DNA of 64,000 nucleotides from Torpedo marmorata (taxonomy: Eukaryota): positions 99,014,001-99,078,000 of the forward strand of contig OZ360223.1 in the NCBI GenBank assembly GCA_977017645.1. Reading direction: 5' to 3'. The notes under the pieces were generated by a model that saw only the letters and a program-made list of their open reading frames with translations, was not told where the DNA came from and ran no database searches. The position numbers were made by a program, and so were the translations under genes. Numbering within the stretch: position 1 is the stretch's first letter; the number at the start of each line of letters is the position of its first letter. Below, piece after piece: positions 1 through 64,000 of this stretch.

Positions 1-199
1 AGCCCAGTGTGAAAGGGACAGGGGGTATCCTGGGACAAATTAGTGAGGATAGGCGCCCCTCTCCCCTGGGATGCCTGGTGTTGAGTGTGAAAGGACGCAG
101 AGAACCGATTAACAGTGGTCCAGTGTGAACAGCAAATACGGCCTCTTTAACCGGTTCGTTGAACAGCCAATTTACTGGTTAGCCAGTGTGAAAAGGGCT
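1..199. mobile_element. Probable right end of a PIF/Harbinger-type MITE
   Basis: Ends CCAGTGTGAAAAGGGCT with repeated internal AGTGTGAA motifs; left end outside the window. Confidence 0.45.
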
Positions 200-869
200 A
201 TGCCGGGGTAACAGCCTGCTCCTGTTCCCAAGTTAAGTTGAGGGATGCTTTAAATAACATTGTTCTCTTAAAAAGGTCAATAAATGAAAGCATTTAATAA
301 ACCTAATTCACATGCCAATCCAAGGCACACATTGATCTTTATAATTAAACCTGTCCTTCAGAATCCTCAAAGTTACAAAGGGTGGAATGTTCTCCGAATC
401 ACACACAGATAACCCAAAGGCATCACATTGCAGACCTGGAGTACAAACTAGCAGTTGGAAATGCTGAGCGCCGGCCAGGTGAAACCCAGAAATAATGTAT
501 CAGCCTCACTGTTCACTAGTCTGTGGAAAGGTCAGCAACCTGTAATCGCTGACCGCTGCCCTCTTCACAGCCACGATCAGCGCAGAGCGCTGGAGGGTGC
601 AGTGTGTTGGAGCGCACACAAGAGGAAGCTCACACGAGTCTATCCGGAAGAAAGGACGGCTTGTGTAGGTGGTCACACAGCACAGAAGCAGGCCCTTTGG
701 CCCATCGTGTCCATGTTGACCATACTAAGCCCACTTACCATGAAGCTTACCATGACTTGGTGATTTCAATGCTTGCCTGAGTTGTGAGAGCCACCAGAAG
801 GGAGCGCATTCCAGATTCCAACCACCCTCTGGGTGAAAATGTTCTTACTCCAATCCCCTCTAAGCCTGT

Positions 870-3013
870 TATAGAACATAGAACACTACAGCACAGTACA
901 GGCCCTTCGGCCTTCGATGTGCTGACCCATATATTCCTTAAAAAAAATACTAAACCCTCCCATCATGTGCCTGTTTAAGAGTCTCTTAAATGCCCCTAAA
1001 TTTTCAGCCTCCACCACCATCCATGGCAAGGCATTCCAGGCACCCACAACTCTCTGCGTAAAAAAACTTACCCCTGATGTCTCCCCTAAACTTCCCTCCC
1101 TGCACTTTGTACACATGTCCTCTGGTGTTTGCTATTCCTGCCCTGGGAAACGCGCTGGCTGTCCACCCTATCTATGCCTCTCATAATCTTGTAGACCTCT
1201 ATTAAGTCTCCTCTTATCCTTCTGCGCTCCAAAGAGAAAAGTCCCAGCTCTGCTAACCTTGCCTCGTAAGACCTATTTTCCAATCCAGGTAACATCCTGG
1301 TAAATCTCCTCTGCACCCTCTCCATAGCTTCCACATCCTTCCTATAATGAGGTGACCAGAACTGAACACAATACTCTAAGTGTGGTCTCACCAGAGATTT
1401 GTAGGGTTGCAACATGACCTCTCGACTCTTGAACTCAATCCCCCTATTAATGAAGCCCAGCATCCCATAAGCCTTCTTAACTATCCTATCAACCTGTGCG
1501 GCGACCTTGATGGATGTATGGATTTGGACCCCAAGGTCCCTCTGTTCATCCACACTCTTAAGTTACCGACCATTAATCCTGTACTCAGCCTTCTGGTTTG
1601 TCCTTCCAAAATGCATCACCTCACACTTATCCGGATTGAACTCCATCTGCCACTTCTCCGCCCAACTCTGCATCCTGTCTATATCTTCTTGTAACCTTCG
1701 ACAACCTTCAGCTCCATCCACAACTCCATCCAACCTTTGTATCATCCGCAAACTTACTGACCCATCCTTCCGCCTCTTCATCCAGGTCATTTATAAAAAT
1801 CACAAAGAGCAGAGGTCCCAGAACAGATCCTTGCGGCACTCCACTAGTCACCGACCTCCAGGCAGAATACTTTCCTTCCACTACTACTCTCTGCTTTCTT
1901 CCTGCAAGCCAATTTTTTATCCACACAGCCAAGGTTCCATGGATCCCATGCGTTATGACTTTCTGAACGAGTCTGTCATGGGGGACCCTGTCAAATGCCT
2001 TGCTAAAATCCATATAGAACACATCTACTGCCCTACCCTCATCAATTTATTTTGTTACCTCTTCAAAAAACTCAATTAGGCTCGTGAGGCACGACCTTCC
2101 CTTCACAAAGCCATGCTGACTATCCTTGAGTAGACTGTACTTCTCCAAATGCTCATAGATCCTATCCTTAAGAATCCTCTCCAATAGTTTGCACACCACT
2201 GACGTAAGAATCCCAGGATTCTCCCTATTTCTTTTTTTTAAACAAGGGGACTACATTTGCCATTCTCCAATCCTCCAACACCTCTCCTGTGGCCAAAGAG
2301 GACTCAAAGATCATAGCTACTGCTCCAGCTATCTCTTCCCTTACTTCCCACAGCAATTTAGGGTATATCGCATCCGGCCCTGGGGAATTATCAATCTTAA
2401 TGTTTTTAAGAAGATCCAACACTTCCACTTCCTTAATCTCCACATTGTCCAGTACATAAGCCTGTTCTATTCCGACCTCACACTGATCATACTGAAGCAA
2501 AGTATTCATTTAGGACCTCCCCAACCTCCTCCTCCTCCAGGCACATGTTGCCTCCTTTATCCTCCATTCTCGTCATCCTTCTGTTCTTCACATACGCATA
2601 GAACGCCTTGGGGTTCTCCTTAATCCTACATGCCAAGGCCTTCTCATGCCCCCTTCGAGCTCTCATAAGTCCTTAAGCTCCTTCCTGGCTACCATATACT
2701 TCTCATGAGCCCTTCCTGTTTCCTGCTTCCTATATCTAACGTATGCTTCCTTCTTCCTCTTGACTAGTTGCCTCACCTGCTTCGTCAACCATGGTTCCCT
2801 TTTCCTACCAACCTTTCCCTGTCCCAGTGGGACAAACCTATCCTGACCCCAACACAAGTGGTCCCTAAACTTCCTCCATATTAGTTCTGTGCTTTCACCC
2901 TTGAACATCTGTTTCCAATTTACTCTCGCTAGTTCCTGCCTCATCCCATCATAATGAAACCTTCCCCAATTAAACACTTTCCCATTTTGTCTGCTTTTAT
3001 CCTTATCCATAGG
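870..3013 (-). mobile_element. CR1 LINE fragment (degraded ORF2 reverse transcriptase plus 3' end)
   Basis: ORFs 1708..2022 ([28 protein letters not shown]), 1086..1553, 2225..2509, 2663..3010; atagaac tail at ~870. Confidence 0.93.
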
Positions 3014-3029
3014 ACCTTCTTATCCATAG

Positions 3030-3685
3030 GGAGGTCATCTGACCTCTCCGACGTGAAGCAGGTTGGAACTCGCCTCACCTGTCAATCAAGGTTAGATACA
3101 CTCAAAACTGAGGCTGCTACACAATTGGTTCTCTACTACATGTTGGGTCACGTGGGCACTCCTGAGCCGACCCCCCCAGCCGGCTACAGTATAAAGCCCA
3201 GCACGTGGACCAACTCAATCTCTTTTTTCCCCTTGAGATGATTCCTGAGCTCCACTCCAGTTTGCGAGCCTTGGGTGACGCTGGAGAACCAGTTGTGGGG
3301 TGTATGCTGGTAAAGGATGGGGGCTATTGTCGCATACACCCGGGAGAGACTGTCGTGTCTCACCCATTGTAAATTGTAACTAGACGTGTTCCTTTCTAAC
3401 CAGTATGCCATGCCTGCTTGTTGTAGAGGGGGTGGGGGGTACTGTTTGTTTAACTCTCGCTTCACAATCCGGAGGTGCGATTATCAGTGATTAACCAGCA
3501 TCTAATGTGTATGATTTGTGTGTAGTTGCTTTGAGTGTGTGTGTGTGTGTGTTCCATTTTGTGAATTTCCTGCGTGTAAATAAAGACTATAGTTTACTAT
3601 TAACACATGTCCAGGACTTGTTGCTTCTTGAACCCTTAGAACTTGTTCTACCCTAAACCCATGCCCACTTGTTTAGTCAACTCTT
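3030..3685 (+). mobile_element. Probable solo or partial LTR
   Basis: ATTGG, TATAAAG (~3190), later TG-rich tract and AATAAA (~3578) in U3-R-U5-like order; no TG...CA ends or TSD resolved. Confidence 0.45.
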
Positions 3686-4129
3686 CTAGGTTTACAGAGG
3701 GATATGGGCTAAACACATGCAAATGGACAGAACGGAGAATTTGTGTCGAAGGGCCTGTTTTGGTGCTGTAGATCTCTGTGATGGGGTTATGTCTGGTAGC
3801 CAGGCCTGCAATGTGGTGAACAGGGCAGGTAGCACTGGGCGGCAGGGTTCCAACAGGATTGTGATGACAGACTGTTTCACTGATCAGGGAGAAACATTGC
3901 ACAGAACTGACATCCACCATCATGGAGTGCTTTGGGAGGCAGGATATAGCTTTCATCATCTCCGCCTAGCAGCCAGCCTTCACCCACTTCAATTTGCCTA
4001 CCAGCCGAACAGACCCACGGCAGATTCCACCTCCCTGGCTCTCCACTCGGCCCTGGAACATCTGGGTGCCAAGGTCATCCATGTGAGACTACAGTTCGTA
4101 GACTGCAGCTCTGCCTTCAATACCATACC

Positions 4130-4330
4130 ATCCGAGACTCTCATATTTACAAAACAATATTTATATATTTATTTGTACATATGAATACTGGTCCTGCATA
4201 TGTATTGTTTGTCTGTATGTGTGTTCTGTCTGGTTGTGTGTCTGCGTGTTTTGCACCGAGGACTGGAGAACGCTGTTTCATCGGGTTGTACTTGTGCAAT
4301 CAGATGACAATAAACTTGACTTGACTTGAC
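4130..4330 (+). mobile_element. Short Rex1-type 3'-end retroposon inserted in the older Rex1
   Basis: AATAAA followed by (CTTGA)n tail; the host RT reading resumes after it. Confidence 0.7.
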
Positions 4331-4675
4331 CCAACAAACCCATTCCAAAACATTGGGATCTTGGCCTCTATGCCCACCTTTGCAACTGAATCCGTGATTT
4401 CCTGTCTAATAGACCGCAATCAGTGAAGGTGGGGAATGGCATCTCCTCCACAATCACACTCAACACCGGCGCTCAAGGATGTGCCCTCAGTCCCCTGCTA
4501 CACTCCCTCTGCACCCATCACTGTACAGCTAAATACTGTTCCAACTCCATCTTCAAATTCACTAATGACACTACAGTGGGCCAGGTACCAAATAACAATG
4601 AGAGGGAGTACAGGGAAGAGATTGAACGCTTAGTGTCAGTGTGCCAAGTTAACAACCTCTCTCTCAACGTCAGTA

Positions 4676-4815
4676 TGACAAAGGAGATGATCACTGACTT
4701 GACAAAGGAGATGATCACTGACTTGACAAAGGAGATGATCACTGACTTGACAAAGGAGATGATCACTTGACAAAGGAGATGATCACTGACTTGACAAAGG
4801 AGATGATCACTGACT
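4676..4815 (+). repeat. 24-bp tandem repeat (tgacaaaggagatgatcactgact), ~6 copies
   Basis: Near-identical units, one shortened by 4 bp; expansion of the Rex1 TKEMITD motif. Confidence 0.95.
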
Positions 4816-5711
4816 TCAGGAGAGGGGGTAGAGACCACACCCCTGTCTACATTAATGGTGCTGAAGTTGAAGGAGTACAGAGCTTCAAGTACTGAGGCAT
4901 AAATATCCCAAATGAGCTGAACTGGTAGAAGCACGTTGATGTGTCAGTCAAGAAAGCATCGACACCTCAACTTTCTCAGTAGACTAAGGACGTTTAGCAT
5001 CTCCCCCTTGTCCTTCAACAACTTCTACAGGTGCACTATTGAAAGCAGATTCACTGGATGCATCACAGTGTGGGATGGGAGCTGCCTCACTCGAAGCTAC
5101 AGAAGGCAGTGAATGCAGTTCAGAACATCATGCAAACTTCCCTCACCTTCATGGACTCCATCTACATCTCCCTCTGCCTAGGAAAGGCAGCCAACACACT
5201 GAAGGACCCATCACACCCGGACATACTCTTTTCTACCTCCTCCCAACAGGAAAAGGCTTAAGAGCGTGAAAGCACCAGCAGGCTTAAATACAGTTTTCTT
5301 CTCTGTAGTCATCAGGCTCCTGAATGAACCCCAGAACTGTACTCTCAGGCTGCCCCTGCTTAGTGCTAATTGATCTTCCTTTTCATTGTAATCCAATATT
5401 CTATACATTGTGCTCTTTATGAATGAATGTTAGAAATAACTTGGAGTGCTCGCAGAAGAATCCTTCTCACTGTACTAGGTTTGTTTTGACAAAATCAACT
5501 TAAACATGGGGAAGATTGTCTGCACTGTTTAGCGATGGAGCCTGAAGGATTATTTACAACTGCCTGAGATGACATAATCTCCTTAATAAAATGTCATTAC
5601 ACTGCAGTACTAATTCTACCAAGATTACTGAAACCAATCAAAGACCAAATGAATAAAATCTGCTTTTGCTAATAAGTAATTCATTATTTTGATTAATATA
5701 ATAAAATATTT

Positions 5712-5950
5712 GGGCGGCACGGTTAGCGCAATGCTATTACAGCGCCAGCGACTCGGGTTCTAATCTGGTGCTGTCTGTAAGGAGTTTTTACGCTCTCCCC
5801 GCATTTGTGTGGGTTTCTTCTGGGTGCATTGGTTTTCCTACCACCTTTCAAAATGTACGGGGGTTGTAGATTACTTGGGTTATTTGGGCGGCACGGGCTC
5901 CTGGGCAGGAAGGCTCTGTTACCGTGCTGTATGTTTAAAGTAAAAAAAAT
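5712..5950 (+). mobile_element. tRNA-derived V-SINE (HE1-like)
   Basis: ggcggcacggttagc head, B-box-like gggttctaatc, V-domain ctgtctgtaaggagttt...tctcccc. Confidence 0.85.
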
Positions 5951-6509
5951 TTAAAAAGTTAATTAGCTTTTATGAAACACCTTGAAGACAGATATAGTTT
6001 ATAGATATATAAATGGGCAGTGGGAAAGCTAAAGGGAAAAAAATTACCAAAATTTCGAGAGACATCATTTGCCAAAATGTAATTTCAAACTTACTGCAAA
6101 GTCAATGTCAGCTCAGAGATTGCGGGGCGCATGGCCTGATCCCGTGCTGCACTGGTCTGTGTTCCAAACCAGGTGTTACCTCAGCTTGACAGATACAAAA
6201 AATAGTGCCTCTAACAACGTGGGTACGCTGGTTTTCTGCTCATGAGGCAAATGGTGAAGCTGGCCAGGGCTTCAGGAGAACTCTCCTGCCCTTCCAATCG
6301 CAACAGGGATTTGAATGACTCCAGTGCAGGCCGCATCACTCCTACGAACACAAGGCTTGTGATCCTGGGGTGGAGTGAAGCCGGGGACGCTCACCTACAA
6401 GCTGATCCACATCGCCTCCTCCCCTTCACATCGCGACAACCAACACTGCCCACCAACCCTCACACCAGAATCCCACTCCCAACAGCTGCTCCCCAGTCCT
6501 GGGAAGTGT

Positions 6510-7790
6510 GTGTGCGATAGGGTGAAACATTGGGAGGGGATGTGGGATAGGGTGTAACATGGGGAGGGGTGTGTGGGATTGTGTGTAACAAAGGGAGGGG
6601 TGTATATGGGATAGGGTGTAACACATGGGAGGGGTATGTGTGTGTTTCACTCTGGGAGGGGTGTGTATGGGACAGTGTTTCACACTGGGGGGGTGTGTGG
6701 GACTGTTTCACACTGGGAGGGTATGTGTGTGGGACTGTGTTTCACACTGGGAGGGGTGTGTGGGACTGTTTCAGACTGGAAGGGATGTATGTAGGACTGC
6801 ATTTCACACTAGGGGGTGTGTGGGACTGTGTTTCATACTGGGAAGGAGTGTGTGTGGGACTGTTTCACACAGGGAGCAGGTGTGTGTGGGACAGTGTTTT
6901 ACACGGAGGGTGTGTGTGTAGAACTGTGTTTCACACTGGGAGGGGTGTGTGGGACTGTGTTTCAGACTGGGAGGGATGTGTGTGGGACTGCATTTCATAC
7001 TAGGGGGTGTGTGGGACTGTTTCATACAGGGAAAGGGTGTGTGTGGGACTGTGTTCACACAGGGAGTGGGTTTGTTTGGGACTGTGTTTCACACTGGGAG
7101 GGGGTGTGTGGGAATGTGTTTCAGACTGGGAGGGATGTGTGTGGGACTGCATTTCACACTAGGGGGTGTATCGGACTGTGTTTCATACAGGGAAGGTGTG
7201 TGTGGGACTGTGTTTCACAGGGAGGGGGTGTGTGTGGGACTGACTGTGTAACACATGGAGGGTTGTGTGTAGGTAGTGTTTCACACTGGGAGGGGTGTAT
7301 GTGGGACTGTGTTTCACACTGGAAGGAGTGTGTGGCACTGTGTTTCATAATGGGAGGGGTGTGTGTGGGACCGTGTTTCACTCTGGGAGGGGTGTGTGTG
7401 GGACAGTGTTTCACACAGGGAGGGGGTGTGTGTGGGACAGTGTTTCACACAGGGAGGGGGTGTGTGTGGGACTGTGTTTCACACTGGGAGGGTTGTGTGT
7501 GGGTAGTGTTTCACATTGGGAGGGGTGTGTGTGGAACTGTGTTTCAAACTGGGAGGGGTGTGCAGGACTGTGTTTCAAACTGGGAGGGGTGTGTGGGACT
7601 GTGTTTCATGGAGGGGTGTGTGCGTGGGACTGTGCTTCACACTGGGAGAGGTGTGTGTGGGACTGCATTTCACACAGATGGGTGTGTGTGTGGGACTGTT
7701 TCACACAGGGAAGGGTTGTGTGGGCTTGTGTTTCACACTGGGAGAGGGTGCGTGGGACAGTGTTTCACACTGGGAGAGGGTGTGTGGGAT
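6510..7790 (+). repeat. G/T-rich minisatellite, ~33-37-bp unit (gggaggggtgtgtgtgggactgtgtttcacact)
   Basis: Dozens of tandem variant units; source of spurious ORFs. Confidence 0.95.
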
Positions 7791-7825
7791 GGTCCTCTCC
7801 GTTACTGTGGTGGGGCCAGACTTAC

Positions 7826-7905
7826 CGTCGTCGCTGGTGTGGGGCTCGGTGCCGTTGTCATGGTCCACCTCGTCAATGGCTCCAGGTTCACTGTGGGGAC
7901 TGTCA
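7826..7905 (-). CDS. SRGAP3: SRGAP3 exon (~18), DSPHSEPGAIDEVDHDNGTEPHTSDD
   Basis: 80 nt; ttgcAG / GTaagt; the next (SH3) exon was not found in 1-7825, presumably left of the window. Confidence 0.94.
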
Positions 7906-8689
7906 CTGCAATGGAGGAAGAGGGTGTGAGCTGAGCTCCAGTTACACCCACCCAGGCCTCACTGAATGCCAGGCACAGCCCACCTCATGGATATCGCCTG
8001 GAGCTCCCAACACAGCCACTGCTGGCCCAGGGATCACAGGGAAACGTCAGCAGAAGGAAGGCATTAATATCAACGGGAGGCGGCTTAATGAAGTCCGAGC
8101 TCACTCGATTTCCCGTGGAATGGTTGTGGGAGCATTCTGGATCATACCTCTGGGGCGGGGGCAGCAGGGGGACGTGTGATGATGGCTCCACCCTGGACCA
8201 TCGACATTTCGGTCCAGGAACCTTCATCAAGCCTTGATGAAGGGTTCTGGCCCCGAAATGACCTCCATTCTTTTTATCCCACTGATACTGCTCGACCCGC
8301 TGAGTTCCTCCAGCAGATCGTTTTTTGCTCCAGATTCCAGCATCTGCAGTACAGTATTTTGTGTGTCTCCTGTTTGAAGCTGGGGTCTGACTCTGTCTGG
8401 TGCTACTTTTGGACGTAACTGTCGTCGAAAAGCAGATGCTGAAAATCTGAAATTAAAACAGAAAACACAGCAGGTCTGACGAAATGCCATTGACCTGGAA
8501 CATCTACATGCACAGATGTTGCGTGGCCTGCTGAGAATTCCCCACACATCCTGTGGTCAGTTTGAATGCAATAGCTGGGTCACGGCTGGGATCCTTTGTG
8601 TTGCCTCCACAGACTAACACCAGTGCAATGAAGAGGAATGGGACTGTGGGAGACAAGGTTGACAGTCACAAGCCCAGCCCCTACGTTGT

Positions 8690-9300
8690 GGCCTTCTGTA
8701 CATCAGAGAGACTGGATGCAGACTGGGAGATCGCTTCACTGAGCACCTTCGCTCTGTCTGCATCAATGACAGGGATCTCCCAGTGGCTAACATTTCAATT
8801 CTGCGCCCCACTCCCACGCCAACATGTCTGTCTCAATTCTGCGCCCCACTCCCACGCAAACCATGGCCTCATGCACTGCCGAACCAGGGCCACCCGTAAA
8901 TTGGAGGAGCAACACCTAATATTCTGTCTGGGCACTCTCTAACCGGATGGCATTAACATCGACTTATCTGCTTTCTGCTAGACCATTCCCCATTCTACCC
9001 CATCCCTCTGTCTTCTTTCCTCCAGCTCTCCACCCCCTTCCCTCTCCATTCACAGAGCTATTCTTCCTCCCCCTGTTTTCTGTTGTGCCCTCCTTCCTTT
9101 ATTCACCTATTACCTTCTGCCTGTGGGACTGTGCTCCTCCCCCTGCCCCTCCCCCCATCATTTTATTCAGACGCCTTCCTACATTTTGCTCACATTTGAT
9201 GAAAGGCTCAGGCTCAAAACGTTAGTTATGCATCTTTATCTTTGCTATATAAAGTACACTGTTTGACCTGCTGAGTTTCTCCAGCATTGTGTTTTTACAT
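8690..9300 (+). mobile_element. Penelope-like element 3' fragment (GIY-YIG tail plus terminal repeat)
   Basis: HGLMHCRTRATRKLEEQHLIFCLGTL; same family as 47050-47737. Confidence 0.85.
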
Positions 9301-9334
9301 TTTCCCTTCATTGTGAGGTGAGTGCGGTCCCTAC

Positions 9335-9562
9335 CAGTATTCCTCGCCTCCTGTCATGCACTTCTCGTACATTGGCCCGTCCAGCTCCTTGTGGCTCGGG
9401 AAGATGGCCTCATGGTTGACGATGATGCTTTTGATCACCTCGTTGACGTGGGCCTGGCAGGAGACGGGGTCCTGTCCATCAGGGATGGGCATCAAAGTTG
9501 GGCCGAAGCAGATGGCCAGGTTGTAAGGGTCCATCATGTTTTCGTCGCTGTACTGGGAGAGA
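9335..9562 (-). CDS. SRGAP3: SRGAP3 exon (~17), LSQYSDENMMDPYNLAICFGPTLM...GPMYEKCMTGGEEY(C)
   Basis: 228 nt; ttttgtAG / GTaggg; RhoGAP NLAICFGPTL motif. Confidence 0.96.
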
Positions 9563-10214
9563 CTACAAAACAGGAAGCCACGTCACCGTTGCCCACCAGT
9601 GTCCTGTCCACAGTGTCTCCCGCCAAGCGGCCGATTCTACCCCAAGCACTGTCACTATGCTCCCTCTCACATGGACCCTGGGGTGCAGGCAAGTTCTCAG
9701 TCAGGCTGTAGTCCTCCTGCATTTCGGAGATGCCCCTGCCCCAGAGCGTGAAGACAGTTGGGCAAGGTTATGGGATGGGGGTTGGGTCCCTGAAGTACCC
9801 TGGAGCTGGAAGAAGGGGGGCAGCCGGTGCAGTGGAGATGTTCACTCAATAGAAATAGACCCCACGGCCCATAGCGTCTGTGCCAAACCACCCCACGCCC
9901 ACCAATCCCAATCCCATTTTATTCTCTCCAAATTCCCATCAACTGCCCACAATTATTCACTACGTCCGATTAACCTCCCTGCCCCACCTCATTGCGATGT
10001 GGCGGGGGGGGGATCCACCCTGTCACAGGGTAGAGCATGCACACTCCGCATAGACAGCACCAGAGGTCAGGAATGAGTTTGTGTCCCTGGTGCTAGGAGG
10101 CAGAGCCCTCTGGCTTTTGACCCTTCCCCATCCCCTAGGGGAAAATGGAAAGAAAAAAAGGGAGGGAAGGAATAATAATAGTGAGGAATGCTTAAAACAC
10201 ATGCAGAGAAGAGG

Positions 10215-10487
10215 AGTTGGGAAGAATTGGAAATGGAAAAGGAAGCATTGGGAAGGGGAGGGGAAGGGGAGTTGTGAAGCGTTGGGAAGGGGTGTTGGGA
10301 AACATTGGAAAGGGGACAGGAAGCATTGGGGAGAGTTGGGAAGCATTGGGAGGGGTGTTGGATAGCATTGGGAAGGGGTGTTGGGAAGCATTGGGAAAGG
10401 AAATTGGGAAGGGTTGGGAAGCATTGGGAAGGGGTGTTGGGAAGCATTGGGGTGTTGGGAAGCATTGGGAAGGGGTATTGGGAAGGC
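10215..10487 (+). repeat. G-rich minisatellite (gggaagcattgggaaggggtgtt)n
   Basis: Tandem ~23-bp units abutting the donor site at 10488-10493. Confidence 0.92.
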
Positions 10488-10493
10488 ACTCAC

Positions 10494-10599
10494 TGGTTGA
10501 GGAAGGCAAAGAGATATCTCATCACGATGATAACCGTCCGCGAGAGCGTCACTATGATCTGCTGGATATGGTGGATCCTCTCAACAACACTCTCAATCT
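10494..10599 (-). CDS. SRGAP3: SRGAP3 exon (~16), (K)IESVVERIHHIQQIIVTLSRTVIIVMRYLFAFLN(H)
   Basis: 106 nt; cccacAG / GTgagt. Confidence 0.94.
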
Positions 10600-10999
10600 C
10601 TGTGGGACGAAGAAGAGGGGACATCCTGAAGTTCTTCTTATCTCTCCACCATCCCCCCATTGTACACACATCCTCTCTGATTAACCCTGCAGGGGCTATT
10701 GTTGACATTGGGTGGTAGAGCAAAATGCATGCTGTGAGGTGATTTCTGTTAAAGTCAACAGGGTGATAACTTGGAGAGGTACAAATCTCATATAACTCGT
10801 ACTCAATGGCGCAGTATAATGACTATTTTCCCATTCTATTCAGATAACTATATGACTATTAAGACAATTGAGGGATATGGAGATAGTGGAAGAAAATGGT
10901 GCTGAAGTAGTCAGATGACAGAATAGTTGAACTTGGTTTAGTGACCTCTCCTGGTCCTATTCTTGTGGAGGTGGATTCACAGAAGGTTGTAAATTGGGG

Positions 11000-11290
11000 A
11001 CCAGGAAGGCTGAATGATGGGCCTCCTGGCCTGAGATCACAGGATCCAGTGCCACGTGAGGAGCACTGTCTGACCAACCTCCCCATTCTAACCTACTGCT
11101 GGAGTTGCGGCCGTTCCAATGGAACATTAAGTCTGGTGGACAGAAAAGATGCCATGGCACCATTCAAAGTCAGATGGGGAAAGCTCTCCCAAATATTTAT
11201 TTTGATATCAAACAAGATGATTTGATTGTTTAACCCCTTACTGTTTGTGGAATCTTATAGCATGAAAACTAAGCGCCAATCAATTGTCTT
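11000..11290 (+). mobile_element. Old Deu-domain SINE (SacSINE1/AmnSINE1-like)
   Basis: ggtggacagaaaagatgccatggcaccattc...aatatttat...ctgtttgtggaatctt resembles the recalled Deu core. Confidence 0.6.
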
Positions 11291-11539
11291 GGCAGTGATC
11301 ATGGAGATTGTAAAGACATGGGAGATGGCAAATTATTGCATTTGTACTTTCTGCATTCTATAATAGTAATGATAACATTTAAAAGTAAGGATCTGCAGAA
11401 GGAAATGGGCAGACAAGGTTACAGGTTGGTTCAGATCAAGACTTGATAAAAGATCCCGACTTGAAACATAGAGTCCCTCCAGCTTCTCTTTGATCACCAG
11501 GATTTGTTCGGATTGGAAGACTTTTGTTATGGAGAGAGA

Positions 11540-11915
11540 TGGGAAAGGCTGGGTTTGTTTTCCCTTCAGTGAAGGAGAGTGAGGGGTGACCTGATGGAAG
11601 AGGGAGTCTATGATCACAGTCTTTTCTCCCTGGTAGGGTATCAAAATCAAGAAGGCATACGTTTGAGGTGAGAAGCAGATTTAAAGGGTCTCTGAGGAGA
11701 GTTTTTTTTTGTAACACAGAGAGTGATTGATGTCTGGAACTAGTGAGCAGAGAAGGTGGAATCAGAGGCAGTTAAGAGACATTTAGAACAAAGAATTAAA
11801 TAGGCAAGGCATAGGAGACAGTCCCTAAAGCGGGTAGAGGGGATTAGTGTAGACGGGCAGAGGGATTGGTATGGACGTGATATGCCAAAGGCTGGTTTCT
11901 GTGCTACGACTGCAA
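11540..11915 (+). mobile_element. CR1 3' fragment
   Basis: gagtgaggggtgacctgat, cacagagagtgattgatgtctggaac. Confidence 0.7.
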
Positions 11916-13129
11916 TGCAGATTAAAGAGAAACGCGTTTCTTCACACACATTCAAGAGTCTTAAGGGAAGAGGCAAACATGTGGATGCATGAAATGGAGA
12001 CTTCTGTGGAGTACAAACATTGCCCTAAACCAGAGCATGGCCATTTGTGCTCAGTATTGCTTTGCGCCTTTTTGTGTATACTTTAAGTCCTCAGACAAGA
12101 GGCTCGCGGAGTCAATCCAACCGACGGGCTCTGCAGTCTGTTTGAAGTCTGCTCCTCGAAGCACACAGTCGCCCGATTGTGCCTGGGTTGTGCTCGGACA
12201 ATCAGAGCAAAGCTTGCAGGCTTCAAACCTGAGGACGCACATGCCTCCTGCATACTGATTGCTGAATCTTCCATCTGCTTGAAACCCCCCACCATCCTTC
12301 CCTTGTCAACTTCATATTAGGCTCCAAATTTACCCTGATCTCTTTAATTGTTCAGAAACCCCCGTTGTGCAGTGACGAGCAATATCCTCCCTTGGGATTG
12401 AGGCAGGGATGGCAGCTGCCCGTCTCCCTGCGGAGGAGGTGGAGTTCGTGATCAAGACACAGCAAGGGAAGAGGGCAGGGTGATAATTCAGCACCGACAG
12501 CATGGTACAAAACCACAGAACTAACAAGATGCTCAGGGGACAGTGGAGAGATGAATGTGCAACAGATTTGGCTAATAGTTCCGACTGGGTCCCCAGCAGG
12601 TACATCCAACAGCCTGCTGTTAACGAGCACACACCCAGTGAGAACGGGGTTGGCACGGTCCCAGGGCACATGGGCAGGGAGGGGAGGCGGGCATTGCGGA
12701 CACCTGCCTGTGGCACTTCACTGGGAACGTGGATGTGGGAGAGAGTGACAACGATGAGGTGTGATCTCCCTCGGTTTACGAGCCATATGTGAAGCATTGC
12801 TTGCAGGAACTGTCGGTGTCAGCTCTCCACCTACATAAACACCTGGTTCCCTGTGAAACTTCCACACACTTATGAGAGACAGAGACAAAAGGCCCTATTT
12901 TCTCGAGGATACCCACTGTCACGTCAGATGGGGCACTGTGTAAGCCAGGGATCTAATCTTACCTTGTCAGGCTGACACGGCCCCGGGGAATGTGGTCAGG
13001 GAGAGAAGGCATCTATAGTTTACACACCTTGTCTCTGGTGCTTTACAGAGCCATAACTGGGGACTGACAAAAATAAGGTGCCTCGAACACTGGGACCAAT
13101 ATCCATCCCGGCAGTTGTCTCTGAAGGTT

Positions 13130-13750
13130 TTGCCTCTGTATTCCTTGGGGTTTATAAGAACGAGAAGTGACCTTGTTCATACACACACAATCCTAAGAGG
13201 GTGTGACATGGTAGACAAAGTCCGCGGATGCTGGAATCTTGAGCAAACGATGAGGTGCTGGGGAACTCAGCGGGTCAGACAGCATCCATGGGTAGTCAAC
13301 GTTTTGGGTCTGCTTCGGTCCATTTATCTCGACTTGATTGAGTCTCGATCAAGGGTCCCAAGGGTTCCAAGTCGAAACATTTATCTGACCATTTCTACCC
13401 ATGTGATGCTGCCTGACATGCTGAGTGTTTCCAGAACCTCATTGTTTGTGATTGATGGGGTAGATGTTGAGATGTTTCCATCAGTGGGACAGTGGTGAAG
13501 AAGGGGACAAATAGCTACAAGATAGGGGCTCGTCAAGTGAGGTGCAGAGAAATTTCTTCTCTCAGTGGGTGGTGAATTTAATATACGTTTTTGAGGTGGG
13601 GTTGGAGAAATTGTTCTAAGATTGATGAACTGAAGGTTATCGGGAACTGGCACAGAAGAGGAGTTGAGGCCAGCAGAGGGTAGCTGTGATGGTATTCAAT
13701 GGTGGGGCAGGCTTGAGGGGCCGAGTGGCCTCCTGTCCCTATTCTCTCGT
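13130..13750 (+). mobile_element. CR1 3' fragment interrupted by a Penelope-derived hairpin element (~13215-13450)
   Basis: CR1 reading continues on both sides; inner arms gaactcagcgggtcagacagcatccatgggtag / ctacccatgtgatgctgcctgacatgctgagt are inverted. Confidence 0.7.
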
Positions 13751-13828
13751 GTTTTTGTTGCTTTTTCTGCCAGGAAAGCTTAAGGGCACCCCTTCAGCTT
13801 GTTGAAGCGGTGAAATAATAGTGAATGA

Positions 13829-14075
13829 ACGGTTGGTGTAGCGGTTAGCGCAACGCCTTTACAGCACCAGCGATCGGGACCGGGGTTCGAATCCCGCGCT
13901 GTCTGTAAGGAGTTTGTACGTTCTCTCTGTGTCTGCATGGGTTTTCCCCGGGGGCTCCAGTTTCCTCCCACCGTTCAAAATGTACCGGGGGTGTAGGTTA
14001 ATTGGGTGTAAATTGAGCAGCACAGACTCGTGGGCCGAAATGGCCTGTTACCGTGCTGTATGTCTAAAGTAAAGT
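13829..14075 (+). mobile_element. Young V-SINE
   Basis: CpG-rich, B box ggttcgaatccc, V domain; ends ~20 bp from the exon at 14096. Confidence 0.9.
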
Positions 14076-14095
14076 AAAAAATGTTTGGTACTTAC

Positions 14096-14230
14096 TAATG
14101 GAACAAATCAAATCCAGAAACCTCTCCTTGGGGAAGAGTGGATTTTCCAGGCCTCGGAAGTACAGCTTCAGGACCCCGGCTACCGAGTTGATATCATGCT
14201 CGTTGTGATTGTCCACAAGAGGGTCCTCTC
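14096..14230 (-). CDS. SRGAP3: SRGAP3 exon (~15), (G)EDPLVDNHNEHDINSVAGVLKLYFRGLENPLFPKERFLDLICSI
   Basis: 135 nt; aaaccAG / GTaagt; RhoGAP VAGVLKLYFR motif. Confidence 0.95.
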
Positions 14231-14569
14231 CTGGTTTGAAAGGGAAAGGCTTTTGTAAGTTGAATGGTTCACTGGCTCTTGTAATACAGACAAACGAGTA
14301 CTGCTCCAGGCTGCAACAAGAAAGTCCGGATATCTGCTAACCTAAATTAACTGTCAAAACAGATCCAATGTCCACCTCTCCTGGGCTGGCACAGTTTTCA
14401 CCCTGTGGGCTTGAGCCTAATGCTCAGTGTTGTCCATTCTGGGCCTGCGGGGCGTAGATAGGATGCGATACAAGAGAGGCCCCAGGACATTAAACGGCCA
14501 CTGTCACAAAGTGATAATGTTGAATGTCTGTCCTTTCTGGCCTCCTGTTAAAATACCCTCCAGAATAAG

Positions 14570-15870
14570 GGGAGGTTGGACAAACTAAGGTTGTTTTCTC
14601 TGGAGGCTGAGGGGAGGCCTGATAGATGTTTAAAAAATTATGAGAGGCTTTAATAGGGCAGGCAGCCAGAACCTTTTTCCCAGGGTAAAAATGTCAAGTA
14701 CCAGGGCACATGCATTTAAAGTGAGTAGGGGAAGTTTAAGGGAGATGTGCAGGGAAAGTTATTTCACACAGAGAGTGGTGGGTGCCTGGAACGGGCTGCC
14801 AGGAGTAGTGGAGGAAGCAGATACAATCGTGGCATTTCAGAGACTTCTAGATAGACACAGGAATATGCGAGGGGAGGCTACCGGCCCCTATCTTGAAAAC
14901 TTTTTATCGGAGCACAATTGAGAGTGTCCTGTCTGGCTGCATCATTGTGTGGTAAGGTAGTTGCAAAGCATCGGACCGGAAGTCAATAGGATCATCAAAA
15001 TGGCCGAGAAGATCATTGGGGTCTCCCTTTCCTCTATTGACAACATTCACCGGGAGCATTGCTTAAATAGGGGTCAAAGAATTATAGAAGTCCTTTTCCA
15101 TCCAGCACACTGTATCTTTGAGCTACTACCATCAGGAGGGAGGTAAAGGAGCATCAAAATCAGGACTGCCAGGCTGGGAAATGGCTTCTTCCGCCAGGTT
15201 GTGACATTGATAAACAGTATCCTGTAATCCAGTAAATCATTCAAAATGATTTATATATATTAATTTAAAATTATATCTTTATGTATATATGTGATTATTA
15301 TGTATTGTGTATGTATGTGTGTGTACCATGGTCTGGAGAAACACTGTTTCGTCATGTTGTATATGTACAGTCAGATGATAATAAACTTGAACTTAAGATG
15401 GACCTGAGGGACATTTTCACTCAGGGTGGTTTGTATCTGGAATAGGCTGCCAGAGGAAACTATAGATGTGGGCACAAGGTTCAAAAGACATTTGGACAGA
15501 TATATGGATAGGAAAGACTCAGAAGCATATGGACCAAACGCAGGTAAATGGAACTGGTCCAGAAGGCCAGCTAGGATGGCATGGACATGTTGGGCTGAAT
15601 GGCCTGTTCTGTGTTCTGGCGCTGAGGCTGGGAAATAGCTTCCTGCAGGCTGTAAGGTTGATGAACAATATCCTGTAACCATAATCAAACCATAACTGTA
15701 ATGATACTGTAATCATCCCGAAATATTTATATATTTATTTAAAATGATATATTTTTATATACATGTGATTAATATGTACTGTGTATTGTGTGTGCATGTG
15801 TGTGCACCGTGGTCCAGAGAAACCCTGTCTTCTTGGATTGTATATGTACAGTCAGATGATAACGGCAAGA
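14570..15870 (+). mobile_element. Cluster of CR1 (14570-14875, 15395-15615) and Rex1 (14900-15394, 15620-15865) 3' ends
   Basis: FTQRVVGAWN; HPAHCIFELLPSGGR; aataaacttgaactt tail. Confidence 0.8.
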
Positions 15871-17837
15871 GCAGCAGTTGAATTGATCACATCATGGCCT
15901 GGTAAAAACACAAAGATGCTGGAGGAACTCAGCCAGTCTCGCAGTGTCCATAGAAGGTAAAGGTATCTCTGTGTTTTTACTACAATCATAGCGTCTGCAG
16001 ACTTTCATGTTTCACATCATGGCCTGGGTCTATATTACCATCAAACGGGGGGGATTCTCAATGAGCAGTGAGGTCAAGAATGCTGACACATGAGTCGCTA
16101 TCCTTTTGAAGTTGGACTACATCCATGCCATCCTTAAACGCAGTGTGCAATGGCTCCCACAATCAACTGAGCAGATCAAAGCTCTGCTTACCTGCTGGAC
16201 CCAGTTGGCAGGTTCAATTAGTGTGTGACAGGAGGAGGTGGTTCCTCAGTCAGGGCGGAATCTTGCATGTTGGAACCAAAGACGAGGATGAAGTGATGGC
16301 ATCTACCCACTGTCAGAGGTGCTGAGTAAATGATCCACCTCAGCTTCTGCCTGAGATCACCATCAGCATAAAAGCCGATCTTTGGTTCCCTTCTCACAGC
16401 AACTTGTCCTCAGAGCAGCTAAGCACTACAGCCAAGATGGACACCACCATCTCGACTCGATGATAAACCTCTGATTCCCCTATTGCTGCTAGCACAAGCT
16501 CAAGAGCTTTCAACCATGAGACTCCATAAGGCAGCTCCCTGACCGTGGCCACATACGGGAGGTTATCAGATTCCTTGCGTCCATACACGAGGCTACGGTC
16601 CCTGCTCTGAGCTCAGTCCTCTGCTATCTGACCTTCGGCCTTGGGAATTTCCTGGGCCCCATGGGTGCAGGGGGTCTCTCCTTTTCTCTACCTACTCCAG
16701 AGGCGTGACAATCGGCTGCTCACTCTCTGCCCTACGTCCAGCAACCTTCTACAACTAGGGGAGTGACTGTGGCCATACTCTCCGGAAGAAACAGTGGCAT
16801 TGAGCTCAAATCGTAACATAATTTCACTGTCAGTGTCCTCTTCCAGGTCAAAGGTTATTAATTTGTGATATTAACCGTTTCTCCACAGATGCTGCCTGAC
16901 CTGCTGAGTATTTCCAATATTCTCTGATCTTATTTCAGATTTCCAGCATCTGCCGTATTTTACTTTGACAGTGATCCCAACATATTCCCAGTGCAATCCA
17001 ATTTTTCCTGCTGCAACTTTCAGCCGATGCAACAATTCCAGGCTAGATCGATTGTAGCAGCTATTTCCATGGTCAGGGTCACCCTGAACCACAAGAAAGA
17101 TTTAAAAATGATCTGAAGGGCACCTTTTTCACGCCAAGGCTGGTGTGGAATGAGATGCCAGAGGAAGTGGTAGAGGAGCGGTCAATTGTGACATTCAAAA
17201 GGAATTTAGTCAAGTACACGGATAGGAAAGGCTTAGAGGAATACTGGCCGATCGCAGGCCTAATGGGAATAGCTTGGTCAACATGGACAAGTTGGGCTGA
17301 AGGGCCTGATTCTGTGCTGTAGGACTCGATGACTGTTGTGAAACTTCAAAGTTGACCAAATAAATGCCAGGAGTTAAAACGATTTGCCTATATGTTAAAA
17401 CGTTAGGAAACTGGTTGGAACATTGTCATGAATAATCTTTTTACCTATTGTTTGCTTACCACATGATTTTCTGTGACTTCTTAAATTCAAAATGCTGCCA
17501 GAATGTGGCAACTCTTTTGGAGAGCTGCCTGAACAGCACAGAAAACTAAGGTTTTCACTGTATCTCTGTACGCGTGACAATAAACTGAACTGGCCAACTC
17601 ACATTCTCCCTGTATATTTACTTGAATGTCACAATTCAGACCATCGATATATTGAGAGAAACATGAAAGTTTGCAGACGCTGTGATTGTTGTAAAAACAC
17701 AGAAATGCTGGAGGAACTCAGCCGGTCTCGCAGCGTCCATAGGAGGTAAAGATATATAACCGACATTTCGGGCCTGAGACATTCAGACAAGTTGAACAAA
17801 GTTAAGCCCCAGGACGGACCAGGCATCTGAAACTAAC

Positions 17838-17915
17838 CTCTCTCAAAAGCATTCTTGATGTCATTGACTTCACTCTGAGAACCTGGAACTCGGAAGATGC
17901 CCTGTTGTTGTAAAC
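17838..17915 (-). CDS. SRGAP3: SRGAP3 exon (~14), (G)LQQQGIFRVPGSQSEVNDIKNAFER(G), RhoGAP arginine finger
   Basis: 78 nt; ttttcAG / GTtagt; GIFRVPG motif intact. Confidence 0.95.
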
Positions 17916-19089
17916 CTGAAAACAAAATGGTCATTTTAACTCTGAAATCCATAACTGACATGACCAGCTATTATTCAATTAATTTCATCAACTGTATACA
18001 GCAAAACTTATATTGAATGATGCTGGGTTTTTCTTTCTGTGATAAATCCAACAATTTGGTAAACCAGAGAAGAATCACCATTGTACAGATCTATTTATTG
18101 GAAGAGGACAGTTCTTACATCTACATTTCCACATTTCCTTGTGACCTGGGCCATTCAGCTCATTAACTCTATATCAGGTCTCAGAGCAATCCTAATTTTC
18201 CCCGTAACCTCTTCCCACCACATTTCCATCTCTTCCACCACCCATTCACAGTGTGTGCAGTTTATAGGGGCCAAATGACCTCCCAACCCCCATGTTTGTG
18301 GGAGGAAACCGGAGCAACCGGGGGAAACCCATGTGGTCACAGGGAGAGTGTGTAAACTCCACACAGAGAGCACCAGAGGTCAGGAATTAACCCCGGTGTC
18401 TGGCGCTGAGAGGCAATTACTCTACTAGCTGTGCCTCCGTGCTGCCCAAACACAATACAAAGACAAAATATTTATTAACAACTACCATTTATTTATTCCC
18501 TGTTATAATTTCATCTGCGTCCACATCCAAGGGACCCATATTCATCTTTCCTGATCTCTTTCACTTTGCATCACATAAAGGATACAAAGAACTTGTGGGC
18601 AACCGTAGGGATCTAATAAGAGTGTGACGTTTAAATTAATTAATATTTATAGAGATTAATTGGTATGAAAAGCTTACAACCCCCAGGGCCTGATAATCAA
18701 AGTGTTAAGGTTTTAAACGTGGAGGGTGTTTTGATCTTTATGAATTTTTCTCTATTTTAGAATGATCGCCATGGATTGGAAGTGGAGAAACATAATCTTG
18801 GTGTTGCAAAGTGTGGGCGAGAGTTTGTCAACCACTCCGTTTGACATCAGCTGAAATTACTTCAGCGTTCCGACTGTTCGAGTATCAGGAACTCGCCCTT
18901 ATGGAATTCACCAACCACTGCCTGAAGACTTGAGATGCGGAATAAAATTTGCTCTCATGGAAAATCAACAATTTTCTTTTCACCTTGCGTTTCTTGATGC
19001 ACGAGAGATGACGTGGCTTTGCGTTACAGGAAATTGCAAGGCAAATCTTTTTTCTGGGAAAGCAACCCCTAATACCTGTATTGTAAGGA

Positions 19090-19341
19090 TTTTAAAATTT
19101 TAAATTTAGACATACAGCATGGTAACAGGCCATTTCGGCCCATGAGTCCGTGCCGCCCAATTTACACCCCATTAACCTACACCCCCGGTACGTTTTTGAA
19201 CGGTGGGAGGAAACCGGAGTCCCCGGAGAAAACTCACGCAGACACGGGGAGAACGTACAAACTCCTTACAGAGAGCGCGGGATTCGAATCCTGGTCCGGT
19301 CCCGATCGCTGGCGCTGTAAAGGCGTTGCGCTAACCGCTAC
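19090..19341 (-). mobile_element. Young V-SINE
   Basis: Close reverse complement of 13829-14075. Confidence 0.9.
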
Positions 19342-19458
19342 TGAGTATTACTGAGGATGTGGTGACTGCACCTAAAGTTATAATAGTCGGGATCAACAGT
19401 ATCCTATGAAAGGGAAATATTATTTGTCAAATCCAATATGATTGTTTCAAGCTTAATA

Positions 19459-19679
19459 CAGTAAAACCCCAGTTATCTGGAATTCAAGCAACCGGCAGCC
19501 TCAAGCAACCGGCAAAAAATTCGAAGAAAATAAATAGGTAAAAAATATGTAAGTTTAAAACTGGCGCACCTCGCCATTAGTTCGCCAATCACGCAACACG
19601 CAATCTCAAGCAACCGGAAAATACACTTATCCGGCATCAACCAATCCCCGTAGGTGCCGGATACCAGGGATTTTTACTG
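19459..19679. mobile_element. Tc1/mariner (Tigger-like) MITE, 221 bp
   Basis: TA-CAGTAAAACCCCAGTTATCTGG ... CCGGATACCAGGGATTTTTACTG-TA; internal TCAAGCAACCGG repeats. Confidence 0.85.
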
Positions 19680-19973
19680 TACATAGAATGGAGAACAAGT
19701 GGTTGTATTAAATTTGGACTTTCAGAAGGCATTTGATAAGCATCAAGAGGAGTTTAGGATACACGGGGTTGGTGTAATATTTTAGCACAGTTTGAGGATT
19801 AAGAGGGAAAGCAGAGTGGGAACAAACGCTGTTTCGTCAGATGTACAGTCAGATGATAAGAAACTTGAACTTGAATGGGCCATTTTCAGGACTGGAAAGT
19901 CAGTGCTTGAGCCTCAGCTAATTATGGCGTTGGTCAATGGCAGATAAGTATTTTTTTTAAATGAATAAATTAC

Positions 19974-20034
19974 CATAAAGGTTGATGAATCGAACACAGC
20001 TCTCCACCACAAGCGGGATGGGTTGTCCGGAATC
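19974..20034 (-). CDS. SRGAP3: SRGAP3 exon (~13), start of RhoGAP, DSGQPIPLVVESCVRFINLY(G)
   Basis: 61 nt; tttaAG / GTaatt. Confidence 0.95.
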
Positions 20035-22899
20035 CTTAAAAACAAGAGGGAGATTGTCAGGAATTGGGAGACATTGCAGCAAAACCCCAGGCAGGCAGAG
20101 ACAGAGCAGGAGCTGAACACAAAGCAGCGGGTGGGGGCGGGCTGGGGCTCTCCTGGTGAACTCCATCTGTGCATCTCTACGGCCAATCAGTGCCGGCTGG
20201 TGATCCGAGAGCAATACTCACTAGTTCAGGAAGTGTCTGACCTCATTCTCCAACCACAGAGCCCTCCAGAGTGTCCCATCCAACAGCTCCAGCACTGGGG
20301 CTATAAACGTGCCACAGTCTCTCAGAACTCTTCGAATAAGCTGCCTCAACCCTATCTCTTTTAGAGAGAGAGAGTTCCACAGAACAGAAGCAGGCTGTTC
20401 GGCCCAACTTGCCATGCTGCCCAAACTAGCTCCATTTGCCTACATTCGGCCCATATCCCTCTAAGCGTTTCCTAGCTGTGTACTTGTTCTTTTTGTTCAA
20501 GTTATACATCTGACATTTGTGGAGGGTGACTTCCCATTGGGAGATGGATGCTGAAGGGAAACCCAGAGACTGCCACTCACCCACTGTCAAAGTACCTGTG
20601 ACTAGGGCAACTCTAATGCTTTGATTTGAACTAGGATGCTAGAGAGAGAAGGGTAACTCTTAGCTCTACTCTGCCAATCCCAGATGCATTTAAGGCAAAG
20701 GTGGAAAGAGAAAGGAACAGAAGGATGCCGGGGCAGGCAGAGATGAATTAGCGTGACTGCAGACTGCCATGCATCTTGAGCACTCGCAAAGAGCTGTGGA
20801 GCAGAATTGACTCTGCTTTTGTGTGTGAAAACAATGGAAACAGTGTTTCTCAGAGAGGCAATGTTTTTCAGAAGGAATAAAATGCATTCCTTGTGTTGGG
20901 AGGGTTTCCAAATCACGAAATGGCTTGCAGACACTGTTGTTACGCAAGGAAGGAACCTCCACATCAGGAAGGTGGCGTCATTATGGAACACAGCCAATCC
21001 TTTCAAAGAGGTGAGCGAAGTTGGGAGGGATGTTGATGAGAGGTGAATGGGTGGAGATACTATAGCTGACTGGGGCATGGAGGTCCATATAGCACAGAAG
21101 GGGACTATTCGGACTCTACCACCTACTCAGGAGTGAGTGAGTGAGTGTGTGTGTGCTTGTGTGCGCGCGTGCATGCAATCACACTGTTCATGTGGAAGGT
21201 TTTGAGTGCGGGGCTTGGAGAGCTGTGGCCCCGCACAATCTCCCTATGATATTGCCTAAACATCTGACATGAAATTAAAAAGTTTTATTTGTTTGAAAAA
21301 AAATTCTGCTCACAGCAGATCAACAAAATAATAAGCCCGCTAATTCAAAGGATATGTGCAATAAATTCAAATGAATTAATATTTCTGTGTTTTACTTCTC
21401 AATTCAAATGAATGTTAATGAGCCCCTGGACATTTCAGTGGGAGAGATATTGCAGCAAAACCAGGAATGAGATGAATTTGTTAAATTAAATAGATTTCAT
21501 TCTTGTGTGTGTCCATGGTGCTGCAGGATGGTAATGAGTTCTGTCTCTGTGCTGGGTGTGGTGCAGTTTCTGAAAGGGATAGAAAGTAATAGGATTCCTG
21601 TAGATACAGCTAACTGACACCGTGTCTGTACTGTTGCTCACTGTCCTGTTCCTGTCACCCTTCATATGTCCCAGGTCGGATTTTGCTTTTATTTCAGTGG
21701 CCTGTTGCCATTGGTAACAGCAGAGCAGCCTGCAGTTGAGAACAGGCCAGAGACTCAACTCTCTCTGCCTTGTGGGCTGCTGAAAGGGCTGCCTCTACCC
21801 CTCACAATCCCTCATGCTACGGCCCATCCTTCACTTAAACACAGGTAGCTCTGATTTACAAGGGTGATTCGTTTCCGGATACACAACCCTCCATCATCTC
21901 CAATGGACGCAGTGGCTGAATTAGCTGGGACAGAATTTGATTCCCAGTCTGCTGTGGGGAAGAGGATCTAATTCGAGTTAGAGAGGGCAGGATCACCTTG
22001 CCTGAAGTTCCATCACAAGTTGACTCCTCCTGAGTTTGTGGTGGGGGGGGGGGGGTCAGGAGTGAGATGGTTATGATATCAAAACCTTTCGCTATTCATA
22101 CCCAGTACTTACCCAAGCCAGCCAACAACCAAATGGTCGACTCAACTGTCCACTTAAGCAGTTTAACAATCCACCCTGTTGTATCAAAGTGTTACACAGG
22201 GCAATCACAGATGAGCAATAAATGCTGGTCTTGCCGGAACACCCACATCCTGAGAATTAATTCGAAAACCCACGGTTCAGTGGATGAATCTTCCCGTTTC
22301 CATGGAATCGGGAGGCCCCAGGTCTGATGCGGACCGGTGCTGTTGGCAGACCTTCATCCACATTTGTTTATCGTAGAAATACTGATTCTTAGTGAATTCA
22401 GCAAAGGAACAGCAAGATCCCCCAATTTATGTCATAAATGACCAGATGTTCTATTGGTGCTTTTAATGGAGGCCAAGACATCTGGAAGAAGTCCTGTGTG
22501 TGTGTTTTGTTTTTGTTTTAAAGTAAGGAGGGATTTTGTTTAAATTCTCACCAGATTGGGAGTAGGTCAGGCTGTAGAACTGGAATACGAGCCCCTAAGT
22601 TGGGAGTCTGAACCCTTGACATTCTGGCTGAACTGGTGAGAACTTAACAACTCACCAGGCCTGGCAACATGAGGGAATAAACTGGCATGGGTTGCTGCAG
22701 GGATGGTGAAAGAGTTGGTAAATGTTAGCAGATCCTGAAGTACCGCTTGGCTGTGGGGCAAGAGCAAAGGATAGGCTTTGCTCCACAAAATGCCAGCACC
22801 ATCTCAAAGGGCCAAATGGCCTCACCTGTACAGTTCTAATTCTATAAACTCTGCACCTTTACCCTTTATACTGTTATCCTTAGATCACTCAACAATTCT

Positions 22900-23180
22900 G
22901 GCGGGGGAGTGTTGGAAATTATCAAAGGTTACAGCGTAGCAAACCGCAAGTAGCTCCTCTCCCATCCCAGGTGGATGTCACTGATCCTAGTGGTACTGTT
23001 TCAAAGGAGGTAAATATCTCTGATGCTCCAGCCAACATTTATCTCCCAACCAAGTACTAAACATAGATCACTCGGTCACCATCCCCACAATTGTTGGTGG
23101 GAACTTGCACCAGTAGGAAGCCATCTGTCCCACATTACCTCAACGACAATACTTCAGAAGCACATCAATGGATGGCAAGT
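22900..23180 (+). mobile_element. Old Deu-domain SINE
   Basis: caggtggatgtcactgatcctagtggtactgtttc...gccaacatttatctcccaacc...acattacctcaacgacaatacttcagaag. Confidence 0.65.
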
Positions 23181-23699
23181 AGATGGAAGCACAAAAGGGT
23201 CTCTCCCTCTAAGCCTCGTCCCAATTAACCTTAGGTGTTGACTTCATTGATCCTTCCAAAGTAACTGTGATCTTAGTCCTCACCTATTTTGTAACACCTC
23301 GCATACTCCTTACTGACACATCCCCTGGTACTGCTGAAAACACATTAAAATCTCCCCTTTCCTAAAGAAATCAAAACTATTGCACAGAAATTCCAATCTG
23401 GCCTGTCAGGGGCCATTTCAATCATCATTCTGCTGCATTCAAATTTATTGGAGGGACTTGCAAGTTTTCCCCCTTGAAGGTACAACGTTGGGTTCTCCTC
23501 ACCCCAGGCCGTGTTCGGGAAGGCCAGTCCCGGGCCCCGAGAGGCTGATGATGGGTAGGCCCAAGATCAGCGAGTCAACCTCAATTCATTGGTGGGACGC
23601 CAGGAACCTTTTGTGTGGGATGGGAGTGGTAGAGGGTAGGAGAGAAAAATAATGCACCACCTGTTGAGTTTTGGGGAAGGGGTGGTGGGGAGTGAGAGA

Positions 23700-24325
23700 A
23701 ACTGTGCAGCACCTAATGTGGGATATAGGGAATGGGGGCAGTACCTGTTGTGGGATAAAGGGAATGGGGGCAGTACCCGTTGTGGGATAAAGGGAATGGG
23801 GGCAGTACCTGTTGTGGGATAAAGGGAATGGGGGCAACATCTAATGTAGGATAAAGGGAATAGGGGAAGCATGTGATGGGGGAAGGTAATGGAGGCAGCA
23901 CCTGTGGATGGGGGAAGGGAATTGGGGCAGCACCTGTGGATGGGGGAAGGGAATTGGGGCAGCACCTGTGGAGGGGAAGGGAATGGGGGCAGCACCTATA
24001 TAGGGGGAAGAAAATGGAGGCATCACCTGCGGTGGGGGGATGGAAATAGGGCAGCACCTGTGGTGGGGGAAGGAAATGGGGGCAGCACCTGTAGTTGGGG
24101 GGAAGGGAACGGGGCGGTGCCTGTGTTGGAGATGGGAATGGGGGCAGCACCTGTGGTGGGGGAAGGGAATGGCTGTAGCACCTGTTGTGGGGGGAAGGGA
24201 ATTGGGGCAGCACCTGTTATGGGGGAAGGGAATGGGGGCAGCGCCTGTGGTAGGGGGAAGGAAATGGGGGCAGCACCTGTGGAAGGGTGGAGGAAATGGG
24301 GGCAGCACCTGTGGTGGGGATGGGA
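23700..24325 (+). repeat. G-rich minisatellite, ~32-bp unit (gggaatgggggcagcacctgtggtgggggaa)
   Basis: About 19 tandem units with multiple G3-G5 runs and CACCTG. Confidence 0.95.
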
Positions 24326-24883
24326 GTTGCTTCGTAATTGAGTGTCGAGGTACTAGTCCTCTGCCCCTTATGACCGCTCCTATAGTTGCAGTGTGACAAG
24401 GGATAGACAGAGCAGGTAGAGAATAACCCCCCCACCCCACGCACTCAGTCGGGACAGTGGATGAACGGATGGCATGGGGAGGGGGAGAGCTGGTCTCTAC
24501 GATTAGGTAAGGTCCCGTGACATTGTTAGGCCTGATCCCAGCAGCAACACACCATTTCTATGAGGGATCGACTAGCGCGTTGAAACAGAAGAAGGATTTT
24601 GTAAAATTAAGCTGTGGCAGAGACCTTTAAAAGTCAGAGGCATCCAGTTAATGTTGCACTAACCTCGAGGTGAGGACATCACCAAAGTGATCTGCGATTA
24701 CTGAGGTCTGACTGTAACATCAAGTTGGCGTGAGATGGGGATGGTGAGGGGTTCCTTCAGACTCAAGCCTGCCCCTCCTCTTCTCACCTCACCCCTACTC
24801 CTTGTGAGCAAGCACTCCCACGGAAGAGAACTCTGCTTCCCAAGAGTTCTTCTGGTAAGGTGTAGAATAAAGGTGGACAGGAT

Positions 24884-24886
<3 letters not shown>

Positions 24887-24933
<47 letters not shown>
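24887..24933 (+). repeat. (CA)n microsatellite
   Basis: Direct observation. Confidence 0.97.
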
Positions 24934-24937
<4 letters not shown>

Positions 24938-25291
24938 CTACTTTCTACTTTCTACATTTTTACAACATCTTTCAATCAAGCAGAATTTTTAATTTTACTG
25001 CCCCAGTGTTTTTTAATCCTTACTTGCTTGCCACATTGTCTCCAGGGCATCCTGAGCTCCTGATGAAGAGGCTCCTACAATGTGGTTGAAGGCTAAGTAG
25101 CTCTCCCCTTAACTTGTTGACACTTGATTGCTGGCTCATCAATCATCGGAGGGTTATAACAGCACCATGGAAAGCGGTCCTGATCAACATGATGCAAAAC
25201 CTGTGGGGACACTCCCCTCCTCCCCGCAACCACCTCCCTTCCCCCACCGCAGCCAACTCCCTTGTCTCAGAAACTGTCTCATGGTGTATAC

Positions 25292-25322
25292 CTGAATCCT
25301 TGTTCGAGCATTCCTTCTTCCT
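25292..25322 (-). CDS. SRGAP3: SRGAP3 alternative exon 12b (short), (R)GRRNARTRIQ
   Basis: 31 nt; gctaacAG / GTatac; same phases as 12a; resembles recalled short human isoform GRRNARTRNQ. Confidence 0.85.
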
Positions 25323-26354
25323 CTGTTAGCAGCAAGGCAAGAGAAAAAACATAGATGAAGCAAAGAATAAAAGTAAGTTTCTTGTGATCCCATTGAGATC
25401 TCAGGACAGGGTGGAGAAGCTGGAATGCAGTGGCAGCTTATTGGATTTGGGGCTGTGGGCACCTCCAGTGTTCCTGGTGTTAGATTATCAGTTCTTGAAA
25501 ACCAGCAGCGTTGTCTTTCAAATCAAAATAATTGCCTTTTCTTGATGGAAACGCGTTCCTAACTGACCTATAAATGGCTTCAGCCCCACAACAACCTTCA
25601 ACATCGATGGAAAGGGGCTTGCAAAATCACCCATGTGCCGAATGCGACTATGTCCATATCTCAAGATCTAATACAGACATGAAAGATGGTTGATTTGTTC
25701 TTTAGTAAAGCAAAATTAGCAGGTTGGGACTGTGCTGGGTTAATTCATCCTTAATTGGGCAGGACTCGTAGGTTGGAGATGGGAGAGAGTGAATCACAGT
25801 GAAGCAACTCCCCGACATGAAGGGTGCCCATGGTGAGGTGCTGGATTATGAACATGTAGGCCAAGAGGGCATTCCAGGTTGTCAGCTAGCATCAGGCAGT
25901 CAACCAAGTCAACACACCCCAAGAACAGATTCAAATGGAAAGAATTGTGTCTGCAAGGAAGCTACAGAGGAAGGGGCTCGAAACAGAGGTTGTTACAGTG
26001 CAGGGAAGCAGAGAGAGTTGAGCTTGGGTCCAAGACACAAAGTAATAAGTTTCTGAGTTCAATGCCGTCGAGACAGATGGGAGTAAAATTAGACACGATC
26101 AACAATGAGGAGAACTTTCTACCTGGTTCCTGCTGCGTAGTCTTGAGCTAATTATGTCCAGTCTGTTTGAGTTTACAAAACAAAATCCCTTTGCTTTTCT
26201 GCTCTCCCTCTCATAGCAGTTGAAAGATTTGCATAATCATTGTTTAATTGTCTGCTTTACACAGAGCTAACATGACCTCCCTGCTTTTGTGTTTGCTCAC
26301 TGGTTCCACCCCAGGAATCCATGGGAGCTATTAATTCCCACTCTTGGTGGGAAT

Positions 26355-27248
26355 TGCTGTTCACCCTGCTGACTCATGACTGTGCAGCAAAACACAGCTC
26401 AAATCACATCATAAAGTTCGCTGATGATACAACCGTGGTGGGCCTTATCAGTAAGAACGATGAGTCAGCATACAGAGATGAGGTGCAGTCGCTAATGGAA
26501 TGGTGCAGAAACAACAACCTGCAGCTGAACGTAAACAAAACAAAAGAGTTGGTTGTCGACTTCAGAAGGGCCCGGGGGATCATTCTCCTTTGACCATGGA
26601 CGGCTCTACCATTGAGGTCGTAAAGAGTACCAAGTTTCTTGGAGTGCACTTGGCGGAGAGTCTCACCTGGTCCCTCAACACCAGTTCCATAGTCAAGAAA
26701 GCCCAGCAGCGTCTTTACTTCCTGCGGAGACTGAGGAAAGTTCATCTCCCACCCCCTATCCTTACTACATTCTACAGGGGATGTATTGAGAGTATTCTGA
26801 GCAATTGCATCACCGCTTGGTTTGGTAACTGTACCATCTCGGACTGAAAGACCCTGCAGAGGATAGCGAGGTCAGCGGAGAAAATTATTGGAGTCTCTCT
26901 CCCCACCATGACAGACATCTACAACACACGATGCATGAGGAAGGCTAAAAACATTGTGAAGGACTTCTCACACCCCTTTGGTAAACTGTTTTCCCCTTTG
27001 CCATCTGGAAGGAGGTACCGAAGCACTCGGGCTCGTACGTCCAGACTGTGCAACAGTTTTTTCCCCCAAGCCATCAGGCTCCTCAATTCCTAGATATATA
27101 TGTGTATTAGCAAGTTATAGTTTTTTCTATTGTATTATGATATTTATGTACATCTGCCCACGGTCCTGGAGAAACGCTCTCTCATCTTACTGTGTATATG
27201 GTAATGAACGACAAATAAAGGTGACTTGACTTGACTTGACTTGACTTG
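26355..27248 (+). mobile_element. Rex1/Babar LINE, 5'-truncated, relatively young
   Basis: [46 protein letters not shown]; AATAAA plus (GACTT)n tail. Confidence 0.93.
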
Positions 27249-27556
27249 GTGTTTGGTCCTGGTGTTCGAGTGCTCATGCAGGTCTCTCCAAAATGATCTA
27301 ACAGCTTCTGCCTCCACCACCTTTCCAGCAGTGCTCCTGACCCTTTTCTGCCTTGGGTAACTTCCCTCAAGTCTATCCGCCAACTGAATCAAATCTAGTT
27401 GTCGCACTCTATGCTAGGGTCCTTCCTATTCGCCTCATCTCAGCACCATGATTATGTGCAGCTTCTTTGCTTCAAAAGAATTAACTCCAGCCCAGCCAGT
27501 ATCTTCACAACTATAATTCTCCAGTGTTGGCAACATCCTTATAAATTTGATGTAAC

Positions 27557-27778
27557 ATTTTAATTTTAATTATACAGCAGAATAGAAGGCCCTTCCGGCC
27601 CATGAAACCCGTGCTGCCCAATTAACCGACCAACCCCTTACGTTTTGGAATGTGGGAAGAAATCGGAGCATCCGGGGAAAACCCACACAGGTCATGGGGA
27701 GAATGTACAAATTCCTTGCAGACAGCGCCGGATTCGAACCCTGGTCGCTGGCGCTGTGATAGGATTGCGCTAACTGTG
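27557..27778 (-). mobile_element. V-SINE
   Basis: gacagcgccggattcgaaccctggtcgctggcgctg (reverse head). Confidence 0.85.
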
Positions 27779-28128
27779 GAACCCTACTCTGCTCTCTCCA
27801 GAATAGTGCTTCAGCTGCGGCTTCACTACTGTCTGAGAAACTTCCAGCAACATCCTCTGTCCTCCTTTATTCTGTTACTCAACTGAATGGTCAGGAGCCT
27901 CTCATCTACCTGTCCCACCACACTCACAGTTTTGTCGGCATGCAGTCTAAGGTCCCCCTGATCTACACTTCTTGGGTACTGTATTTACTGCTTATCTTGC
28001 ACCATTTGCTCTCCATTAATACATCCTACTACTCTTGGCAGGATTCTGTGTCCACTGGGCAACCCACGGATAATCTCACTGTAGCTTAGAACTCTTTCAC
28101 TGCCAACCACACTGCCCATTTTGATATA

Positions 28129-28830
28129 CAGTGAAACCCCGATTTTACGCGCCCCGATTTAACGCGAATTCAGATATAACGCAATGAGTCATTGGACCTG
28201 CTGATCAGCCTGCGCCGTCTGCCCGGCACCTGAAGTACACCGTCAGGCCCTCGGCCGCCGACACCCGCTGTGGCGACCGCTCCCGGATCCGGGGCTTGTG
28301 GCAGGCCAGCGAGTGGTGGAGTGCGGCGCCGCGGAACTCCGGCAGCCGGCTGCCCTGCAGGTCAGCTGGAGACGCGCACACCGGCGGCCGCTGGTTGAAG
28401 CTGAGAGCCGGGCTGGTCCGCAGCAGCCAGCACAGGCGGCAGTTGCAGCACGGCGGGTTGTTGTCCAGGCGCAGCATGGCCAGGCTGCGCGCTGACGGCA
28501 GTGTGCTCTCTTCCAGCATGGTCAGCGCGTGGCCAGCTCCCTCAGCTGTACAGCTGCCGAAGGTTCTGCTCCTGCAGGGAGCTGATGCCCAGGTAACGCA
28601 GCCGGAGTGTGGCCAGGTTGTGCAGGTAAGGCAGGGATTCGGCAGAAATGGAGGTGAGGCAGGTTGAACAAGTTGCCGAAAGGTTGAACAAGTTGCCGAA
28701 AGTGCCCGGTTCCATGCTGCTGATGATGTTCTCGCTGTATATGTAAGTAACCCCGATTTAGCGTGACCCCGCTTTTTTCGCGATGACATTTTATGGACCC
28801 AAACGATCGCGTTATAACGGGGTTTCACTG
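28129..28830. mobile_element. Non-autonomous Tc1/mariner (Tigger/pogo-like) TIR element carrying a captured gene fragment (Pack-TIR)
   Basis: TA-CAGTGAAACCCCGATTTTACGCG ... CGCGTTATAACGGGGTTTCACTG-TA; 23-bp TIRs with 3 mismatches; TA at 28127-28128 and 28831-28832; subterminal CCCCGATTT repeats. Confidence 0.9.
28205..28738 (-). pseudogene. Fragmented LINGO-family (LRR, LRRCT, start of Ig) coding sequence inside the TIR element
   Basis: Three segments: SENIISSMEPGTFGNLFNL; LTSISAESLPYLHNLATLRLRYLGISSLQEQNLRQLY; LTMLEESTLPSARSLAMLRLDNNPPCCNCRLCWLL...PVCASP...ACHKPRIRERSPQRVSAAEGLTVYFRCRADG. They resemble recalled LINGO1-3 in order, with frameshifts and internal deletions. Confidence 0.85.
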
Positions 28831-29844
28831 TAATTTGGTGCAGTAGCTCCCACATTTAAGACCAAGGGGGTCCCGTTGCTGAGGCCTGCGGAACCCCATT
28901 TACACCAGCACTCCTGCTAGAACTATCATCCTCCCCACCCAGTTCGTTTGGGTCTTACTGTTCTGATCAATCTGCCACTTCTTCAAACGTGTTGCTTAGA
29001 TCTAACATTAGGTGCACTACCCTCATTGGAAGATTCAGTTCAGTCAGCAAACAAAAACACCGGGTTCACTGCAGTCTAATCCCACCGGGGCTCTCTTGCT
29101 TGAGCATTTGTCCCTCCACACTCAAGCCCATCAGGGGAAAGGGTTGGAGGGATCTCTCTGCTGGACAACAACGAGCCGCAGGCAGCTCTGGTTGGTTTTT
29201 ACCTCTCTGTGAAGCCACCTACGGCACAGGTGGAGTGGGGATCAAAGGTGAGATCCTCTGGTCTGCGTAGCTCAAATTTACCTGCACATGGATGAGCCTT
29301 AGAGATCAGGAAAGGCCTGAGCAGAGTCAAACTATTTAAGATTTATGTTACTATTGACAAAAGTCTATCAATGTTTGACAGAATGTTGAACTACCTGTAT
29401 TATTGATCGATAGTTTGGGAGGGGAGGAACAAGTGGGCTCTGTTCCAGGTTTGACTCCAACAGCCGAGACCCATGGCCTTTTGGGGAAGGGAAATAGAAG
29501 CGCAGTGCCATGGTTATTCGAAGCGGAAGAAGCGGTTCCTACTGCCGGTGTATGGCATCACCTCGTTTGATATCTCTTACACATTGGGACTGATGAGATG
29601 AGAATCGAACACAAAACCACACTCTCCCTTCTCTCCCACCAACCTCTACTCAGGTTGTCAGAGGCCTGTGACTAGACCACTATTTACCATAGTGGGTTGG
29701 CAATGCCAGCATTTATTACTCATCCTTAAAATCCCTGGAGAAAGTGGCGGTGCACCACCGCCTTCTGTGTGGTGTGAAAAGGTAAGTTGGGAAATGGAAT
29801 AGTTTGTCCCATTCCAAGTTAGTTCCAGGAAATGGAAATCAAAA

Positions 29845-30040
29845 ATAAAATACTGCAGATGCTGTGAATCTGAAATAAAAGCAGAATACTCAGCAGGTCA
29901 GGCAGCATCTGTGGAGAGAGGAACGGAATTAACATTTCAGCTCAAAGATCCTTAGCTTCAGAGCTGAAACTTTAACTTTGTTTCTCCTTCACGGACGCTG
30001 CCTGATCTGCTGAGTGTTTCCAGTGTTTTCTGCGTTTATC
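29845..30040. mobile_element. Penelope-derived hairpin element
   Basis: actcagcaggtcaggcagcatctgtggaga ... tcacggacgctgcctgatctgctgagt inverted arms. Confidence 0.75.
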
Positions 30041-30249
30041 TAATTTCCAGGAACTTTCCCAGGGAGGTTGAAGTGGTTTCTGGAACCAGGACATGTAATT
30101 AACGCCCAGTGCCAAGCTGAGCCGGCAGCAAGTCTACCAAGAGCACAAGAGGTGCACCGCAGCCCCAGGAGAGACGGAACTAGCAAGAGAGACAGAGAGC
30201 CACCATTCCACTCAGAGTTTGCATTCTCCCACCGCCTGCCACCAAGTAC

Positions 30250-30352
30250 CTGAATGAATGTCTCCATATCGCCATTAAACAATTTATGATTATACCGTGA
30301 GCGAGGCCTAGGCTTCCTCATTTTCTGTGGCTTAGGGGGGAGCGATGGGGGC
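30250..30352 (-). CDS. SRGAP3: SRGAP3 alternative exon 12a (long), (R)PPSLPPKPQKMRKPRPRSRYNHKLFNGDMETFIQ
   Basis: 103 nt; tctctcAG / GTactt; phase 2 to 0. Confidence 0.93.
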
Positions 30353-30866
30353 CTGAGAGAAATGGAACAAAATCAACACACAGAGAAAACAAGAACTTGG
30401 ATCCGAGCAACAACAGTTAATCATCCATTTTACAGGGTTCACCAGCAGTCATTACCCAGCATGATTTGAGGCTTTGCTTGCTGTGTAACATGAGCTTCAG
30501 CATGTACTGGTTGCTCTCCTCCCCCATCTTCTATGTTGGTTAGTCTGCTCTCTTCCTGATTCCATAGACACTAAGCAATGCTGGCCGCTCATTCATGTGG
30601 TCTTTCATTAGCTCTGAGTTGGGTTAGCAAGCAGCAGCAGGGTAGGGTCAATGACAGGTAAGGCTACCGCCAATCCAGCTCATATTCCTTCATTGTTTCC
30701 TAGAAGGAGGCCACTTGGCCCATCATCTCTTTGCCAGCTCTCTCAGAGCGTTCTTATCAGTCCCATTCCTCCACTAATTTTCCTGTAACCTCTTATCTCC
30801 CCCTTTCACATCAACTCCACCCCCCCAGATTCTACCACTCACCCACACACGAGGGGTACTTTAGAG

Positions 30867-31980
30867 CTGACATTCTCAACGGGAGCCACACCCTTCCCCC
30901 AGGGAGCCACAGCATATTTAAAGGGCGGCAACAGACTGAAATCATAATTTTTTTTTGTTTTTTATGTAGTCGGTAGGAGAGAAGTTTGGAAGAAACCAAC
31001 TAAACCTGACTGCTTCACAGGGAAGGGGGCCCATAAACTTTGAGAAGAATCCTAGATGTGTAGTGGACAGCGAGGAAGGCTTTTAAAGCTTGCAGAGGGA
31101 TCTGGACCAGCTGGAAAAATGGCCTGAAAAATGGCAGATGGAATTTAATGCAGACAAGTGTAAGGTGTTGAATTTTGGAAAGACAAACCAAGGTAGGACA
31201 TATATGGAAAGCGGTAGGTATCTGAGGAGTGTGGTAGAACAGAGGGATCGGGGAATACAGATACATAATTCCCTGAATGTGGCATCACAGGTAGAGAGGG
31301 TTGTAAAGAAAGCTTTTGGCACATTGGCCTTCATAAATCAAAGTATTGAATATAGGAGTTGGGATGTTATGGTAAAGTTGTATAAGACATTGGTGAGGCC
31401 AAATTTGCAGTATTGGGTGCAATCTTGGTCACCTAACTACAGGAAAGATATCAATACCATTGAAAACGTGTGTAGGAAGATTTATCAGGATGTTGCCAGG
31501 ACGTGAGGAACTGAGTTACAAGGAAAGGTTAATCAGGTTAGGATTTTATTCCCTGGAGCGTAGAAGAATGAGGGGAGATTTGATAGAGGTATACAAAATT
31601 ATCATGGGTATAGACAGAGTAAATGTAGGTAGGCTTTTTCCACTGAGGTTAGTTGAGATACTAACCAGAGGACGTGGGTTAAGGGTGAAAGGGGAGGTTT
31701 AGGAGGAATTTCTTCAACCAGAGAATGGTGAGAGTGTGGAACGAGCTGCCAGCTGAAGTGGTGAATGTGGGCTCAATTTTAACATTTAAAATAAAATTGG
31801 ACAAGTACATGGATGGAAGGTGTATGGAGGGATATGGTCTGGGAGCAGGTCAGTGGGACTAAAAACAATAATAATTCAGCACAGACTAGAAGGGCCAAAT
31901 GGCTTATTTTCTGTACAGTAATATTCTATGGTTCAATGGTTCTAAGGGGGCCATAGCCAAAAGAAAGTTGAGAATGGCAG
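30867..31980. mobile_element. hAT MITE, same family, split by a CR1 insertion
   Basis: TIRs CTGACATTCTCAAC / GTTGAGAATGGCAG; perfect TSD ctttagag at 30859-30866 and 31981-31988. Confidence 0.88.
31055..31943 (+). mobile_element. 5'-truncated CR1 LINE (end of ORF2 plus 3' UTR)
   Basis: KWQMEFNADKCKV, LYKTLVRPNLQY, RRRMRGDLIEVYKI; ttctatggttc-type tail. Confidence 0.92.
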
Positions 31981-32924
31981 CTTTAGAGTAACCACACCCT
32001 CGTGACCCGGGCGTCTTTGGGAGATGGGAGGATACTGGAGCATCTGGGTGGCGAAACCCACGCGGTCAGAGGGAGAACGTTCAAACTCCGCACAGGCAGC
32101 GTCGGAGGTCAGGATCGAACCCGGATCTCTGGAGCTGTGAGGAAGCAGATCCAGCAGCTGCGCCACTACATACTGCTAATGAGTGCCGTGGAGGCTTGGA
32201 GTATTGATTTGTGCCAAGAGTTCAAATCCCACCAAAGGCAACTGAAATTCAAATGATGAAACTATTCCGAGGTAAAGGGCCAGTGTTAATAATGTTGACA
32301 AGGAAGCTGTCAGATGGCTGAAAAATTCTATGCAAGATGTGACTCCGACCCTGCCCATGTCACTGACTCTAAACCGTCCTCTGAAATGACCCAGCAAGCC
32401 ACTGAACTCAGGAGAAATTTGGAAGCGGCAATGAGTGCCAAGGATGTTGCATTCCAAGAACGAGCGAGGTCATAATGAATGACAGACATTGCAGAAGGGC
32501 TGGTGATGGTGTGGCGGTTGGGATGGACCAATCCGAATGTTGTGTGACTGGTTACAGCCCTGTGCTCCCACTCTGGCTCAGCACAGAGCGGGCTTTGAAC
32601 CGGGAGAGTGTACTCCATGCCGTTGCTAGATGCAAAAGAATAAAAGTGTGGTTTGCTTTGGATCGGAGCCCAGCGATCACATCAACAATCCTCATCCACT
32701 GCATTCCCTGATCGACTTCAGCAGCTCTGCAATGCTGATCAGCTGGCAACACGCAGAGCATTGCAGCACAGGGATCTGATTACCAGAAATGCCAGCTAGC
32801 GGCAGTCAGCATCCTACTTACATCCTAATAACTCCTCGTATGCCTGCTTCTGTTGGGTTTGGACTCAATAACTTTGGCCGATCTCTGCATGAATGGGCTG
32901 GGACAGTCTAGGACTAGATAGTGC

Positions 32925-34025
32925 AGACTCAGAATAAAAGGATGTTCATTTAGAACAGAGATGAGGAGAATTGAGTGGCACAGTTAGCATAGCAGTTAGC
33001 ACAACGCCATTACAGCGCCAGCGACCTGGGTTCGAATCCGGCGCTGTTTGTAAGTAATTTGTATGTTCTCCCCGTACCTGCGTGGGCTTTCCTCCAGGTG
33101 CTCCGGTTTCCTCCTACCTTCCAAAATGTATGGGGTTGTATGTAAATTGGGTGTAATTGGACGGCACGTGTTTAAATGGCCGGAATCGGCTTCTTCCGTG
33201 TTGTAAATAAAATTTAAATTTAAAGTTTCTTCAGCCAGAGGGAGGTGAATCTATGAAATTCGTTGCCACAGACGGCTGTGGAGGCCAAGCCATTGGGTAG
33301 ATTTAATTTAATTTAAACATACAGCACAGTAACAGTCCCTTTCAGCCCACGAGCCCGTGCCGCCCAAATACTCCAATTAGTCTACAACCGCATTAACCTG
33401 CATCCAGTTTTCAACCAGATGGCATTAACATCGACTTTTCAGTTTCCTCTAGCCTACTCTCTGTTCTCCCTCCCTTCCCTTTCTCCTTGTCTTCTTTCCT
33501 CCAGCTCTCCACCCCCTTCCCTCTCCTTTCACAGAGTTATCAGCCACCCCTCCTCCCCCTGCTTGCTGGTGTGCCCTCCCTCCCTTATCCACCTACTACC
33601 TTCTGCCTTTGGGACTGTGCTCCTCCCCCTGCCTATCCCCACCCACCATTTTGTTCAGGCACCTGCCTACATTTTTTCATGCCTTGATGAAGGGTTCAAG
33701 CCCGAAACATTGGTTATGTATTTTTATTATATAAAGTACACTGTTTGACCTGCTGTTTCTCCAGCATTGTGTTTTCACATTAGCCTACAACCCCCATACA
33801 TTTTGAAGGGTAAGAGGAAACCAGAGCACCAGGAGGAAACTCACGCAGACAGGGGGAGAATGTACAAACTCCTTGAAAGCAGAGGTTTTTGATTAGAAAG
33901 AGCATCAAAGGTAATGGGGAGAGGCAGGAGAATAGGGTTGAAAGGAAAATTAGATCAACCATGATTCGAATGCCAGAACAGACTCGATAGGCCAAATGGC
34001 CTAATTCTACTCCTTATGGTCTTCT
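32925..34025 (+). mobile_element. CR1 3' fragment with nested V-SINE (+, ~32973-33225) and V-SINE (-, ~33305-33875), the latter split by a Penelope fragment (~33390-33778)
   Basis: CR1 sequence resumes after each insert; 14-bp duplication attag(t/c)ctacaacc at 33376-33389 and 33779-33792. Confidence 0.8.
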
Positions 34026-35462
34026 GGAATGAGACAGACCCCATTTCCAATCCGTAAATCTGCAGCCTGATAAATTAGCGTTCATGGTTTAAGAGGCTTC
34101 TAGATAGGGAAGGGGAATAGAGGGATATGGATCAGATGTAAGCAGTAAAGTTTTAGTTTTAGTTTAAATTGAGCATCAAGTTCAGTGCAGACATGTGGGC
34201 TGAAGGGCCTGTTCCTGCATTGGGGGAAGCTATGGGTAATAGATAGGGGGAGAGTTGCCGGGCATGGTGGGGCTGGGAAGGGAGTGGTACATTGCTCTTG
34301 GGCTGTAGTCGATAGCGGAATAACAGTAACAGCACTTGGTCACTTTCTTTAAACTGGACCATAAGGTTGGATGTGGTTATTACACACATGTGGTTCAGCA
34401 GCTTGTGGGTTCATCAATGGAAAGTGGTTCAATGAGAGAAGGAGAAGGTGCAGTATGATGGGGGGGTGGTGGGGGGGGGGGGAGAAGAGTGGGATTACTA
34501 ATCTATTATCAACACTCATGGAGAAAGGAACTGAAGAAGTGACTGACTTAATGCTTTATCTTTTACCAGTGTTCCAAAAGGGAGGTGGTCTTATTTTCAG
34601 TGGTGGGGTGTGAGAGGGGAGAGGGGAGCTGTCACTGTCGGATGGAATCTCAGACCAAAGCAAACAGGAGACTCAACCATAAACACAGCGGGGCCAGCAG
34701 AATGGGAGCCAGAGGTCAATTAAAGCAAAAATTAAACTGCTGGAAGGACTCAAAAGTTCAGGCATTTTCCATGCAGGCAAAGAGATGGTGGCTGTCTTGG
34801 GTCGAGACTCTGCATTAGGACTGAGAGTGCAGAGAAGAGATGAGCCAGGGGCGAGGCAGGGGCTGGCTGGTAATGGGTGGAACCACGTGAGGAGGGAGAT
34901 GATGGACAGATTGTGGGGGTGAAGCAGTGGAATTGGGTGAAACACAGCTGGGGAGCAAGAGTAAAAAAACCAGAGAAAGTGAGCAAGTTGGATAGAAGCA
35001 CAAAGTAAAACCAGGGCATGGTGCAGAGGAAGGGTGGGGCTAACGACATTCAAAATTAGGGCTGGTGTGCCACTCCTATAAATCACCCCACTGTCCATTT
35101 GTGGCTGCTGGATCAACGAACGAAGAGAGGAATAGTGAGAACTCTCATCCTATCCTCTCAGTGTTTTACCATTGAGGACATGAGATTAAGGTAAAGCATT
35201 GGGAGGCTTTCCTAACACATCAGGGTAGCAAATACATTTTGGAGAAGCAATGAGATTACTATCCTGACCACCCAGCGAAGTCATTCCTGGCAGTGAAGAC
35301 CAATGAAAAGACATCTTCCAGCATTCCTGTAGATTGTTATTATGGATTTAAATTAAGAATAGAATGTTCAGCATTTACTCAATAAGAAAAACATTACCAA
35401 GGTTAGTCGTATTAAGCAGAGCAGTAGTTACTAACACATACCTGCAGAGTTAAGCTTTAGAC

Positions 35463-35734
35463 CAGCCATTCTCAATGGGGGCCCTACACGCTCCCCACCC
35501 CCGCGCCCCCCCCCACCCCGCAACCGCCGGGGCACATTTAGGTAAAAGTCTTGTTTTCTTTTCACCTCACGTAACATAAATGTTTATGTTTTTCATGGAG
35601 TCAGTAGGAGAGAATTACGGAAGAAACTAAATCTTGACTGCTTCACAAGGAAGGGGGCCCATAAACTTTAAGCAGAGTCCTAAGGGGGGGGGGACGGGGG
35701 ACAACCATAGCTGAAAAGAGGTTGAGAATGGCTG
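35463..35734. mobile_element. hAT (Charlie/Buster-like) MITE
   Basis: TIR CAGCCATTCTCAA...TTGAGAATGGCTG; 8-bp TSD ctttagac/atttagac. Confidence 0.88.
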
Positions 35735-36107
35735 ATTTAGACAATCATGGTAGTTTACTTTGTAAAAGGTATATGCGAATTCTGCAGAAGTTTAAAGGGT
35801 ACAGAATCATTCAAAATGTTCGTAAATGTCTGCAGATGCCGGGATTGAGTGCAATACACAAATGTGCTGGAGAAACTCAGCAGGTCACGTAGCATCCACA
35901 GGAAGCAAAAAGGTAACAAATGTTTTTGGCCTGAGCACATATTTGATGAAGGGCCCAGGCCCAAAATGTTGGTTACCCTTTTACTTCCTATGGATGTTGT
36001 GTGACCTGCTAGGTTTCTCCAGCACGTTTGCGCAATGCAGAATGTTAGTCACTGCCAATAGACCAGGTTAAAGCTGCAACGTTAGGTGAATGGACTATTG
36101 TCTACAG

Positions 36108-36340
36108 CAGCCATTCTCAACGGGGGCCCTATGGCACCCCTGGGAGCCACAGCACATTAAATAAAAGTCTTGATTACTTTTCACCTCACGTTACATAAAT
36201 ATTTTTTATGTTTTTTATGTAGTTGGTAGGAGAGAAGTACGGAAGAAATCAAAACTTGACTGCTTCACAGGGAAGGGGGCGCATAAACTTTGAGCAGTCC
36301 TGGGGGGGGGGCATAGCCGAAAACAGGTTGAGAATGGCTG
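36108..36340. mobile_element. hAT MITE, same family
   Basis: Same TIRs; TSD gtctacag/gtccacag. Confidence 0.88.
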
Positions 36341-36660
36341 GTCCACAGGACCCCGGTTTCAGTCCCAGCCTCTACTGCCTACCCATATTTGGCCTGATCT
36401 TTTGACAAGGCACTGGGGAGCGGGCAGGTGGGTCCCACCACATTATGTGACAATTTCTTCATGAAAATGACCACTGAACCAATAGCATCTGTGGAGACCT
36501 CCACAGGAGGAGTGAAGCTTGACACTGGAACAATCAATCAGCCCATGAAAGCTGAATAAGTCAAAATGACATTGTGAAGTGCTCCACCTTTCATTGGTTG
36601 ACTTGCATGAACCTCTAACAGACCTTCACTGATTAATGGTAAAGAATGTCGATATCCTAC

Positions 36661-36688
36661 CTTGAAGTTCCACATTCGGCCTTCTCAC
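36661..36688 (-). CDS. SRGAP3: SRGAP3 28-nt microexon (~11), (G)EKAECGTS(R)
   Basis: ccccctccAG / GTagga; phase 1 to 2 fits neighbours; resembles recalled human GERAECGTTR. Confidence 0.9.
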
Positions 36689-37044
36689 CTGGAGGGGGAA
36701 ATAGCACATCAGAATTCCGCACCAAAGAATCAATGTTTATTTCCCCAACACTTCAAGAATCATGGAACCACATCCATAAATCCCTTCAGATAATTTAAAA
36801 TAACATAACACCGTGAAACACTGAGAAACCATCTCCCCTGATTTTTGTTACCAAAACAGGTGCTTATGTGGACATTTACAGCACTTATATAAACCTGAGA
36901 CACTTAGGCCTATTGGGCTGTGCTAAGGCAATCCAAAACTAATCCCATCAAGTTCCTTTCATATTATATCTTCAAGCATCGCCAAAGCAGGGACAGCAAC
37001 ACGACCTCCAACTGATAAGTTGCAATAATACTCCGCCACTCGAC

Positions 37045-37430
37045 CACATGGGTTAAAGGTGAAAGGGGGGAAAGTTTTAATGGAGATTTGTGAGGCAAGA
37101 CTTTTCACACAGAGGGTTTTAGGTGCCTGGAACACGCTGGCAGGGGAGGTGGTAGAAGCAGATAGAACCAGAGGGTGAACGCTTAAAGTGAGCAAAGAAC
37201 AATTTAAAGAGAACCTGAGGGGCACCTTTTTCACACAGAGAGTGGTGGGTGTGTGGAACGAACTGCCAGGTGAGGTGGTAGAGGTGGGGATAAGTGTAAT
37301 GCTTAAAAGGCACTGAGACAGATACACGTATAGGACAGCTTTAGATGGATATGGGCAACTGCAAGCAAATGGGACTAAGTTTGAGAGGCAGGAACAGTTG
37401 GGCCTGTTTCCATGCTGCATAACTCCTCTG
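37045..37430 (+). mobile_element. Two tandem CR1 3' fragments
   Basis: ttttcacacagagggttttaggtgcctggaac and ttttcacacagagagtggtgggtgtgtggaacgaactgcc. Confidence 0.8.
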
Positions 37431-37579
37431 AAACTTTGATTCATGTAAAATGTGCCATGTTCTGCTTCAGAACTTCCCATTCCCAGACACTTTCAATTTC
37501 CCACCAGCTTGGTGTGCAGAAATTCACCCCGGTACTAAATGGCTCAGTAAATCCCTGTCCACATGGATGGGACGGAGGA

Positions 37580-38580
37580 GGAGAGGGTAAGTTCCTTCAG
37601 GTTCCTGGGAATCCACATATCAGAGGACATCTCCTGGAGCCAGCACATCGAGGCAACCATGAAGTAGACACACTTACGCCTCTACTTTCTAAGAAGTCTG
37701 AGGAGATTTAGCATGTCGTTAGATGCAGTTATCAAATTTCTACAGGTGCACCGTGGAAAGTATACTGATATTTAATTTAGACATACAGCATGGCAACAGG
37801 CCCTTCCAGCCCACGATTCATGCCGCCCAATTTACACCCAATTAACCTACACCCCCAGTATGTTTTGAACTGTGGGAGGAAACCGGAGCCCCCAGGGAAA
37901 ACCCACGCAGACACGGGGAGAACGTATAATATCCTTACAGACAGCGCGGGATTCGAACCCTGGTCCCGATCGCTGGCGCTGTAAAGGCATTGCGCTAACC
38001 GCTACGCCAACCATATGTTGCATCATGGCCTGGGTTGGGAATGCAGATGGCTCCAGAAAGTGGCAAACCTAGCCAAGTCCATCACAGGCTCCGACCTCCT
38101 GTCCATTGCAGAAATCTATGTGAGACGCTGCCTCAAGAAAGTAGCCAACATCATAAAGGACCCCAATTGCCCAGATCACAACCTCTTCTCACTACTACCA
38201 TCGGGCAGAAGGTACAGAAGCCTGTAGTCCAGCATCTCTAGGTTCAAGAACAGTTTCTTTCCAACAGTTATCTGCCTTTTGAACCTCCCTGTACTACCCT
38301 AATCATAAAGTACCATCAAAAGCAGGGCCATCAAAAGATCTGTCTGCACTACTGAAATATCACTTTTTTCCTGCACTGTGTACATTTATTTATCTATCCT
38401 TTTATATATATTATCTCTTTTTTTGTCTTGGCATATTGCAGTAATTTAATTTAAGTTTAATTTAATTAATTTAATTTATACTATAGTAGTTTGTATATCT
38501 AATGTTCCTGTATGGTTGTAGCAAATAATAATTTCGGTGCATCTGTAAATTGTACTTATGTATACGACAATAAACTCTCA
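37580..38580 (+). mobile_element. Rex1 3' fragment interrupted by a young V-SINE (-, ~37770-38012)
   Basis: IIKDPNCPDHNLFSLLPSGRRYRSL; SINE splits the FYRCTVESIL...CI reading. Confidence 0.85.
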
Positions 38581-38778
38581 TTACTCTGTGATGGTGACCC
38601 AAACCCTGTTTGGGAATGCAGATGTGAGCAGAACTGATGAAAGACGCTGTCTCCAAGTAGAGCAGATTTGTAGAATACGATTTGGGCCAAAGGGCCTGAA
38701 CCATGCTCTATGAGTCCATGACTCTGTTCCACCCTGAGCCATCTAAATGTGCTCTTGAAAGAGGACGACTTGACTGAC

Positions 38779-38863
38779 CTTCTCCCAGAGTTTGTTTCAG
38801 TAGGTCATGCTTGGCCTGAAGCTTCGTGATCAAGTTGCTCCCATTCAAGTATTCCTTAAACTT
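38779..38863 (-). CDS. SRGAP3: SRGAP3 exon (~10), KFKEYLNGSNLITKLQAKHDLLKQTLGE(G)
   Basis: 85 nt; ctttcAG / GTcagt; manual translation, not in ORF track. Confidence 0.95.
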
Positions 38864-39327
38864 CTGAAAGAGAAACATGGCTTTCTGTTAGCACCTTACG
38901 AGTCTGTTAAAAGGTTTAATCACAGAACCACTTGAACATCCAGGAACACTGCAATGGCAGGCAGCAAGAGACCAGCTGGTCTACCAGTCCCATCTCCCAC
39001 CTACCTCCCCTAGTTCTGGAGCCCGGTATTTGGTTGGGGTGAGAGTTTTGTTTGGCAAGAACTTCTTGTTGCTTTCAACTCTGCATTGTCCTAGAGAATG
39101 CAAACAACTCCGATCTCTCTGAAGGATTGGATGTTAGAGGCAATGCCCAGATCACAGCCGACTACAGCAGCACTGCATTTGGTGAGCCCACAATCTACTG
39201 AGGGTGCTCTCCACTGTGACACAGTGGACACCACGTATCATAAAGCAGACCATTCTGTGGGACACACTCTAACTCCAAGGACCCGGCTGGTGTTTTGTTT
39301 TAACGCCCTTCCCAAAAGAGGACTTAC

Positions 39328-39525
39328 AGTGAAGTAGAACATCTCGGTCTCATGCTGATTGGCCCTCCGCTTTGAAATATTGACTTTGCTCATGTAGGTC
39401 TCGGAGGCGACGGATTTGACCGACTCGGTTGACCGGCTGTGGTGGAAAGCGTCAGACACGTCAAAGTCCTCCACGGTCAGCATGTCCTGCAGTGTTTGCA
39501 TGGTGGCGTCCAGTGTTTTCCTGAC
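39328..39525 (-). CDS. SRGAP3: SRGAP3 exon (~9), VRKTLDATMQTLQDMLTVEDFDVSDAF...ETEMFYFT
   Basis: 198 nt; ctccAG / GTaagt. Confidence 0.96.
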
Positions 39526-40903
39526 CTGGAGGTATGGAGGGCAGATGGTGAGCAGCAGGTGCCATTTTGCTGATGGGAGCAACCACAGTCACGGGGAGCC
39601 GCGGTGCCCACCATCTGCAGGATGGTGCAGCGTGAAGGGATGAACGTTTCAAGTGGTGCATGGTGGGGTACCACTCCAATAACACCGGAGAAGCTCGTTA
39701 CCACACGGTGGGGGGAGGGGAGGGAGTGTTGAACTTCTGGAGTGCCATTGGAGATGCACTTGTCCAGGCAAGTGGGGAGTGTTCCATCACACTCCCCTGA
39801 CTCGTACTTTGCAGACGGCGGAAAGGCCTGGGCTTGTTGGGAGATGGGCCGTTCTCGAGAGGGTGCCCAGTCTCTGACCTGCTCTTGTAGCCAGAGTATT
39901 TATGTGGCTGGTCCAGCTCTGCTCAGTTGAGATCCCCAGGGGTGGGTGAAGGGTGGACTCAGCGTTGGTACAATCTTAGAATGTCAAGACCAGGTGGTTA
40001 GACTGTCCATTGCCTTACTGTGTTAACTGCTTAACATGCAGGGTGACTGACGATTTCTCCACGGATGCTGCCTGACCCGCTGAGTCCCTCCAGCTTCTCA
40101 CTGTTTGATCAAGATTCTTCCTCTGCTTCAATATCACGGCATTGGTACAGCTCAGTGACTTGTTAGATTTTGCTGAGGCCATTTAAGAGTTAACCACATA
40201 TTTACTGCCAGAGTGGGCAATCACGTCACATTTGCATTCCCTGAAGGCCACCAGTGACATAGGATAGGCTTTTACAACAATCCAATAGTTGTACCAAGGC
40301 TGGGTGAGAGACGCCTGGTTATAGGTGTCTCTGAAGTTGCCTGAAGCTCCCAGTAGGACCCTTAGGGTCTCCTCCAGCCAACGTTATGTGGGTGGCGTGA
40401 GGACACTCAGAGGCTAGCACCAAAGCAATTCCTGATTTAGTGCCCCAATGTGGAGCTGAGTCTCCCAGAAATGCTCTTCCCAGACTCCTCGTGTTTCTTC
40501 AGGTAACTGATAGCCACCCCACACTCCTTCACTCCCCCCCACCCCCACCCCACCTTGAGATCCACTACCCACCAAGAGCACAGCTATATCGGTTGGACTG
40601 AAGGGCAGAGCAAGGCATGCTGGGTAGGCTAGGCCTTGGACCAATTTCCACCAAACTGTGCCACATGCTCACCACTTGGTCCGGCTGGGAACCTATCTGA
40701 CTGATTCATCTCTCCGAGGACACACAGGAGACTGAAAACGCTGGAATCGGGAGCAAAACACAACCTGCTGGAGGAACCCTTGACTCTCAATAAAGGCCCC
40801 CAGCCTGAAACTTTCACGGTTCTTTTTCTCCCACTGATGCTGCTTGATCTGCTGAGTTCCGCCAGCAGAGTGCGTTTTGCTCCTCAATTCACGGTTAGCG
40901 TGT

Positions 40904-41157
40904 GGGCGACATGGTTAGTGTAATGGTTAGCGCAGCGCTATTACAGCGCTAGCGACCTAGGTTCAAATCCCGCACTGTCTGTAAGGAGTTTGCACGTTCT
41001 CCCTGTGTCTGTGTTGGTTTTCCCCAGGGGCTCCGGTTTCCTCCCACCCTCCAAAACGTACAGGATTAGTAAGTTAATTGGTCACATGGGTATATTAGGG
41101 CGGCACAGGCTCGTGGGCTGGAAGGGCCTGTTACCATGCTGTATCTCTAAATTAAAA
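40904..41157 (+). mobile_element. V-SINE
   Basis: ggttagcgcagcgctattacagcgctagcgacctaggttcaaatcc plus V domain. Confidence 0.88.
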
Positions 41158-41408
41158 TCTCCCAGTTCATCCCAAGATGGATCTAATTATGAATACAATG
41201 GAGGAAAAGGAGGGGCGGGGGGGCTGGACAACTGGAGTTAAGCCCCCTCAACCAGCAGTTCCCTACCTTCTATGCCCATCCTTCCAGCCCAGTCGATGCT
41301 GCCCCATTTCCCTCCCCACTTGTCCCCCACCTCTCACTCAATAGTGAGGCCTCCCCTCCCCTCCCCTCCCCTCCCCTGTATTTTTCCATGTTGTCGTTCC
41401 TGGCTCAC

Positions 41409-41510
41409 CTCTTCATTTTCAATCTTCAGTGTGGCCAGGCGGGACTGCAGCTGGTGGTACCTCATGAGAAGCTCTGTCTGAACGGGCTGCTGAGCACTCA
41501 CCTGACACAC
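41409..41510 (-). CDS. SRGAP3: SRGAP3 exon (~8), VCQVSAQQPVQTELLMRYHQLQSRLATLKIENEE
   Basis: 102 nt; cttacAG / GTgagc; matches recalled human peptide. Confidence 0.96.
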
Positions 41511-42369
41511 CTGTAAGTGAGAGGCAAGGCAGAGGGTCACTTGTGGGTCAGCACAGGGCCCCCTGTCATCCATCCCATGACCTATTGTCCATACAGGGTG
41601 CAGAATGGGGCGGCACGGTGGCGCATCTCCAGACACTCCGGTTCAATCCTGACCCCTGGTGCTGACTGTGTGGAGTTTCCACGTTCACCCTGTGACTGCT
41701 TGGTTTTTCCTCCGGGTGCTCCGGTTCCCTCCCACGTCCCAAAGACGTACACGATGGTAGGTTAATTTGCTACTCGGCTGTAATTGGCTACTGTAAATTA
41801 CCCGTGTGTGGAGGTAGCACTGATGGGATGCGGGAAAACTAGGTCATTGGGAAAATTAGTGCAGAATGGTAATCAGCAGACAGGCCAAATAACCCACAGC
41901 TGTTACATGAGGAAGTATGGAACGTGTGAACACTCCTGTCGCCCATTCATTTAACGATCCGCAGGAAATGATGAAACTTAAATGGTGAATGAGGAATCAA
42001 AAACATGCAACTGGTACAGAATAAGATCCCACAACTCAGCTGGACCACAGTTCTAGATGGCCCCAGCTGCAAGGAATGGCCAGAGAAAATATCCAGCAAT
42101 TATAGAACGCAATGACACGGTGGTCAACCTCAAACAGAATGATTAACCCACTGCCTTTGGAAGTCAATAAATGTCCTGAACGATATTTAATCAAAGCTTA
42201 AGTGCAATTGTTTCAAAGGATATCCGCACTAAAAGTTCACAGGAAATACCAGGGTAGCAAAAATCATTTCGCAGCGAATGTTCTGAGGAATCAGCATTCC
42301 ACTGGACGAACGTCTATTTTTTATCTCATGATTTGTACTAATCCTATTCTAAACAATAAAAAAACTGCC

Positions 42370-42466
42370 AAACCGAGGCTACCCGCAAATTGGAGGAACA
42401 ACACCTAATATTCCATTTGGGCTCTCCGACCAGATGGCATTCTCCAGTTTCCATTTAACCTCTTCC

Positions 42467-42504
<38 letters not shown>

Positions 42505-42825
42505 ATCCCTCTGTCATCTTTCCTCCAGCTCCCCAACCCCTTTCCTTCCCTCTCCATTCAGAGAGCTATCCCCTCCCCATCACTTCTCAGCTTTTATCTC
42601 TTCTGCCCTTTAACCAAATCCAACTATGACCTCTTGCCTGTTGGCCTGTGCTCCTCCTCTTCTTCCCTCCTTTCCTCACCTCTCGCCCCACCTTTTTATT
42701 CAGGCGCCTGCATGCTTTTTGCTCATACCTTGATGAAGGGCTCAGGCCTGAAATGTTGGTTACCCTTAGCTTCCGAAAGACGCTTTGTGACCTGCTGAGT
42801 TTCTCCAACACTTAATGTGTATTGC
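42370..42825 (+). mobile_element. Penelope-like 3' fragment
   Basis: gaggctacccgcaaattggaggaacaacacctaatattcc (EATRKLEEQHLIF); terminal cttgatgaagggctcaggcctgaaatgttgg. Confidence 0.8.
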
Positions 42826-43064
42826 CCCACATTTATGTAGTTAATTTCGTGGGCTCATGATGTTCCAAAGAACTTTATAGCCAATGACATGTAGTGACAG
42901 ATACATTGCAGGAAATGTGACAGATTGTTAGCCAATAGGAAACTTCCTCAAGCAGCTGGGAAGAGTAACAACTACATAGCCTGCTCCAGTTCTGCTGAAG
43001 GGTCAATGATCTGAAATATTCGCCCTGTTTCTCTCTCCACACACGCTGTTCAACCTACTGAGTG

Positions 43065-43476
43065 TTCGTGGTCGGGGGACCCGCACAGGATGCGGGAGAC
43101 TGACTCATGGGGACCCAGGTATTAGAGCCGGGATTTGAGAAGGGGCTAAGGGCAAGAAGGGCTCTGAAAGGGCTGCGGGCGCTAAAGGCTTCCTGATCAT
43201 GTCGGAGGTATGGATCTGGAGCTCGGGTTTGTCGATGGATCGAATAGGAGTCCGTGCGGCTGCAGAGGCTGCGGGAGTGCTGGAGGTGAATCCACAGACA
43301 CTCAGTGACTCTGAAGGGTCTCTCTTTTGCTTCTCTTTCTCTCGTGCTGTAAGGGGCACAGGGCGACACTAATGGCGACTCTTTGTCTGACTTACGGCAG
43401 GCAGAAGGCAATTTTGTGTAATATTACATGTTCTGGACTATTACATGACAAGAAAGGAATCTTGAATCTTGAATCT
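43065..43476 (+). mobile_element. GC-rich non-coding retroposon with (GAATCTT)n tail, copy 1
   Basis: Homologous to 58862-59350 (-) and 63021-63670 (+). Confidence 0.75.
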
Positions 43477-43739
43477 AGCTACACACCCTGATCCCCGGCT
43501 AATGTTGATGCTCCTTCCTGGGACACGGTGGAACTTCCGACTCCCCTCTCTATTGCTCACTCTCCTTCATGACCTTTCACATTCACAGGGATGGAAGGTC
43601 GGCTCTCAGTGCAACGTCCCTCTGGCAGACCAATGCTTCTGATGGTGTGGCATGCTCCCTGCATTTCCCAGCTACAATGCATACCCCTGCAGCTCCAAGG
43701 GTACTGCATTCACTCCCTGCCTCTCATGGCACAGCTCCC

Positions 43740-44200
43740 CCTCAGCATCTCCGAGGATGTGACGATCCCTCAATCCCTCCCAGGGTCCAGCGCTCCCTCA
43801 GCACTTCCAATGGTGAGGAGATCCTTCAATATCTATGAGGATGTGGAGATCCCTCAGTCCCTCTGAGAGAGTGGAGATCCCTCAGTACTTCCGGGCATCC
43901 AGAGACCCCCTTAGTGCCCTTGAGGATGTGGAGATCCCTCAATCCCTCCCTCAACATTTCCGAGGGTGATGAGACCCGTCAATACCCCCAAGGGTGTGGA
44001 GAACCCTCAGGACTTCCGAGGGCAAGGAGATCCCTCAGTACCCCCGAGGATGTGGAGATCCTTCAGCACTGAGGAGATCCCTCACTACCTCCTAGGGCGC
44101 AGAGGTCCCTCAGTACCCCCAAGGATGTGGAGATCCCTCAGTACATCTGAGGGTGCGGAGATCCCTCAGTAACTCTAAGGCTGTGGAGGTCCCTCAGCAT
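43740..44200 (+). repeat. ~29-bp minisatellite (gaggatgtggagatccctcagtacccc)
   Basis: Diverged tandem units. Confidence 0.88.
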
Positions 44201-44949
44201 CACAAAAAAGGGTCAGACTGCACAGGCGTTTCTCCCAGAGATGGAGATTAACAGAGGTCTCAAACACCGTAAATGGTCTCCACATGGTAGATATTGGCAA
44301 GTCCCCATTCAAGGTGGGTGAGTGCAGGACAAAGGCTCAAAAAGAAAGCAAATTATGAAGTGGGGGGGGGGGGGGTAAATCCTTATCCCAGAGCATGATG
44401 GAACTGCAGAATTCATCACCACAGAGGGAAGGTTTGAAGCATTGAAGATGAATATAGGGCAAGAGAGGAATCGATCATCTGTGTTGGAGGACTTGAAAGT
44501 GAAGATACATCAGTTAGGCCGACAGGAAATTTCTGAGCTGTCCATTGAACAGACCATGATATCCTATAAGACGAAACAAGGATATCACTGACTGCGATAT
44601 ATCTCTACCAGATGAGCTCAACTACATTCACTTTGAGAGGGTATGGGATCTTGCTGTACATACAGAATGTTACAGCACAGGAGCAGGCCCCTTGGTCCAC
44701 GTGTCTAAGCCGAACATGATGCCCAAATTAAACTAAGGTTCTGCTGCCTGCACATGAAACATGTCCTCTGATCACTGCAGATTCATGAGCAGGCAGGTTG
44801 CCCAACATCCCACAGCACATCAATGGGTTGAACTCAAAGGTGCCTCCCTGGTAATAACGCACCTTGCGATGACCTGAGGTTGTGAACACATCCCTCTCTC
44901 CTGTCCGTTAATGCTATGCACATTCAGGATGGGGGCAAGTGCTGAGATG

Positions 44950-45280
44950 GAGAGAGAAAGAGAGAGTGAGTAAGAGAAAGAGAGAGAGAGGGAGAGAGGG
45001 GAAGAGGGAAAGAGAGAGAGAGGGAGAAAGAGAGGGGGGTCAGAGAGAGAGAGAGAGGGGGAAAGAGAGAGGGAAAGAGAGAGAAAGAAAGAGAGAGAGA
45101 GAGGGAGAGAGAGAGTCAGAGAGAGGAAGGAAGNNNNNNNNNNNNNNNNNNNNNNNNNNNNNNNNNNNNNNNNNNNNNNNNNNNNNNNNNNNNNNNNNNN
45201 NNNNNNNNNNNNNNNNNNNNNNNNNNNNNNNNNNNNNNNNNNNNNNNNNNNNNNNNNNNNNNNNNNNNNNNNNNNNNNNN
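44950..45280. other. (GA)-rich microsatellite running into a 147-N assembly gap (45134-45280)
   Basis: Direct observation; no SRGAP3 exon appears to be missing across the gap. Confidence 0.97.
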
Positions 45281-46349
45281 GGTAGCCCACCCAGTTGAAG
45301 GGTCAGGAATTGTTTCAGGCTGAGGAGCTGTGGCTGTGAACGATTTGCTGGGAGTCTGCACACACTCGGATACAGGTGTGAGAAAATCAGTCTATAAATA
45401 TTTAACATTAATAATCAAAGCACATTAAGCACACAACACACGCCAGCATCTGTGCCTCCTTCCTGCTTATATCATGCCTGAACCACTCCAGCTGAGAACG
45501 CTTTAACAATCTGTCTGCTACTAATTACAGACACAGAATCTGAGAATCACAATGCCAGGATCTGATGAAGGGTTTATGCTTGGAAAGGTAATATGAAATT
45601 CAAAACGCATTTGCAACAATGTTGGACATTTACACTGATTTTACACACACAGAGTTCATTAGACAGTGGATGGCCTAAGAAACACAAACATGCAGAAAAT
45701 GTTATGGGGCACACAAATTCATGCACCACAGGGTAAAGATTCAAGTTTCAGCAGAGGTAGGTGTTAAATGTTCGCCATGGTGCTGGGGATGACTCCCCTG
45801 TCTTCAAACAGTTGTCTTGGAATCTTCAATATCAACCGAGGAACTTCAGTCTCACCATGGAACAAGGGGAACCTCCCACCAGTGTCCAAAGCTGCAGGAA
45901 GGTTGCAACCCACAGCACTACACCCAAGTGGTGGTGGAGTTTTGACCCACAGTCTTCTGCTTTCAGGGAGTGATCAACTGAGCGCAGGCGGGAGAATAAT
46001 GGCCTGAGATGCTTCTGCTACTGACCCTAAACGATGAGGTGATGGGGGACTCTGGTTTGGTTCCTGGGGTGTGACGAGCATAGGAAGCTGGGACAACTGC
46101 TTCCTCCCTGGAGTATAACAAGGGAAGGGGTAGACTCAGCTTCAGCTCCTGACTGTCCAATGATCTCTCTCCGATGTCGGACAATGCCAGATTGAGTGGT
46201 GACGCGTGAAAACCTCTCCTCCTCCCAGGACTTACACGGACAACTGCATCCCACTGAGGCTTGCTCCCCCTCTGTCACTGACAGATATCAGCGAGCAGGC
46301 ATGCACAGACTGTGCTACTGATCTCTGATCACTGGCTGACTGTGTCTAC

Positions 46350-46680
46350 ATGCAGCCGATTTACTCATAGTGTCCTGGATTTCAACTGTGGGGGTGTTCA
46401 GGGGCAGCGGGTAGTCTGGATGGGATAGTACATAAGGCCATGGACAGACATGTGAGTGTGGGAGTGTGACCCGGAATTGAAATGGTTGGCTACTGGGAGG
46501 TCGCTGTTGTTGCGGACGGAGAGGAGGTGCTCAGCAAAGCGATCTACGACCGGTCTCTCCGATGTAGAGAAAGCCACAAAGGGAGCACCGGAAGCAGTAA
46601 ATAAGTTCTCTGGATGTACAAGTGAAGTGTAGTTTCACTTGGAAGGCCTGTTTGGGGCCCCGGACCGTGGTGAGGGGGGA
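46350..46680 (-). mobile_element. Penelope-like GIY-YIG endonuclease fragment
   Basis: GPKQAFQVKLHFTCTSRELIYCFRCSLCGFLYIGETGR. Confidence 0.85.
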
Positions 46681-47049
46681 CACTGAGTAAAGGGCAGGTT
46701 TTCGTTTATGCGTAATGATATGAAGAATTTGAGCCCCATCTGTGGTTACATTGATTTGAGTAAACACACAGAAATGCTGGAGGAGTAGACGCTGCGAGAC
46801 CTGCTGAGTTCCTCCAGCATTTCTGTGTTTTTACTACAATCACCACGTCTGCAGACTTTCGTTTTTCACTTATATTGATTTGAAAATGTGGAGCCAATCA
46901 TTCCACTTAATAAGATGGAAAGTTGCAAATAATGCTGCTACAACAAGGGTCAAATATAATGATAATTATCTGGAGCTGTGCTGACAATCCGTGCGCAGCT
47001 GTTGGCCTAGTCGGTCTTGCAGTAAGATTGCAGAAAGTGGAAAACTGCA

Positions 47050-47737
47050 GGAGGAGTGAAGCAACACTTCATTTGTGAATCTGCGGGAGACATCTACTGC
47101 ATCCAGTGCTCCCTAAATGGCCTTCTCTACATCACAAAGACTGGACGCAGACTGGAAGATTGCTTCACTGAGCACCTTCGCTCTGTCCGGATCAATGACA
47201 GGGATATCCCAGTGGCCAACCATTTCAATTCTGCGCCCCACTCCTGCGCCGACATGTCTGTCCATGGCCTCATGCACTGCCAAACCAGGGCCACCTGTAA
47301 AATGGATGAGCAACACTTATATTCCGTCTGGGCACTCTCCAACTGGATGGCAATAACATCGACTTCTTCGGTTTCTGCTAGACCAATCCCCGTTCTCCCT
47401 CCCTTCCCATTCCCTCTGTCTCCTTTCCTCCAACTCTCCACCCCCTTCCCTCTCCATTCAGAGCTATCCCTTCTCCCCCTGTTTTCTCTTGTGCCCTCCC
47501 TCCCTTATCCCTATGACCTCCTGCCTGTGCTCCTCCTCCTGCCCATCCCCCTCCGACCATTTTATTCAGGCGCCTGCCTACATTTTACTCATACAGTACC
47601 TTGATAAAGGGATCAAGCCTGAAACATTGGTTATGTCTCTTTATCTTGCTATATAAAGTACGCTGTGTGACTTGCTGAGTTTATCCAGCATTGTGTTTTT
47701 ACTTCAATCATTGCGCTTGCAGACTTTCGTGTTTCGC
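47050..47737 (+). mobile_element. Penelope-like 3' fragment (GIY-YIG plus terminal repeat)
   Basis: KQHFICESAGDIYCIQCSLNGLLYITKTGRRLEDCFTEHLRSV...PVANHFNS. Confidence 0.88.
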
Positions 47738-49767
47738 TAGGAGGAATTATTTCATTAGTTACATTTTTGCTTGTTCCCTTGCAGAAGGAAAATCTTGGAT
47801 TTATATAGCACCTGCAACAGCTCTCAAAAAACATCAGTGGCAGTCAGTCACCTTCAAATAAAAGACAACGTGGGCAACGAGACAAACAATAAACCACCAG
47901 CTGAACACACACCATCTTAAACACAACAGCTTTAGACCAATTTTATTTGTTGTTCTTTTAAAACCAGTCTCATCCTTTTCCTGGACAGCTCCTTATACTT
48001 CTAATTTGCAAGTGCTGGTGGCTTTTTAAATGAGTGCTTCCGAGCTAGATTCATGATTCACAAAAAGCTCAGTTAACATTCAGTGACATGGCCATATTCC
48101 CAACAAGTGAACCTCCAACACAAAGCTCGGATTTAGAAGTACTGGAACTCAGGGCTCACAGGGGTATTGCATGGACTTATTGACCAGCTCCACCTCTAAC
48201 CCTCATGTCCAAACCATTTTCCTTTGGCAGCATGTCCAAGTTGATGCACCCACTGCGGTAAAGCGAGACCTTATAGTGAAGCAGAGGTCTGTGACTGAGT
48301 TGCAGTCACAGTTTATGCAGTAAATGTCCTTTCTGAGAAAAATATCACTCAAGTACAACTGATTTACAGAAGAACATCAGAAATAGGAGCAGGAGTCAGC
48401 CATCTGGCCCGTCAAGCCTGCTCTGCCATTCAATCAGATCACAGCTGACCTGGCTGTGGATTGAGACCACAACCCTTAATTCCCCTATGCCTTAAGTATA
48501 TTTAATGAGGCAGCCTCTACTGATTCCTTGGGTAGAGAATTCCACAGATTCACTCACTCTCTGGGAGAAGCAGTTCCTCCTCATCTCTGTCTTAAATCTA
48601 ACCCCCACCCCCCTGGATCTCTTGAGGCTTTGACCCTTGGTTCTCGAGAAGATGTTTCAGTGGAACCATTTGAGGAACAGCATGGGGGGAGGGGGATGGA
48701 TTCTGCACCACCTCCTTGAGAGTGCTCCACCACTGTGGTTGAGTTGTGTCTCAGCTCCTTCTAAGTTGCTCCGCTTCACATCCTCTTGTACCCCTGAAAA
48801 TGAAAATCTGCTGATGCTAGAAATTGGGAGATGAAATCAGGAAATGACGGAAACACTCAGCAGGTCAGGTAGCGTCCGTGGAGAGAGAAGCACTTGCAGG
48901 TCGAAAAGCCTTCACCAGTCCTGAGAGGTTAACAGATGTTCTTTCCACAGATGCTGCCTCAATACCCATTAGTTGAGGGAAATCTCTTGATCTCTCCCTT
49001 GAAAGGTCCCATCCTCTTCAGTCAAAACTAGAGAGCAAAGGTTTCAGGTGAGAGGAAGGAGGTTGAGAGGGGATCTTAGTGGTTAATCTTTTACCCAGAG
49101 AGTGCTTGATATCTGGAATGTGCTGCTGGAATCAGATGCAATCATTACATTTAAAAGGCATTTAGACAGACGCTTAAATAGGGATGGCATTGAAGGATAT
49201 GGATCTCGTGCTTGGTCAACATGGACACATTGGGCTGAAGGGCCTGTCAGCTGTACAACGCTATGGCCTTCTATTGTGTTGATCAACAGGCTGTCACTGA
49301 ATTATCAAAAAACTTCTTCAATAAACTTCAGACTCAAACAAAAAGTAATCAAAGGAATTTAAAGAATGCAAACACATTTGAATGGCCCGGGATCCGATTG
49401 TTAATTGGGGCCGTATTAGGACAATCCTGGTCACCCTCCAAAGAGAAAGGACTGAAACCAATGGATGCATCAGCTGTTCATCAGCCTCAGTTTAGGTAGG
49501 GCAACCCAGCAATGGGTAACTAGGGTCGGTCTCCTGGAAGGATCTTGCACTTAAAAGAAGCAACGGGGAGAGGAACCTTCTCAAGCTCAAGGCGGACCAA
49601 GAGAGAGGGTTGTCCAGTGACTAAGTACCGGCCTGAACTCCTCCATTTCCTCCATTGTGTTCCTTTCTCCCTCTCTTAATGACTGTACCAGATAAAGGGA
49701 GTAAATCCACAGAACTTCACACCTCCACCTCACTCGACCCACCTGGAAGTGATTAATGGCATCATAC

Positions 49768-49989
49768 CTCATCTCCCATGTGCGGCTGGAATTCAAATTT
49801 GGTGGGTGGGCAGAAGATTTGGTTGTACATGTCCATGACCTTGTGCTTGTCACTCCGAGCATCCAGGTTGTCCACCGCGTTCTCGATGATGTCCAGTCCC
49901 TCGTGTCGGGACGTCTCCAGGTTATACTCTGCTGAGAGGAAGGTCCTGAAGGTACGGGCTAGGCCAGCATGGAATCCCAAATCAGAGCA
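49768..49989 (-). CDS. SRGAP3: SRGAP3 exon (~7), CSDLGFHAGLARTFRTFLSAEYNLETSRHEGLD...FEFQPHMGDE
   Basis: 222 nt; tctccccAG / GTatga. Confidence 0.96.
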
Positions 49990-50109
49990 CTGGGGAGAAA
50001 GCAGAGAGGTGGGGAGATAAAGGAGAATTTGTCATTCACGTCACTGAACCATGTGAGCAAAACTAGCATTCAAGTTTATTTATCATCCGATTGTACAAGT
50101 ACACCCAAC

Positions 50110-50361
50110 AAATTTAAATTTTAAATTTAGACATATAGCATGGTAACAGGCCCTTTTAGCCCACGAGCCCGTGCCGCCCAATTACACCTAATTGACCTAC
50201 ACCCCCGGTACGTTTTGAAGGATGAGAGGAAACCGGAACCCCCGGGGGAAACCCTCGCAGACACGGGAAGAACGTACAAACTCCCTGCAGACAGCAAACC
50301 CCGGTCCCAATCACTGGCGCTGTAATAGTGTGGCGCTAACTGCTACGCTAACCGTGCCGCC
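50110..50361 (-). mobile_element. V-SINE
   Basis: Reverse head cgctaaccgtgccgcc; inserted in a Rex1-type tail remnant. Confidence 0.88.
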
Positions 50362-50849
50362 TAACCGAGCGTTCTCCGGTCCTGGGTGCAACACACTGCA
50401 TACACACGTATAGACATATCACACATACAGACAAATGATACATATGCACAGTACGTATATATAAATATTAAAATAAATACATATTATTGTTAAATAAACA
50501 GTAGAGTCACAGTGGGTTTGTCGTTCAGCCACTCAGGTCACTAATAGAATGGAACACATGACACTGTCAGGAATCTCTTGCTCTTCAAAATAGTATAATG
50601 AGATCCTAAATGTACACAACAACACAGGTTAATGCTTATTCTCAAACTCCAACAGTCCAGCACTCCCTCAATACCACACTGTCTCCTCCTGGGATATACA
50701 CAATATCAGCTGGGGCTTGACCAAGTGACAAAACCAAGAAGGAGAGACTCCTGAACGAACCTCAGCATAGTGAAGTGATATTGCCCATGCTCCATTCTAA
50801 CTGATCTCTCTATGTGACTCTGCACTCTGTACTGTGTTTCATTTTTACA

Positions 50850-51105
50850 TTTTAAATTTAATTTTAAAAAAATTTATTTACAGCACGGTAGAAGCTGATT
50901 CCGGCCATTTAAACCCGTGCTGCCCAATTACACCCAAATTAACCTACAACCCTCATATGTTTTGAAGGGTGGGAGGAAACCGGAGCACCCGGGGAAAACC
51001 CACGCAGACACGGGGAGAACGTACAAACGCCTTACAGACAGTGCCGGATTCGAACCCAGGTCGCTAGCGCTGTAATAGCATTGCGCTAACCGCTACGCTA
51101 ACCAT
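50850..51105 (-). mobile_element. V-SINE
   Basis: ggaaaccggagcacccggggaaaacccacgcagacacggggagaacgtacaaac. Confidence 0.88.
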
Positions 51106-52011
51106 CCTGCCCATTGCTTATGTCTGGGTTCACTTGCTTGGATAGCACGCAAAACAAGCCTTTTCTCTCCACTTCGGCATTTGTGACAATAAACCTGAAC
51201 TTGAAATCTGATTTGAACAAAACCTAGAATTAGTTCTGGCTTAAAGTCAAAGTGGTATGTGGCCATTGAATGACAGCTGCACTCATTGCCTGCACCTTTC
51301 TACAATTACTTTTCCAAACATTTTCCACTCAAAGCCACATCAGCTAAATGTCAGGGGTAAATCCATAAAAGATCGCTTCAGAGTCAATTTGACTACGTGA
51401 CTGTGATTGGTGTTAACCTCCAATATACACACCTCAAACCAAAGAAACTCAGCAAAACCAAACTAGTAAAAGGAAGAATGACATAAATTGGGAAAACAGC
51501 CAATTAACGCATAGGTCATGCACTGAACTACAGCTCACAGCAGTCCTGTGAAGCTCCCACACCTAACCTCAGCTGGCAAAGGCACAGAAGTTCATAAATT
51601 GCTGGGTGTTGAATCAACTTCCTGTTGTACAGCCCTCCCAATGACTTCGGTGAAAATCAGAAATCAGGAAAGATGTTAGATGGTTGTCCGTTGACTTGAG
51701 CACATTGCTGCACCAACATTGTTTCATATTTTCCCTGTGACTTGCGTTATCGAGCCCATGGAGACTGTTCCCCCCACCCCCAGATCCCATTCCCTCACTT
51801 GTAACCTATTCTCTCTCATGTGAGCATTAATTTTCCGCCCACCAGGTCACTGGAGCTGTGAGGCAGAAGCACTCTGCCGCCAATCTCGGGCCCTATTCAT
51901 GAGAATTGGATAATAATATCTATCTGTCAGCGGATCTCATGTATCACCCACCATGCACAAGCACCCTAAGCCATAGTCACCTCCCATGTTTCAGTTTCCT
52001 TAGTGAAAGTC

Positions 52012-52258
52012 GGACGGCACAGTTAGCTAGCGGCTAGCACAATGCTATTACAGCGCCAGCGACCGGGTTTGAATCTGGCGGTGTCTGTAAGGAGTTTGTA
52101 CATTCTCCCTGTGTCTGCGTGGGTTTTCCCCGGGTGCTCCAGTTTTCCTCCCATCCTTCAATGTACGGGGCTGTAGATTAATTTGGGTGAAATTGGGCGG
52201 CACGGGTTTAAATGGCTGGGATTGGCTTCTACCGTGCTGTAAATAAAAATGTAAAAAA
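52012..52258 (+). mobile_element. V-SINE
   Basis: Head plus V domain as in the other copies. Confidence 0.88.
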
Positions 52259-55166
52259 AGTCTTTCAGCATCATTTTTTATCCAAAGAATTTGGGAAAAT
52301 GCGTGGAGTTATCCAAGGCGGGATGCAGGAGGGAAATCCTTGGCTTGTGCTGAACGGGAGCTCAGACCAGCATCTCCTCAAGACCTACAGAGAAACACAA
52401 AAACTGCACACGCTGGAATCTTGAGCAAAGATTTGCTGGAGGAACTCAGCAGGTCAGACAGCATCCATGGGTGAAATGGTCAGTCAACGCTTTGGATCGG
52501 GACCCTTTATCAAGACTAAGATAAAATAGGTAAAATTACATAGATAAGGGGGGACTTTACCTATTCCTGTACTTACCATTGTTTCTCTCTCTCTCTAACA
52601 TTGCTTCCCCCTCCCCCTCTTGCTAATGGTTTCTCCCTCTACCTGTCTCTCCACCTTCTCACACATTCTGTCCTATACTCTATCACCTTGGGTCCCTTTC
52701 CCCAGCTTCTTTCCCCCTTTATAAATGTAATTTGACCATTTCTACCCATGGATGCTGTCTGACCTGCTGGGTTCCTCTGGCAATTCTTTGGTCTCTTGCA
52801 GGGTCCCCAATGCTTTTATCACCTCCAGAAGTGAAGGATGCAAATCTGTCCCTATTCTCCCAGCGAGGGTGACCGTTTTGGGATTCCTGCTGCACTTTTA
52901 AACCTGCGCATGCAGACAATGAATGGGATTACAGATGAGCAGATTGCTCGAATATGTTGAAAACCATTGTGGTCATGGAACATTTCACTTCCATCAAATT
53001 ATGCCTGAATTCTTCCAGACTAATGAATGAGTCACTTAAATCCAGTTTTCCCGAACCCTGCCATCGGATACCTAATTCACATACGCAGAAAGCAAATCTG
53101 AGGGACAAACACATTTTCTGGGTTCGTAAATCCATTTTCCAACTATTTAAACAAAACATCATTTTAAAAAGGTCACAGAACTCTCAGAAGAATTTGATTT
53201 ACATTCACAAACCATCTGTACTGCACAGGGCAAGCCACTGAGGCGTAAATTAACCCTGCTTCATTCAAGGATAACAGGGATCATGAATAAAATACATTAC
53301 TGAGGGGAACAGAGAGACAAAGGTTGAATTTCCTTTGGTAAAATTCTTGCATTGAATCAGTTATGTGTTTGAAGGGATGGGAGGAGAAGCATTGAAGCAG
53401 CAACCTCTCCCCCACATTGCCTTCTGATTTTGCTCTCCAACCGCACACTCATTCAGCACAGTTTAACTCCAAGTAACCCGTCTTTCATGCTAAACAAAGA
53501 AAACTATGTTACTATGGTAACAACTGCTAACATAGGTGCCTGCATTCCCATTCGTTGCATACTTTGTGTTGGTTCACCAGCAGTGTCTGGCAGGATAGGT
53601 TGTACAATGCTGGGCTTGTGCTCCTGAGAACATTGGGGGCGGGTGGGGGGTTAGGAGGGGGGTTGGTGGGGATGGAGTTGGAAAGCAGGGTCGGGGGAGG
53701 GGGTGGGAGGATATAGCTTACAGAGGACAAAAGAGCAGACAACCATCTGGGGTCTTCAATCACCGGAAACAACAAGGAAATGAACTCGTGCAGATCATTC
53801 TGAGGAAGGCAGAGGGTGTGGGGAATAGGCAGCTTCTGTCAGTGGGACATTGGGAGAGCACAAAATCTCAAGTTCCAGTGCCATGGAGAACACTTGAACC
53901 AACTCCAACTCCACACAATGTCCGGGGCCAGTAACCCGGCCAACCGCATGGCCCACGGACCTTTGCTCAAATGTTAATCCTTCCGCCAGCTGCGAAGGAT
54001 GCCACAGTGATTCCACACAGCCTAGTGCACAGCAAGCTACCTCCAGCGGGACTAATGCAACTGTAAAGGAAGAGGATGTGCTTGGCTGCTCAGAAGGATC
54101 TGATCTCACTGGCTGGTCTTAAACTGCACTCGAGTGTACCCAAGTGAGTCTGTGGGCTGGCTGGTCTCACAGACTGAGTTATTTCAGAGGTGTCCACATG
54201 GCATTGCCGTTCAGTTGCGCCTCTTTGGATCCCAGCAGCATGCTTGGATAGCAACGACCCTGACCCCACGTCTAGTTGCAAAGGAAAACCTTTCCCCAAA
54301 GCCCTCCGACTTCTCAGATCACCAGTAGGAGGGGGCTGGCCTTCACCCTGCTCCTGCTCCACGTCAGAAGAAGCCTACATCAGCTCAGGCTGAATGGCTT
54401 TGAGTCCCCCAGTGCCTTGATGAAATAGTGGCTGCAGTGGTTCCAAGTTCTTGTCTCTCCATCCTTAGATGGTCCTGCAATTTCTAACAAAGATCGGATT
54501 GGAATGCTTTTGGTTTTGAAAGTCAAAGGGTAAATTCAGATACTGGTATGAAATGCTGGCTGAAGATGTGAGAGTGCCATCTCTTGTAAAAAGTTCTCAA
54601 CCAAGTTTCCATTGCTTCTTGAGCTACCCACCCTTATAATTATCCCTTTCCTGATGGAAGCTTATAAAATTATGAGAAGCATGGATAGGGCAGACAGTCT
54701 TTTTCCCAGGGTGGAAATGTTAAATGCTTGAGGGTTAAGATGAGGGGGGGGGAGGGTAGAACAGTTAAATGCTTGAGGGTTAAGATGAGGGGGGGGTAGA
54801 ACAGTTTAAAGGGAGGTTTACAATTCCAGGTAGGTGTCTGGAATGAGTTGCTTTGGGAGGTGGAAGCAGGTACAACAGCGACATTTAAGAGGTGTTTGAA
54901 CAGACACCTAAACTGGCAGGGGATGGAGGGATAGGGTTCATGTGCAGGCAGATGGGATTAGTTTAATTTGGCTTCATGGTTGGCACAGACAAGGTGGGGC
55001 TGAAGGGCCTGTTCCTGTGCCATACTGTTTGATGTCCTATTATCCGCGCTGCCCAGTACACAATAATGGGGTCAGGTCATTCCACTCAGAACTGGTAGGA
55101 TTCCGTGACAATGCTAGCAGGCTCATCTTAACGATCTCAATCACCAGAGAAGCAACGGATACTAAC

Positions 55167-55295
55167 GTCGATCAGATCAGAGACGTCGTGGATGTAGTAC
55201 TTGGCCACCGCAGCGTTTGTTGCTGCAAGGTTAAGCAGGTAGTCATTTCTTGCTTTGGTGCACTTCAGTTTGTTTTCAGAATACTTAGCTTGACG
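55167..55295 (-). CDS. SRGAP3: SRGAP3 exon (~6), RQAKYSENKLKCTKARNDYLLNLAATNAAVAKYYIHDVSDLID
   Basis: 129 nt; tttcccAG / GTtagt; srGAP F-BAR peptide. Confidence 0.96.
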
Positions 55296-55554
55296 CTGGG
55301 AAAGGAAATACAAGAACATTTACTGAATTCTTCACGAGATAAGTCATCACTTCAAGATTAGGTTTACCCTTGTCACATACAGAGAATAAAGTTCACTCCC
55401 ATCAGATCGAATTTCAAATCTCTTACCATTTACCACTTTCATGTGACATTCCAGTAAACCAAAGCTCCACATATACTCCAATTATACTGATAATGAATTT
55501 ATTGTCATATACAATGCACCAAAATTCTTACTTCCTGCGGCCAAACAAGATATA

Positions 55555-55792
55555 TTTAATTTAGAGATACAGCACGGTAACAGGTCCTTCCGGCCCATGA
55601 GCCTGCACTGCCCGAATACACCCATGTGACCAATTAACCAACCAACCCTGTACGTCTTTGGAATGTGGGAATAAACCGGAGCACCCAGAGGAAACCCACG
55701 CGGACATGGGGAGAACATATAAACTCCTTATAGACAGTGGTAGATTCCAACCCGGGGCTCTGTAATAGTTTTGCGGTTACCGCTACACTAAC
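55555..55792 (-). mobile_element. V-SINE
   Basis: Reverse V domain and head. Confidence 0.85.
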
Positions 55793-55814
55793 TTGGTGAT
55801 TTGTAAAAAATAAA

Positions 55815-56365
55815 CTACAGTAGTCTACTTAAAAGGAAATTTGGTATATCACCAAGGATTCTTGCAAATTTCTGCAGGTGTACCTTGGAGAGCATTCTGA
55901 CTGGTTGCATCATCGTCTGGTATGGAGGTGCCAATGCATAGGACAGGAAAAGGTTACAGAGGGTTGTAAACTCAGCCAGTGCCATCATGAGCATTAGTCT
56001 TCATTCCATTAAGGACATCTTTAAGGGGCGGTATCTTAAGAAAACAGCCTCTGTCATCAAGGACCCTCACCACCCAGGTCATGCCCTTTTCTCACTGCTG
56101 CCATCAGGAAGGAGGTACAGGAGCCTGAAGACGCACACTCAATGTTACAAAAACAGCTTATTCCTCTCCGCCATCAGATTTCTGAATGGGCAATGAACCT
56201 TTAGACACACCCTCATTTTTTTTCTCTTTTTTGCACTACTTATTTATTTTTCTTTAAATCTTGTATTTACATAATTGTAATTTTATAGTAATTTCTGCAC
56301 TATACTGCTGCTGCACAACAAATTTCATGACACGTGTTCAAGACAATAAACCTGATTCTGAATCA
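55815..56365 (+). mobile_element. Rex1 3' fragment
   Basis: IKDPHHPGHALFSLLPSGRRYRSLK; aataaacctgattctgaatc tail. Confidence 0.88.
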
Positions 56366-57624
56366 AAGAGAGAAAATAATACAAAAGATAGATAATAAAT
56401 ATTCACAGTGCAAAAAAAAAGTGACTGTGCCATAATTCTTTTGTGGTGTTGGAACAGTGCATGATGGTGGAACCCACATCCATACACATAACTTTGTTGG
56501 ACCGTACCACTGGCCATTCACTCCTAGGGCTGTGAGTGGGGTGTGCTCTGTTGGAATCCATACAATGGCAAGGAATGGGAAGAGGCCTGGCCCATTGTTC
56601 TCACTGATAGATGGGAAAAGGAAGAGCTTTAGCCGTTTGGAGTCGAGGATTAGGGGGCCAGAGCCTCAGGATAAGGGGTAGGCCATTTCGGTCTGAGATC
56701 AAGAGACATACCTTCACCCAGAAAGTGGAAAAATCACTTTCTCCAGGGATCCTGACTAATATCCGACCTTTAATCAGCAGCACTGAGCCAATTATCAGGC
56801 CCATCATAAGGTCCATAATGTTCACAGATGATTGCACAGTGCTGAATTCCATTAGCATCTCCTTGGCAAGTGAAGCAGCTCATCGTTGCTCACAGCTGGA
56901 CCCAGGCTGTACTCAGGCGTGGGCTGATAAATGGTAAGTAACACTTGTGTTACAAAAGTGCCTGGGGAGGGTCATCACTGACTAGACTTGCCTACTCTCA
57001 CATTCAGTGCCTGACCAATGAAGCACACCTTATTTAACACCCTGTCGACCTTTGTGGCCAGTTTCAGGGAGTTATGGGCTCAGACCCCTGGTCAAGGTTT
57101 TCCTCAGAAAATTGGAACACTCTGAGAAAGTTGTCCCTCAGGGCTCTCTTAGATCTCAACCCACTCAACATAAACCTATGCCCTCTAGTTCTAGAATTAT
57201 CAATCCCATGAAGTAGAGTGCGAACATTTACCTTATCCATGCCCCTCATGATTGTATAAACTTCTATAAGGTCATCCCTCAACCTCCTGCCCCAGACCCT
57301 CAACTGGACCAGCCATGGCTACAAGAACAGGTCAGAGACTGGGCATCCTGTGGTGCATCCTGCACCCAAATGCCTTTCCACCATCACAAGGCACTGGTAA
57401 AAGTGTGATGGAAAGCTCTCCACTTGCTGGGATGAGGGGGTTCCTCAGCTCTCAGCAAGGTTGACATCATCCGGTACAAAGCACTCCACAAATCAGCACC
57501 CCATCCACCAATCTAAACATTCATTCCCTTACTACTCGCACACAGTAGTTACCATGTATACTGTCTACAAAGCGCATTGTAATTAGCCATCCAGACTACT
57601 CCAACAGGACCTCCCCCATGCCTT

Positions 57625-58385
57625 TCGTAATCTTATAAACTTCTATCAGGTCTCCCCACAGCCTCTGACACTCCAGAGAAAAAAACACAAGTTTGTCCAA
57701 CTTCCATTGTAGCTCATACCTTCTAATTCAGGCAGCATCCTGGTAAACCTCTTCTGTGCCCCTTCTGAAGCCTCTATATTCTATCTATAATGGAATGCCC
57801 TGAATTGCACACAATATTCCAAGTGTGGCCTCACCAATGTTTGACGTAGCTGAACCATGACTTCCTTACTCTCACATTCAGTGCCTGATAAATGAAGCCA
57901 AGAATATCGTACACCTCGTTCACCACCCTGTCGACCTGTGTGGCCAGTTTCAGAGAGCTCTGGGCTCAGACCTCCCCTGGTCCCTCTGTACATCAAGGTT
58001 TTCCTGAGGAAATCGGAACACTCTGAGTGAGAAAGTTTCCCCTCAGGTCCCTCTTAGATATCATCCCTCTCTATAAAACTACATTCTCCAGTTCTAGAAT
58101 CGTCAACCCTGTGAAGTAGAGTGCGAGCATTTAACTTATCCATGCTCCTCATGATTGTATAAACCTCTACAAGGTCATCCCTCAACCTCCTGCACTAGGG
58201 AAATAAAGACTCAGACTATACTCTCTCCCTACAACTCAAGCCCTCCAGTCCCAGCAACATTCTGGCAAATCTCCTCTGCACCCCTTCCAGCTTATTGATA
58301 TTCTTGCTATGGATGGATATTCACAGTCCTCCCAAAGTGATCTCACCAATGCCATGTACAGCTGTATCATAATGTCCCAAAATTT
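57625..58385 (-). mobile_element. Two joined CR1 fragments
   Basis: LVRPHLEYCVQF (ORF 57781..57996) and the DDLVEVYTIM-type motif on the minus strand. Confidence 0.8.
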
Positions 58386-58606
58386 GATCTGTTCATTCAT
58401 CCGTTGCCCTGTGATCTACTGATTGTTGACGCATTGTTTCATTCCTCCCCACCACAGACTCAGCCTGGGACCTGCTCACTGCCCCATGACTCAGCATCGA
58501 GAGGAGCAGACTCCGTCTTCCCATTCTGAAAGGGAACGGTGCTGTGGTCCGTGGAGTTCCGCTCTCGCCACCCTTGCAGATCGAGGACAGGCAGCAGCCG
58601 CCTCAC

Positions 58607-58792
58607 CTTCTCCTTCATCTTCTCGATTTTCCGCACGGAACTACGGCGCTGTGGCCTGTCCTCGTGCCGGAGGAGATTCACGCTGATGTCTCCCGATTTG
58701 CTGAACTGCTTCTCTTCCTGCTTCTCGGCCTCCTTCAGTTTGCTCTCTGCACTGATGCTTTCTGCATGATACATGTGGTAGGTTTTCATCAC
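58607..58792 (-). CDS. SRGAP3: SRGAP3 exon (~5), F-BAR, VMKTYHMYHAESISAESKLKEAEKQEEK...KIEKMKEK
   Basis: 186 nt, phase 0/0; ctctacAG / GTgagg; within ORF 58460..58840. Confidence 0.96.
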
Positions 58793-58861
58793 CTGTAGAG
58801 GGAGGAGACAGTTTAATGGGCTACCCAACCATGACAGCAAACTACAGCTAACCCAAGCCTT

Positions 58862-59350
58862 TAAGATTCAAGATTCCTTTATTATCATGTAATAGTACAG
58901 AACCTGTAATATCACACGAAATTTCTTTCTGCCTGTCGTAAGGCAGACAAAGAGTCGCCATATGTGTCGCCTGGCGCCCCTTACAGTACAATAGAAAGAG
59001 AAGCAAAAGAGAGTCCCTTCAGAGTCACTGAGTGTCCTTGAATTTGCCTCCAGCCCTCCCGTAACCTCTGCAGCTGCACAGACTCCTGTATGATCCATTG
59101 GCAACCGAGCTTCAGTTCCAAACCTATGATACGATCAGGAATCCTTCAGCGCCCGAGGCCCTTCGGGAGCCCTTCTTGCCCTCAGCACCCGCTCGAATCC
59201 TGGCTCCGATACCTGGTTCCCCTGAGCCAGTGTCCGGCAGCCCGCAACCTGTGCGGGTTCCGCGACCGCAAGTCGCCCGCAGCCTGTGTAGGTCGCTCAA
59301 CCACTGATCCCCTCTTGCTGGACCGCCTCCGTGGTCACCGTCCAGTAGGA
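58862..59350 (-). mobile_element. GC-rich non-coding retroposon, copy 2
   Basis: aagattcaagattcctttatt reverse tail; CpG-rich; homologous to the 43065 and 63021 copies. Confidence 0.75.
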
Positions 59351-60082
59351 TCATCTATCTTACCTCCACCACTTCAAGGTGACTCGCAGAAGTGACGTCT
59401 TCCCATACTATTGACAGTGGTTCACAGATGAAGACATTTGAATGAATGGCCTTGTGCTCTTTTAATGGCACAGCTGGCCGAGTCACTGCCTCACAGCTCC
59501 AGAAACCCGGATTCAATCCTAACCTTGGGTGTTGTCTGTGTGCAGTTTGCACGTTCTCCCCGTGACTCCGGGGTTACCCTGGGTGCTTTGGATTTGTCCC
59601 ACACCTTACGATGTGTGGGTTGCTAGGTTAAGTTGCCCCTAGTGCGCAGTGAGTGGTACAATTGAGGTGAGTTGATAGAAGGTAGGAAGGATTGGTATAA
59701 AAAGGTGTTTGTTGGTCAGCATGGGCCAAAAGGCCTGCTTCTGTGCTGTATCGTTCACTGACTCATTTATTCATTCATTTCTAGGATCTGGGCATCACTG
59801 CAAACACCAGAGCTTATTGCCCATACCAGATTCCCCTGGTGTGAGTGGCCTGCTGCACCATTTCAAAGGCAACCACGTTGGGGCATCCATGCTCATGTAT
59901 GGAACAGAGCAAGCAAGGATTGAGATGCCTTCTCTCCAAGCCACAATCCAGTGGCTTCATAGTCATCAGTACTAAGATGAGCTATGCATTCTTTTTGTTA
60001 TATTATTAAGTGCACGGACTTCAATGGATCCGTCGATTACCAGCCCAGTCACCGACACACTGGACCATCACTATATCCCACC

Positions 60083-60675
60083 TTTGAGGCTTTATAAGGC
60101 ATTGGTGAGACCCCACAGGGAGTACGGGGTACAGTTTTGGGCTACTTATTTAAGAAAGGATATGCTGGCATTGGAGAGGGTTCAGAGAAGATTCACAAGA
60201 ATGATTCCTGGAATGAAGGGATTAGCAGATGAGGAACGTTTGTTGGCTCTTGGACTGTACTCCTTGGAGTTCAGGAGAATGAGGGGGGGGGACCTCATAG
60301 AAGTATTTTGAATGTTGAAAGGCCTGGACAGAGTAGATTTGGCAAAGTTGTTTCCCATGGTAGGGAGGTCAAGGACAAGAGGGCACAACTTCAGGATTGA
60401 AGGGTGTTCATTTAAAAAAGAGATGCGGAGGAATTTATTTAACCAGAGTGGTGAATCTCTGGAATTTGCTGCCAAGGGCAGCTGTGGAGGCCAGGTCGTT
60501 GCGTGTATTTAAGGCAGAGATTGATAGCTATCTGAATAGTCAGGGTATCAAAGGTTATGGGGCGAAGGCACGGGTGTGGGGCTGAGTGGGAGAATGGATC
60601 AGTTCATGATGGAATGGTAGAGCGGACTCGATGGACCGAATGGCCTACTTCTGCTCCGATATCTTGTGTTCTTAT
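60083..60675 (+). mobile_element. CR1 3' fragment
   Basis: LYKALVRPHREYGVQFW...LERVQRRFTRMIPGMKGL. Confidence 0.92.
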
Positions 60676-61489
60676 GGAGAGCGAGGTTTAGAGAAGAAAT
60701 GCCAGAGGTTATGGCGGAGGCAGCTGATGGAACAGCCTCAACAGTTCTTTGAAGGAAGTGGGGATGCCAAAAGAGGATAAACAACTAATCTTCCACCTCA
60801 GTTGCAGAGCACCATGTCGATATTTTTACAAACAAGTTTCCTTCCTTGGAATCACCATGCTCAACACTGAATCAATCAGTAGATTAATATTGCATCTGAA
60901 ACTCTGGGATATATTTCTTTGACATGACAGCACAGCGATTAATTTGTTGCCTGTAAGGTTTTTATTTCAGGATGTTCCTTTCCATTGACCCTGAACTGAG
61001 ATTACTGTCCAACCTTGGCACTGCTTCCTCAATCTATCAAGATAGCAATTCCATTACTGTTCAATATATTGCCTTCAAGGCTGCACAGGTTACATTGAAA
61101 TAAAATTTCCATGCCTGATGTTATGCTGCCTGCAAAGTGTCATTAAGAGTACAATGTCTGTCACCGATTTACAGGACCAGAGCTGGAAACCTCAGACCGG
61201 ATCATGAGGGAAAGGAGTCCGTGCCTGGATTAAGAGGTCCAAACTCTCTACTTGTCGTTGTACAGAGCCTGTCAGAAGGGATGTAAGACCAAGCCACTTC
61301 CAGCACAACAATGTCCCAGTGCTCAGCAGCTCCAATACAAGGGGTGGGGACTGGAGATGCAGTGAGGGGGACAATTGTACAGAGTAAACAATAAGAAGCT
61401 GGTGGGACTCAGCAGGCCGGGCAACACCCAGGAAGAGAACTGGACAGTCAGCGTTTAGGGTCAGGACCCTTTCTCGAGACTAAAGTGGG

Positions 61490-62060
61490 AAGGGAAAAGA
61501 GCGAGATGTTGGTGATAATTGTGCAGGATTTTGGTGAGGCCACACCTGGAACCTTGCATGCAGTTTTGATGCCCTTACTGAAGAAAGGATACAGTAGATT
61601 AGTGGCAGTCCAAAAGAAACTAACTCCTGAGATGAGAGAATTTCAATTAGCCTCACTTGATAGCATAATTCTCTCATCTCTCTTTACAAAAATGAGGGGT
61701 GATGTTACTGAATCGTGTAAAATCCTACGGGGGTACGACAGGGAAGATGCTGGTATGTTTCCACCAATGGACAGTCTCAAGTAAGGGGGCATAGTTACAA
61801 GATGAGGGCTCATCAAATACAGGTAGACAGTAATATCTTCTCCCAGTGCAGTGAGTCTCAGAACTCTCTGTCCCACAGCAGGTGGAGGCTGGATCTTTTG
61901 ATGTATTTAAAGTGGGGGTAGGTACATTTTTGGAAGATTGAGGGAATGGGGCCTGTGGGGATCTGGAATAGAGGAGGACTGGAGGTCTGAGGTAGATCAG
62001 CCAGTACCTTATTGGGGCAGGCTTCAGGGGCCAAGAGGCCTCCTCCTGCTCCAATCTTCT
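61490..62060 (+). mobile_element. Old CR1 3' fragment
   Basis: ttggtgaggccacacctgga, atgaggggtgatgttactgaa. Confidence 0.75.
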
Positions 62061-62249
62061 GGTGACAATGAGAGAAGGGGCTGCTAGACATGAAGAGAGG
62101 AGATGAATGGGCCAGCGTGGAGACCTCAACACTCTGCTGTGTACCTGTTCCGTGATGAGTGGGAAAGGTCCATCAGAAGCTAACAGAGGAACCTCACGAG
62201 CACCAGAGAGAGGTGCTTGGGGCTTGCAGCGTGACTCGTCAATACTCAC

Positions 62250-62312
62250 GGTGTACAGCTCGTTGGTGACCTTCAGCAGCTCCTCGTGCATTTGTTGGCC
62301 AATCTCCTTGCT
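62250..62312 (-). CDS. SRGAP3: SRGAP3 exon (~exon 4), F-BAR region, SKEIGQQMHEELLKVTNELYT
   Basis: 63 nt; acceptor ttcacAG, donor GTgagt; near-identical to recalled human SRGAP3 SKEIGLQMHEELLKVTNELYT. Confidence 0.95.
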
Positions 62313-62649
62313 CTGTGAACAATGGAAAAAAAACAGGATGTTGAGTCCACACTGCCCTCTCTGTGACACTGCACCTGGGAATGTCAGGAGCTGGAAACTT
62401 ACCAGCAGATAACAGCACTAAACGCATCAAAAGGATTCAGCAGGCAAAATCACACCTCTGTAATTCATTCCTGTGGAGGAGTTTAGGAGCAGTATTCCAG
62501 ATTTCCTTTCCTCCGCAAAGGGGAAGTGGGTCTTGATCATTTTTAGCTTGTCCAGCAATAATTTTAGGATTAAGCCTCTTTGCTTTGGATTCCAGAAAAT
62601 TCTCAAATCCTTTCCTCAAATTATATCACACCTATTTTTAGTGCCCTGA

Positions 62650-64000
62650 ACGCCCATCTGGTGCTGTGTGTAGCCCTGACACCATGCCGGTGCTGCATGT
62701 AGCCCTTAACGCCCATCTGGTGCTGCGTGTAGCCCTGAACACCCATCTGGTGCTGCGTGTAGCCCTGACACCATGCCGGTGCTGCGTGTAGCCTTTAACG
62801 CCCACCTGGTGCTGTGTGTAATCCTGATGCCATGCCGGTGCTGTGTGTAGCCCTTAACGCCCATCTGGTGCTGCGTGTAGCCCTGACACCATGCCGGTGC
62901 TGCGTGTAGCCCTTAACACCCATCTAGTGATGTGTGTAACCCTGATGCCATACCGGTACTGCGTGTAGCCCTTAACGCCCATCTGGTCTTGTGTGTAGTC
63001 CTTAAAGACTACCTGGTGCTTTAAATGGCCTGTAAAAGGAGATAACGGTGTTTTTAATTAAAATCCTGCAACTGTGGGGTCTGTGCCCAAGATGGCGGTG
63101 CCTGTGCTCAGCAGCGGCCATGACGGGTTGCAGACACTGGGGGAATAGCAGAAATGGGGAGAACACCTCCCGTTGAGAAGGAGAAGCAGAGTAGACGACC
63201 CTACAGGGAAGGTAACCACGGCAGCAGACCAGCAAGCGGCCCAGCGACTGAAGGACCCACACAGGCTGCGGGCGACTTGCTGTTGGGGGACCCCCACGTG
63301 CTGCTGGAGACTGGCTCATGGGAACCAGGTAACAGAACCGGTATTCGAATGGGTGCTGAGGGCAAGAAGGGTACCCGAAGGGCCTCGGGCTCTGAAGGCT
63401 TCCTGATCGTGTTGGAGGTTTGGATCTGGAGCTTGGATTGCCGATGAATCCAACAGGAGTCTGTGCAGCTGCAGAGGCTGCGGGAGCGCTGGAGGCAAAT
63501 CCATCGACACTCAGTGACCCTGAAGGGACTCTCTTTTGCTTCTCTTTCTCCTCTTGTTCGGGGCACCGGGCGATGTTCATGGAGATACTTTGCCTTACGG
63601 CAGACATAAGTTGAAGTATATCATGCATGTTAAATTTTTATGTATTATTATGTAACAATAAAAGAAACCTTGGTGCTATGTGTAGCTTTAACACGTGTCT
63701 GGTGTTACCTGTAGCCCTAACACTGGGCCGGCGTTGTGTGTAGACCAAACGCCCAGCCAGTACTGTGTGTAGACCTAACGCCCAGCTGGTGCTGTGTGCA
63801 GACCTAACGCCCAGCCAGTGCTGTGTGTAGACCTAACGCCCAGCCAGTACTGTGTGTAGACCTAACGCCCACCTGGTGATGTGTGCAGACCTAATGCCCA
63901 GCCAGTGCTGTGTGTAGACCAAACGCTCAGCCAGTACTGTGTAGACCAAACGCCCAGCTGGTGCTGTGTGTAGACCTAACGCCTAGCTGGTGCTGTGTGT
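62650..64000 (+). repeat. ~31-32-bp minisatellite (gcccatctggtgctgtgtgtagcccttaac / gcccagccagtgctgtgtgtagacctaac), interrupted at 63021-63670
   Basis: Tandem units on both sides of the insert; runs off the window end. Confidence 0.9.
63021..63670 (+). mobile_element. GC-rich non-coding retroposon, longest copy (3)
   Basis: Contains CAAGATGGCGG near its 5' end; ends with AATAAA; inserted in the minisatellite. Confidence 0.72.

Follow-up and report, generated by a model that had tools for sequence, protein, structure and literature searches.

Within the 64,000-nt stretch of Torpedo marmorata DNA analyzed here (the window), a short segment that translates to neural receptor-like peptides lies between the terminal inverted repeats (TIRs) of a transposon, which raises the question of where this coding sequence came from and how it came to be carried there. 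A preliminary description of the window had proposed that the segment is a gene-capturing, non-autonomous DNA transposon (Pack-TIR) with LINGO-family cargo. Our analysis confirmed a Pack-TIR copy of 702 bp at window positions 28129-28830, with TA on both flanks and 23-bp TIRs in which 20 of 23 positions pair (Table 1). As described, its interior is GC-rich (67-73%, versus approximately 47% around it) and devoid of transposase sequence, and the LINGO-family nature of the cargo was borne out by a match of the minus-strand frame at 28214-28531 to LINGO1 in the PDB (E 9e-23). The cargo of this copy is made up of four LINGO3 pieces rather than a single stretch. The family to which it belongs, hereafter the LINGO3 Pack, has a length of 681 bp; a 20-bp tandem duplication at 28661-28700 is private to the window copy, whose CpGs number 59 of the 75 present in the family majority sequence.

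The host gene is a member of the srGAP family on the minus strand, with an exon at 49765-50031 matching srGAP2 at 7e-35; the paralog is putatively SRGAP3, judging by its motifs. The open frames on either side of the element would make the window copy intronic, unless an unseen exon lies between them. A repeat, presumably SINE-like, occupies positions 27600-27775, immediately to the left of the insertion site. Elsewhere in the window, the CpG observed/expected ratio is raised at 19001-20000 (0.91) and 50001-51000 (0.65), where GC content is ordinary, and these two segments are possibly other transposon copies.

Table 1. Features of the LINGO3 Pack copy and its surroundings, in window coordinates.
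Feature	Position	Strand	Remarks
TA target-site copy, left	28127..28128	+	704 bases (element and a single TA) missing from an organism B contig
Left arm, 70 nt: 23-bp TIR (28129-28151) and two 15-nt subterminal repeats	28129..28198	+	Shares homology with the 5' terminus of the 1.9-kb transposase element
LINGO3 piece 4, 18 nt (donor L063 1955-1972, Ig domain)	28198..28215	-	Overlaps the arm by 1 nt and piece 3 by 3 nt
LINGO3 piece 3, 318 nt (donor L063 2007-2324)	28213..28530	-	Last LRR, LRRCT and start of Ig
2-nt filler standing for 300 nt of donor	28531..28532	+	Frame broken here in the family majority
LINGO3 piece 2, LRR, 128 nt (donor L063 2625-2752)	28533..28659	-	Window copy lacks one base near 28546
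LINGO3 piece 1, LRR, 59 nt (donor L063 2994-3052)	28659..28737	-	241-nt donor gap, 1-nt overlap; contains the private duplication 28661-28700
11-nt filler joining cargo to right arm (many copies have 9 nt)	28738..28748	+	
Right arm, 82 nt, with 23-bp TIR (28808-28830)	28749..28830	+	Shares homology with the 3' terminus of the transposase element
TA target-site copy, right	28831..28832	+	
Host context: two exon-bearing srGAP-family open frames, 30043-30372 and 19960-20217, either side of the element	19960..30372	-	

Searches of the 6.2-Gb genome with the element yielded 2694 candidates, the best 40 of which, apart from the window itself, were all copies at 86-91%, spanning most or all of the element and distributed over many contigs. 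The flanks of the 30 Pack copies retrieved are unrelated to one another, in line with the expectation that the same cargo would recur in different surroundings. After removal of duplicates, 63 cargo-bearing copies were available, 50 full length as judged by their BLAST ends and 13 partial; leaving the latter aside, 49 of the 50 full-length copies have TA on both flanks. A CpG-free cargo word of 23 nt has 288 exact matches in the genome, one of them the donor gene, leaving 287 others, and these matches, together with the TA flanks, uphold the proposal that capture by a non-autonomous pogo/Tigger-type element was followed by spread through transposition. Exact matches to the same word are present in 17 of 30 copies chosen by a right-arm word, in 7 of 13 chosen by a left-arm word and in 21 of 30 top matches; the total number of LINGO3 Pack copies is likely to be 410-530, or about 500, with a floor of 287, an estimate that may count haplotype duplicates on unplaced contigs.

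The preliminary description had also suggested looking for an empty TA site in related species. In organism B (run X2), one contig crosses the orthologous site and skips 704 bases, corresponding to the element and one TA, within an intron that differs from the window at 53 of approximately 716 bases in two listed contigs (~7%). Because this orthologous site is empty and holds a single TA, the window copy is an insertion. The animal-wide survey of Tan et al. 2021 (PMC8277862) concluded that transposition plays no part in the origin of most animal Pack-TIRs, and single-copy elements formed by gap filling are the commonest animal kind in the available text of that survey, but a single-copy origin at this site, or an assembly artefact, is exceedingly improbable: there are hundreds of copies with different flanks, the B site holds no element at all where a cargo-free one would be expected, the donor is on another contig (C54, the window being on C22) rather than nearby, and the same junctions appear in independent public runs. 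A one-off repair accident was rejected on the same grounds of copy number, differing flanks and empty site.

Five LINGO genes were found in the genome. The majority sequence of 30 copies matches one of them (L063) at 99%, versus 70-79% for the next-best paralog, and differs from it at only 3 of 523 bases (0.6%). L063 is an intact open frame of 633 aa with LRR and Ig domains, its named relatives are LINGO3 proteins, and phylogenetic inference places it within the shark and ray LINGO3 clade (100/99). Judged by sequence, the cargo donor is this host LINGO3 gene, which identifies the donor paralog that the preliminary description had proposed to look for. At least one of the three differences between majority and donor arose on the element side, where an invariant Phe is altered. 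No arm matches were found in L063, L109 or L110, covering approximately 10 kb on each side of the donor, and given this lack of flanking arms the donor is not a segmental duplicate of the element. The L063 branch is long (0.32, versus 0.02-0.08 for other shark and ray rows), denoting fast protein change. Two very divergent LINGO-like genes beyond LINGO1-3 (L064 on C79 and L065 on C2729) were also observed, one of them on a small contig.

The four cargo pieces, of 18, 318, 128 and 59 nt, keep the order and orientation of the donor and are drawn from a 1098-nt stretch of it, of which they represent 523 nt (48%). From the left arm onwards, the first two junctions overlap by 1 and 3 nt, the third is a 2-nt filler, the fourth overlaps by 1 nt and the last, ahead of the right arm, is a filler of 9-11 nt. 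Two of these junctions break the frame in the family majority itself, and the cargo was therefore non-coding before it spread. Hence, the claim that part of a neural receptor gene had been captured holds as regards its LINGO3 origin and does not hold as regards a single stretch, since the family amplified four pieces that were already frameshifted. Neither the signal peptide nor the membrane segment is present in the cargo, from which most LRRs are also missing and which itself carries no intron ends. The two cargo peptides submitted to Pfam matched 0 families and a word-indexed protein search with the cargo passed 0 of 164 candidates, whereas a full HMMER search, like the PDB search, recovered LINGO. 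Splicing was rejected as the origin of the three cargo gaps, the ends of which are not GT-AG on the coding strand when inspected by eye.

This arrangement could have arisen if, following a break in a Tigger element, repair synthesis changed template to LINGO3 DNA, made three jumps within the 1.1-kb stretch and then returned to the right arm. Such template hops would leave junctions with overlaps of 0-3 nt or fillers of 2-11 nt; the overlaps and fillers seen here fit a FoSTeST or template-switch origin, with which they are compatible without being proof of it. If 1.1 kb or more of LINGO3 had been captured in one block and had then lost three internal segments before amplification, donor order and orientation would be preserved as well, and internal deletion does happen in the family, as evidenced by a subfamily without majority positions 53-144 and by the common deletion derivatives of the related transposase element. 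Against such a stepwise history, no copy with either of the two large missing donor stretches was detected: the candidates for them (2 of 2 and 3 of 3) are the donor or its paralogs, leaving no longer-cargo precursor in the genome, and among the listed pieces from organisms B, D and E the missing stretches occur only on single donor-like contigs. Later deletion forms, moreover, coexist with their parent, so that lost parents become an extra assumption. We regard the stepwise origin as plausible though not the likelier account, and lean somewhat towards template-switching capture in a single putative event. When we looked for a parent devoid of cargo among loci with the identical right-arm word, all of the first 30 of 215 matches proved to be cargo-bearing.

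Thirty loci chosen by the left arm comprised, by eye, 14 with Pack cargo, 7 of a derivative family (family B), 4 of a minisatellite-bearing family and 5 with the start of a transposase. With this transposase start as the query we obtained 52 matches, retrieved 30, and aligned nine elements that have both arms and measure 1.8-1.9 kb, leaving out one more full-length locus. These nine elements have a majority frame of 541 aa in which the last two aspartates are separated by 34 residues (DD34D; a hand count, also made on L136), and the CENP-B_N, HTH_Tnp_Tc5 and DDE_1 domains score above the Pfam cut-off on individual copies (L037 and L134). The Pack arms (70 and 82 nt) match both ends of this 1.9-kb transposase-bearing element, the kind of partner that the preliminary description had advised searching for. 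The transposase elements lie 2.5-3.9% from their own majority at non-CpG sites, a range similar to or slightly above that of Pack copies. One transposase copy (L136, G000:C25:23360719-23363742) has an open frame of 556 residues and a damaged left end.

Members of the pogo superfamily are defined by a TA target and TIRs of 40 bp or less, and the Tigger and pogoR groups within it by a CENP-B_N, HTH_Tnp_Tc5 and DDE_1 layout, with a DD29-36D spacing in Tigger and a range that likewise takes in 34 in pogoR (Gao et al. 2020; PMC7386202, in the sections available). The Pack family has the TA duplication, a 23-bp TIR and a partner transposase with these domains and a spacing of 34, which suits Tigger and fits the pogoR range too. 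By these sequence features, the Pack family is a non-autonomous member of pogo/Tigger type, a layout that does not separate Tigger from pogoR. It resembles other Tigger/pogoR-type members in its TA target, its TIR of under 40 bp and its DD34D partner, and differs from superfamily members in lacking a transposase and in having an interior of host exon DNA instead of deleted transposase. Since both arms were kept, the transposase of the 1.9-kb element could have cut the chimera and pasted it into TA sites genome-wide, and the Pack was likely mobilized in trans by the DD34D transposase. The 3 of 23 bases at which the Pack left TIR departs from the autonomous TIR count against this.

Derivative forms of the Pack were also seen. 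The subfamily without positions 53-144 accounts for 5 of the 63 aligned copies and 4 more recognized by eye. Family B, with 78 matches, contains the left 98 nt of the Pack, including the junction of pieces 4 and 3 and approximately 28 nt of LINGO3, followed by a minisatellite, and would most simply derive from the Pack. At family B loci (L033, L035, L039, L049, L052, L053 and L058), the minisatellite has a unit of 26 nt and the right end is an 86-bp mini-element with two TIRs. Sixteen family B matches on small contigs (C154-C782) have one variant base in common, which suggests that a copy lies inside a large array of repeats. Four further loci (L042, L046, L048 and L057) have the same left arm and the same minisatellite as family B, the arm being followed by what we take to be the end of another Tigger-like element.

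A sample of 30 TIR ends, taken from 532, revealed a second cargo: 8 belong to the LINGO3 Pack, 14 to minisatellite families and 4 to transposase derivatives, 1 was unresolved, and 3 have a new GC-rich interior that consists of part of the last coding exon of GMIP together with its splice acceptor, and whose best match is an electric ray protein. The GMIP family (L187, L197, L198 and L203-L214) is approximately 760 bp long, with some 520 nt of exon as cargo, and the presence of intron bases in this cargo indicates capture at the DNA level. Among the best 40 of 76 candidates, one locus without arms is the intact donor (L204, G000:C77:2690012-2690524), to which the family majority is 95% alike; both arms are present in 10 of the 11 other retrieved loci, and 28 further places are known from matches alone, bringing the places with GMIP cargo, donor aside, to approximately 39 or more. 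The left arm of the GMIP family continues with patches of 20 and 38 nt from distant parts of the autonomous element, a patchwork that fits repair synthesis hopping among templates. About 17 GMIP-cargo matches of similar length fall within 7 Mb (G000:C45:22.5-29.4 Mb), perhaps inside a larger duplicated unit.

LINGO3 Pack copies average approximately 4% from their majority, with 1.8% (top matches) to 2.7% (marker-chosen copies) at non-CpG sites and 11-14% at CpG sites, and across 1950 pairs among the 63 copies the mean distance is 7.8% and the closest 4.2%. With even the closest pair 4.2% apart, there is no sign of recent movement, and in our best explanation the family is now inactive. The suggestion that the event is young was not sustained, given these distances, the divergence of CpG sites and the presence of the family in organisms whose intron at this site differs by ~7%. 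The mutation rate of sharks is very low, at 7e-10 per generation, in the available part of PMC10587355, and the divergence of the Pack would represent tens of millions of years, uncalibrated.

An uncorrected count at non-CpG sites gave a pN/pS of 0.70 (p 1e-4), but purifying selection on the cargo was rejected when this signal vanished under a null matched to the mutation spectrum, with 458 synonymous changes seen versus 448 expected and an omega-like ratio of 0.97, or 1.12 for unique events only. Piece 3 is frameshifted in 20 of 53 copies and open in the donor frame in 31. These open frames, and the existence of hundreds of GC-rich copies some 4% from a majority that is itself 99.4% like the donor, might be taken to mean that certain copies now serve the host, for instance as sources of LINGO3-regulating RNA or as new exons. 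We consider this quite improbable, as decay is neutral across the whole family, open frames are expected at such low divergence, and the broken majority frame and the protein features and intron ends missing from the cargo argue against a product; no sign supporting a function of Pack copies emerged in this analysis. Pack copies are best read from their substitutions as decaying neutral passengers.

Public data from other organisms, with 6 of 20 runs entering the cross-species contig comparison, bear on the age and route of spread. Among the listed contigs, those of organisms B, C, D and E that align to the donor show Pack junctions or loose ends shaped like them, and the filler and the three diagnostic bases also occur in contigs of these four organisms. 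In organism I (run X17) the arms are covered and the cargo has almost no coverage, which is not proof of absence. Contigs with arm-cargo junctions in run X5 were not accepted as transcription, the RNA nature of that run being a guess. The donor ortholog of B differs from L063 by 4-10% and that of E by 4-5%, versus 0.6% for the Pack majority. Since these orthologs diverge far more than the Pack majority does, inheritance of the family requires slower change in the lineage studied here, which fits the more decayed state of the long Pack contigs of B and E (10-18% from the donor) relative to copies in this genome and the deletion joints common to several organisms. Inheritance across species is what we infer from these data.

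Horizontal transfer is the alternative, the family having arisen here after the split from B and E and then reached them with its LINGO3 pieces. The proximity of the majority to its donor, with one or more of the few differences on the element side, would accord with such a late origin, as would the distances of the donor orthologs in listed contigs of B and E (58 of 731 and 63 of 1442 bases, respectively). Furthermore, 8 of the 12 listed differences common to B and E have A/T here and G/C there. Polarization of three amino-acid changes with protein outgroups was divided, with codon 307 derived here, codon 314 derived on the B and E side, and one change ambiguous. Transfer is nonetheless unlikely, because shared deletion joints suggest inheritance of an already diversified family and because the decay of the B and E contigs points to faster rates there and not to late arrival. 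We hold as similarly doubtful the wider proposition that a pogo/Tigger mini-element moved neural-gene pieces horizontally among ray lineages, that its ends are a repeated exon-capturing vehicle (LINGO3, GMIP), and that elasmobranchs hold a plant-like, high-copy Pack system missed by published animal surveys.

Under inheritance, the origin of the family and its branching into deletion subfamilies would date to about the time of the split from B and E, or to shortly before it, and movement would have continued after that split, the window insertion being absent in B, and then stopped. Overall, we assign a probability of roughly 85% to the reading that the LINGO3 Pack is a non-autonomous pogo/Tigger-type transposon with at least 287 and likely some 500 copies, carrying four collinear LINGO3 pieces that were likely captured by faulty repair, likely moved in trans by a DD34D transposase and now decaying neutrally.

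Multicopy Pack-TIRs are already known in animals: in the available text of their survey, Tan et al. 2021 report 370 Pack-TIRs in 100 animals, with four families multicopy (PMC8277862), and the multicopy set includes Pack-hAT-N8_XT and two other frog families, one alligator family and Drosophila Ssk-FB4 (PMC8277862). The LINGO3 Pack has the attributes of this class, namely the ends of one TIR element, a host parent that is not flanked by arms and multiple TA insertions. It shares with the published cases host cargo between TIRs, repeated transposition, a distant donor, the lack of a cargo-free orthologous element, short overlaps or fillers at junctions and a GC-rich cargo, seen in 4 of 5 cases in the legend of Supplementary Fig. 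17 (PMC8277862). It is unlike them in its four-piece cargo, deletion subfamilies and derived chimeric family, and in its approximately 500 copies, versus 3 in the illustrated frog case and 4 for Ssk-FB4, a roughly 100-fold excess over the published example (PMC8277862). Ssk-FB4 shows selection, of which the LINGO3 Pack gives no sign (PMC8277862). The kind of element is thus already known, and what is new is the copy number, the pieced cargo and the descendants.

To be retained in the published survey, a case needed a cargo measuring 80-120% of its parent in length and a top hit that was unique (PMC8277862), and both filters would discard the LINGO3 Pack, with its ratio of 523/1098 (48%) and its best 40 matches all siblings and not the donor. 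The elephant shark, the only cartilaginous fish found there by the word "shark", has 0 Pack-TIRs in the accessible text (PMC8277862). The accessible portion of a survey of host genes in transposable element consensus sequences (PMC3597677) contains nothing on the LINGO3 case, and we found no literature on a LINGO-carrying transposon; the family may already be in Repbase or Dfam.

Among other capturing elements, bat Helitrons (Thomas et al. 2014) offer, like the LINGO3 Pack, a vertebrate instance of non-autonomous elements amplifying host gene pieces to hundreds or more copies with later subfamilies (PMC4224331), HelibatN3 carrying a NUBPL fragment in about a thousand copies (PMC4224331). These are rolling-circle elements with no TIRs or TA duplication and with captures biased to promoters and first exons (PMC4224331), whereas the LINGO3 Pack is a cut-and-paste element with internal coding pieces. 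Plant Pack-TYPE elements (Pack-Mariner, Pack-MULEs) are also non-autonomous TIR families with coding DNA and stepwise change of cargo; in the sections available, plant Pack-Mariners are mostly low copy, and the clusters of over one hundred are hAT and PIF (PMC8903248).

In this genome, approximately 500 copies go back to one capture, which also gave rise to deletion subfamilies and to a further family of chimeric structure; part of an exon from another gene was amplified by the same ends. With both the donor and a partner transposase identified, and with an empty site and copies from other species available, the origin of multicopy Pack-TIRs can be tested directly. In practical terms, gene annotation and read mapping can be led astray by LINGO3-like fragments that number in the hundreds. 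Because the survey filters discard families whose cargo is in pieces and whose siblings are numerous, plant-style amplification of gene fragments by cut-and-paste elements may be undercounted in vertebrates.

Follow-up and report, generated by a model that had tools for sequence, protein, structure and literature searches.

How does a short DNA transposon come to carry separated pieces of a host gene, in the order of the gene but without the sequence that lies between them? A locus in a 64,000-nt stretch of Torpedo marmorata DNA (contig OZ360223.1; hereafter the window) raises this question. An earlier note, made from the letters alone, recognised minus-strand blocks of a LINGO coding sequence inside a MITE-sized element, with several leucine-rich repeats (LRRs) missing between them, and proposed template jumping during gap repair at capture or later deletions. 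We investigated the element, its donor gene, its parent and its copies, and used the junctions between the pieces to weigh these explanations.

Structure of the element and source of its cargo

The locus is a 702-bp non-autonomous element, probably of the Tigger/pogo type, flanked by TA at window positions 28129-28830 and bearing 13-bp terminal inverted repeats (TIRs) at both termini. See Table 1 for the coordinates of all parts. Both ends derive from one TIR element, a parent of 1.82-1.90 kb with the same two ends that is complete at 8 of the 14 loci examined. The LINGO-carrying element keeps 82 + 69 = 151 of the parent's 1898 bp (8%), so that 92% is gone, and its cargo is oriented opposite to the parent's transposase direction. 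A related copy (L072), which resembles the 1.9-kb parents at 89% over 1.2 kb, encodes a DDE_1 domain (PF03184; E 6e-12). We place the parent in Tigger/pogo by this domain, the TA target and the short TIR starting with CAGT, which are features of that group; the subfamily name is a probable one.

Table 1. Coordinates of the element, its cargo and its junction features in the window.
Feature	Position	Strand	Remark
TA target-site duplication, low side	28127..28128	.	TA on both sides in 29/30 aligned copies
69-bp element end = parent 5' end (parent 1-69)	28129..28197	-	13-bp terminal inverted repeat and subterminal repeats inside
Piece 4 = LINGO3 CDS 1368-1385 (within Ig domain)	28198..28215	-	18/18 identical to donor
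Piece 3 = LINGO3 CDS 1016-1333 (last LRR, LRRCT, Ig start)	28213..28530	-	94.3% to donor; family majority 99.4%
Junction 2	28520..28541	-	5-bp microhomology and 11-bp tandem repeat present in most copies
Piece 2 = LINGO3 CDS 588-715	28533..28659	-	96.1% to donor; family majority 99.2%
Piece 1 = LINGO3 CDS 288-346	28659..28737	-	joined to piece 2 via 1 shared base
Exact 20-bp tandem duplication	28661..28702	-	2-bp microhomology; 1/59 copies
Left-edge filler, 11 bp	28738..28748	-	9 bp in most copies
82-bp element end = parent 3' end (parent 1817-1898)	28749..28830	-	with terminal inverted repeat
TA target-site duplication, high side	28831..28832	.	

The cargo, ~519-520 bp in total, consists of four pieces in donor order and spans 1098 bp of the donor (47%). 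The translated blocks lie on the minus strand where they had been reported and map to one LINGO3 reading frame. The description as a collinear mosaic was correct in its order and short by one in its count of three pieces, as a fourth piece follows after a 37-nt gap. The translation of piece 3 matches LINGO1 in the PDB over residues 308-411 (E 1e-22), and pieces 1 and 2 correspond to LINGO1 residues 64-84 and 157-200. A protein search with piece 3 returned no longer homologue at E 1e-15, and a search with representatives returned 53 relatives without names.

The donor lies on another contig (C54), where a 614-aa reading frame without interruption aligns to LINGO1 in one stretch and contains the LRRs that are missing from the element. 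Neither of the outcomes that the earlier note had named as fatal to its reading, pieces from different genes or out of order and a donor that itself lacks the intervening LRRs, was seen. Among the top 120 matches to the donor, many of them with cut names, every readable paralog number is 3, and the best match with a readable species name is from the chimaera Callorhinchus; on these best matches, the donor can be assigned to LINGO3 rather than LINGO1 or LINGO2. Over about 520 positions, the family majority and the donor disagree at 3 (~99% identity), and two LINGO paralogs elsewhere in the genome show 70-83% identity to the cargo. Furthermore, a pattern extending past piece 3 as the gene would has one match, the donor locus. 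With identities to the donor of 94-100%, a chance match of the pieces can be excluded, and element, donor and junctions are identified with near certainty. No element end or parent match was found around the donor in 21 stretches covering ~210 kb, and thus no founder was seen near the gene. Donor CDS 1051-1500 (L031) is 73-77% GC and CpG-rich, with its CpGs kept; the copies have lost ~12-13% at CpG sites.

The same two ends enclose several fillers besides LINGO3, as seen in a pattern search that excluded parent-like continuations. A minimal MITE of 162-177 bp (L040, L048, L049, L057, L059, L060, L062, L066) has a left half that ends in a second terminal repeat, a TA and ~18 bp of other DNA. 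One sibling group holds short GC-rich repeats and another a long internal inverted repeat (groups L039, L041, L042, L043, L054, L056; L045, L050, L052, L055, L063, L068); the GC-rich group presumably carries the end of another Tigger-type element. A 740-bp sibling (L044), with ~580 bp of filler that does not resemble the parent, may represent a second host capture.

Elsewhere, the window holds minisatellite arrays with units of 24-33 bp (6500-7800, 23680-24360, 43680-44200, 62630-64000 and 4673-4840) and a run of N at 45134-45280. Positions 26500-27100 form a candidate 3' end with a short tandem tail, which we take to be LINE-like, and about eight dispersed repeats of 100-180 bp (for example 27552-27750) are presumably SINE-like.

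Copy number, decay and relatives of the family

A DNA search of the 6.2-Gb genome with the element gave 2747 candidates, the best 40 of which were scored; the 39 other than the query are 86-91% alike over almost their whole length of ~680 bp. An exact 25-mer across junction 1 occurs at 269 places and a left-edge pattern at 281. In five fully listed contigs, 44 of 75 left-edge matches have an adjoining junction-1 match (hand count against 96 junction-1 matches). From this overlap the family can be put at about 450-600 copies, which agrees with the loss that divergence would cause. Divergence of single copies from the family majority is 1.9-2.4% outside CpG positions and 11-13% within them, and a tree of copies is mostly star-like.

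Junctions were compared in 59 copies, comprising the 30 best-scored, 28 sampled by position (two duplicates dropped) and L064. A 92-bp deletion with 4-bp microhomology founded a nested short subfamily (L082-L087, L093, L096, L097, L102, L103), which makes up 11 of the 28 position-sampled copies and gives 53 pattern matches. Its members have lost piece 4 together with the end of piece 3 and 13 bp of the right end, and they coexist with their longer parent form. Some short-subfamily variants cross subfamily borders, which hints at exchange between copies or repeated mutation. Another variant (L098, L155) lacks most of piece 1, and the position of its joints coincides in three runs.

We estimated dN/dS against the donor, as the earlier note had suggested. 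The ratio in the donor frame is 0.90 (0.77-1.06) after three inherited subfamily variants were left out (0.84 at first pass), and five control frames give 0.89-1.19. Selection on the cargo frame was rejected, as the interval includes 1 and the value falls within the control frames. Frame-breaking gaps in piece 3 are present in 21 of the 59 copies, truncated ones included. The copies appear to decay neutrally without protein function, the element most likely makes no protein, and no sign of a function for the cargo was seen. No RNA data set was among the records listed as containing the sequence, a result that is uninformative as to expression.

MITEs are short, TIR-bounded, non-coding elements of high copy number and uniform length. 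The LINGO3 family is short, bounded by TIRs, present in high copy and uniform in length, with a cargo frame free of selection. The same criteria are given in PMC5172404.

The family is found beyond the host. In two other organisms (B and E), contigs run from the element ends into the cargo, and in E they also cross junction 2. In a third (H), the element ends are present with no cover over the cargo. Among the records listed for the other organisms, none spans junction 1 with 31 letters to either side.

Junctions and the mechanism of capture

The gaps at junctions 1, 2 and 3 are 242, 298-309 and 37 nt long, and the skips of 242, 298 and 37 nt are all out of frame. The first two amount to ~3.4 and 4.2 LRR lengths, in agreement with the reported absence of several LRRs between the blocks. 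A cargo taken from processed RNA after removal of cryptic introns would consist of collinear pieces of one gene, which is what splicing gives, and recombination between LRR repeats is another conceivable source of gaps. However, we regard both as extremely improbable. The donor is a single exon over the captured span, where its frame is unbroken; neither GT-AG nor GC-AG borders occur at the gaps, whichever strand and equivalent cut is taken; and there is no poly-A within the 702-bp element. Canonical splicing, already dismissed by the earlier note, was therefore rejected, and the element is not a retrocopy. LRR-register recombination was likewise rejected, since the gaps measure 3.36, 4.14-4.29 and 0.51 LRR lengths and are thus out of register.

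Two features that had drawn attention in the window copy read differently when set against the family. The tandem duplicate at 28661-28700 is indeed an exact 20-bp copy, but since it occurs in only one of the 59 copies it is not a feature of the capture. Junction 1 is out of frame family-wide, and the window copy reads through from piece 1 to piece 2 because this private duplication restores the frame. What had been described as one frameshift has two separate components: the window copy lacks 1 bp at 28546/28547, a deletion shared by 2 of 30 aligned copies, and the whole family changes frame at junction 2.

The microhomology expected at the junctions is present, though modest, at 1, 5 and 3 bp for junctions 1, 2 and 3, the third junction being an addition to the original two. 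A joint test gives a Fisher p of 0.016, which rests mainly on junction 2 and was chosen after the data were seen; the match at junction 1 taken singly is at chance level (p 0.48). Junction 2 counts as 5 bp only when an 11-bp repeat is treated as a separate step. This repeat is doubled in its common state, single in 7-8 of 59 copies and tripled in one. Copies with the single state are scattered over both filler types and both length classes, and they likely reflect recurrent collapse of the repeat. Junction 2 reads best as a jump at 5-bp microhomology, after which synthesis slipped 11 bp backwards on a 4-bp repeat of the donor.

The left edge of the cargo is joined to the 82-bp end by a short filler. 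It is confined to LINGO3-carrying elements (5/5 matches with a pattern built to find it elsewhere), and the 11-bp form as a whole is absent from the parent majority and from the 9.9-kb donor CDS region on the cargo strand. Among the first 100 left-edge matches, a hand count gave 62 with the 9-bp and 38 with the 11-bp form; the latter may be the older type because it is prevalent in contigs of two other organisms. Eight nucleotides of the 9-bp filler match inverted donor 582-589 (null p ~0.015, tested after the match was seen), compared with just 6 nt for the 11-bp filler (null ~0.11). The inverted match, an exact one to the opposite strand of the donor, spans the junction-1 breakpoint, and we treat it as only a lead.

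The comparison of junctions among copies that the earlier note had recommended shows that the three main junctions predate amplification. The note had also foreseen longer copies as intermediates, and none were found. Neither the two large skipped segments nor the 3' part of the donor had matches other than the donor and the two paralogs (3/3 candidates each). For the donor 5' part, of which the best 40 of 1904 candidates were scored, only the donor itself and an upstream repeat unrelated to it came up. As the junctions are older than the amplification and no intermediate was seen, template jumping at capture is favoured, and we give discontinuous copying in a single repair event at LINGO3 capture a probability of roughly 60%.

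Under this reading, excision of a Tigger/pogo element would have been followed by repair synthesis that rebuilt ~80 and ~70 bp of the two ends and then strayed onto the LINGO3 exon. The template would have been lost and regained three times further along, via 1-5 bp of homology, with one re-priming 11 bp back at junction 2. The product, having kept both ends, could then have been spread by the parent's transposase. Two signs of synthesis are consistent with this course: the 11-bp repeat is explained by slippage on a 4-bp repeat that is present in the donor and absent from a singly deleted element, and the filler is unique to LINGO3-carrying elements. Furthermore, excision-induced abortive gap repair is expected to give end-biased retention, according to Tan et al. 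(PMC8277862), and the 151 of 1898 parental bp kept at the ends fits that pattern.

Evidence against a one-step origin is that the LINGO3 family makes later deletions and amplifies them, and the lack of a founder in the ~210 kb around the donor also counts against it. A contiguous 1.1-kb LINGO3 capture may instead have undergone three deletions in quick rounds of excision and abortive gap repair, the longer forms never being fixed. The same process is seen later, in the nested short subfamily and in the variant without most of piece 1. Siblings L047, L051 and L061 are likewise multi-piece derivatives of the parent in collinear order (parent 1898-1800, 1749-1694, 573-441, 70-1), and microhomology-mediated miniaturisation is described for Tc1/mariner MITEs (PMC3814204). 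However, no copy contains any skipped segment, whereas the later derivatives coexist with their longer parents, and secondary deletions in the 59 copies reach 103 bp at most, compared with 242 bp at junction 1 and ~300 bp at junction 2. The absence of intermediates is not proof, as rare ones could be lost by drift. We consider such rapid serial deletion a serious but distinctly less probable origin. For junctions 1-3 the separation of the two mechanisms is incomplete; of the alternatives first proposed, jumping is favoured for these three, and later deletion is demonstrated only for the younger junction of the short subfamily.

The CpG content of the master copy bears on the timing. The master differs from the donor by 1 CpG change in 114 CpG positions, compared with 13% decay in the copies, which implies little time between capture and spread. 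It is accordingly very improbable that a single resting copy with contiguous cargo slowly lost three segments and was then amplified. Deletions of at least 30 bp do occur, with up to 7 distinct events in the 28 position-sampled copies, and in an unmethylated master the CpG clock would stand still. On the other hand, the master's one change corresponds to 7% of the family age (upper bound 37%), for which the Poisson probability of three deletions is 7e-6 to 1e-3, rising to 0.009 at 80% of the family age. The clock rules out slow decay in a resting copy only, not fast rounds during a burst.

Equally improbable, in our view, is that two elements inserted close together in the LINGO3 exon, lost the ends facing each other and carried off the intervening DNA as a hybrid element, with deletions afterwards. 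This model was put forward for Pack-CACTA and observed in part in Arabidopsis (PMC6379663); host DNA enclosed between the two parent ends is the structure it would yield. However, the cargo edges in the donor CDS do not lie at TA, no element end is near the donor, and the internal junctions and filler would still need another process.

In its fullest form, which is tentative, discontinuous copying at capture would have jumped forward three times, re-primed backward once and made an inverted excursion, all within a single Tigger excision repair, and would have given rise to a cut-and-paste family of ~500 gene-carrying copies common to several related organisms. If true, the family would be a natural, datable record of TIR gene capture as one-step serial template switching, in a class that Pack-TIR pipelines filter out.

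Comparison with known systems

How TIR elements take up host DNA is still debated on the basis of few cases, and animal captures of the multicopy kind are reported as rare and low in copy number. Here, the donor, the parent, hundreds of copies and the junction scars are present in one genome, with relatives with and without the cargo, so that template switching at capture can be tested directly against later deletion. No report of a LINGO3-carrying family was found in a literature search that lay mostly outside subscription journals, and none of the papers on LINGO3 and transposons, judged by title or the start of the abstract, concerns capture.

The closest counterparts are the multicopy Pack-TIRs of animals, as presented by Tan et al. 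2021 (PMC8277862). These share TIR ends around host DNA, a clear parental locus, the TcMariner superfamily, short microhomology at the edges and multicopy members far from the parent; Pack-Tigger1 is a single-copy Tigger case. By the definitions used there, the LINGO3 element carries ~520 bp of non-TE DNA (range 100-5000 bp) that is 99% identical to LINGO3 (cut-off 90%), 30 aligned copies have unrelated flanks, and the parental locus is without element flanks, which distinguishes it from a segmental duplication. However, 4 of the 370 cases in that paper are multicopy, and the LINGO3 family, at ~450-600 copies, exceeds the one shown, which has 3, about a hundredfold. Pack-TIRs there replace a median 4.6% of the element, whereas 92% of the parent is gone here. 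Their pipeline filter requires cargo of 80-120% of the parental span with a unique top match and guards against later indels; the LINGO3 cargo, at 519/1098 bp, reaches 47%. We regard that length filter as a detection rule and not a biological trait. The LINGO3 element is a multicopy Pack-TIR in its working, a variant and not a plain member, and fragmented high-copy captures of this kind would slip through a published pipeline.

The MITEs Gnome, Elf and Goblin, derived from Ozma (Yang et al. 2013, PMC3814204), also comprise several short families from one Tc1/mariner-type parent, with junction microhomology and small insertions for which template switching is proposed; filler capture from other loci is a named outcome of SDSA in that account. 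Unlike these MITEs, whose internal DNA comes from the parent element, the LINGO3 element contains a host exon in four pieces.

Helitrons move by rolling-circle transposition, without TA duplications or TIRs, whereas the LINGO3 element is of the cut-and-paste kind. Those of bats are likewise vertebrate DNA transposons that amplify captured gene pieces to high copy, and Thomas et al. 2014 (PMC4224331) leave capture versus later deletion open for one subfamily. The Pack-TYPE elements of plants (Pack-MULE, Pack-CACTA; PMC6379663, PMC13317346) share non-autonomous TIR elements that move gene fragments. They belong to another superfamily and kingdom, and the LINGO3 pieces all come from one exon in order, which the paired-insertion model fits poorly. 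Among Pack-TIRs, the LINGO3 element is unusual in both its copy number and its fragmentation.
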